From Adineta vaga (Eukaryota; Animalia; Rotifera), in NCBI GenBank assembly GCA_021613535.1, contig CP075495.1, forward strand, positions 9,052,001 to 9,116,000: DNA of 64,000 nucleotides. The letters run 5' to 3'. A program made the position numbers and the translations under genes. Shown here piece after piece: positions 1 to 64,000 of this stretch. The notes beneath the pieces were generated by a model. It was not told the origin of the DNA. It searched no databases and was given only the letters and a program-made list of their open reading frames with translations. Positions within the stretch are counted from its first letter, which is position 1. The number at the start of each line of letters is the position of its first letter.

Positions 1-214
1 GTTACCCAACTGTTCAACGATTCCTTGGTTATAATTCATAATCAATTAGACTTCTTTTCGTCTTCTTCTTCTTCTCTTTCAAAAAAAGAACAATTTTTAA
101 AATCGATATGTAAACATTGTATTACGTTCAATTTCATCCAAATAGCCAACATATTTACATATAAACATTCATCATACTGATAATCATTTATTTTTATTTA
201 ATATTCTTATTATC

Positions 215-240
215 CTCTCTCTCTCTCTCTCTTTCTCTCT
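215..240. repeat. (CT)n microsatellite
   Basis: Direct sequence; similar (CT)n and (TA)n tracts at ~11933, ~12085, ~13028 and ~35220. Confidence 0.85.
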
Positions 241-1019
241 ATCTATGCACAATAAAAGTTGATCAAAAACATCACATTGAATATATGTTCTAATAACTTC
301 AGCTTGAAGAAATGACACATTTTGATGTTAAATATTCTGCTACAGAGCATGAACTACTGTTTCTGAAAATATAAAATATCTAAATTTCCTTAATTCTGAA
401 TAAAACAGATTCAACAATTGATGACTTAAAAAGATAAAGTTCTGAAAATAGTTGAGGATCAATACATTATAATACACAGACGTAGTCTATGAATGATAAA
501 TCAATCATTTGTTTATTGTTTCTGTGTAATCAAAGAATATATGAATCTGTATACAGGTGTATGATTTCAACTGTCATTACGTTGTATTCAATAATAGAAA
601 TATTATTCACTGGAAAAATAGTTCATGTATCATGTTGTGTGATAACTGTAACAAAACATAATTTGAGGGTTGAGTGAGGTCAATTATGATGCAAAACATC
701 GACAACGAATATTTATGATTGGCGATATTCGTTGCGCTTCATTTACTTTCTTCGTATAATGAAAAGTTACACTTCAGCTCATATTTTACATGTGCCTCTC
801 ACGTTCTCTATGCTGTATGTAGCAAATGCATAGATAGTGCATTTGTTATTGTGTGAATATGGTTTGAACTTTGTCGTATAACTAATAAAAAAATGTTATC
901 TATTCATAATAATAAGTCAGTTATATCAATCAATCTGCACATCACTGACTACGATTAGATATAAAACAATATGAATTTTGTATATTTTTAGATATACATT
1001 ATAATAGAACTTCGTTAAA

Positions 1020-2524
1020 ATGGCAACATTAAAGGTTTACAAAAAATCTAAAATAATCAATCATCGAAGATGTATGAAACTCTTTTACTCTCTGGTAATC
1101 TGTACAGTTATATTCTGTCTGATATTTAGTGAAGTCCTTTTGACTTTCGGAAAATTTATACCAACTTCTTTCTTATCGTTATCAGTTTTTAGTTTAACTA
1201 TTGATGCAGCATCTGATATTGTTGAACAATGGCTTTCATCTACAACAATTGATAATAATCTAACGCAATCAATATTTCAAGCTCGCTCTTATCCATACTA
1301 TCCACAATTTCCTATTCTTATTTACACTCAAAACTTATCATTATTACAAAATACATCTAAACTTATTTTATTGGGCAATGGATTTTTTGAAGATCCCACA
1401 TGGGGTATGACTGCAAGTGGAAAATCACAAAAAGACTTAAGTAATTCAATCAGCTATTAGAAGAAAATCTGTTAGAAATGTACATTTCTCTATTTATTTT
1501 TCAGTGACAGGACTTTCGTGTCCATATTTGGCCAATTATTGTGATATAACAAGTGATAAAACTTTCTTTTCCGATGCCGATGCTGTCGTTTATCATGCTC
1601 GTGATCCTATTGATAGAGAAGAAGCGAAAAAAAATCGTCATCAAAGACAACGTTTCGTATTTGCTCTTTGGGAATCTCCTGCACATACAGATAGTTTGAA
1701 ATCTTATAACTCATTTTATAATTGGACAATGACCTATCGATTTACATCTCATATTGTGGCTTCATACTATTCCAATACATATCTTCATAAATCTAGTGAT
1801 TATTATCAATTCTTATTACGAGAAAATGCAACAAGAGGTCTTCCTTGGACTTTTGGTCAACTAGATCATCAACCTTCAGATGAAATTCTAGCAGAGAAAA
1901 AGCTAGGAACTGTTGCTGCATTAATATCTAATCAAGGTGGATCAAGTCGACGTTTATATTATATTAAATATTTAAAACGTTATATTGATGTAACAGTTTA
2001 TGGAAAACATTCTGTACCATGTCCAAAAGATGTTGATTGTGTAGAATTTATTGCAAAAAATTATTACTTTTATCTTAGCTTTGAAAATAGTCTTTGTCAA
2101 GATTATACAAGTATGTAGGGAAAATTTTCATTGTCTCTTTAAGAAAACTTACTATTCTTTAGCGGAAAAATTCTTTCGTATGCTTCACTATACGATCGTA
2201 CCAGTTGTTCTTGGTCTATCCAATTATTCGTATTTCATTCCGTCATCAGGTTTTATTGATGTAAATAATTTTGAGGGTGTCGCTCCTTTGGCTCAATATA
2301 TGCGTGAAGTTCGTCAAGATAAAGAAAAATATCTATCATATTTTTCGTGGAAAAAAGATTATGTTTGGAATAAGAATACATTTTTTACTCCATTTTGTGA
2401 TCTTTGTTTACGTTTACATCTTGATTCTCAACCGAATGTAATCGAAGATATTGATGCCTGGTGGCATGAAAATACATGCCAAAAACCACGAAAAATGAAA
2501 GCATTTTCATCATTTCACTGGTGA
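1020..2524 (+). CDS. Alpha-1,3-fucosyltransferase (glycosyltransferase family 10), 3 exons (1020-1440, 1505-2110, 2163-2524)
   Basis: N-terminal type II TM anchor; ADAVVYH, WESP and YNWTMTYR motifs. GT-AG introns at 1441-1504 and 2111-2162 join in frame to give the GT10 motif YFYLSFENSLCQDYTTEKFF, followed by VPVVLG and Y.SYFSW. Confidence 0.92.
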
Positions 2525-4427
2525 TTTTTATTTAAATCTTTTGATTTTGTTTTTATAAGTTATCTTTACGTTGTTGTACTCTTATTTTAATTATATTCCT
2601 AGAATTTTGTATCAAATGAGCGAATGAATGAATTCAAAATACTTCGATTATTCTGATTATGTGAACACTTGAAAAAATAAGGTATATTGTTAAAATCATG
2701 ACAATGATATCTTGAATTGTTATGTCGAGTAAGATTCTTAGAGAATAATCATTGGATATGAACAACAAATGTAACAGCATGTTAAAAGATATGACAGATC
2801 ACAATGAGGTTTCATGGAAGTCTAGAAAAAAGAAAATAATCCGTATAGATAAGACTACAGAAACATTCTGATTACAAAAGTATCTTAAATATAAGAATCA
2901 ATATTTTTTATTGAAGTTCAATACTTCTTTTGTAATCTTCAGTTTCATTTCTAAAACATCGATTATACATAGAAAGTTTGATGTCATCTACCGTATCTTC
3001 TCATACGATGACCTTAATATATGAAAGGTCTAGTTTGATCATTATCTCCAGTACTTTTCCTTAACTAACTATAAATACTATCCAAACATCTATAAGAGTT
3101 TTGTTAATCAAGTACAACTTATCTCATCAATATATTCGAAAGATTTTAGCAAATTACGTTCATTCTTGATTTCTGTTACTTAAATATTATGAATAATGTG
3201 CTAGTACCATTTTAGGGAATCATTTTCTTTAATAAATGCCAATCGCGTCGTTGATATTTTCATCATCTTTTCTACTTCTTTCTTAGATTCAATTAATTAT
3301 TCATCGAATAAACATACTTAAAACTATTCGAAATAAATGATTTATCTCAGATCATCGAAAAAATTTCTTCAAAATGAATTGATCGAAGTAGAAAAATCAT
3401 CATCGATATCAGGAACAACGAATACCTTCGCTATACTTCCTTCCCAACTTACTGTTGGTCAATGATAAAGAACATTGCCGATCTTTGTTATTGTATTATG
3501 GAACTCTTGCGGTTTTTTTAGAAACACGTCTTCCATATATTGCTTTCGTTTTGTCTATAATTTTGTTATGCTTGTCGCAGTAAGATGGAATAGGTTTTGT
3601 TCACTTTGTTTTACGAATATTTGATAATATTCAGGGAGAAACCATTGAAACATTTTCCGGTACTGCACTATGTCTTTCAACAATGGCAAGTATTTAAATA
3701 AGGATAAATTCGAGATTGAATAAATATTTGATCTATTGAGTAGCTGCTAGTCTCGGAAATGCTGTCAGTGATGTTATGGTGATAATATACAATAACAACT
3801 TTTTTTAGTCTTGTTGATCGTATTGAACAAACTTGTGGAGGATTTTTAGCTTTATTTGGAATGTAGTGCACAAAAGCTAACGACTACTCAATGGAGATCA
3901 CGATCTGTTCATTTAACACAATTAATGGTACGATAAATTAGTATATCTCAATTATGTACATAACACGTTTTATCCTTTGATTATTTAATCCGAAGTAATT
4001 TGTATATTCTTGGGTAAATTGCAATTTTTCTTTTTCAAATTTTATTGATTAGTATTTCCTTATTTCTATATAGAATGTATATTAGGTAAATGCAATTGTT
4101 TTTACTAACTTATTTGACCACGTTCGTATCTAATAGGAATGTGTCTACTACTCTTTCGCGACATATCATCAAACATATCGACAACGAACAATAAGGATTA
4201 ATCGAAGGCTTATATTAATGATGAAATATGCACAACAATTGTAAACATGAATTCATGTCATTTTCGAATATACGTATTATATAAGTCAACACTTTAATAA
4301 TCACTCTTGATTAATTCCTACCGTTATATATTGCCTTTCTTCAAAGTTTAGTATTTTCAATCACCTACTAAATGATGTGAAAATAAACGAGAAAAATTCA
4401 AATTTACTTTCGAATGTAAACAGATTA

Positions 4428-5494
4428 TCAAATGAAAAACTGAACATAAACAAAAACACATTCTATTAATTGATAATATTCTTGTTTCAAGATCATATAA
4501 GTGAATAAACTAATTAAAATAAAAAACAAATTGGATGTTAAACAATTGATATGATTTTTCGATGACTTAACCAATACTTGATAACATTTTTGTAGGAATA
4601 TTTGAATCTGCTGAATATGTTCATCATTTGCTAACGTATTTTGACATTTCAATTTTAATGGTGATAAACATTGTACATATTCGAATGCATAATGACATAC
4701 TGTTCGATTAAGTTTTGCTAATGACTGATTCCAATGACCACACGAATCGATAATGAATTTTTTCCGACAATGATATTCAACAGCTATTGTTGTTCGACGT
4801 TTTCTAGATTTACGTTTACGTGGTTTTCGTGTTGTTGAACGTCGTGTACGTGGAAGACGTCGAGGAATTCGTATTTGATCATGAAGATCATGACAACCAT
4901 GTGATGTTGCTTGAGTTAAATATACTTTAAAAGTTAGTTTAAGAGTTTCTAATAAAAGAAAGTACAAATCTTTAATCATGTCAACAAAAGTACAAACGAT
5001 GTCGATCCAGTATTGTAAACTCAGTCACCTTAAGAATATCTAAACGTCATTCATCTTTTCAACGAATATGAAAACCATCATAGCAACGAAGTTTCTCTTA
5101 GTTACCTTTAAATGAAGAATGAAAAAACGTGCTTTTCGTAAAAACAATATTTTTACATCTTGAGTTAGTTTTTTTTCCTCTTCAGAATGAAAACAAGCGA
5201 TTATTTTTACCTAAAGCCGGTCCATATTCTTGAACTTCTGTGCAATTTTCCAAGCGTCTATTGACACAATCAACATGTTTTTTTGCTTCATGACAAAATT
5301 CTGCAATATTTACTTTGATTGTTACTGGTGGTAATGGACACTTATGAAATGAAACACAATGAGAAAAAAAAGAAGAAAAATTATGTTGATTCTTCTACTT
5401 TATTATAAAAGAATATATCGCATGAACCATCAGTAAAAACATCGATAAACATTAATAGAACTAGGAAACAAATTCGAATGAGAATCTTGTGCAT
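4428..5494 (-). CDS. Secreted or GPI-type protein with two Cys-helical repeats (RGM-N/neuritin/DUF19-like) separated by a polybasic linker; 3 exons (5494-5399, 5340-5211, ~4948-4428)
   Basis: Spliced product MHKILIRICFLVLLMFIDVFTDGSCDIFFYNK|CPLPP...FCHEAKKHVDCVNRRLENC...YGPAL|ETLKL...SHGC...RRSTTRKPRKRKSRKRR...VCHYAFEYVQCLSPLKLKC..., then a hydrophobic tail. Signal peptide and in-frame GT-AG junctions seen directly. Confidence 0.7.
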
Positions 5495-5915
5495 ATTTAT
5501 TTCGTTGTCTTCATAAACAATAGACAGTCAATCAAATATTGTGACGACATGTCTTTCGTTTGATTCAATCGTAATCCTCATCTTTCTTTCGTGTCTGATT
5601 GAGAAGTAAAGATCGATAATTTCGTCTGATTGCAAAGAAAAATTGACTTTCATATTCTTAAATAATCTGTTCGAATTTTTTTTCTTCTTCTCCTCTTCTA
5701 TTTGTTGTTATCACCGTGTCTCGTGCAGTGACAGACATAAATGAATAATAATAGAAAGAAAGAAAGAAAGAAAAAAATTAGTCAAAATAGACGAGAAAAA
5801 AAGTATAGAAGCATTATTTTAATGAATAGATTTTTTTTGACGCGAGAAATAATAATAGTAAAAAAAATACGGCAATCGTTCTGTTACATCGTCTTATTCA
5901 TTCAACTAGCTGGTA

Positions 5916-8029
5916 ATGTCTTCTTATACGATTATTATATTCGTGATAATCTCAGTATGGATGATGAGTTCAATTACAAATACATTTCGAACTGATTATT
6001 TTAATGAAAAGATCTGGTTTCACGAAGGAAATATCTTACATATAAATCAACCAGTTTTCTGGACCGCATTTCAACAACATCGAAATGTTAATAGACAGTA
6101 TGTGAGAGAAAAAAACGTTTCTTTTCTTTGAAATTTTAAAGTGAAGTTCTCAAGAAATTCTATGAGCAAGTTGTTGTTTTTAGCACTGAAAAAAAAATTG
6201 ATGCTTATGTAACATTTGAAGCATTGTAATGAATTATTACTGTGTTTCTTAGATTCTAATATCTCCTACGTTTTTTTTTGAAGATAGATCTATTCTTTAA
6301 GTAGTTTCAATTTTTATATTAGATTTGGTACGCTCAATATAAAAATGTGATTTTCTTTGAGAACAGATTTCCTAAAAATATGAACTTCATAACTTTGAAC
6401 ATACTAGAAACAACTTCTTTTTGATTTAATAGTATCGATTGGCTTGATAATGAAATCTCATCGGTAAATCATCAAATAAATTTAGTCAAACAACAAATTA
6501 TTCTTCTCTCTCATGCTCGAGCAAATCATCTTCAACAATAAATCAAGATTCTATAAATATTACCTCAGTAGCGATAAAAAATCATACATCATCATCTTCT
6601 TCTCGTCGTCGATCGCCAATCAAAATTCCTAAAAATCAACGAAATATTCAAATTGTCAAACTACTTTCGAATGAACCCTTCTTCGATGGATATCGTGAAG
6701 ATCTAATAGAAATTTATGAAATCTCAATAACTGCAACAATTGAATGTATTGCTATTGTTAGTGAACGGCAATCTATTGAAAAATATCTCTTTGTTAAATT
6801 ATCCAATGGTACAATAGATTCTTATGAAATGAATAAAAGTAGATCATTAAAAGAAACTTATTGGAATATGAATCAACCGTTATCAGTATGGAATAATCCT
6901 GGTAAACAACTTCAATATTATCGAAGATTTCTTCAAGATAACAAAACAAATGTCATCATGATTAGTGATCAGCTGACGGAAATTAAAAGTATGTATTATG
7001 AAGATTTTCAATAGAAAGTTGAGAAATTTGCTTATTTCAGATGTAGACTAGATTACACATGTGTGCGTGTGTGTATGTAAGAGTTTACTGAGCATGATAT
7101 CTATGAATTCTCTGAGAGAGGAAACGGATATTTGAGAGAAAATATTTATGATAATCTTGACAGAAAACAGATAAAACTTTGATAAAATATTTTAGATCGT
7201 CCAAAATTGAATGATGCACATTTCTTCTATATGATGGGACAAATTCTTCGCATTAAATATCATATTGATTCATCCAGTCTTTCTTGTATATTAGAATCAT
7301 TTTTTGATAATATTTACAGTATGTATAGTATTTAAACATTTTCCTCATTTTTTTCAAAAAATTTGTTAAAGCTTGTGATGGTCGATTAATCTATCCTCAT
7401 GAATTGAAACTCTTATCAAATGATAATAATCAATTTGTCTTCTATGCTGTTATGATGGATGTAAGTAGTTTTGAAATATTCATCGAAATCTTCTTCATAG
7501 TCTTATTTTAGACAGAAATTGATAAAAAAATCTATCCTCTCGATAGAAATAATCGAATAAGAAAGGATGATCAAGTTTCTTTTCTTTTCAATAGTCATCC
7601 ACAATTCCATTCATTATCGGCATTATCATGTCCGGAATGTATTCGACAACAACAAACGTTTCTGTTCAATAGTAATCAAGAATTTATTGAACATCATGTT
7701 GATAAGTAAGATCTGTTACTTTACAAATAATGATTGAGATTCGTAGATATTCCTGTGTGAAGATAAACTTTTACTAAGCACTAAATTCGTTATAAGATAA
7801 GTAACGAGAGAATAAATCTGTCTTTTTATTTAGTGGTATTGATGAAACACCACCAATCATTCCTGTTGAAGAAAATCCATTACTTATTAATATTCAAAAT
7901 TTTATTGTCTATGCTATTGTCACAAGTGTTGGACTCTATGTTCTACTTGGTATATTTTTGAATCGTAAACAAGTATCTCATGGAAATTCAACTAAAAAAC
8001 AATTGATATTATCCCGTCGTAATCGATAA
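5916..8029 (+). CDS. Unknown multi-exon type I membrane protein
   Basis: Signal-peptide-like start MSSYTIIIFVIISVWMM, several internal exons flanked by GT-AG, and a last exon with a TM segment FIVYAIVTSVGLYVLLGIFL followed by a basic tail ending TAA at 8027-8029. Not all internal junctions were verified. Confidence 0.55.
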
Positions 8030-8243
8030 TTTCTAGGAATTAAATTTTTTTATTCAAATAGCAAAAGAAAAGAACACAGATAATTTTTTTAAATAGGAAT
8101 ACTAATTGTTTAAACTACGAATAATAATAATAATACTTTTTCCTGTTTCTTTGTTTAATATATACGCAACTGTGATAAGAAATAAAAAGAAAACAGATAT
8201 ATCTGTTCAATGAGCGGATACAAGACGAAGACAATAGAAAATT

Positions 8244-10617
8244 TTATGAACGATTATTATTTGTGGGTGCATGTCGTTCAACGAGAACGTTATTATTTGG
8301 ATAACGTGATCGATTTGTGGTAGTTGATTGACGTTTATGAAACGTAACATGACGTTGTTGATTATTTGTTTTATTGACACTTGTAGGCTAAAAAGAAAAC
8401 CGAATTATTCGTGTATTAGTCTTCTTTTGGTTTTCAGTAATATCGAAAAACATACGCGAACAGTACGACGTGCTTCTCCTGTACGATATATTGTACTTGG
8501 TAAAGATTCTTTATAAACATGTGTTGGAAATGAATGATAATGTGTTGAAGATTTTGTACCATTTTCTTGATTGTTATCATCCGTTAATTGTTCATCACTA
8601 CTGCTATGATCTGTATTACAGAAGTAGAAAAAAAATAAAATAACCTTGAAATTGTTTTTTCTGCGGATTCAAAGGGAGATTAAGTGAATTCATATTGAAG
8701 TATTTATTTTAATTTAAATTCTATTCTTTCTTTTTAGACACGCAGTTATGTAATAGAATCTAGAGATTTTTCTTATTTACACTGGTATATGAAACGAACA
8801 TTTCTTAGTTTGAAAACTATTAATTGATATATATATATATATCGACTCTAAGACGAAATATATTTTTGGTTATAATCGTCAAAAATTACTATCAGTAAAT
8901 TTATCATATGTATTACAATTTCAAGTATTGTCTAGAGATTTTATCTAAAAGTATTAAGTCATCTACTTCTTAAGATAAAATTCTAATTTAATTGCAGCAA
9001 AATTTCTTACGATTACAACATCGTCGCATTTGGTGGTGTTGTTGTTGCTGTTCTTCTGCTGTTGTCGTTGTTGTTGCAGTTGTTTCTAATTCATTGTCAT
9101 TTTTAAGTAAAACTGACATTGCTTCCATATTTAAGGCACAAACTCCACGCATGAATGCTTTTTTTAAGGCTTCATCATGTTCACCTTTATCAAGTTTAAG
9201 ACGAGCAATTTCTTCAGTTGCATTTAATAATTGCAATTCTAATTGTTTATATTTCAATTCATATTCATTACCTAATTCAATTAAAACATCTTTTGCTTTC
9301 TTTTCACATGCTAATTCAAAACGTTTTTTCCATCCTTGTTCAACTACATTCTTCCAATTAGTTAAGGCTTTCTATCATAATAAAAACAAATCAAACGATT
9401 TCTTATATTAAATTTAATCGAATCAACCTACACGTTTGATTTTATCTTCATAGAATCGTTTTGCTAATGATAAAGAATATTGTTGTCGTTGTTTTTCAAC
9501 ATGTACTAGACGCCATTCATAATAACGACGATAAGCAATTGTTTTGTGATATAATAAATCTAATGCTTTGTTCAGATTCTTTTCTGTTTGATCTTTTTGA
9601 TCGATTGTTTGTTCATAATGTGTTAACATTTCACGCATTGTTTTTATGTCTTGATTTAAACGTACATATTCTTTTGCTTGACTAAAACGGAAAATAATAA
9701 TCGAGAGATTTTTGTTCGTTTTCTACTTACGCTTGTTTTTCACGAAGTGTATTTTGTTGTGCTTCTTCAAGAAATTCTAATCGTAATTTATCAAATTCAG
9801 TCTTTGTAAAATAAAAATAAAATCAACAACAACAATTGATTAAAGATGAAATAAAAAAATTGTGTTTTTTACCATAAGATTCTTTTTTAAATCTAAATAC
9901 CAATGATCCATTTTTTCAGTAATTGGTTTTGATTCTAAATTGTTGGATATAAATTCAGAATAACGAAGTAAATGGTATGAGCAACTGGATCATCGCATTC
10001 CCTTGGCGTTAGTTGATTGTCGATATTGTATTGTTCATTTAATGAACTTGTTGATGTTGTTAACAATTGTTGAAGAGATGGAATCTGAGATAATTGTTGT
10101 CGTTGAGTGTCTAGAATAATTTGTTTGAAATTCAATGGTCTAAAATCATTCTTGTTTTTACCCATGACAGAAAGTGATTTGTCAGTTCGATGTGTTTCTG
10201 GACTACTTAAATCAATCAAATCAGTGACTTGATCATCTAGAATATTAAAAAAATATGTTTGTGCATATGAGAAAAGATGGTTAACTAACTTCTTTTGGGT
10301 ATCGGTCGTTGTCCAAGTCCTAGTGCAGTTTGATTCATTGTTACTTTTGTTGTATAACCATCTGTAGAGACAACAATGGCTCGTCGTAATAAATCCTCAT
10401 ATTCGTTCTGAATGACAGTTAAAGAAATAAAGAAAAGTTTACTATAATTCTTTTTCTATGTAGCAAATCGAAATACACAAGAAGTGATCTATGTAGAGAT
10501 TAATATGTGAGTACAAAAAGGAATCAATTACACACTACAGCCAACCTGTAAGCGTGAGGAAACTGAAGAGCCAGGAGAATCAGGTGGTAACTGTGGTGGT
10601 CCGGATGTTACTGACAT
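8244..10617 (-). CDS. POC5: Centrosomal/centriolar protein POC5 homolog (multi-exon)
   Basis: N-terminus PPDSPGSSVSSRLQ|NEYEDLLRRAIV, a central coiled coil, the hallmark LKKAFMRGVCALNMEAM, and C-terminal VLVERH all match the POC5 family as recalled. Confidence 0.88.
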
Positions 10618-11019
10618 GTTGGGTTTGTTTTATTTTATCTTAAATATACATCTAAAACAATGTAAAAACATGTAATTGATCTATGATTTAATGTTAGTTC
10701 TTTAGTTTCAAATATTGTAAATATGACCTTATGTCATATTATGTCACGCAAATATATTGATAAAATTCGCAAATAGATTATTATTCAACATCGTTATGAT
10801 ATAACAGAAAAATGTTCAATTTATATAGTAATACTTTCTGCTAAATATAAAAACCATATTATGAAGAACTAATGAAAATCGTCTGAAAACAAGAAGGATG
10901 AATTTTGTCAGTTCGTTGAAGAATTAATCATTATCGAGAATAGGAAAAGAAACCACAATAAAATTTAGACAATAGCAAGTCATTTATATTTGAACATGCA
11001 CTGAATACTGCCATTGGTA

Positions 11020-11032
11020 GTTGCTAGGTTAC
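11020..11032. promoter_or_regulatory. RFX X-box in the divergent POC5 / NlpC-P60 intergenic region
   Basis: GTTGCTAGGTTAC; its reverse complement GTAACC-T-AGCAAC fits GTNRCC-N0-3-RGYAAC exactly. CCAAT/ATTGG boxes lie nearby (~11013, ~11072). Confidence 0.6.
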
Positions 11033-11427
11033 TTTTACCACAAGAGACTGTAATGGCTCAATTTAAAAGAGACCAATCTGATTTCAAGCTCAATAAATTT
11101 TTAAAATTATTTATTACGAACAAATTGATCATGTTTCACGAAAAAATTTTAATTTTTCTTCTGAGATAGTTTTTCCATTGCTTCAAATTTAAAAGAAAAT
11201 TCACTTTGAAAGTATCATTAAATGGTCAAATCTACTTAATTAATCATTATTATTCAATCGTCTACAGAGGTCGTTCTAGTAATCTTCTATATACTAAAGG
11301 AGGATGTTAAGCAACACATCGATAAAAGCTATGAAATGAGTGTTTTTGATTTCTTTTTTTTTTTGTTCTTTTGATAATAACAAGATGTTGTTGTTGTTGT
11401 TGTTCTTTTGAAATCATTCTTTTCATC

Positions 11428-13811
11428 ATGGCATTGTCTGTACAATCTGTTACATCATCATTAGAATCTTCTTCACAATCTATGAAACCAGTTTCAGTCT
11501 CTTCCAAACGAAGTGTCAATACAAAATTTGTTGTTGATTGGAATAGTTCAGCAACAACTAAAACAGCAGCAGCAGCAGCAACATCAGTATTAAATCAAAG
11601 CAAAGCAAAGAATGAAAATTTACAAGATGCTTTTCGTCGTTTTCGTGAACAACGAATGGTATGTTTACAATCGTCGAATGAGCGTCCGTAGGCCATCTTT
11701 ACCTGACAGTATTAGCAATTCTTGATTTTCGAACTAATGCTGTATAGTAAGATGACATTTAGTTGCTCTATAGTACAAAGAAGAATTCCCAAGAGCTTCA
11801 CGAAGTATACTTACTTGTATGTATGGAGAGAATTGCTTGCACATTGTGCAGTAGCAATTTGATTGATATGAAGAATACTAAAGAAGTATTGCCTTTTTAT
11901 ATGAAAGGCATTGTTGACCAACAACTATCTTTTCTCTCTCTCTCTCTCTCTCTTTCTTAACGATGAAAAAGGGCGTCATCTAAATGAATTATATATTGAC
12001 GAAGGATTATCGTTGATGGGCACGAGTTTGTCCGCCTCATTTTAACGATTGAATCATTCATGTTCAATCTTTCGATCCTTGGTCTATATATATATATATA
12101 TATCTTTATCTAAATAGAATAAATATAAGCAAATGACACGTGTAATTAGTTTGCCAATTAGGTGATGAACATCTATTTGTATTTACATATCTATACATAG
12201 GGATATCCTGTTGACAAAGATGTCACATCCGTATGTGGAAGGAAGATATTTTATCTTGTAATATTGATTTAAAAGAAAATATGTTATTTTATAATTGATT
12301 AGGATGAAATGCGTCTTCAGCAACGTTTAGAAGCAAGAAAAAAGAAGAAAATTCGACGATCAAATCCTAAACGGATGCGTCGTTTACGATTGAAGTTTCT
12401 TGAACAAGCAAAACGATATTTAGGAATACCATATGCAAAAAAATATTTTGAACCAGGAAGTGAGACATTATTCCAATCGATTTTCTTTTTCAAAACATAA
12501 TTTCAATATATTCATAGCGCCTGAATATGAATCCAGACTATTTTTGGATTGTTGTGGTCTTGTTCGCCGTGTTATGTATGATTTAGCGAAAGATTTTGGA
12601 TTCATGATTGGTCCGTGGAATCAATCATATATGTATGATACATTACCAAAAACAATTACAAATTTGTCTGATGTACAACCCGGTGATTTGGTTTTTATTT
12701 CAGCTACCTATTACAATCCGAAGAGTGAGTAAGTGCAGAATTTATTTTTTTATTATTTAATGAAAATCTTTTCTTTTTGTGTTTCTTTTCAATAGTGAAA
12801 AAACAACGACATGATTTAACACATGTAGAAATCATGTTAGGTGATGGAGAAAAAACAATTGGTGCTCGATGGAATGATGGCAAAGTACAATTTTTTGATA
12901 GCTATAAATTTGTATCAAAAAGTTATCATTCACAAGTTTATACAATTAAATCACTTGATCCATGGTTGAAAGGAATTTGTAAAAGGTAAAATAGATGATG
13001 TAAAGAAAGAGATTATCCAAGAAATCTTTCTATTCTCAACTATTTATCTCTCTCTCTCTCTCTCTAAAAATAGAAATTCTCTTTTAATTTGAGTTCAAAT
13101 TAACATTCCTAATATATCGATGAAAAAACGAGAACTTCTATTACATGTAATTAATGATACATACACATGAGATGTCTTCAGTGAGTTTATTATTAAATTA
13201 CTGTAATGATGTGTAATAGCCGACATAAACATGCAAATAAATTATATCTGTTTCCGTTTATATACAGTAGAAATTTCAAAGTGTTTTCTATGTATTTAAG
13301 TTGTTGTGCTGAACATCCTTGGCGTCAACGACGACGTATGAAAGTGAATAAAAATTCGATATTCTATTCACGTGATCAATCGAATGATAAACAACGTCGC
13401 CATCGTCATCGTCGTCGTTCTTATAGTAAACGAACATCCTGTGGATCGATATCATCAGTCAATTCTTCAACAAAGAAAACAGATAGTCATCGAAAACAAA
13501 GACGACGAAAAACACGTTCAAAATCACAGAAACGTTCTACTTCAGCTAAAGGTTCTCCTGAGAAATCGATTCTTATTCCAAATGATGAACAATTACCACC
13601 ATCATCAACGATCGATATCGAATCGATTAGCGAAGATGATAATGATGATGATGATTCAATTGAAATGATTGGTAATCAACTAACTGGAATGACATGTCAC
13701 GATGATGATCAAGATTTGTGTGATGATTCAGATTCAATGGATGATGCTTTAGATGCTGAACAATATGATGATGATATTGAAACAAGTATTATAACCGCGA
13801 ATGTCCAGTGA
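11428..13811 (+). CDS. NlpC/P60 (C40 papain-like) domain protein with a basic then acidic low-complexity tail; about 5 exons
   Basis: Spliced core AKRYLGIPY...LDCCGLVRRV...VQPGDLVF...THVEIMLGDGEKTIGA follows the NlpC/P60 pattern (GxPY, DCxG catalytic Cys, PGDLVF, H-V-x-I). Confidence 0.8.
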
Positions 13812-15307
13812 AGAATAAACTTTGTTCTTTTTATTTTTTTCCAAAGATATCAATTGATAAATATAGAATTTGTCATTAAAACGTTTTTTTTGTTCTTATA
13901 TATTCGTTATGATAATCAGAATATTTTATCGACTTTTCTTTTACTTTTAATAATATATACATATATATACAAGTAAATCATATTTCCTCTTAACATATGA
14001 CAATCTGTCGATTGCAATTTATTTTCAATATAATAGAAAAGATAAATTGTATGAAAATATTCTCTGCTTCTTTTTTTCTTCTCTCTTATCAAAGAACGTT
14101 AATTATAAACTTGTGCTGCTATCAAACAAAATGAGAAGTTTTCAAGGTTGATCTATTTTCAATAGATAAAAGGAAGATTCTATTATTAATTAGAATGTTG
14201 TTCACGATTCTTTTTCATCATTTATCTTGATTTCATAGATGATAAATCTTCAACTGTCAGACAATCTTGAAAAAGAGAAAAACAATTTTCTCTCGATTAT
14301 TTATAAGAGCTCTTAGTCCTTCTTGTTTCTTCGATGAATTTTGTCATTGACTTCCCTTGGGATATCTTTGTTATATACTCTCTTTTGTACACGAAATCGA
14401 ATTAGTTCATTTTAGAAAAAAAGAAACCAAAACAAATGTCAAAACGAATTTTGTTTTCTCATACTTCGTCATTCTGATCACATGCTATTGTTTATTTAAG
14501 CTTATGTAAGTGTCACTTTCTATGAAGTTTTCTCTTCTCTCATTCAATTAGAAAAACAAAGAACGTCATTCCATACAGAATACATACATATATATTTATA
14601 ACGATGTGATACAAACATAATCGTCAGGATGCCAGATAGAAATACCAACAATCTAATCAATCTTCTTCGAAGTTGTTTTGTAAGGCTTTATACAATGATA
14701 AAGAATACGACAAAATCTTTTTTTTATCTCTGGTGCATTTATATATACATATATGTAATCAACATACCCGAAAGTAGGCTGACATCTCAGTATTGTTAAC
14801 TGACAAGTACTAACTTATACTACTGTTAGTTTATGATTTTCTGATGAATTGCTAGATCTGTTAGATAAATAAACGAAGTTTTAATAATGATGAAAGTTTA
14901 TACTTAAATAACTTTCTACTGTCGATTTCAACAAACGGAAATGAAAATATAGAAGAAGAAAGAAAAACCTAGTATTTCATCTCTTTTCAACCATTTATAA
15001 TATGAAGAGATATTTACGCTATTTCCTCCTTTTTTTTCCTAATTTAACCTTGAATACAACTAACTTTGTGCGTCCATTGACGTCAGAAAATTTACTACAT
15101 TCCCTATTTAATGCAATGTGAGTTTAGCGCATAATGTAATGTGTGTCTTGTGCAAACAATCCATGACTATTTTATTAGATTATTATGTCAAATTCTTTTA
15201 CCTTTCGTATGAACACCTAACAGAACTTCTTTTTCTTACCTTACGTGTCGACTTATTATTTTTACGTTCAGTATTTTTCTGTTGCAGAGAAAAGAAATAG
15301 AACGACT

Positions 15308-16762
15308 ATGTTAACAACAACTGAAACAACACCGGCATCATCACCACCCGTACTTCATCGAACGTCAAGCAAACCGGATTTTGTTTTGTATGTATTTTTG
15401 TTTCCGTCGTACGTTTATTTACGCTGATGCATACTTTTTTATTTTTCATAAAATGACAGTTTTGAGATATAGTAGAAGTCTAAATAGCTTTGACTTTCTG
15501 TTTTGTTTTCCCCTCACGTCACATTCTTAAAACTTATTAAGCTAACTAAAAAACAACTACTTTAGTAAATACTTATTGTAAAGGATCATATGAGATACAA
15601 GTCGCAGCCATTTATCTACTCTCATTGACTTTTTTTTCTTCTTGTCCTCTGACTTCTTCTTGCCTTTCTTTTATTCTTTCATTCCATCAATGAGACACAG
15701 AATCAGACTTTCTTTCTTTTTTCTTTCGGTTTTTTAAATGTATGTTGATGCATACTGTTATTAAAAACACTTACATTTACATATATTTTCTATATAAATT
15801 CAATTGAGATAATATATTTGTACGCATCTGAGTTCTTCAGTTATTGGTTATCACAAACTATCTATCTATGCAAATTTCTAGCAGGTACTTTATGAACATC
15901 GAATAGGCAAACAAAAGATAAATAAATAGATGACAGAGTTTTTTCAAATTAATATTTAACCATTTTATTCTTATTTTAGGAAAAGTAGTTGTGGTGATTT
16001 ACAAAGTCGATTGAAAGTTCGAAAAGTGCTCGGCGTTGGTGATACAACAGGCGCAACATGTAGTTCAAAAATCAGTCAAATTCTTGGACAATCGGATAAT
16101 TTAATCTTTAAATTACCACCAAAACTTGCAACATGGTTACTATTAGTAACAACATTTTTCAGTTGTTTCACTGTGATGGTAATATAACTAAAATGTCATT
16201 TGTAATTAGTTAGATTGAAGAAAAAATATTATATTTACATATATAGGGTCTCCTATGGCCATCTTATTTACATTTTATTTTACCTGGAGGAGTGGAATCA
16301 ACTGTTCATTTAGCTACATCATACGCATGTATGTATAAATTTATTTCATATTCTTTAATATAAATGAAAATTTTAGTTCTGGCAACAGTACTCGGTTTAA
16401 CCCTTCGATCAGGTGATAAAACATCACTTCAACTTGTTCTTTTCTCTCTTGCTCTATTTCATGCATTATCACTTCTAAGTAAGTTTACTTTTATTCATAA
16501 AAAAAACTATTTATTCTATCTTCTGAATTCATTTCTAGTTGCTTTATATTTATTCAAAACAAATGGTACCAAAATCAAATCAATAATCGCAATCATTCTT
16601 CATCTTATTTGTCTATTTATTAATGGACATTTCTATCATTCTGTCAATCGAACAATTTCACCAATAGCACGTCATCATAGACTAAGATCATATTTTAATT
16701 CAATGATCTCATTTCCAACGCAAGCTATAGCTGATTCTAATGGAGGACATGAATCTTCTTAA
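15308..16762 (+). CDS. TP53I11: TP53I11 (PIG11)-like membrane protein
   Basis: The exon at ~15980 encodes KSSCGDLQSRLKVRKVLGVG...SKISQILG, matching the TP53I11 N-terminal signature (DLVSRLKTRKILGVG...SKISQVLG). About 4 TM segments follow. Confidence 0.78.
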
Positions 16763-18043
16763 AAAGAAAATCTCAATAAATATACATATTTTTGCTTGAA
16801 ATATCATTTCTACGTGACATCTACTAAAGTTTGTAACCATCATGAAGATAAAGAGTGATACTTTTCTTTTGCTTCCTTCCTTCCTTCTTTCTTCTTCATT
16901 TCTTTTTTGATACAAGACAAGACTTCACAAAATTCTATTACATAAATGCGAATGCTTGAGACAAAAAGACGTATTATATTGAGATTGACAGGAAGCTGTA
17001 ATAGACTATAGAAGCACTTGAACTGATGTAGAAAACACGCTATTTTGAATCAGAAATATGATTTCTACAGTTTAATTGAATTTTATAAGCTTAATTTGTT
17101 TTTCATTCCTCGTGTATTTTCACGGGAGTAATCTTTTCACTTCTGAGACAAGAGAATCTTTGTTTTTTAATAATATAATGTAGTGCGTCCTACGAGTAAA
17201 ACAACATATATTTTCAGCATTACAATTTTTCCTCTCCAGAGATTTATTTGGAGAAACTCGTGTAACATTTGTTTGAACAGAATCTATTCGATCAAAATTA
17301 TGGAAGGATTTTCTCATCAAATGTATATTATTATTTTATAATTGTCCTTATAAAATACAGAATAACAAAGCCTATTCTAATGATCAATCTCAATACGGAA
17401 CATCTTGAGGTAAATAAAAACACTTGAACGAAAACATCCCTTCAATATTATATATATATATGTATCGCATTGTCACAAGATGCTTCGTATCTGTGAAATG
17501 ATTTCTGTCATAAATATTTTTATTATATTTAAAATCAACGATGATTTATGTTACTTGCGTTGATATATAAGTAGCCTAAATAGTAATGTTGAAAGAAATG
17601 TCAGTAGATTATTTACGCAAATTTCGGCTGATTTATATATCTAACTGATTAGTCGACCTACTGATAATCTCTTGATGGAATCGATAATTTCCATATGTAT
17701 CATTGATGATAAACTTAATAAACAAAAAGAATGAATTTTATTCAAACGATTCATTTGAATCGTGCGCAAATATTTATTTATTTATACATAAACGTTAACG
17801 TACAAGAAGAATCCAACAAGCACACATAAAGGATCTAGGAAATACATCAAATCATAAAAGTTAATTTTTCAATCATGTGATTATATGAGCACAAGTCTTA
17901 AAAACAAAACAATATAATCAGGCACAACAATGAAATCATAAATGAAATAAGACATAAACGAAAAATTGTCTCTAACAAAAATCTACTAAGAAACGTTTCA
18001 TACGAGCACAACAATAAACGGATAAAAACAACGAAATTGTCTG

Positions 18044-20888
18044 TTAATCATTAAAATTAACAAGATATTTAATAGATATTTGAGAATTATTTGATGAATT
18101 TTGAAGATAAGATGTACGTATTTTCCAATTTAATAATGACATGTCAGAAAAATGACTAGTTGCTAATGAATAAATCGATGAAGTATCTTCTTGAACATTT
18201 CGTCGTTCAATTAACGATGTTAAAGAAAGTTCAATAGAACCAAGAAGACCTAGAATTAATTAATAAATCAATAGTTAAGTCCATTTAGAAATGCTTACGA
18301 TCGGTTGTATATTTCGATCGATTATAAATCGAACATTTAATTATATCATTGTGAATATCGCAGATAAAGAATCGAAATGAAACATGCCATTGTATATTTG
18401 AAGTATCACAAAGAACAGGTGTTGTTTGACGTTGATAATTATTCATTTCGATTATACAATATGGATTACTACCTAGAATGATTTTCATTAATTATAAACA
18501 CTCTAATGTCAATGCAGTTCCTTAATATCTTTTATATGATCATTTTAAATAGTATCTGTTTCAGACAATCTGCGCATTTAAGCGTGCAAGTATTTCTTAA
18601 TGTATGAACTAACATGAGACTATGCCAATATCGGAACTCTGCTGCTCACTAAACATATAGTTTCACATCTTTTTGAAATTAATTTCAAATCAAAGTAAAA
18701 TTTTTCTATCGTATAGATATGGATTCTAATACGAACCATTCTTTTGTACAGGTGTTAAAGGTAAATGCATTGCATTAATTTCTCGAATGAATACTTTTCC
18801 AATTGGACGACAACTATCAAGATTTAAATCTAAATATATCAATCAAGATAGTGTAAAATAAGAGTTGTACAATTACTAAATTCTGGTGCACGAAACATTG
18901 AAGTAATAAAATGTCGTTGACGACAGATATGAATTGCATCATTAATACTTTTTGTCCATAAAAATCTACATGGAAGAAAACTGATGACACAGATGATTGT
19001 CTTAAAATTGTATTGACCTTTCATTGATATTGCTAGCGAAAAGAGTTATTTGTCGTCCACGATAATCAAATTGAAAACCAGTTGAATCATCTTCAAGAAA
19101 TCGTACATTTCGCATTTCATGTAACATGAGTGGCTAAATATCATTTTTTTCCGAAATAAAATCTTTTACTTTTCTTCACAAAATTTACTTGTTTATAGAC
19201 AATCAAATAAAGATGATCTGCATCTGGTGAATCAAACCAATCAATATTTGATTGTTTCGATGATGTTCTAGGAAACAATTGTTGTTGTTCTCGTCGATGA
19301 TTAAACATCGTTCGATTGATAATTTGTAAAACTTTCGTAAATAGTGGTCGTTTTAGACGAGTTAATAAAATGAAATCATTAAATAACATTGCATAGAGTA
19401 GATGACTTGTTGATTTTGACTACAAAGAAAATAAACTAGAGAAGATACAATGAATAATCGTAACAGTACCAAACGTAAAGGATTATAATGAATTAATTTT
19501 CTTTGATCACCAAAATGTGTTAATGAATTAAATATAATTGTCTAAATGATGAATGAAAATATATTCGTTAATCTATGAAGATCATTTCTCCATTCATACT
19601 TCATTGATCTTCGAACAATCGACATGTTTTTGTAACCATTCGAATTTCGTTCGATTGATTTCTTCATCAATAGCATTATTGATTGTTTCACGTAATTCAT
19701 TCGCTTTTTCTAATGAATCATTCAATTCATTAAAATCCGAACTATCATTCGACGTATTCTTTATAATCTAGATGCAAAACTAAGAAGTTCTCTTTTGTTT
19801 TTGTTTTTATCACATATATTACTTGATCGATCAAAACTGGATACTTCGCAATTCGTTGTAATGGTAATGTTAAAATATTTGCATCACCCATAGTACCAAT
19901 ACCATAAGTTTGTCCTTTCGTTTTCTACTAGGCAGAAGAAAGTATCAATCAAAGATAACGATCGACTGATATTACCTGCATAAAATTACGAAATTTTGAA
20001 GAAAGACAAAGTTGTTCACGAAAACATTTCATTGCAGTTGGATGAAAACGAAAATAAACTTCATATTCAGCAATTAAATCAGGAATCTATTTGTTTGACA
20101 GAAAAAGAAAGGATTTTGTTTTTGAATAAGAATCAATTGTTACTTACAGATTCGCACAAAATTTTTCCAATAGATATTTGTTCACCATCTGTCTTCAACG
20201 TAGTTATTAATGTGCTGTAGAAAAAGATACGGAATGTATTAGATTGAATTTGTTGTATTACGTTTTACTTTGCAAGCTTTTCATGACTACGTGTTAAACT
20301 TGGCCAATTAAGAAAAAGACCATCAATATGAGATGATGATAAAATATTATTTTCTAACATTGGTGTTATATAAGTCTAAAAGAAGAATATAAATCATCTT
20401 ATATTTGCAATGTTTTGAGCAAAACATGTAGCTCTTTGTCAACATTGTGTTATGAATGATTATTTACTTTTAAAATATTTTTCATATCATATACAAATCG
20501 TTGTTCGGATGAAATCAATTCCATTATAGCAATATTTTTTGGTGTCATATTTACGAGATTTTTCAATGATGCAGAAGACATATTTTGTGTGATATTAGTA
20601 TTATTCATCATCAATTGTTCTCGTTCAATTGATTCTGTTTCAATCATATCAACTGAAGTTTCTTCTATATTACGAAAAAATGCATTTGAGATAATAATAA
20701 ACTGAAAAGTTTTTATGTTTAAATTTACTTCTAAAAACATATTCTTGACTAATATAATGTATATTAAATCGACGATATAATATTGATGTTGTAGAATTTC
20801 GATTAAATGTTGTTAAATCATCACATAGAGTTTCGTCATTCAGTATTGATTGATACGAACGTGATGAAAGACGTGTGGATATCATCAT
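18044..20888 (-). CDS. Intersectin-like DH-PH-C2 Rho guanine nucleotide exchange factor without EH/SH3 domains
   Basis: DH: AIMELISSEQRFV and LTLPLQRIAKYPVLI. PH linker FEWLQKHVDC...IFNSLT...RKLIH...LFNDFILLT. C2: GKVFIREINA...GSNPYC...DRLLG. Stop TAA at 18044-18046. Confidence 0.8.
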
Positions 20889-21442
20889 CGTTGTAAAAAG
20901 ATATTTTGTCGTTGAAACAAACTTTCAAATTCTCATTTAAGTCGCGCTTATAGATGTCGCTCATTCTATTCATTTAAGATATTTTGATGGTTTTCATATA
21001 TCATATTAAAGAAAGACAAATAATATAAATTCAGATTTTATCAGAAAAAAAGCAATTTCAGAAAATCCAACTGTCCTCAATGACCAACAAATTTCATTGG
21101 TTAATTTATTACAAATCAAAATTCAGATTTCTTATTATATAGTTTACCGTTTATTTTCAGATAACGTTGTTCAATTTTGAGTTTCTTTGTCTACTAGACA
21201 AACAAATGCCGTCAAGTTGGTGATGGTGACAATTTCCGAAATAGTATAGTTTGATTTTGATTTTCAGTCCAGATTGATTCTCTTTCGGTCATTTTATATC
21301 TATCGAATCATATCAGTATTGACAGAATGCAGCTAACATTCCAGAAGTTAACTGTCATTTGACTATTTGCATCTTCCAATTCGAGAAAGTTCTCATATGA
21401 TTTATATATTTTTAGATTTAGTTGCGGTTTGAGTTCATATCA

Positions 21443-24400
21443 ATGCAACCACCATGTGCTCTATGCAGCACATTAGTACCAATATTAGAAAAATGTAAAT
21501 GAATATAATTATATAAAATTCCCAGTAGAAAATTCGTTTTATATTTAGATTCTTCATTGGAATTAATTGAAGCCATTGATCTTCAAAAGGATGATATTTG
21601 CACATTTGTTTCATTTGTTACAAACTGGCCTCAAACGTAAGTTATTTATCATGGAAAGTTTCTTTATCAAATCGTTTAGTTAAATCACAAATAGATCTTT
21701 TTCAAAAACGAAACTTAAAAGACTCTACTTGCATAGGTTTTGACAGAGTAACATGAGTTGTAGCAACTATCCGTCTTACATACTTGAAATTCTTGCGCAA
21801 TACCAATACGAAAGCAATAGAGATCTCTGAAAATAAATCGTGAGTGCATAAAATGATGGGCAAGTTGTTTTTCTATACATTTTGAATTCCTTTCAATTTT
21901 CATCAAATCGATTTTTTTTCAATATATTTTTTCTTCTAGACGATGTGCATGTTTATGTCGTGATGCGACAACAATTGAACGTTTTTCCTCTCTTGTTGAA
22001 TGGTTACTTCTCTATATAATAAATCTATTGCAAACATTTACCATATCTGATAATCCATCTGATGATGATTTTCTTAATCAATCAAATGAATCCGATCCAT
22101 CTTCACAAATATGTAGTATTTTAACCACAACAGATCAAGAACAACAACGTCAATATCGTCAATGGTCATTAGAAGAAAAAGAACGTCTCTTATTATGTGT
22201 AGCTCGTTGTTTTACATTAAATTTACCTATATATACAGCTGCACATCGTAATCCATCATTAGCACATCATGTTGCTTATTATCAAATGCAACATGCATCA
22301 CCAGATTTCAAAACATTTCTATCATCATATTGTCATTTAAATTTATCATCAAATAATGCCAATGGAAATAATGATTCTCATCATGTCTCACTCTATTTAT
22401 ATAGACATATATGTTCATTTTGTGAAAATCGTGGTCTCATTGTTATACGACAAGTATTTGAATCAGCAAAAAATACTCGAATGTTACCATTGTCAATAGC
22501 ACATGCATTATTTGTTATTTTAACAAATTTACGTCATCATTTAAATATAGGTATGATATACGATAAATTATCTTTGTCCTATAATAAAAAATGTTTACAT
22601 ACTGAAAAACCTATCAGAATAACAACCGAAACATAGGTAAATAACGTTCTAGACCTTGAGTTTGTTAGGAAATAACCTTCAAAAACATGGTAACTGATAA
22701 AGCATAGTTAAAAGTACATTGAGAATATGTTTTATCGATGGACATTCACTAATTTGCGAGTATGAATTATCAGAAAATTAAACTCTTCTCTTTGCTTATG
22801 TTCATTAGATATTATCAAAAACTTTCTCCTACCAATTCGACCACATGCCATACGTTATATGTGTTTATTATCTGATAATGAATTACGATTATGTGGACAA
22901 AAAAATACCAATGATCTGTTATACGCATCATTAAAAGATTTATTTCTAACAACAACATTTCGTCAACGTTCAACTTCATCCAATAGTGTTCTATCACCAT
23001 ACAATACTAAACATCATCATACAATACAATTTCAACGTTATCATTTTGATCGTTTAATGCTAACATTAGCATTAAAGTATTTAACATGTTCAACATTAAC
23101 TATACGTCTAACTGGTTTATCACATATTACTAATCAAATACAACAATGTCTTGATTATACTCAATATCGTCGTCATCAATCGATGGCAGCGGCAGCCGCT
23201 GCAGTAGCATCTTGTTGTTCACATAATAATACAACTACACAAGAAATCTTTACAGTTAGTGAATCTGATGGTGAAGATGAAACAACACAAAAATTAACGA
23301 ATGATCCATCATCTTCATCAGCTAGTTCAGGAGATGAAAATGATGAATATTCGACAACAAATCATCATGAACGTAAATTATGCAATTGGATTATTGAAAA
23401 TAAAATAATTGATTATCTCTTTGGACCAAATTTACATACTGAATTATTGAAACAATGTTTAACTATATTAATCTTTTTAGCATCAAATAATCGTCTTACT
23501 GTTGAACATATTGATTTAATCTGGTCATGTGTATCATTAACACATTGTAGTCGACACATTTTGGATTTATTAATGAATTTAGGACAAAAAAATTTAAATA
23601 TTCATCTACTTAATCATTTATTACAATTGATTGGTCGAAGTGATCGATCACAATATACAGAATCCACATTAACATTAATAAGTATATTAACGAAATCTTA
23701 TTGGAGTCAATTGATTCGTTCGTCGAATACAATGATTCAAAATAAGAAACAACAAGAATTGGTTCTAAAACAAAAATTTCATCAAAGAAATTCATTAAAT
23801 ATGCAAAATATTCTTCGACAACAGAAAACGTTAAAACGACAACAATTATCACCATTGAAAAGACTTGATAGAAATAAAAATGTGGCTATGATTCGACAAC
23901 GAGGTTGGAAGAGAACAAGCAGATTGGTTTTTCTAAAAAGTAATTCTTTTCAATATTTTTATTTAGCTCGAATGCAACATAAAAATACACCACATTTAAT
24001 TCGTCAAACATCTCCTTCATCGCCGCCAACGATGTCTCGTCCTATATCTGGAAAAAAATCAGGAGCACAACAACAACCTGCAAAGATTGCTGGTATTGAT
24101 GAAGATTCAGTTGAAGAAGTGATCATTGTTGAATCACCTCAACAGCAACAACCGTTAACGGAACAGAATGTTTCAAAATTGATGGCAAATAAATGTAAAG
24201 AATTTCCTTCACAAAATCTTCTGAAACCAAATCCATCATCGGCATATGTTCTACGTCCAGAGAAGAAGAATGATGATTCAACAAATGCAAATGTTGCGAC
24301 GGATGAATGGACTGATGATGAAGATGATGAAGATGAAGATGAAAATAACGATGAACATATGCATAATAGTGCAGTCGTTGCACGACGAACAGCACCATTC

Positions 24401-27400
24401 ATGCGAACAGGTTTGATCTAGAAAAAGTTCAAAGTATAGGAGAATTAATTTCCTTTTTTCGAAACATGTTTTAGCTGAACCAACATCAAGTAATGAAGAT
24501 GAAGATGATGATGAATCAGAAGCAGAAACACGTCTAATACCACGAGAAGTTCTAATGGTAAAACGAAGAATTTTACATATTAAAACTGTCTAACAAATGT
24601 AAAATATTCAATTTTAATTTTCAGCAACATCGATCACGTTTTCAACGTGGAACACCAGCAAATCAAGACGAATCAGACGAAGATGAAACAGTAACAAATG
24701 TCCATCCAAACATTAGTCAGGTATATAACATAAAAATGAATTCTTAGTTCTCAATAAAATATTTCTTTATCTTCTGTTTAGATGTATAAACCTGAAGATT
24801 TATCTACACCAACCAAACGTCCCACTTCCGGTTCAGGTTTTGTCATAAATAATTCGAAAAATATTGTTCTTCCCGATGATCAAATGGAAATTGATGATGA
24901 TGATGACGATGATGATGATCCAAATGAAATATCTGATGAAGATCTTCGTGGAATGGTTCTACCGTCTGTGGTACAATCATCATTAAAACAACAATTGAAT
25001 CGTAGAACAAAACAACAACAACAACAACAACACCAGCAGCAGCATATTGAAAAAGATGTTCGTCAACATCATGATGATGAAGGCAATCAGAGTGATCATG
25101 AAATGAATAGTTCCAAAAAACGATATCCAGAAAAGGTAACTTGTTTTATTTTGATAATAGAAAACGAAAATATTGCTTTTTATTCTAGGCTTGTTCACCT
25201 GAAAGTGCTGAAGATGCATCGCAAGCTGGATCACTTCCATCAGAAATGGAAACAGAAATCTATGATTGTCGAGAAGCAATGAGACCAAAGAAAAAACGGT
25301 AAGAAGTTGTAGTATGCGAAGATTTCGAAGAATTTTAGAGATGCTTTGTTTTTGCTCATTTTATAGTGCTCGTCATAACACTGATGATGACGATGACGAT
25401 GATGATGAGGAAGAAGAAGAAGAGGAAGGCGATTTTGGTTCATCTGCATCTGATGTTCTCAGTGAAACAGGTTCAGCCAAAAATATGGCTGATTTTGAAG
25501 ATATGAGTGAATCTGAGCAGCAGCAGCATCAACAACAAACAACATGTGCACGTCGAATGCGTATTAATCATCCGTTATCTGATATAACATCTGCCACTGC
25601 AACGGATCAACAAGGTCGAAAACGACTTGAAAATGAACAAAATCTTGGTAGTCAAACATCTTCATCATCTTCATCTTCATCATCTGCTGAATCAACGAAT
25701 GGTTCGAGTACAACTGGAAATCCAGGTACTATCGATGATGATGAAATCAATATTTCAAATCTATCATTACCGGGACAAACACTTCTATGGGATTTGTTAC
25801 AAGATCAAACAATAATTAATACTTCTCATCTACCAGATATATTATTGAATGAAACGGAACGTTTATTTAGTCATGTTCTTAGTTCAATTGAAGACAAACG
25901 TATACTATTACATTTTATTCAAGCATGTTTAGATAATTTGCAAAAATCAACATCAAGTTTAATATCATTACGTTTATTACCAAAATTATTCTTGATCTTC
26001 CAACAACATCAACCACGTTCTAATACAAATATTTTCCTATTATTTGAAGAAAAATATCATGTATTAAATGCTTTTTTTAATGATTTAGAACAATTAACAA
26101 AACATTTACAAACAAATACAACTTCCTTATCGATACATAATGAAATTACAGTTCGTTTTCAATTTCTGTCATTCATTTTTTCAATCTCTGCATCACCAAA
26201 AGAATTCAGTATGTGAATGAATCGAAAAAAAAATAAAAACAAATAAGTAATCTTTTTTCTTTCCTAATAGATTTAACACAAAATCAAGCAGATAAACTAT
26301 GGGATTGTTTAACAATTATGACAGGTTCAACAGGTACAAATCGTGAAGAACTCTACAATTGGCTATTAAGTCAATTGAAAAATCGTGATGGTGGACATGC
26401 ACTTTCATTAGAAACATTCAAACATCTACTTACCGAAAAGGTATGTCTTGTAAATTTCTGGTTTTAATAGAAATGAATTGTATATTTCATGTGAATTTTC
26501 TAGCTTTTAACTCAAAAACCTGAACATGTTTGTTGTCAACAATTGAATTTAATTCAAGAAATACTTCAACAAAGTCGTTCGAATTGGGTACATATTCTTC
26601 AGCAACAACAAACATCACCAACAACGAATCTTACTCAACAATATAATGATTTTCAAACATTTGAATTTCTAATATTAAATTATGTTAGCGATGTTGCCAT
26701 GCGTGCATTAGATCAAAATGTTAGTACATTAGCAGCTCAAACATTAAATAGTTATCAAATTCAAAATGAAGATGGAACATTAGATCGTGAAGAACCATTT
26801 ATTGCTCGTTGTATGAATTGTTTAAATGAATGTATTAATACTGTACAAGATATTTCATCGCTACGAACAATTAATCGTATTTCAGTTTTATTACGTACAC
26901 ATTTAGAATTATTTACACGTCGGTATTCCTATGTCATGCGTCTTTATCAATATATATCCCAAACAAATACGAATAACTCGAATCAATTGTTTTCTTCTTC
27001 ATCTCTTAAATCACATGTCAAACAAATCGCATTAACAGATGATCGAGATACAAATTTAATAAAACTTATCTGTAATGCACCAATGACCAGTGGTGGAACA
27101 GAAAAATATATACTAAAAATGAATCCAAATGATTTAATTGGAGATTTAAGAGCAGAATTGACACGTTGGTATTGTACATTGAAATCACCTATGACAAATG
27201 TTTTAACACAAACATTATTAACTATTGAAAAAAATGATTTACCTTTATCAACACAAACAAATCCATCAATAATATCTGCAACAACATCATCATCATCTTT
27301 TGATCTTCTTCATATGTCGAATTTACCATCCATACGTGTTCTTGCAAATGGACAAGAACTTGATCGAGATATTGATGATAAAACTTTGAACGAATGTAAT

Positions 27401-30400
27401 ATTAAAGAGAATCAAACTATATTAATTAATGCATCGACAAGAAATCGAACTAAAGATTTGTATAGTATTGATGAACGTCTTTTAAAGAATTATATTCCAC
27501 AAAAGATGCCCATGATGTTATTATTAAAATATATTGAACAATTCTTTTCAATACTTGCACAATTACAAACGTTTATTGAAACATCATCAGAAGTAAAATT
27601 TGAATTTAAAAAAAAGAACAATTCTATAAATAATATTTTTATTTTAGCATGGCGAAGCTCGTTTAGCTGTGAGTCGTCTATGGGAAATTCTTTTACTTAT
27701 TCCAACACATAGTGGTATTTTTCAAAAATTATCACAATTAAATGAATTTAATGATAATGACAATAATAGCGAACAATGGGCAGCTTGTTTACAACGTTCT
27801 GATCCATTTCGTTTAACTTATTCATTACAAATCATCGATATGCTTATACGACGAATGTCAACATATAAAGATATGTTTGTTCGAAAAGGTGGTTTGAAAT
27901 ATCTTTATGATCTATTTATTTCCAAATCATTTTTTACGGGACCTATTGATCGTTCATGGTGTGCAGGATTACCTGACGCATTATTGTATACATTGAAAAT
28001 TCTTTGTTCGTGTCTATTAAAAATACCGACACCATCAATTCAATCTTCTACACAGCAACAGCAACAACAACAACAAGAGCAGCAACAACCTCCCCCACCA
28101 GCATCTGCACCACCTGTAACAATATGTACTGCTATTGATGAACAACATTCACCTCGAACACCAATGAATACAAGAAAAAAAGTGAGTTGATCATCTTTCT
28201 TTTAAAAGAAATTCAGAACAAATTCATTATAGGCAAGACGTGAAACAACAACACCAGCACTTCTTGCTGCTCTATCATCATCTGATTTAACTAGTATGGA
28301 AGTTTCATCATCAACACCAATGATTCATCAACAATCTCATTTTCATATCTATGAATCTCATTGGGAAAATGTGGCATTAATCGATAAAGACATACTCTTA
28401 GATACTTTAATCGATATTCAATTATCTATTGTTACTAAAAGTACGCGTCTATGTTGTCCAGTTGTTTTATTACAATTCGCTAATCGTACTGATTTATTAC
28501 ATACATCCATGATATTATTTATTACTTTATGTCATTCATATGATGATATTCGTACGAAATTTATTGAACATCCAAAATTAAGTTTATGGTTAAAAACATT
28601 ACTCTTAGATGCTTATGATACATTATTAAAACGTGAGGCTCTTCATAATATTTATCGATTATCTATGGTGTCAAGTACTAATATTAGTAATAACTCATCA
28701 GGTATGACATCATCTTCACATTCAGAGATAAACTACGAGATAAGAAAAAAATGTTGTCTTACAATCAAAGACATTTTTTTAAAAAAGATCTTCTCTTCTT
28801 TTTAGGAGCAAGTGATGAATTAAATATTCAACCTATAACAGATTTTCCTCCTCCTCCACCTATTCCTACTCAACGTAGTTGTTTAATCGATGAAGAAAAA
28901 GCTGCTCAAACTTTAACGATCTCAACATCCATTGAACCATCAAATGAACCTCCAGCTGAACGTATTTGTCTCGTACCAATTCTTACAAATCTTCTTGAAT
29001 TGATACCTTATGCACTCAAATTTACTTCATTATCTCAATCGAATCTTGATTCCAATTCAACTCTATCATCTTTTTCTCTCCAATCATTACATATTCCATC
29101 AACTATTATAACCAAATGTGATAATCATTCTCTATTTCTTAATCAATCATCTCATGAATATTTTCATTTATTAACATCAATGATTGATCGAATGCATTAT
29201 GATGAAATCAAGCAAATCAAACTAAATCGAACAAAATTTTCTAATCAAATACATTCAAATTCAACGAATCCAATCTTATTTGATCATGAATTAATAGAAA
29301 TTTTAATAAATCTTATTCATGAACATGTACCATATGAAACACAACGTGATAAATTAGTTGAAGATGAAGTTCTCTTTGGTTTACTTTGTATATTAACATC
29401 AATTATTAAACAATATAATAATTCATATTTTAAACAAATCAATATCAATGATAATCCACAATATAAAGAATTAACATTTGATTTAATTGATCGTGTATTT
29501 AAATATCTATTCGAACTTCCAACAAGTGAAAATCGTTGTGTACCAAAATGTAAATCATTATTAACACGTGCAAAATCTTATGAATTTCTCAATGAATTGA
29601 TTAAAATCAATCGTGAAAATTTCATTCAATTACAAAATAAACTTCTTCAACAACATAATTCAATTGATCGACAACAACCATATATATGGGATTATTGGCC
29701 ACGTGATGATGGTCGTTCCTATTCAGGCTATGTTGGTTTAACAAATTTAGGTGCAACATGTTATGCTGCGACAAGTATTCAACATTTATATATGATACCA
29801 GAATTACGTACGGCAATAATAAATTCAAATAAAACTGGAAAACATGATATGATACTCTATGAATTGAAACGTATGTTTGCATATCTATTGGAAAGTGAAC
29901 GTCGATCGTACAATCCGAAAAGTTTCTGTAAAGTTTATACAATGGATGGTTTACAATCATTGAATACAGGTGATCAAAAAGATATGACAGAATTTTTTAC
30001 AGATCTAATAACAAAATTAGAAGAAATGTCCGATGATTTGAAACAATTAGTTCGAGAATTATTCTGCGGAATATTAACAAATATTGTTATTTCATTTGAT
30101 TGTCCACATATATCAAGAAAATTAGAAGAATTCTATACAGTTCGTTGTCAAGTAGCAGATATGAAAGATGTTCATGAATCTTTAGCTGAATTAACAGTTA
30201 AAGATACATTAGAAGGCGATAATATGTATACATGTTCGAAATGTTCGAAAAAAGTTCGAGCAGAAAAACGTGTTTGTTTTCGAAAATTACCGAAAATTCT
30301 TTGTTTAAATACAATGAGATATACATTTAATATGGTAACAATGCAACGAGAAAAAGTCAATACATTATTTCAATTTCCTATGCAATTGGATATGAGTGGT

Positions 30401-33400
30401 TATATGGAAACAAATTTAATTGATAAAAATAAATTAATGGGTGATGATAATCATGAACATGAAGATGAGAAAGATAATGAAAGGTAAGCTTTCATGTAAA
30501 ATAAAAGATAAACACAATCGTCTTTTTCATTTTGTCTAGTAGTTCAAGTAAAAACCATCCATCATCGCCATCCATGGGTAATGAATCTCATTTATTTGAA
30601 TTAATTGGTGTTACTGTTCATACGGGTACAGCTGAAGGTGGTCATTATTATTCGTTTATACGTGAACGTGTTAAACGTCCATTAGATAATAATGTTCTAG
30701 TGAATTCAGATTCTTTATTAGATAATTCTTCACAATCTCAACAACATCGTTGGTATTTATTTAACGATGCTGAAGTTAAACAATTTGATCCATCACAAAT
30801 AGCTAATGAATGTTTTGGTGGTGAAATTACATCGAAAGGTTATGATCAAGGTTCCGATCGTTTTCTCGATTTTCAATTTGAAAAAACACATTCAGCATAT
30901 ATGCTATTTTATGAACGTATCGATACACCTTTACTTTCAACAACAACATCATCAAATATTCCAATATTACAATTGAAAGATCCAATTCCATATGTCATAT
31001 CAAAAGATATATCCGATTGGATTTGGGAAGATAATCGACGCTTTGTTCGTGATCGACATCTTTTTGATCATCATTACTTTACATTTATGTGGACACTTTG
31101 TCATTATCTAGTACCAACAAATCCATTAGCTATCAAAGAAACTGAACAAATTGATAATACAAATACATCATCGGAATCATACGATATGTTACCCATACAA
31201 TTAGCAATAACATTCGTTTTTGAAACTTATATACATGCAAAAGATAAACCAACTATGGCTGGTTGGGTCGAATATTTATGTAAACAATTTACAGCATGTA
31301 AACCAGTTGCTGTTTGGTTTCTTGCACATATGACACAAGATGATACATGGTTAACAAAAGTCTTAGTAAGATGTCCAAATCATACCATTCGTCATATGTT
31401 TGCACGTGTTCTCATTGATGTTTTACATAAAAGTCGTTTTCGGTAAGTAAAAATTCGAAGGAGATTTTCATCATCTTGAATTCTTGATTTTAGTGATTCG
31501 TCCAATGAAGATTCTCTTGTTGTTCAACAATTTATTCGTAAATATTTATTAATTATCAATGAAGGTGGTGCACGTTTACCAATTCGATATATGTCCGAAT
31601 ATTTCGTTTTTCTTCATGATTTTGCTCGTAATGGTAATGATGAATGTTATCTCTTACTTGATTGCTTATGTATACAACAATTAATTACCTTCTATATGTT
31701 ACATCGTGGTCGACAACCGAAACAATCATCATCAAACAATAATAATGATGATGGAAATACGAGTTCTGATGATGAAAATCAATCGAATACAAATTTATTA
31801 ATGTCAACAAATGCAATTGATGATGATATTATTCCATTGAATACAATACGTTTACCAACAAATAATAATCTAAATCGTCCAGGTATATTTGAAAAAATGT
31901 TTCCATTAATTGCTCTATTATTGGAAACTGAACGTACACGAACGAATTTGGATAATTTTGATTTACATCTATTTATTGAAAATGATTTTGCATTTATTCA
32001 ACAACAAATTCTTGATAATATTAATTTAAAAGCAACAGCACATATTATTCAATTGATATGTTATAAAAATGAAGTCTATGCAAATAAAATTGTCAATTTA
32101 TTATGTCAATGGATTATTAATTATAATAATGATATGAATAGTTTACAAGCACTATTTAAAGTTTTAACTTATTTAATTGAACAAAATCCTAATAATATCA
32201 ATAATGATACAACTGATCAACAACAAGTAGCATCAACATTAGTTCTCGATAAGAATTGGTGTGATTTTGCATCATTAATTGTTATACGTATTGGTAAACT
32301 TATTGATATATGTCCAACACAAGTATTTGAATGGTTTAATAATGTTGTAACAAAATCTTCGATTATACATCGATGGATTTATAATAACATACGACAATGG
32401 TTAAAATCTTATCTCCTATATAATACTTATACAAAAGTACGAACATTAATTGCACAATTATTAGTTGCACTTGTACCTTCAACTATATTTCGACAAACAT
32501 ATCGTACAGGTAAATATTTCTTAAATTTATCAAAACAACAACTAGCAACAGCAGCACAATCAACAACAACAACTACAACAACTCATGGAACAATTACATC
32601 TTTATTAACATTTAATCAACAGGTAAAAATTGCTTTCATATCTTCTTAGATGAAATATCTTTTCGATAATCATAGATATCTTCTGTTCCAAATACGACAT
32701 CATTTTCATCCCTATTTGATCATCAACAATTTGCTCAATATCCATTAGATTTTACATCTGAAACTTATACAATTCTACGAAAATTATTATCCTATCTTCT
32801 TGAACTTCTCATTGAAATAGGTCATGATCAAAGTGAACTACATATGAATGATAATCAACAACGTTTAGTACAATATTTATCTGTTTTAATACATTTTACT
32901 CGTTATACATCTGAGAAAACACTTTTAACTGAAAATGAATATCTTCATTCCTTATGTTCATTAGTATCTCATCCAAAATTAATGGAAGATCATACGATAA
33001 ATAATGGAAATAAATTATTAATTTTCATTTTCTTACAACAATTATTACATGAAAAAATCTTTTTAACAAATATTCTCAATTATGAACATGATTTCAAACA
33101 ACAATTACCTATGTGCTTAATTATTGTTGATCATGAAGATCAAGAATTAATCTTATATAATCGATTATTTCTATTTATTTATTATAATATTTTAAAACAA
33201 TTCTGTCAATATTCATGGACATATGCCAAAGAATTAGCATCACATAAGAATATGTCATGGGCATTGAAAAATGTTCTTCCCTATGTACAATTATATCCAG
33301 ATGCATGTGAACAATTATTAGGTATATGTAAAATGATATCACATACAAATCGAGAAAATCTTAGTATTGATGATCAATTAATTATAACGGATTTTAAAAA

Positions 33401-35174
33401 AGAATTATATTCATTAATTTATCGTTTTAATGATATACGTTCATCATGGACAATTATCTTAGAATTAACACGTGATATGTGTGATTTACAAGCATCACAT
33501 GATGAACGTTTACAAATATTAAATCGTCGTGGTTTACCAGTATTAACAACGATATTTTTTACGATATTTACATTATATCATGAACAAAATCAAACACAAA
33601 TTTTAACCATTCAAAATGATTTAATTTATTTATTGAGTTTAATTGCAAATCTTCTTGAAACAGCTGATACACAAATAAAAAAACCACAAACAAATCCAAC
33701 AATTAATATGAGAAATATTGTTGGTACACAATGGAAAGAAAAAATGGAATTAGTTGGTAAATTACTTCACTTATTAAATTCATATAATTCAAGTGAAATT
33801 AGACAACGTGCTCTTGATCTTTTGAAAAAAATCATCGTTCAATTGAGTATACAAGATTTAACACAAGTTGCATTACTTGTTAAAACAACACATGAACAAG
33901 CAGCAGCACAACCTCATCCACAACTCGGTCCATGTAAGATAAGATAACAGTATGAGTCATATAAAATATACGTTTCTTTTTTTCTTTTCAAGATTTTCCA
34001 CGTCGAAAACAGGCAACTAACGGTTCACAACAACAACAACAACAGCAGCAAGGTAATTTTAAAAAAAGACATTATTTGAAGTTGATCCAACTTTTTCAAT
34101 TCTATTTTAGGAACAATCGATCGAATTGGTAATGTATCGATACATACTCTCTTTCGTCCACATTTTGGCATGTATTTCAAAACACAATTACTTGAAACAT
34201 CAAAAGGTCGTGATTTAGGTTTGTTATATATATATATATATCTTTTATTTGTTTTTATTTTTATATCTTCTTGTATAACATATTTAGAATTTGATCGTGC
34301 TGTTCATGCTTACTATTCACCTTATCATGCATTTATTGATTCTTTAGCACGTTATGCATACAATCAAAGTGCATTGAGTGGTTCAATATTAAATCTTGTT
34401 ACACTTGTTGCTTGTGAAGGTGTTCAAAGTATGCATCTTCAATTATTTGCAAAATTATGTTTGGAAATTTCGAGTCAATCAAAAACATGTGCACAAACAT
34501 TAATTCATGATCTTTTACAAACATCATCATCGTATTATTTTCATCATTTTATTGAAATTGTTCTCATTGATGAACGAATATCTTTATATCAAGCAGATAA
34601 CTATTCATTTCTTTATACATATTTACCAATGATTTTATCCATGAAGAAAACGTTAACGACAACAAATGATTCGATTCAAATATTTATTCAACGTCTTGAA
34701 CAATTATTACATAAAACATGTGAACATTGTTTACAATCGATCTATAATGAATCACAAACAAATTTAGATTGGTTACAATCTTATAAAAAATTAGTCAAAT
34801 CAATTAGTTATTCTCATAAACAAATTGTTGGTGATGTGAAAGCATTAGAATTATATTTACATTGTCAATTAATAACAGATAAAAGTAAGATACAAACTGT
34901 TATTGAACAAAGTATTCGATTTATTGAAAAAAATTTACAATTACCATTACAAATTGATGATGAACAACAAGAAAGTGAATCAACAACGATTGCTGATGAT
35001 GAAAATAATCCTATTAAGAAACGACGATTAGATGATAGTAATTTAACTATTGATATTACAAATAATGATCCAAAACGTAAAGCAATTATGGATGCCTTAC
35101 AAGTTCTACAAACATTTTTGACAAATATCAATAATATTTCTAATGATGATGAACCGACCACCATTGAACAATAG
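21443..35174 (+). CDS. USP34: Ubiquitin carboxyl-terminal hydrolase 34 (USP34/puffyeye), large multi-exon gene
   Basis: N-terminal CxxC start with W.Q.RC.C; FGPNLHTEL; UBL-like GQEL..D.DDKTL; Cys box YWP...GYVGLTNLGATCY; His box GVTVHTGTAEGGHYYSFIR; WYLFND; FEKTHSAYMLFY. Confidence 0.95.
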
Positions 35175-35621
35175 TAGTAATGATTTCGAACTTTCTATAC
35201 GTTGTCTTGTCTTTCATACATATATATATATATATATATACTTTCGTATGTTGTTAATCATTATTAATGACAACGTCTTCAAGTTTTCCCGTTTTCCTTT
35301 TAGCAGCATTGCGTTGTGTTATGATCAATCCGCGCAAAAGAGAAAAACATTCGTTTCATATATATATATCCTATATATACCTATATATATATTTGTTGTT
35401 ACTGTGCGTATTCCAGACATTGGTTATTTTTTTCTTGCGTTCATTTTTTCTTTTTCTCGTACATTTCATTTTTTTTTCTTTTTGTGTAATTTCAATGAGA
35501 AGAAAGAAGAAAACTCTTGATGATTTTCTATGTATATATAAACATGGGAAAAAAGAAAAATTTCACTCAGAAAAAAAAAGATATTTAAACTTATTTATAG
35601 ATATTAATCTTAACTGGTATA

Positions 35622-38600
35622 ATGGACTCACAAAATTCTGTAGAAAGTAAGAATCAATTGTATGACACAAGCGTGCGTAAATGTTGATTTTTTTTTCCAT
35701 ATATTTTCTACAGCTCTAACTATTGCTTTGATTGATACACTTTCGGATAAGAATGACAAAGTACGTGATAGTGTGAGTCAATCGATCGTTGATACTGGTA
35801 AAAAATTACCTCAATCAACTGTAATACTTTGTACGAATTATCTTAATAAACATCAAAAACTTCCGGAAACACATCGTGCCGCTATTCTACGCGTAATCGA
35901 ACGTATTCTCAATTATCAACAACAACAACAATCAGATGAAAAAGTACCATTTGATAATGATACATTTCAATTATTAACTCGTGTTGCAGTAAATGAATTG
36001 ACAATACCAAAAGTTTGTTTTTCCATTTCATAATTATTTCTCTCTTCATCTTTCTATTCTTGATAATAATGCTAGGAACTGATTCCTGTATGGCAACAAG
36101 CAGCTTCCGATGTTCTAGTGGAAATTGGTAAATATGAACCTGATCTTGTTTGTACTGCTATTTCACCACATATGCCAGCTGGTCAATTACCTCAATTTTT
36201 CGTTTTACAAACGGTTGGTAGTTTAGCAGAAGCAAATCGTAAGTCAACTTTTTATCAATTATAATAAAGATATGATTTCTATGCATATGAAGCACGTGGA
36301 ATGGTTCATCAACTTCGACCGATGTTTAGTCGCATTTTACCAATGATGGGCATGGTGAAACAAGAAAACTATCGTTGGGTTTATACTGCTGTACTTTTTA
36401 AATTTTGTCTGGCTTTAATTGATTTTCAAGCAAATGGTGATGAAACAGCACGAATCACATTTGCGCCACAACAATTTGAGAATGATGCATTTGCTGCTTA
36501 CGAAGTCTTTCTTACATCAGCTTGGATTGGTTCAAAAGAATTGAAAGTAGATTTTCAGAGAAGAGCTTCAGTTTTAAAAATAAGTTCTATTTTTGTAATA
36601 AATAGGTTCGAAATATTTGTGTTCAAGCCGTAGGTCGTCTTGTGTATTTATTTTCTGCATCGAAATTTACTGAACAATTTCCACGTTTAATACAAAATGT
36701 TCTTGGATTTTATCGAAAAAATGTCGATCATTTATATGTTAGTGAAACACTAAATTCTGTTGTACTTCTAGCAGATCAATGGAATGTTGCACAATTGAAA
36801 GTATCAATGGATATTATTTTACGAGAAGTTTTAAACGAGGTAGACTTGTTCTTTTTACTTTAAACATGCTTTGAGTACATATTCTATTTTGAATTTTAAA
36901 AGATTCAAGGTAATTACGAAGCATTCGAAAATGGAAATGAACAAGCAGTTAAAAATCAAAATGAATTATTACGTACAATACAAATACTTGGTATGAAATC
37001 TTTCGATATCTCTAAGATATCTATTGTATTTAAAACAATATTTAGGTAAACATTCACCACAAACAATATGGCCTTGGCTCTTACAACGAATGGAACAAGC
37101 AGGTTCAAATGATAAATTACGTATTGTCCTTCTTGTTATTTATCGTCATCTTGTCTATGCTTTTGGCAATGATGCACCATCGACACCATTTGATTATAAA
37201 TCACTACTTGTCTCAAGTTTAAGACCAACATTAAATACTGCAACATTGAAAGTATAATAAGTCGAGACAAAGCTTTCTTTTCAAATTTAGTCATCTATTT
37301 AGATTACAAAATACTTGTCCCAATTAATTGTAGCTATGGCTTGTCATGGTTATTTACAATTAGAAGGACGACGATTTTTAATTGAATATATTATTCGAAA
37401 TTGTACATATCCAATTACTGGAAATGATGATCATAAAGCAGATGCATCAGGAGCACCAACTCCTGATGTTCGTATAATGTGTCGAAATATTTTAAATGCT
37501 TTTAGTTCGACTATTGAAGGCATGGATGAAGTAATGATTTGAAATAGGTTTTAATTTACATTGAATGTTCTTTGTTCAAGGTTTTATGGCCATTATTAAT
37601 GGAATTTCTTGTTTCTGAAGTATATACCGGTGCATTTGGAATCATTTGTAAAGCATTAGCACAAGCTGGTCAACAACAAATCGCTGCAAAAAAGGATACA
37701 TTTTGGGTTGATTTTGATATTTTAGTTAATTTACCAAAACCAAATGAAATTATAACACGATGCTTTGTATGTTTAACTAGAAAAATAAAGATATCTTTTG
37801 ATATTGTCATTTAGGTCTTACTTGGCGAACCATTAGTTGAAGAAACACGTGGTATATCAATTCTTAATTTTCTTCGTATTGCAGTAACAGAATTAAAAGC
37901 TGACTTAAGAGAATTATGGGACAAAGTTATTCCACGCTTACTTCAAAATTTAACTAACAATGAAGATGATGAAAATAAGAAATTTGATTCATCCAATTGG
38001 CAAGATCTTATACTTAAAGTATGTACTTTGTTTCTCTGATTACTCTTGAAAAAAAAAATATTATTGTAGTTTCTTTCGAAAACACTTGATGTTATTGAAC
38101 GCGAAGATTGGATTAGTGATATAGGTGCTTGTTTTGTTAAACAATTACCTTTATATATAAAATTAGAACATGAACGTGGTTTTGCTTATAAATGTATTGG
38201 TATAGTCCTACGAAAATCGAAAATCAATGAATTTGTTAGTCGTACACTTGAATCCATGACAACAGTGATCAATTTTCAACATGAACATGAACGAAATGGT
38301 TGGTCAACAATGTTTGGTTTATGTTCAGCAACACATCTTGATATAGTTTTACAACGACTTGAATTATATTTGAAAATTGCTGATTCGAAAGGTTCAAGTT
38401 CAGCCGGTGGTGGTGGTGGTCTTTTTAGTTTTCTTGGTTCAAAAACAGAGACACATTCAGATTTAGCACGTGCTACAACTCTTCTAGCATATGCTTATGT
38501 TTCAATTTATGCATCATTAGAATTAATTGTTTCACGTTTGGAAACAAGTATACTCGTGAGTGCCGTAAAAATTGCTCGAACAATCAAAGAAGAAACAGGC

Positions 38601-41600
38601 AAACTTATTGTTGCAAAATCTTTTATTATTCTTGCACAATCAATGAATAAAGAACATTTGAAAACCGATTTTGTCTTTGCCAATAGAAATGATCTAATAC
38701 AAGAAATGGTTAACTATATAACACAAGAAACTGTTGTTAAATTACAACCATCAACATTTAATCAATGTACTAAAGCGTGTCATGCACTTATGTAAGGAAA
38801 AAAGAGAGTCTGTTGATTTTTTTCAGTGATTATTAACTTCATTTTTAATTTCAGTGTTCTACAACCTGAACAAACACTTGCAGAAAAATATCAATTAGCT
38901 CGAGCTACTTTACATTGGTATTGTTCGACGAAATTAGTGAGTAGTTGAACGTTTCTTTTTATATTATCAAAGATGATGATAACATGTTCGACATTTTAGG
39001 AATTAACATCAACTCAAAAAGAAGAAATTTCTTTGTCACTTGGTGCATTGATTATTGAAATACTTAGTATAGGGAATTCACATGAAGTATTCCCTAGTCT
39101 TATTAATGTAAGAAAATTTACTTTTGATTTCTTCAGTACTTGAAAGATCGACTAATATCTATTTTATGTGAATTATTTTTTTAGCTTCTGGAACCTTTTT
39201 GTTTATCACTTCAAGGACATGAACGTACACGCGCTTTTGATATACTTAGTCAACTTATTCAATCAGATGCGACGAATAAACTGAAAGAACAAGTATTTAT
39301 TTGATATTCAAAATAATAGTGTTCATCTTCCATTGTTTAAATAGAATTTAGCTGATGTTGGTGGTGTAATGGCTATTTGTCTTATGTATCTAACCGATAC
39401 GGAATCAACAGTTGAATTAGCAACAAATGCAAGTCTTACTAGATTATTACGACTTCAATCACAACTTGCGACAGGTGAATTATCCTTTCATAAGATAAAT
39501 AATACTCATTAGTTAAATGTTTCAAGGCATTTCAGACAATACCAACGGTGGTGTTAGTACTACTGATCAAGAAAATATAGCAAATGATGAGACCATACAA
39601 GTAAGAACATCATTTTCTTTAGAAAGACAATAATAACTATTTAAAATATTCTTTGAACAGTCTTGTAACATCAGTAAAACTACAGAAAATGATAATCAGG
39701 TACCGTCTTGTACTAGTTATATAATTATTTCATCCTTAGTAAAAAACTTCCAGAGTTCCTTTTGTCTATCCAATAAATATTGTCGAAGAATAAGTGTGTG
39801 TATCACGTAAATAGTACATGTATATATATATATATGTAGAATATTTATTAATATGCATCACTTACATTAAATGTTTGCTTTTCACTTTACTCCCGTTGAT
39901 TTTAAATTTGAATAGAATGAATGATTGTTGCATTTTTATAGAGTTTATCGGGTAATCTTGAACCGCGTTGTCTTTTACCTTTCATCGAAAAAGCTACTGA
40001 AATTATTGCTGATACACGAGCTGTCGGATCTGTGGTCGTATGCAATGTTCTATGTAAAATATTCGATTCACGACATGGAGAATTAGTTGACCAGGTAATA
40101 GAAACTATAGAATGTATCATAATTTTCATATAATTTATTCTATTCTAGATCGATTATATTTTTAGTATTATGCTTAATAAATATAATCAAATAACGAATG
40201 AAGATGTTTTACGAGCATTACGAGCTGCTTTCAAACAACTTAGTTTATCGTGTTCAAGTCGTGTCTTTAGTACACTGATGAATTTTGGTATACCATTTAC
40301 TAAGTAAATTATTTGAAAGAAAAATAGATGCATTCTTCTTATTGTTTATTTCGTTTTATTCGATAGAAATCTAGTAACTATTATTCACGATCTTGCTGAT
40401 AATCGACCATTGACCGAAGCTGTTCTTGCACAAATTATGGAATGTTGGTCACGTTCATTACCTTACGAGGAAAAAGATTCACAACGACATGCAACTGCTC
40501 AACCATTAATGGCTCTATATCTACTGAATCAATGGTTACAATCGGATCGTATATGTGATCTTGGTGAATATGCTTTTCCACGTTTATTTGTTGCTCTTTT
40601 TATTCGTATGGCTTCACATGTTGATACTCATCCACCACAAAATGTACCACCATTACGTCGTATTACACCACCAAATGGTAGTTCTCGACGTGATTCAGGA
40701 GCGAGCAATGCTAGTGCTACTCCTTTGACCAATACATCAGCAACAAATGCTAATGCAGCAAAAAAGCCATCATCTCGTCTTGGTCTATTTGATTCAAAGC
40801 CATCACGTAGTTCTACAAAAACATCAGCTTCTACTGATCAACAACAAACAAATATGGGACCAACGAATAATGAATTAAAAAAGATTGAACCATGGCGTCT
40901 ATCCAATGATTGTATGATGCATTTTCTTAAAGTTTATAATTGTCAAACAGAAATCAATACAAATGTACCCTGGGAAAAAATGGCTAAATTTGATACAGCT
41001 GATTCTGCTCTTGAATCACTTGCTCAAGGTCTATCACGTTGTAATCATATAACTCAAAAACAATTGAATATTATTGTGGAATTACTTGGACAAGTATTAG
41101 ATGGTCCTTATGATATTCAACGTATTTGTGTATCAGCATTTTTTGCCGAATTTATTCGATGTAATCCTGATGATAGTGATGATCAACGTTTTGTTCGAGA
41201 ATTAATTCGTTATCTCCTAGGACGCTTAGTTGATCATAATATATATGTAAGAAAATTCTGTTTACGTGGTCTTGGTTGGTGGCGACCAATTCGTGATAGT
41301 CAAGAAGATAAAGGTTTACCAACGACAATACTTGCATCTCTAAGTAAGATCGAATCTATAGATGAAATTTCATTTATTCATTTGTAATTTCGATTTAGTT
41401 TCTGGTTTGGATGATCGAGATGATAAACATGATCTTCTAACATTAGAAGCAATGTGTTCATTATCAAATGTGATTGCTGTTATGAATGAAGATGAAGTGC
41501 GACCAATTCTAATGAATGTTTTATTACGAATTCGGCCTTGTTTCGAAAAAGTAAGAATATATTCGATTTCTTTTTTAACTATTTCTTTTTATTTTCTTTA

Positions 41601-42206
41601 GGAAGAAGCAAAAGTACGTTCAGCAGCATTTACATTATTTGGCAAAATGGCATCTGTTTGTGAAGGAAATTCACGTGAAGCATTTGTTGAACAAATATTT
41701 TCATCATTAATAACATTAACACTTCATTTAAATGATCCAGTTGAATCTGTACGTGAAAGTTGTAAAACATGTTTTCAATCAGTTGCACCCTTACTTGATC
41801 AACCAACATTAATGGAATTAATTAAAGAAAATCTTCAACCAAAAATTTCTCTTTCCTATCCAGAATTTATCAATGATTTTTCTAAGATTTTAGTTGAACA
41901 ATATCCATACAAAGTGAACTTTTTTATTATGAATTGTATAATATTTTTTAAAAATCCTGTCCCAGAATTACGAGCAAATGCAGCAGTGGTAGCTGGTTAT
42001 TTAATATTTAATCTAACTGAAGAACAAATTAATGGTCTATCAAAAGAACATATTTTGAATGGTAATAAATTCGGGTTTTTTTTCTTTCTCTATATAAGAT
42101 TATAATTTTGTTTATTTTTCTAGCATTTATCATTCTATTGAAAGATCCAAATCCAGATGTACGTTGTCGTGTAGCGGAATCGATGCATTTTATGTTTAAA
42201 TTCTAA
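35622..42206 (+). CDS. MROH1: Maestro HEAT-like repeat protein (MROH1/HEATR7A-like)
   Basis: HEAT-type repeats: LIDTLSDKNDKVR, SRILPMMG, VAMACHGYLQLEG, LWPLLMEF, RKFCLRGLG, LRIRPCFEK, LHLNDP, and C-terminal LLKDPNPDVR. About 25 short introns. Confidence 0.88.
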
Positions 42207-42599
42207 TCAATCAATCAATCATATTAACGCAATATTTCTTTCTCTATTAAACTTTCCATGATTGTCTTTCATATAAGTAATTTTCCATTTTTAATTCAGT
42301 AATTTCATGACGAATGTATGCGTGTGCGTGTGTATTTCTTTCTGCATCTAATAAATTTTTAATTCCAATATTCTCGTTATTTATGAAAATTTTTAGATAA
42401 AATTTCATCCGAACTATTTCTTAGACGACACAATATTTATTGAGAAACATTCTTTTATTTGTGTTTTTTTTCCATGAAATTATTTTAATAAATTTATTTT
42501 TTGAAACATATCGATCGGTTTTATTTTCTTGATTCATGCAAATTTGAACAGGTTCTTGCCTTCTGCTGATATTTATTTTAGATCTAATTTACTATTGTG

Positions 42600-45500
42600 A
42601 TGAGTGCTCGATATCCAGGATTTGGAAGTAGACATGATGATGGTGAAGTTAAAGAAGATTTCGTCACTATTGGTACTCATTTCGATCCAGCTGAACCAAC
42701 GAATAGTACATCAATTGTAGCTACATTGGGTATGTATAGAAGACGGTTTATTGACAGGTGCGAATGACATATTGACTTTCATTTTGTCAGGGAGAAAAGC
42801 TTCGAAACTTGTTGATCTGTCGACATCGAATTATGGCTATGATGGAAAACGTTTTCATGGTGCATTTACTGGTGGTTTTAATGCGGGTTTTTATAATACA
42901 GTTGGATCTGTTGAAGGTAATGAGACTAGTTTTGGTAAGCAAAACCATCTTGTTATTGTCTGTTTCAAGGATGGCGACCAAGTGAATTCAAATCAACTCG
43001 AGCATCCCGTGCTGAAAAACGGAGTTATGAACCAGAAGATTTTATGGATAAAGGAGTATGTATTGTTCGTACCTGAGAATCATTAAAAAAACTTTTTTTT
43101 CAAATAGGATTTTGGTGAACATGGTATTAATCCAAAACAAATCAAGATTCGCAATACATTCGATCACAATGAATCTTCAACACGTAGCAATGTGAAACAA
43201 CCATTGGGATCTGCAAATCAACAAAACAATGAAGATATATTACGTGATATGATTAAAATAAAGTCGTAAGTATACATACCATGTTTATCGTCTGTTTTAT
43301 TTTTCGATCGATTTATGTAGATTATCCATTGGAAAGAAAATTCTAATGAGTATGGGTTGGAAACTAGGTGAAGGTGTTGGTGCAAAAATGTTTCGTAAAC
43401 AGCGACAAAAATTAAAATGGTCATTAACACAAGAAACACCAAAAGATCTACCATCATCACCTCCACGTTCAGATCAACAAGAACCATCAACTGGTGCGAA
43501 AGTTTATGGTGTTGCAATGCCACCACCATCTTTTCAACAGACAACAATAAAAGCATCACGTTTAGATGATGATGATGATGATTATTTTGATAATCAAATT
43601 GTAAGTTCATCTTGAACGATAACAAAATTTTAAGTATCACTTGATTTTTAATTCTTTTTCTAGTATGCAAATGTTAGTTTACCACCATTAGATTATGAAG
43701 TACATTTTCAATTACAGAAACACGAGCATCATGGTCTCGGATACAAAGGATTGGAATCTTTGAATTTATTTGGTCATACAAATTTATTTGTTCAACCATC
43801 TCTCGAAAAACAAATCAATAATGTAAAAATTCGTGGTCAAGTATGTTCTATTTTCTATTTCTATTATTTCTAGTCAATAATTCGTTTTATTTCATAGGCA
43901 TTTGGTGTTGGTATTGAAGAAGATGAAGATGATCGCGATATTTTTGCTCAAGATGATCTTAAACAATATGATTATGAGTTAACTGCAGGAAATGATAATA
44001 CCACGGATATTATGCGACAAAAAGCACAAGAAACAAATTTTGTACTCAGATTTGTTCGGTATGAAGCTATGTCAATGCCAGTTGTTTATTCATCACCTGA
44101 CATACCTCAAGATTTCAAAATTGGGCATCGTTTTCCAAAATCAACTATGCCTCCGCCACCACAACTTCCAGTACCTTCTTCACTTTCATCCATTCCTTCT
44201 GATGAAATATCAATTATTGAACCACCAAAACGACCATCTATTCAGCATGATGCTAATACTCGTGGTCTTCTTCTTGGTGATCTCTCATTTCTATCTCGTC
44301 CACCACCAAACATGAATATTCCACCTCCTTCTGTTCCTTCGTCGCTACCACCAGCACCACCATCATCAACAATAACACCACCACCACCACCACCACCACC
44401 ACCAACAACAACAACAAAAACAAAAGAAGAAGTAATACCAATTCAAACAACAACTCCAACCACATCACTTGAATGGGATGTCGAAAAACAACGTTCAACA
44501 CAATCTGCTCCTGTGCCCACAAACAATGCTAGAGCACAATTTTTAGATGCAGTTAGAAATCGTTTTACTTCATCCTCTGAAAGTGAACAAGTGACTGAAC
44601 GTCAATCAATGGAAACTGCCTTTGAGGTAACTTGTTGTTTTATTAAAATTAATCTTCATAAGTCGGCATGATATTCTGTGTATTATAGAACGACTTGAAA
44701 AAAGCGGTTTCATTGAATCTCTATGGTGATCTAACTCGAGCTACATCTGACTGGAAACCAAATCCATTGCTATGCAAACGTATGAATATTCCAAATCCAT
44801 ATCCAGAGTAAGTTAATGCATATGAAAACAACTAATACTATGATACCAATTTTCTTTAGTGATGCTTATGAAGATTCGAAAGAATCAAAAAAATCTCGAC
44901 GACAACTATGCTCCAATCTTTTCGAACATCTTTTCACAACATCAACCACCGATTCATCCACATCTTCGGAACAACCTTCGTCAACTGTTACAATCCCATC
45001 GTCGATATCTCAAACAAACGAAACAATTCAACCATTACCATCAATAGCAATTCCAACACGTATTGTACCACCGAAACCAGTAGCACCGAAATTAGAATTT
45101 GCTTTAATTGAATCATTTCAACAGGTAAAACATCGAACTATTTAAGTTATTTATTTATTTTCAAATTGTAATTTTTTAGGAAAATCAAGAACGACCTCCT
45201 TTAGATTTCTTTTCAGCAATATTTGATAATGAAGATTCTGACGAAGAGAATGTCGATGAACCAGACACAGACGAAAAGAAGAACAACAATGATGTACCAA
45301 AACCAATAAGTACACAAAGTTCTATTACGTTCGGTCCTTCCTCAATTCCAAAGTCAGCAAAATCTTCTGTTGCACACCTTATTCATGATATTGATGAATC
45401 GGATAGTTCCGATTCAAGTATAGAGGAAATTGAAGTATTAGGTAAACAATAAACATAATTTAATCACACCAATTCTTATTTTCTGTTTTCAATGTTTTAG

Positions 45501-45801
45501 ATAAATCATCTCTTGTCTATGGACCAATCATTCCTAATAAAATTCCAAGTCATCCCAAGACGAACCATGATAATTCAAGTAAATTATTTTCACGAATATC
45601 TTCTTTCAAAATGATATGTATAATTACTTGTTTTTAGTATGGACAAAGTTAGCCGATCCAAACGTACAATTTGAAGAGTTAAAACAAAAGAAAAAGCACA
45701 AGAAAAAGAAAAAACATCACAAAAAGGTTTGTTCTAATTTACTTTGAATCGACTACTTATCTTTTGTTTTGTTTTTCTAGAGTAAAAAGCATCATCATTA
45801 A
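42600..45801 (+). CDS. GPATCH1: G-patch domain-containing protein 1
   Basis: RFHGAFTGGFNAGFYNTVGS.EGW.P..F.S.R..R and EDFMD.ED; G-patch SIGRKILMSMGWKLGEGVG; GQAFGVG..EDED; W.P..LLCKR.NIPNPYP; Lys-rich C-terminus. Confidence 0.93.
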
Positions 45802-45950
45802 TATTTCTCTGTTTTGTAAATATTTCATATAAAAAATCATAAATAAAACAAGATCTATCATTTCTTAACATGATCAGTACAGAAATTTATTGAATGATTG
45901 ATTAGAAACAAAGCGCGTTTTAGTTCGAGCTATTCAGTAACAGATAGAGA

Positions 45951-47670
45951 ATGACTAGAAAAAGTTTGTCAAGTGAGTCACATGATCCTATGGAGTTATT
46001 AATCACTGATAATATTCCAAATCCATTTCAAAGACGTCAATTTGCTTTTCAAGTTTTACCTGAAGAAAAAGATCCTATGAGCCGAGCTAGAAAATACTCC
46101 TTTATCATGCCTACATTAAAAGCTCGTCTTCAACAATTGTTAACAACACGTATATGGGAATATATTATGTTTATTCTATCTATCTGGTCATTTATTCCGT
46201 TATTAATTGAACATAAGTTACCAGAATTAAGATTATTTTTTGAATTAACACACGAAATCAATAAAGGTTCGTTAGATTTTCCATTACTATGAGCGTATCG
46301 ACAGATACTTCGTATTGTAGCTGCATTGTGTATTGAAGTTTGCTGTAAATTATATATCGATTATCGTTGGTTTTTCTATGATTATTGGAATATTTATGAT
46401 TTAACATGTGTAATTCTTAATTCTCCAGTGAGAAATGATTTCTTTTTTCGAATGATTCATCTTTTCCTCTGATCTTTATTAGTTTATTTACCATCTCTTT
46501 GTACCTACTGACTTGGGTGTTCCACAAATGAATAGTATTCAACGACTTTTTCGTACATTACATGCTATTCGTTTAATACGTATTCATTCTCTCTTACGAT
46601 TTGTTGTTGAAACAATTTTTATTGCTCTATCGAGTATTTATAATACCTTATTATTAGAATTTGTTGTCGTAACAGTTTTTGCACTCTTATCAATTGCATT
46701 TGAAGGCGATACAGCATTTTGGGATTCAAATGTCAATGAACCATATGAAAATTATACTGAAGCTCTTTATTCCTATTATATGTGTATCACATTAGAAGGT
46801 GTCAATGAAGTTGCTGAAGAAATTTTAAATCTTGATTCACCTGAATTTACAACGGCTATTGGATTAATTTTCTATATATTTGCCGCTATAGTTACATATA
46901 GTGTCGGCCAACTTCTTGCAGGTAACGATATCTCTATGCGCAAACATTTCTTTAGAGAATTTCCTTATATTTATTGATTAGCTGTAATTGCTACACATCT
47001 TGGCAATGCAATGGATAAAATCACACGTGATAAATCTTCTATAAATCGAAATCCATACAGTACAAAACTAGTTGGTTTACAACGTCCAATGACAGGCAAA
47101 CAAGTGATAAACAAATGTCGTTGTACAACTGATGAAGAAGTTCACACTTTTTCTCAATTAAAACCCGATGATCTCGTGTTATTAATTATACTTTTTCAAA
47201 TTCTCGATAAAAATCTATCTGAATACGATCATATTCTTCATGATGTCCGTCGAATCGGTGAATATATTGTAGATTATAATCAGAAACAATTTTCTTTCAA
47301 TTCTCCTAACAATCATCAACTATTTCTTCAAAAACAACGATTAAAATCCATGATGAATACTTTAAGTATATATTACACAGCAAGAAAACTATAATGTATA
47401 GAAGACCTTACTTTAGGTAAAATTCTACATCATCTAACTAATCAAGATGAATTGTTGAGTCCATTGGGTGAATTTCTTACACATGAAACTCAAAAAACAC
47501 ATAACTATCAAGATAATCTTCATCATATTTTTGAAAATATCGAAGAAGAAATAGTAAAAATTGAACATCGACTTCAAAAAACATCTTCAAATATCGAACA
47601 AAATCAACGACATCTTCTTATAATTGATCGATTGAAAGAAAAATTTTATAAAAAAAATCATTTTTCATAG
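45951..47670 (+). CDS. Single-domain 6TM voltage-gated cation channel subunit, CatSper-like (closest recalled: CatSper4/3)
   Basis: S2-S3 EVCCKLYID...FFYDYWNIYD; S4 QRLFRTLHAIRLIR; pore YSYYMCITLEG; S6 ending VIATHL; C-terminal coiled coil LDKNLSEYDHI. Confidence 0.72.
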
Positions 47671-47756
47671 TTTATGTTTTTTTCCAGTTAAGATAAATTA
47701 TGAAAAATGAATTACCAACTAGCAAAAAGAAAACGATTGTTTAAAACTTAGAGTCC

Positions 47757-50163
47757 TCATTGAATCAATGGAACATCTTCATCTTCATCTTCCAACATAC
47801 GTTCAACTGAAAATTCTTGGATATTCGATTCACGATTACGAATAATTTTCACCAAACAACTTCCAACAAACATCTAGATAGATGGTAAAATCGTTGTGTT
47901 TATAAGTATACAAAAAACAAATAGTCGAAACAACTTACAAGAAGAAATAACCAACTAAGACAAAAATATACAGCACCAAAAAACCAAACTTTATAGAAAA
48001 ATCGAAGAATTATACGACCCATTACTGTCATTTGACATTGATCTAAATACGAAAAGGCAGTAACATAAAATTTTCAAGTAGATACAAATATGTCTCACCA
48101 GTTGTCACATATTGTGTACAAGGTTTGACTATCATAGTTCCATTCTAAATAGAATGAAAATATTTATAAACAATTTGCTTTACTATTCTGAAATCCTTTG
48201 ATTACATACATGTTCTTTGACAGCATAATGTTGATCACCATAGATAGAATACTGCGGAATGAGAAGATATACGAAGACATTAATTGCGACGACAATAAAC
48301 ATCATAAAAGAACAAAGCATTAAAATAGCTTGTGGTTTTGTTCGTCCTCGAGAAAATCGATACATCTTTGAACGAAAACGAAAGAAATCGAATTTTAATT
48401 ATTCATAATCAATAACTTACTCGAACGCAAAAGTACCAAATACCAAGTTGTTGTAAACCAAAAATTGACGTTATAATAATATAGAGTAATAACAATGATA
48501 ATATAATATAATTCACTGGATAAAACTTTCGAAAAAAAAAACTTATATGCTCGTGAAGAAAAAGATAAAATTATCTTACTTTTCCAGTCCAAGTTAATGC
48601 TACATCGATTGGATTCGGTAATGTTTTATTTCCTTGAGCGAATATTTGTTTAAAATTGACAAAATGTATACATTTATTAATGTTACTCAAAAGAAGTGAT
48701 ACGAATATAAGAAGTGCTAAGAGAAGTAATAAAACACCGAAAATAATCTGTACTGGACGATAAATATAACGGCATTTAAAAAAGAAACTTCGACGAACAA
48801 TTTTAATTGATTCTTCATTTCGATTCAATACCATTTCTTTTTGTTCCAAATCCTCTAAAGATTGACAACATCATTCAATAAAGATAACTTCTCTAAACAA
48901 ACACTTTCCTACCTAATTTGCGTTTTTCACGCGATGGCATTGTTACATGACGTGGATACTATTCGAAAAGAAAATGAATAGATTATCAATATGTTCAGTC
49001 ATTGATTTACTCGATTTTTAATTGCTTGTATTTGAGCTTGAATGGCAACATGTTGCTCTTCAATAGCTTCGTGTTGTAATCGTGCATTTTGTTTTCCTCG
49101 AATGAGAAATAAAGGACAAGCTATTGAACCATAGCCCTAAACAAGAATAATATTTCAAAAAATATATATATATGTATTGTATATGTTGGATTAAAATCAC
49201 CTACTGTATAAACTGTGAGTAGAAAGAAACCGATGATACTTAATGAAAAAATCGCAAATGAAATTGAATCTTGTAGTCCTGAAGTATTTTATAGATTAAT
49301 GATAAACTAAAAAGATCTATTGATTCTATTACTTGAACTATCAAAATGATTGATTAAATATTTGACATTATCCCATTCACTCGTAGAGTTATCCGATGGT
49401 AAGGTGGCTAACTGTGGAACAAATATACTAAAAGCAATGGCAAGTCGTATAGGAAAAATGAGAGATTGAAAGTTTATATACCCGAGTATGAGTAATACCA
49501 GAAGAAAGATTAAAAATCCCATTGTCCATTTTATTGCGGAACAAATTCTCTAGAAAGAAAAAGAAACTTAATTAAAATCAATTCAAATTTTGTCGTACTT
49601 TTGATATCTTTTCTCCTTCTTCTTTTTCTTCGTAATAGAAGAAAAAAAATGGATTGATAAGAAATGCCATGATGATAACAAGCCCGTAGAGAACTAGAAA
49701 TGCATATCTTTGTCGATTTAAAATAGAAAAATAACATCTTCTTACCATAATATCCAATTTCTACGTATTGTTGAATATTATCTCTTGTCGTTTGATTTTG
49801 CGTCCATTCCTAGACAAGATTTCGTTGAATTCCTATCATTCAATATCAATTTCTTTTTAAATCTTACTTTAAATGTTCCATCGGAATTTTTCATAAATGA
49901 TACCAAAATAACATCTGTAGGTAATAGACTAGCCGTAAGTAAAGCAATAATTAATGAAAGCGAACAAGTAACTGTAACGAAATAATCTCGTTTTCGTTTT
50001 TGTTGATATCGTGAAGTAAATATCAATGAGAACAAGACAATCAACTAATCATATCATTAGAATAAATACAAAAATAAATAGAAAGAAAAGAAACTTTTTC
50101 AATACATACTATCGCAACAACAGCAAATGGCAACCAACTGCCCAGTGATGCTAAAACCAGCAT
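47757..50163 (-). CDS. LMBRD1: Lysosomal cobalamin transport escort protein LMBD1 (LMBR1-like family)
   Basis: SLLPTDVILVSFMKNSDGTFK, PFFFFYYEEK, LPNPID, YRFSRGRTKPQAIL, PQYSIYGDQHY, CQMT...KVWFFGAVY, and an acidic tail. Confidence 0.9.
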
Positions 50164-50542
50164 TATTTGTTCTATAAAACAAAGACGAATAAATCTATCG
50201 AAAGAAAAGAAGATTATATAAAGAGACTAGTTTGTACAGATAGATACATATTCATAAAAGAAAAGAAAGAAAACGAAAGAACATAATATCTTGATTACAT
50301 CGATCATAATAATGATCAAAATTATCAAATAGATAAAGACAAAGCTTTGTCGAGACAAAAGATGTATAGACAAATTTATTAAAACTAGTCAGATGAACAT
50401 CTATTAAGACAAAAATAAACACTATAAGAGTTGGATCAACATGGATTGGAATTTTTTTTACTCATTACATTTGTCAACTATATAAGTAAAGAAGAATCAT
50501 CAGTTGTTCAGTCATTCAATTGCATTCTTTCATACAACTACA

Positions 50543-51752
50543 ATGATGAACAATCATCGTGTTCTTCTTTATTTGACTATACTCTTCATTTCGATATTCT
50601 CTATTACATTATCATCGACACCAAATTGTCCTGTAGAAGGTAGAGAGAGAGAGAGAAGAAAATTGTTTTACCTTTCGAAAATAATTAACTAAAAACTTTT
50701 TCTTTCAACATATTAAGCTGATCCAGCATCGATTCTTAGTTGTGTTGCGATTGATGCCGTTGGATTAGTTCAAGCAACCAAAGGAAATTTAAGAGTATTT
50801 TGTACAATGGCAGAACGGTTTATGGAATGTGTGAAAACTAAAACACGTGGTTGTGTTGGCGAAGAAGTATACATAGAAAAGATCGTTTTCTTTCATTTAA
50901 ATAGTATTGACTTTCTCTGTTTTTAGTTTGTACGTGGATCTTTAACAGAATTGATTGAATTATCACAAAAATGTTGTGCGAATAAGAATGAAAAAATCAG
51001 TGAAGAATGTCCATTTATTGGTTCGTAAATCTTTAATAAAAATAATATTCGAATCGTTCTTACTTTTTAGCACGACCTCAATGCTTTTCATTAGATGATA
51101 CAGTACAAACATCGGATGGTGACGAAATATCGATTAGAAATCTTCAAATAGGTCAAAAAGTATTGGCGTTTGATCATATTGATCAAATTATTTCGACAGA
51201 AATTATTGCGATGTTACATTATGAAAATAATTCTCAAGGTAAATAAAAGATTTGATTATTTTAAAAAGAAATATTTTCCGTTTTTCAGCACTTTTTTATA
51301 CATTTACAACTGAGTCAGGTCATCAACTTTCATTAACATCGGAACATTTAATCTACATTGGTAATCAAAGTTATATTCAAGCTCGTCATATCGATTCAAA
51401 AGTACATCAATTATTTACTATCGAACAAAATGGTCTCTTGAAATCATCAGCTATTCGTTCAATTGATGTACAACTTAAATATGGCTATGCAACACCGATT
51501 ACTCAACATGGAACATTACTTGTCAATCGTATTAGTTCATCATGTTATGCATCTATTCATCATCATTCAATAGGACATATAGCTATGGCACCTTTACGTT
51601 GGATTCATCAAACTAAACAAATATTTGGTTTGATCGACACGAAGGAGACAAATGAAAATGGTATACATTGGTATCCAAAAGCTTTGAATAATATTGTTCA
51701 TACATTTATTCCTTTTCCTGGATTATTTACAACTACTACCGGCACAATCTAA
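50543..51752 (+). CDS. Hedgehog-related Hog-domain protein: signal peptide, small Cys-rich N-domain, then Hint/SRR; 5 exons
   Basis: Exons about 50543-50639, 50718-50866, 50927-51020, 51071-51238 and 51289-51752. Hint start PQ|CFS, IRNLQIGQKVL, LSLTSEHLIY (TxxH), GYATPITQHGTLLVNRISSSCYA, HHSIGHIAMAPLR, GIHWY. Confidence 0.9.
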
Positions 51753-52460
51753 GACATAAATTAAGTACTATAATCTAACAACGATAGATCTATTTAAATG
51801 AACATATTAAAAAAAAAACTCTTCTCTCCTTTATAGAATGTCACAAAAATTAATTATATTCTAGAATTGTAAAATAAAGAACTACTCACTTGATGTATAT
51901 ATTTATTTAATATGAAATAAAAGACAAACAAATATATTAAAAATGAGTATTCTTTCTTTTGTTTTGTTTTATTTGAGTCATTACTATTATCTTTGAATTG
52001 GTATGGTAGAGATGACGATAAACAGTAACGAATGAAAACAAAAAGAGATGATCAACAGATGACAGTAATTTTTGATAGATCGTATCTTCATGAAATCTAA
52101 GAAATTTTTATTCGAAAAAATATCATACAAATATTTCTATTCACGCTCATTATATCTATATATTAATTATATATTCAATCGTCTTTGTACACAAGAAACT
52201 ATATTAATAATAAGATGTGTAAGTCAAGACATATTCTTTATATATCGTCTAGATTCAGTACAATAACCTCTCTATTAGATATAGATTTTTGATAAGTTGA
52301 GTGTATCATATATCAATACATGGATGAGTGATTTTTGTTCATAGAAAAAAGAAAAGAGACAGGCACTTTCAATATGTATGCACATTATAACTGGATATCA
52401 ATGTGAGTGACTACATTGAATTAGTAGTATATAAAAACTATCTATTAAATTTCAGTAATT

Positions 52461-53372
52461 ATGGTTAGCATATTTCGTTTATCAGAAACGCGTTCTCGTC
52501 AAGGACAAGATAATTTCTTTCTTTGGTCCATGGTAATTCTTCCGTTTCTGGCTCAAAGTGCTTATATATTTGATGCATTTTATTATTTAACACATCAAAC
52601 AGATGGCAATGGTTATGAAGGTTTACTTTCAACGATTTTAATCGTATTTACATATCTTCGCTATTGTTCACCTATGGAATGTCGTCTATCTCTTTGTGTA
52701 TATTACATATTCTTATGTTTACTTAGTGAAATTGGTAATATTGGTTATATGATAGCATTTATCATGAAAAAAGATATCTTTTTTACTATTGTTTATGGTT
52801 TCTGGGGTTTTATTGAATTAATAATGACGATAATGTTAATATATTGTCGAGTTGTGATGAGATATCAAGTAAATTTCATTGTGGAAAACAAACATCTGTT
52901 TCATTTTATGTCACGATTAGAAATTATTCTTGCAATATTTATTCCATATTTTATTAGTAAAAATTTTACAACATTAACAAAGGATTCAATTGCATTCTTC
53001 ATATTATTTGATTTTTTTTCGGCTTCATATGTACGTTTTCAAGGTATATGGATCAAATTAACATTGTATCTATTTGTAACAACTGTAACAGCAGCTGTTG
53101 CAGCTGAATGGCTTTATTTTGCAGAAAAATTTCATTACTATGAACAAATATCTGCAGTTAGTGAATTGATTTCAGCCGTATTATGTAATTTGTTGATTAT
53201 TTTACAATTTTTTCCATATCATTTCACACCAGATCATATTGAAAAAATAGCACGCGAAGGTTTTATATTTCAACAACGTCTTAGTTCAGCTTTGATGAAC
53301 AAAAATGAAGATCAACATGTTACAATAGAAAAAGTAGAAAAACCTGTTTCCACTATTGATTCTCATTGTTAA
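52461..53372 (+). CDS. Intronless multipass (about 7-8 TM) membrane protein of unknown family
   Basis: Single 303-aa ORF with many hydrophobic segments and a hydrophilic C-tail. TATA-like TATAAAA at ~52430. Confidence 0.7.
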   Translation: MVSIFRLSETRSRQGQDNFFLWSMVILPFLAQSAYIFDAFYYLTHQTDGNGYEGLLSTILIVFTYLRYCSPMECRLSLCVYYIFLCLLSEIGNIGYMIAFIMKKDIFFTIVYGFWGFIELIMTIMLIYCRVVMRYQVNFIVENKHLFHFMSRLEIILAIFIPYFISKNFTTLTKDSIAFFILFDFFSASYVRFQGIWIKLTLYLFVTTVTAAVAAEWLYFAEKFHYYEQISAVSELISAVLCNLLIILQFFPYHFTPDHIEKIAREGFIFQQRLSSALMNKNEDQHVTIEKVEKPVSTIDSHC

Positions 53373-54304
53373 CAACATCAAGAAAGACCACTAGGTTTAA
53401 TTTTTCTCGAACGAATTTCTATGTTTCTAGACATCTTCATCCTTGTCTTTGCTCTGACACATGACGTTTTCACTCTAAACGTTTTCACTAGCATATTTAA
53501 TTTGAGTTCAGCATAATTTCATAGTTGTAGTATGAAGGATTCTGTAGAATAAGTTACTTTGCAAAGAATCTTTCATAAAATCAGCCAACTGTTCCAATAT
53601 CATATGCGATTCAAAAAACAAATGAGTGCTCATTTAAGAAATCAGGAAAATAAATATTCAGTTTATTCAATTAATAAATTAGAACAATAAAAATATCATG
53701 AATATTTTATTGTCATTAGGTCTAGTACCAAGAAAGAAATAATTCTATAAATTTTATACTAAAACTTCTGGAATGGTTTGAGAACCATGTGAAGAGTATG
53801 AGTAAAGGTATATCGTAGTTTTACTCGCATTTTCACAAGCTCATTCTCGGATATTTTCTACAGTTAATTATAATGAATGCACAAGTCATAATCTATGTTC
53901 ACTGTAATAGATTTCATCTAGAACAGATACATTGACCGAGAATTAAAGCGGTAAGTATTTTAACATCAATACATCAACTAGAGTTTGAAGGTAGAAATAT
54001 AATGATAATACTTACACCTATTTTTTCATCAACCTTTGTTTTTTTCTGGCTTCGATGTTAAGTCTGGTATTCTCTTTTGGTCGAGGAAGTCATTGGTATC
54101 AATTTTGATACAAGAATACTACAAAGAATGAGGAATTTCAATCGATGAATGCACCTGGAAGTATATACATACATGTCTTTACTAGTTAATTAAAAGAGAT
54201 AGTTATCAGACATCATTAAAAACGTAACGTAAGAATGAATTAATCGACATTTCGCGGCGTCGAACAGTCAAATAGATATAGATGTCACTATGTAAGGAGT
54301 ATAA

Positions 54305-54318
54305 GTTGTCAAAGTAAC
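54305..54318 (+). promoter_or_regulatory. X-box-like RFX site upstream of WDR34
   Basis: GTTGTC-AA-AGTAAC fits the relaxed 14-bp X-box consensus and lies ~70 bp before the ATG of an IFT dynein gene. Confidence 0.5.
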
Positions 54319-54388
54319 CATTAGAAACATGGTAGAATGTATGTATGTAGACAATATTCTTTTCTGAGTTTCTTCTTTTTCTGCTAAA

Positions 54389-56469
54389 ATGCGTAACTCA
54401 AATCGAGATGAAAATGATTTGGATACAAATCAAAAATCACTTGGATTCACGGATGAAACATTACCAGTTATTTCTTGTAAAGAAGCTGTTCATAAAGATC
54501 CAATGTTTGTATTATAAGTGGTTTTTTTTTATCGTACACTGTTTTTTTTTGTTTTTATTTTTCTTAGTCATTCAGTGAGTATAAGTGTTCAGACTAAGTT
54601 TGAAGTACAACTAGCAGAAGTCGAATGTCAAAGTATAAAACGTAAAGAACGTGAAGTAAGACGGATAGAATTCTTTATTATTGATTTCAATATATTTCAA
54701 TTAGATTCAAGTTGAACTTGGAGAAAAATCTACTACTGATGATGTACAAATTGATATGGGACGTTTTAATAAATTTCTTGGACGTGTTGAACCACTTGTG
54801 CTACATTATCTGGATGAAAATATTAATCGTCCAAATATCTTACGTAGATTTGATTTTCTTAATAAAAAAATGTATAATATTCTTCTTTTTTTTAATTCAG
54901 GACATATTAAATTGAGACATACAGGTGATGATACTGCGCAAGAACTGTTTACATTAACTTATCCAGAAGTTTTAATTGATAAAGAAGTTCAAGTGACTAG
55001 TTTATCATGGTCAGCGAATGGTTCTTCTGTATTTGTTGGTTATGGTAGTACGTCTCATGAAGGTCTTTGTATGCATAAAGGTGCTGTATGTTCATGGAAT
55101 ATTGAACGATATAAAATCAATCCCAATAAACCAGATATGACTGTTGAAACAAGTACATGTGTTACAGCAGTTGCCTGTCATCCAGAAAGACCAGGCATTG
55201 TAGCAGCTGGTCTTTATAATGGTTCATAGATTATTATGTTAATGACTAAATTTTATGTTGATCTTTCTTAGGTGAAATACTAGTATGGGATTTTCGTGAA
55301 CAAGATTCATTGATTGCTCGTGTTCTTGAACGACAAGATTTACATCGAGATTCAGTAACATCACTTCAATGGATTCGTGAACCAAAATTATCTAAGAAGA
55401 AATTTATTGTAAGTTGATTCTTTGGATAGAATTCTTTTCAAACTAAATCACATACAAATCCTTGAATAGCTTGTATCAACTAGTCAGGATGGACGTATAC
55501 TTCTGTGGAATCCATTACCGAGTAAAAATAATTTAAAATTAAGTGATGCTTATTTTGTCTCGACAAAAATTAGTAGTAGTAAATCTTCAGGAAAACCAAT
55601 GGGAGGTATGATGACTTTAACAAAAATAGATCACTTAAACGTTTAGTATTATGTAGTTATTAGTATTACATTCAATAATGAAGATTCGGAAACATTCATG
55701 TTCGGATGTGATTCAGGTCATTTATACAAAGGTTCACTCAATTCCGTGACAGCTGTTCAATCACGTATGATGAGAAATTTTATTTGTAAGAATTGAATTA
55801 CGACATCCATTTGTAATGTAAATAGGTGAAGAAGGTCTGGCTGATATGACGGTTCAACCAAAAAATCCGATTATAATGACTTATCAATCACATGATAGTC
55901 CAATTTATTCTGTGAATTTTTCACCTTTTCATCGACATTTATTTCTTACAAGTGCACATGATGGACAAGTTCGAATCTATTCTCAATTATTTGTAAATAA
56001 TCCTTTTTCTTCTTTCCTATTAACCAACTGATTTCTTTAGCCAAACTATGGACGTTGTTTCGCTCCAACACGAGGTGCAATCTTTACCTGTCGCTGGTCA
56101 CCATCACGTCCTCTAGTTTTTGCAGCTGGAAGCGAACATGGTCAAACACTCATCTATGATCTTGAACCACAAGAAGGAGCACCAACTGGTCTTCTATCAT
56201 CTGTACCTGTGCAAGAATTACCTTCATCAGATAAGCGATCATCAATTATTTGTTTAGAATTTAATCATAAAACGTAAGAAAGACAACTATATGCAAAACA
56301 TATCTGAAATAAATCTTCGTCTTTCTTTTTGTTTAGACCCAATATTTTAGCATGTGGAGATAGTACTGGTGCAGTAGTTGTATGGAAACTTGCTGAACGA
56401 TTTACTACAGCACAAAATGATGAAATGGAGAATTTGCAAATATTAGCAAAAGGTTTTGGTGATAGTTAA
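54389..56469 (+). CDS. DYNC2I2: Cytoplasmic dynein 2 intermediate chain WDR34
   Basis: FLGRVEP, VTSLSWSANGS..FVGYG...H...C.HKGAVCSWNI, AVACHPERPGIVAAGLYNGE, SVNFSPFHRHLFLT, WSPSRPLVFAA, LACGD..G.V.VW. Confidence 0.88.
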
Positions 56470-56637
56470 ATTTAATCAGTTTGCTTGTTTTATATGAATA
56501 CGACCAATATGCGTGTCTTTGTATTTCTGATGTAAAGAAAATAATACATATAAATATACTTAAAAATATAGAATTTCTCAATTAAGGCGAAAAAAAAACT
56601 TATCCAATGCCCATTATAAACTTGTAATTTAGGATAA

Positions 56638-57365
56638 TTATTTAGATAGTTTATCGCGAGCGTTTTGTTTCTCAATTTTATGAAAATAATTTTCCGCCTG
56701 ATCGCGAAGATGTCGTTCACGAAATAGATCTCTTAATTGTTGATCATTCGCTTCATGATGTTTCATTTGCTAGAAAAAAAATTAATTTTCATTTCAATTA
56801 TGTTTACATATATTACAAAACGTACATGTACAGCAAATGAATTAAATGTTCGTTTGTCTCCATATTGTCTATTCTTATAATGTCCACCGTAATTAACAAA
56901 TGCTGGACGCTTTTCTTCATCCTTATCAGTATCAGTCAAATTACAAGTAGCATAAGGTGTTTCAATTGCTTAATATATATATACAAATCAATTAAAATGA
57001 TTAATATCGAAAGAAAATTTTTCCATACCGTATTTACTTTTTTTTTCCATAAAATTATCCCAATTACACTGTGCTGACATTCGATTTCTCGAAGTAGTTT
57101 TTGATCGACGCAAATCTTCTATGTAAATAGGTTTTGGTGGCATGCGAGAACATCTCTGCTCATATCTAATATTTTCTGCTACTGTTTGTTGTCGATTAGC
57201 TTCTTGAAAACAAACGTCACATGGACGATAATAAGATGAACGTGAACGTTGACCTCGTACTCGAAATACATATGGATCATCATAAACTAAATGTGCATGA
57301 GAATGAGAACATCTCAAAGGTCTATTTTCGTGTTGAATAGTACGTTTAGGTGCTGTAGCTGTCAT
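56638..57365 (-). CDS. Unknown protein, 3 exons, possibly ciliary
   Basis: MTATAPKR...NFMEKK, then IETPY...AFVNYGGHYKNRQYGDKRTFNSFAVH, then QMKHH...ARDKLSK*, joined by GT-AG introns. X-box-like GTTTCTGTCAGCAAC at 57462-57476. Confidence 0.6.
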
Positions 57366-57858
57366 ACTTTAGAGAATAGAAATTAGAAAAAAATCAGCAT
57401 TGAAAAAATTTATATGAAAAAACCACAGAAAGGTGCGATTCGTCATTTTAAACGATATGTCGTTTCTGTCAGCAACCGAGAAGAGAACCACGCTTTTGAA
57501 TGCCAAATAATACAGATGTCAGAAGGTAGCTATGAAGTGGCATATTTTTATAGGAATCACTTGTTAACATGAATATGTCAGTCAACAACAAGAAATCTAA
57601 CCAGGACAACTGGGAAAAGGATTGTATGCAATCAAACCTATGCTATTCTATTCTATTCTATTCATTTTCAATATATATTAATTTATCTGGCTGAAATGTC
57701 ATATTAAACAAAAAGCCGATTTTATAATTAATAAAATCTGAATGTATCACAGTATTTTTCATGGTAAGCAAATGGTGCAGATCTTTCTTATTTATTGAAA
57801 TGATCCAATTTGTCGGAAAAAAAAGAAAATAGTCTTTTATTTGATTTGTATTGATTCA

Positions 57859-58177
57859 TCAAACAGTGCATTTGCAAGCTGAACATTTACAATCTGTACA
57901 AGTACAAGTTGAATCACAGCGAAACGTTTCATCTAGGAGAACATCAGAAAGACAATGATATATTGTGGATGAATATAATGCTTAATAGATACATACGACA
58001 ACATGATTTACAATCACATGTACATGAACAACTATCGTCACACACACAGGAAGTATCTTGACAGTTAGTACCAGATCCACATCCTCCAGCTAGATGAAGG
58101 TAAAACCAGATGTATGAAATGAAGAGAGAGAAATAAAGTAAAATACACGTACTTTTACATTGACCAGTTTGAGGCAT
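57859..58177 (-). CDS. Metallothionein, left copy, 3 exons
   Basis: Spliced 63-aa protein MPQTGQCKTGGCGSGTNCQDTSCVCDDSCSCTCDCKSCCHETFRCDSTCTCTDCKCSACKCTV with 18 Cys in CxC/CC motifs. Confidence 0.88.
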
Positions 58178-58801
58178 TGTGCTTGATGATGATGATGATA
58201 GTGATGAGGATGAATAGGGTAATGAAGCGGATGTATATATATTGTATTATGTGACTATTTATACGTGTGATAGTTGTTTACAACTAGTGTTTCTGGACGG
58301 GGGTGCCGTGTGCGTTATTGAACAGCACCCCCTATATGTACAACCTTCAATGCTGATTTTTGTATACACTGTTAATATTAGTGTATTTATAAAAAAATAG
58401 AGATAACTACCGATAAATAATTAAAGCCTGTGTGTTGCGGTGTACAGAGTACCGGGAAAAAAAGGAGACGAAGGTCAGAGACTGAGTAAAGGACAAGGAT
58501 ATGTTGCAGACTAGACGAACGAAAAAAACGGATCTTGTATCTCTTGTCATTGACAAATATGATATACCCTCAATATTTTCTGCCAATGGTTTCATCCTTT
58601 CATACATATGAACTATGATACTGTTTTATTTCATTAGAAGTCTTAGTATCATTATGTTTACAAAATATTTCATCTCTCTCGAATTATCTGTTGTTTAGAA
58701 CAGTTTATTGATCGATTGACATGTATGACACATATAACTCATAGCAAAAGAAACAAAGAGACTCCGGCGTGCAGTCGATAACTATCGAGGCCATTTATAT
58801 A

Positions 58802-58878
58802 GGGGGTGCTGTTCAATAACGCACACGGCACCCCCGTCCAGAAACACTAACTGTAAACAACTATCACACGTATAAATA
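58802..58878 (+). promoter_or_regulatory. Metallothionein promoter: GC hairpin with MRE-like site, FOXO-like site and TATA box (mirrored at ~58256-58332)
   Basis: GGGGGTGCTGT-N12-ACGGCACCCCC inverted repeat; CGCACACGGCAC at 58820-58831 (one mismatch to the MRE core TGCRCNC); GTAAACAA at 58853-58860; TATAAATA at 58871-58878. Confidence 0.6.
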
Positions 58879-58956
58879 GTCACATAATACAATATACGTA
58901 CATCCACTTCATTACCCTATTCATCCTCATCACTATCATCATCATCATCAAGCACA

Positions 58957-59277
58957 ATGCCTCAAACTGGTCAATGTAAAAGTACGTGTATTTTACTTTA
59001 TCTCTCTCTCTCTTCATTTCATACATCTGGTTTTATATTCATCTAGCTGGAGGATGTGGATCTGGTACTAACTGTCAAGATACTTCCTGTGTATGTGACG
59101 ATAGTTGTTCATGTACATGTGATTGTAAATCATGTTGTCGTATGTATCTAATAAACATTATATTCATCCACAATATATCATTGTCTTTCTGATGTTCTCC
59201 TAGATGAAACGTTTCGCTGTGATTCAACTTGTACTTGTACAGATTGTAAATGTTCAGCTTGCAAATGCACTGTTTGA
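58957..59277 (+). CDS. Metallothionein, right copy; exons 58957-58981, 59047-59139, 59204-59277
   Basis: Same 63-aa, 18-Cys protein as the left copy. GT-AG introns; one synonymous difference seen (GTA vs GTG). Confidence 0.9.
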
Positions 59278-60273
59278 TGAATCAATACAAATCAAATAAA
59301 AGACTATTTTCTTTTTTTCCGACAAACTGGATCATTTCAATAAATAAAGATGTCATAACATGTTAAAGAAACGAGAATTTTCCTATTGAAATCTGAATCA
59401 ATACACTTGTAATATATGTTAGTAGGAGTAAAATGTCTCAACGTTTGCAATCTAGAAGCAACTATGCTATTTGTCAACAATCTGATAATATTCGATTATA
59501 TTCAAAGAATAAAAGCAATAACTTGACAATTTTATTAGTTATTATTATCGTAGTCAATTTGAAACATTCAAGCATATAAGTCAAAATGAATATTCTTATT
59601 GAGGGACATGTCATAGAAGAAAATAAATATTTCATGTGATATTCTGCCTAGAACATAAATTAGTATATGATCATATGCTATTATAAAAACACTTCTGTCT
59701 CTTTTCTTCTCGCAAGTGCATCAGATTGTAATGCATATTAAAGGTCATTTGCTAATCTATATAACATTTCTTGTTAATTATCGAAGTAAATCATTTCCGG
59801 TTATTTTCATACATCTATTTATCATTTCAACTAAAATGCCGTTGGACATATTTATCATGATATACTTGACATCAGTTAATTAACTGTAATTACTATGATT
59901 AAGATATATACTACAATTCGTTATACACTCTTCCAGTAACAACAAAACATTGAATTTTATCTTTGAATTCATGAAAATTTGTGAATTTTATATTTTCAAA
60001 CATAGAGATCAGCATTTGTTTCATATTGATTCCTACAATTCAAGGACACATTTCATCAAAATAGGCTAAACTATCATAGACAAGATATTAATCAATACTA
60101 AATAGAACAGTCTGTCAAATATGTATATAGAAAAACAAAAAATGTGTTATAGAGTATATAAATGTCATTGTGGCTTGTCAATCTTTTGTTTTGCACACTT
60201 GTTAAGAGAACGAAACTTTGTTTTTTTATTCAATTCGATTTATTATGATTAGAAAAAAATTCAATGAAACAAA

Positions 60274-61916
60274 CTATCGTTTATACAATGATGCAGCCTG
60301 TAAGAGTTCGATAGGAACTGGAAAGACAATTGTCGAATTTCGTTCGGCAGCAATTTGTGTTAGAGTTTGTAGATATCGTAATTGTAGTGCTATAGGTGAT
60401 TCATTGATAATATCAGCTGCTTCTTTTAATCCACGACTTGCTTTCATTTCACCTTCAGCAGCAATGACTTTAGCACGCGCATCTCGTGATGCTTCAGCTT
60501 CTGCTGCCATAGCTTTTTGTAATGCTACTGGAAGACGAACATCTTTTACTTCAACTCGTTCAACTTTAACACCCCATGGATCTGTAGCTTCATCAAGACC
60601 AGTCTACAAAAATGAGAATGAATCATAGATATATATATATATAGAATGAAGTATATATGTACATACTTGAATAACTGTATCAATTTTGTCACGTTCAGCA
60701 AGAATTTCTTGAAGTGTTTTTGTACCCAAAACCTGAAAAGATCAAAAGGGAACATTTTCACAATGAATTTAGATAGATAATCGATGAAAATACATTTCGA
60801 AGTGTTGTTGCTGCGAGAAGTTTTGTTGATTTAGCAGCATCTTCTACATTCGTTATTGAAATAACTGCATTGAATATTCGAAAATAAACAACGGCATCAA
60901 CAGCTACTGTAACACTATCTCTTGTTAAAATTTCTTGTGGTGGAACATCGAATGTAACTGTTCGAAGATCAACTTTACTGTATGTATCAATACAGGGTAA
61001 AATAAAGAAGAGACCAGGACCTAAATGAATCAAAGTCATGACCATGATAATCTTATAAAATAGTTAGAGAAAAAATTGTTCGGTCATAATACAAATTTAT
61101 TAGATAGATTACAAGATATTTATAAATTGTTCTATTCTAGGTCGTGATTTGAGTCATTGAATATCGATCTCCAGATGGTTTTCTTCTCTCTCGATGTTAA
61201 TTATCATCTTTCAGCTTACATGACAATGTAATGACATACAATTATTTTTTATTGCTTACTTACCACGTGCTCCATCGGCTAAAATTCGACCGAGTCGAAA
61301 AATAACTGCTCGCTCATATTCTTGTACAACCTAAAAGTTTTCGTTTTAAGAATAGACAAGAAATATAGACATGTTTTGTTTTTGGATATAAGCATACTTA
61401 CTTTTAAACAGAAGCATAACGATAATGGAAATGTTATAACGACAAGAATATAACTGAGAACAATAAGTATACCAAAGAAATAACCTGATTGTTCCTTTTT
61501 TTCTCTAAGGTCTAGATATAAAGAAAAAGAAAAGAAAAGTCAATAGATTTCAATTTTTATTCATTAAAAATATCATTTCTTTTCGAATACAATCGTTCAT
61601 ATTATAATAATAATCAAGCAGAGAGATGTTTTTTCCGTTCAGACTAATAAAAATGATTCAAGTAGAAAATTGTCAATTAGAGATTTATTATTATCTATGT
61701 CTATTTTCTGTAATATTCAAATGAAAGAAGATATTAACAAAGAAATTTACCATGTTCACGTGAATGACTATAATTTGTTGGAGGTGAATATTGACTTATA
61801 TGAAGTCGAGAAGGTGATAAATGATGTGTTCGATGTGTTGTTGGACGTTGCATTTCTGTACGACTATAATGTAGTGGACTATGATGATCATCACGCTCGT
61901 CATATCGATGTCTCAT
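60274..61916 (-). CDS. Stomatin / band 7 (MEC-2-like) SPFH protein
   Basis: Hairpin TM with [91 protein letters not shown]. Confidence 0.95.
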
Positions 61917-62546
61917 TGTTCTAATAGATATGATTCTCTTTCTCTCGTTTTTTTTTCTTACTGATTCATTTCTTGCAAGATCGTCATCAAATATTAGCAA
62001 AAAAATGTCATATATATTTATGCTCTTCCGATATCAACGATGACGCGATGTAATTGGCGAAACGTGCACATTTTCTCTCTTATAGAAGGAGACATCCCTT
62101 TTTTTCTACAGTAAATCTTTCTTATAGATGTGCTGAACTATATACGTACATAGAGAAATAGAGAGGAAATGAGAGAAGATTTACAAGGCATTATCAGAAT
62201 AAATGTCACTCTCGAACGAATATCTCTATTACCATCGTGTTTGTAATTATTAGATTAGATTGTTTCTCTTGTGTTATGTTATAATTAGGATAAAGAAGAA
62301 ACAATTAATAAAAAAGAAAGCAAATAGAATGATAAAGACGATTTTGTAATAAGAAAAACGTTGGCATTGCTTTGTTAAATTAGCTCAGTAAGAGACGAGA
62401 AAAAACGGTTACATATATAAACAATTGTACAACTATCTCATCAAAGTGTCGATTAAATTATTACGTTCAATTTTGATCAAACAGAACATTTCTTTTGTAT
62501 ATGCATGAAGAAATTCTAATAGAAAGTATATCTACATTTAACATAC

Positions 62547-62805
62547 CATCTGTACCTCGATGTACAAATAAACGAGGTGGAATGATAAATGAGTATCGAG
62601 AGAGTCGTCGAGCAACATTTCCATCAGTTCGTTGATTTGTCTGCATCATGGGCGCAAGATAATCTTCTGCTGACATTGAACCAAATTGTGTTCGATATAC
62701 ATCGGGTCGAGTTGATGCTCGTCGAACACCGTATTGTGCCGCGTATGTATAACCAGTCGCTGCTGTACCACCATTATCTGCATCGAGTAATGATGTATCG
62801 AGCAT
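62547..62805 (-). CDS. Probable alternative first coding exon of the stomatin gene
   Basis: ORF MLDTSLL...LFVHRGTD ends at a phase-1 donor (G|GTATGT), the same phase as the proximal first exon (CATG|GTAAAT). Both fit the acceptor at ~61512. Confidence 0.55.
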
Positions 62806-64000
62806 CTTGTTCAAATATTCAATATTTTTCGATGTTGTTCTTTCTATTTGTGTAGCTTTTACCTAATACAATTCAAGATAATTAACGATACAACTGTACT
62901 TAGTACACAGATATTTGACTAGTGAATGCTACCATCACCTACTATCTTATGACCGTTTCAACTATCGATAGTCTATCTATATCTGTATAATAGTTTACGG
63001 TTGATTAGACCGATAAATAGAGTGTTTCGTACTGACTAATATAAGTGACTAGAGAAAGAGAGAAAAAATAGTTTTTAGACAAAGAAAAAGAATAGAAGAA
63101 AACTCTTCACCGGGATAATTTCTGCTCAACAATTTTGTTAATTTTTCTCAATCGTTCTGTCATTATTTTCTTGCCATGCTTTCGACAACGATTACGTGAT
63201 GATTAGCAGTCAACTTCTTATATTTGCCAAAAATTCTCTCATCTGCATCTGTCTTGTGTCGTTCTAGTAGCTATGTAGAGCAAAAAGAAAATAACTTAAT
63301 ATGAATGTAACCATTTTACTGCTATCATCACCCAACCATTCGTTTACAATCGATCTAATCCTTCTTTTATTAAATCAAATATTTCAGTGAAGAAAGAGTG
63401 AGAGCGAGAAGGGAAAAGAAGTGTCTTCTTTTTTTCGCTAAATCTAGTCTGTTGTTAATACTTGAATAGGAGTAACATGTATAATAATTAAGAATTGAAT
63501 TATTTATTCGTTGTCGTCATCGTCTTGATCAACTTCCTCTTCACTATTGATTTCAGTACTTTTGTATGAAAAAACGACATATATTCAACAGCGAAAGAAT
63601 AAAAGAATCTATCAAATAGATTTCTTCTTCTTCTTCTTCTTCTGAAAGTCGACTTAATTGATCAAGTAGATCTATAATTTTCATGGATGAAAATGTATCT
63701 TCAATAATAGTATTACATTCATTCAAAAGTAGACAATAAGAAGAGAAGAAGAAAGTGTGCTCTTCGATGGTAATTAGACGAATAAATTGATGTCTATTTT
63801 GTTTTCATTGACTTCATCATATCAATTAATAAATGTTCAGATCAATTAAACTATCTATCACATCAATTAATCTTAAGAGAAAAAAATTATCAACAGATAT
63901 AAATATATAAATATGCAAACTATCACCAGAAATCGACATTCACTAACTGCTATCATGTCAACTATTGTCTTATCTCCAATTGTTTCTTCGAAAAAGCAAA

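Follow-up and report, generated by a model that had tools for sequence, protein, structure and literature searches.

Organization of the locus

The window, i.e. the whole stretch of 64,000 nucleotides of Adineta vaga DNA that was analysed, contains on its plus strand a gene made of five exons and four GT..AG introns. Once joined, the exons give 972 nt encoding a predicted precursor of 323 aa with no internal stop, in which 8 Cys precede the cleavage junction and a Hog domain follows it. The features of the gene are given below in window coordinates.

50479..50485, plus strand: TATA-like box (TATATAA), read from sequence only, 64 nt 5' of the ATG
50543..50639, plus strand: exon 1, encoding a predicted signal peptide (approximately aa 1-25) and the first of the N-domain Cys residues
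50640..50717, plus strand: intron 1, 78 nt, phase 1, GT..AG; same intron in the C5 ohnologue
50718..50866, plus strand: exon 2, core of the N-domain with FC-x8-C-x7-C-x-G; its last residue, E82, aligns with RGMB L103
50867..50926, plus strand: intron 2, 60 nt, phase 0; position common to the C5, C3 and C6 paralogues
50927..51020, plus strand: exon 3, final helix of the N-domain, CC and last Cys; R85 aligns with RGMB H106
51021..51070, plus strand: intron 3, 50 nt, spliced in RNA-type contigs of three runs from two studies
51071..51238, plus strand: exon 4, junction between Q117 and C118, N-terminal part of Hint, H163; Pfam Hint match
51239..51288, plus strand: intron 4, 50 nt, removed in an RNA-type contig of run X1
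51289..51752, plus strand: exon 5, T186xxH189, SCY with C255, sterol-recognition region (SRR), stop
51873..51878, plus strand: AATAAA; RNA-type contigs extend to 51872

A gene for an LMBR1-family membrane protein (48571-50163, minus strand, Pfam E 2.5e-8) lies head-to-head with the Hog gene, and LMBR1-family-like sequence is also found alongside the C5 ohnologue. This neighbour seems to resemble LMBRD1, and an echo of the vertebrate Shh-Lmbr1 linkage was rejected. On the other side, at 52461-53372 of the plus strand, an intronless ORF encodes a putative multi-pass membrane protein of 303 aa with no Pfam match.

Gene structure and transcript evidence

The five-exon model put forward in the first-pass annotation was borne out by its GT..AG introns and by the public Adineta vaga protein I4U23_008606 (P0033), a 100% match to each of the five exons. 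P0033 was only aligned and compared and did not serve as a search query: searches with the window gene used its exons singly, and for the whole domain the queries were the orthologue P0030 and further public relatives. The genome searched (G000) comprises 6 contigs and 100.8 Mb. The signal peptide was judged by hydrophobicity only, the Kyte-Doolittle average reaching 2.6 in the hydrophobic core.

RNA-type contigs from two studies show intron 3 removed in runs X1, X2 and X3 and intron 4 removed in X1, and the last N-domain exon is therefore joined to the Hint exons. The proposed placement of an 8-Cys N-domain upstream of Hog on one spliced transcript agrees with the removal of intron 3 in all three runs and with L058, an intronless contig from a relative in which the five exon equivalents are contiguous, the first four of them in one frame. 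Transcripts thus bear out the predicted splicing for introns 3 and 4 but not for introns 1 and 2, for which none was seen in the local RNA-type contigs of the runs examined. For these two introns splicing is supported by relatives, namely L058 and the C5 ohnologue, whose four GT..AG introns share the positions and phases of those in the window gene.

In X2 and X3, low-depth contigs extend into intron 2 or across it, and the X3 contig also enters intron 1. Between 50675 and 50926, intron 2 is retained in both runs and intron 1 in part in X3, and one of the two contigs at the same time has intron 3 spliced out. Retention of intron 2 may reflect partly processed RNA or pre-mRNA, or genuine retention; if real, the frame would end at the intron's terminal TAG and the protein would be truncated before the last helix of the N-domain.

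The Hog gene is a real gene. An artefactual fusion of N-domain and Hog was also considered and was discarded, intron 3 being spliced and the architecture being kept as far as Seison.

A complete Hog domain with variable junction residues

Pfam Hint is matched above cut-off by exon 4 (E 8e-9) and exon 5 (E 4e-30). C118 (codon 51082-51084) corresponds to Hint Cys1, T186 and H189 (codons 51336-51347) to Hint 69 and 72, C255 of the SCY motif (codon 51543-51545) to Hedgehog (Hh) C143, and H163 (codon 51217-51219) falls exactly on Hint position 46, the general-base site. Every Hog catalytic position is occupied (C1, T69xxH72, SCY, SRR), and the complete Hog domain recognized in the first-pass annotation is confirmed by the Hint matches and by C118, T186, H189 and C255. 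The orthologue P0030 aligns with Drosophila Hh through Hint and SRR (E 3e-20), and equivalents of C1, T69, H72 and C143 are present in every bdelloid full-length family member that is readable there. The SCY cysteine was reported to be necessary for Hh autoprocessing (PMC12054796). In P0059 (L057), an intronless sequence and a probable monogonont member, Asn replaces this cysteine.

Where Hedgehog has a Gly at -1 and an Asp at Hint position 46, the window gene has Gln117 and His163. Paralogues C3 and C6 carry Asp at position 46, and the -1 residue is Lys or Arg in paralogues. About 40 exon-level Hog matches were found in the A. vaga genome; some of its Hog loci have His at position 46 and others Asp, and the residue at -1 differs widely among them, so that a Gln-Cys junction and a His-46 are ordinary for a rotifer Hog. 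An engineered D46H Hedgehog (PDB 6TYY) retains the structure and remains active, with a broader choice of sterols (PMC9163320; PMC8529194), and D46H Hedgehog autoprocesses in cells (PMC12054796). The two departures from Hedgehog pointed out in the first reading are therefore present but not special to this gene, and His-46 as the mark of a dead or unique enzyme was discarded, D46H being active and His-46 recurring in other Hog genes of the genome.

Resemblance of the N-domain to RGM-N

A profile built from 43 N-domain sequences and compared with all PDB sequences gave seven matches at E<=10, all of them RGM N-domains (RGMA, RGMB, hemojuvelin). The best one, RGMA (E 7e-4), is colinear over profile positions 10-77, i.e. 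about 68 of 88. In Pfam, RGM_N was the family matched by most members, although these were 7 of the 43 and the best E value, 0.0098, lies below the curated cut-off; no Pfam match was obtained for single N-domain exons, and single sequences mostly match nothing. The remote RGM-N similarity suspected from cysteine spacing thus held up in the profile search. The similarity to neuritin suggested along with it did not, since Pfam NRN1 was matched by none of the 43 members at E<=10 and nowhere in the genome, and membership of the neuritin family was accordingly dropped.

The AF2 model of the N-domain is all-helical (pLDDT 75.6; single-sequence AF2 was poor, pLDDT 55). This model and the absence of Hedge (PF01085) matches among N-domain members agree with the view that the N-domain is not a Hedge domain. 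It also appears distinct from the described Hog cargos that have a Pfam model, as Wart, Ground/Ground-like and Qua found no match in the 43 members. With the N-domain model as query, Foldseek placed RGMB and RGMC at the top, and they account for 7 of the 8 rows, with weak scores (E 5-9, TM 0.36). A VIA comparison with RGM-N gave Z 4.5 and rmsd 4.1 over 66 residues (overall rmsd 4-5 A), a weak match, and a wide VIA search returned only generic helical bundles, which scored above RGM-N. The structural check thus agrees with an RGM likeness in its top Foldseek rows but not in the strength of its scores.

In its known features the N-domain is like RGM-N of RGMA, RGMB and hemojuvelin (PF06535) in being a predicted helical bundle with C...FC-x8-C-x7-C-x-G followed by a helix ending in Cys. 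It differs in having 8 Cys against three disulfides, no RGD/RGN, and Glu and Arg at Leu103 and His106. The precursor is also unlike RGM in that vWD/RGM_C (GDPH site) and a GPI signal are absent and Hog comes after the N-domain. Altogether the N-domain is probably a remote homologue of RGM-N, and it seems to belong to a wide assortment of small Cys-helical domains and not to descend from RGM itself.

The resemblance could be convergent, i.e. a similar Cys spacing on a common bundle, the cargo being either a domain peculiar to rotifers and unrelated to RGM-N or the diverged N-terminus of a Lophohog. Convergence would account for RGM_N matches that stay below the Pfam cut-off (7/43, best E 0.0098) and for the weak fold scores of Foldseek and VIA. 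Nevertheless, two separate searches, by PDB sequence (7/7 matches) and by Foldseek (7/8 rows), both pick RGM-N, and the sequence match is colinear over most of the profile. A Lophohog origin meets the further difficulty that no mollusc or annelid Hog appeared among the identified matches in 1.84 billion proteins. We regard a convergent or Lophohog-derived cargo as unlikely and keep remote homology to RGM-N as the preferred reading.

An N-domain family in rotifers

Four close copies of exon 2 are present in the genome, each 5' of a Hog domain. A third group is recovered with a wider profile, which brings the count to about seven N-domain genes. A no-index profile search of 1.84 billion representative proteins gave 52 matches. 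Those that could be named belong to bdelloids (Adineta, Rotaria, Didymodactylos), to Seison nebaliae and to one Haliotis repeat protein (E 1e-4); we infer that some further matches are from monogononts. Hog directly follows the N-domain in all full-length rotifer members, the remaining matches being exon-sized gene calls. Among the Hog-linked sequences retrieved, all members of the N-domain family come from rotifers (Bdelloidea, Seisonidea and further assemblies). The survey of the architecture across rotifers and other spiralians thus extended it to bdelloids and Seison, but none of the identified profile matches was a Hog protein of a mollusc or an annelid. A feature search of the ESM Atlas returned no match. 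On a tree of Hog domains, a single origin of the N-domain members is neither shown nor rejected (p-AU 0.19).

The eight Cys are invariant in all members wherever the column is filled. Between orthologues the N-core is 90-93% identical, against 53-79% for Hint, and this very high conservation implies a constrained binding surface or a fixed protein partner, such as a receptor or a matrix protein.

In the Seison proteins P0062 and P0072 the unit of N-domain and Hog is preceded by about 720 and 110 additional aa, one of these extensions being Thr-rich. The Haliotis protein P0094 has related Cys-helical repeats, no Hog, a hydrophobic GPI-like tail and a weak RGM_N match (E 0.047). Within the window itself, a probable multi-exon gene on the minus strand (about 4430-5494) has two helical C-x8-C-x7-C units, together with a signal peptide and a tail that is hydrophobic and GPI-like; it shows weak similarity to the Hog-fused N-domain profile and no Pfam match.

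Residues for BMP binding

The first-pass annotation had raised the possibility that the released N-domain acts as an RGM-like BMP/GDF co-receptor or antagonist. Profile similarity to the N-domains of RGMA, RGMB and RGMC (RGMA/B/C) speaks for it, and so does the preservation, in 38 of 43 members, of the Gly that corresponds to RGMB G101. In RGMB, however, G101, L103 and H106 form the interface with BMP2/GDF5, and L103E and H106R abolish binding (PMC7354924). A gap-free count from C78, aligned with RGMB C99, places G80, E82 and R85 of the window protein at these three positions; E82 and R85 are thus the binding-abolishing substitutions, and to judge from the residues RGM-style BMP binding and modulation by the N-domain are unlikely. 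Across the family, Leu was found in 0 of 29 members at the L103 column, His in 0 of 28 at the H106 column, and Arg at R100 in none, and of the RGD/RGN loop, absent from the window N-domain, only the Gly is kept.

The genome has in addition a separate divergent RGM_C gene, which also counts against the co-receptor. This gene (L055 1525-2379; G000:C2:8448931) has a GDPE-type motif, not GDPH, and a hydrophobic tail, and no RGM_N match was found for it. A Cys-helical ORF with a weak DUF1397 match lies upstream of it. A role as BMP modulator in the RGM mode was accordingly not borne out, and as an account of the released N-domain it must be considered very unlikely.

Hedgehog pathway genes in the genome

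Pathway genes were searched by exon-wise HMM without a positive animal control, which makes the absences provisional. The Hedge domain was not found in the genome by this approach, nor was Smoothened, the Frizzled-family matches being Frizzleds and an adhesion GPCR. No clear Patched was obtained either: sterol-sensing-domain matches were NPC1, SCAP and Dispatched-like, plus a small NPC1-adjacent fragment (L068). At least 4 Dispatched-like loci are present. With about 40 Hog matches and no Hedge, Smoothened or clear Patched found, the state of the pathway, as far as these searches go, resembles that of nematodes.

The genome also has an intronless gene of 725 aa resembling oxidosqualene cyclases (L079 1480-3657, minus strand; G000:C1:10786520), with 711 bits for TIGR03463, below cut-off, and 275 bits for hopene cyclase. 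Its presence suggests that sterol synthesis is possible.

Proposed mechanism and alternatives

We lean, with some reserve, towards a Hog-type precursor that self-cleaves between Q117 and C118 and yields a surface N-domain anchored by sterol in place of GPI. By analogy with Hedgehog chemistry, the precursor would enter the ER and lose its signal peptide. C118 would then attack the carbonyl of Q117, aided by T186 and H189 (and C255), and H163 would be the general base in the reaction with a sterol bound by the SRR. The product would be a disulfide-bonded N-domain of about 92 aa whose C-terminus is esterified with a sterol. This lipid would tether the N-domain to the outer membrane, doing the job of the GPI anchor in RGM and other Cys-helical proteins, and one of several Dispatched-like transporters may release it. 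Its partner, a receptor or matrix protein, is probably not BMP in the RGM fashion, and a canonical Patched/Smoothened pathway would probably not be involved.

The well-kept SRR motifs and the alignment of the Hog with Drosophila Hh argue for sterylation, and Cys-helical relatives without Hog that carry a GPI-like tail (the Haliotis protein and the minus-strand gene of the window) argue for replacement of GPI. Against the model count Gln rather than Gly at -1, the Asn in place of the SCY Cys in P0059, introns 1 and 2 unseen spliced in A. vaga and the weak structural match to RGM-N.

The precursor might instead hydrolyse or stay uncleaved, its N-domain being a soluble or matrix-bound structural protein like the nematode Hh-related proteins. 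In C. elegans these are components of the apical matrix, i.e. cuticle or pre-cuticle (PMC10793445), and the nematode-like genome, with its many Hog matches, its varied junctions and no Hedge or Smoothened found, fits such a role, as does a -1 residue other than Gly. The preserved SRR motifs, the presence of a general base and the multiple Dispatched-like genes point the other way, and a matrix role would be compatible with sterylation. A purely structural or non-lipid fate seems rather improbable, and sterol anchoring by self-cleavage is retained as the preferred reading. The full scenario, in which an RGM-N-superfamily domain was joined to Hog, self-sterylation took over from GPI, a Dispatched-released ligand acts on a receptor of its own and Hedgehog, Smoothened and Patched were lost, is speculative and is proposed with low confidence.

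Relation to known Hog proteins and significance

Hedgehog is, to our knowledge, the only protein for which self-catalysed covalent attachment of a sterol is well established, and most Hog cargos have no recognizable homologue. The known carriers of RGM-N-type domains are GPI-anchored. Since the cargo traces weakly but specifically to such a domain, Hog is suggested to be a swap-in device for lipid anchoring.

Hog proteins with non-Hedge N-termini are known from nematodes (Warthog, Groundhog, Quahog), as Lophohog, and from cnidarians and protists (Burglin 2008, PMC2362128). The window protein shares with them a predicted signal peptide, a Cys-containing secreted N-domain and a complete Hint and SRR. 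It differs in an N-domain that lies outside the Pfam-modelled cargos and is distantly RGM-N-like, and in a family seen only in rotifers. Its resemblance to Drosophila Hh (PDB 6TD6/1AT0) lies in C1, TxxH, SCY and SRR, and to engineered D46H (PDB 6TYY) in the His at the general-base position; unlike Hedgehog, it has no Hedge domain, a Gln-Cys instead of a Gly-Cys junction and no predicted N-terminal Cys for palmitoylation. Lophohog (Lottia and Capitella proteins; ELU16390, XP_009065705) was compared through the N-domain profile, whose identified matches included no Hog from molluscs or annelids. No paper describing a rotifer RGM-N-like Hog family was found. On these comparisons of sequence, the protein is probably a novel cargo on a known Hog module, new N-termini on Hog being a recurrent theme.

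The A. vaga genome has many Hog genes, and new Hog cargos are already a known theme. If the full scenario above holds, the product would be a sterylated signal other than Hedgehog that occurs in nature, and D46H enzymes would occur there too. The natural His-46/Asp-46 paralogue pairs on the same cargo offer a direct test of whether nature makes use of the broad-specificity D46H enzyme known from engineering.
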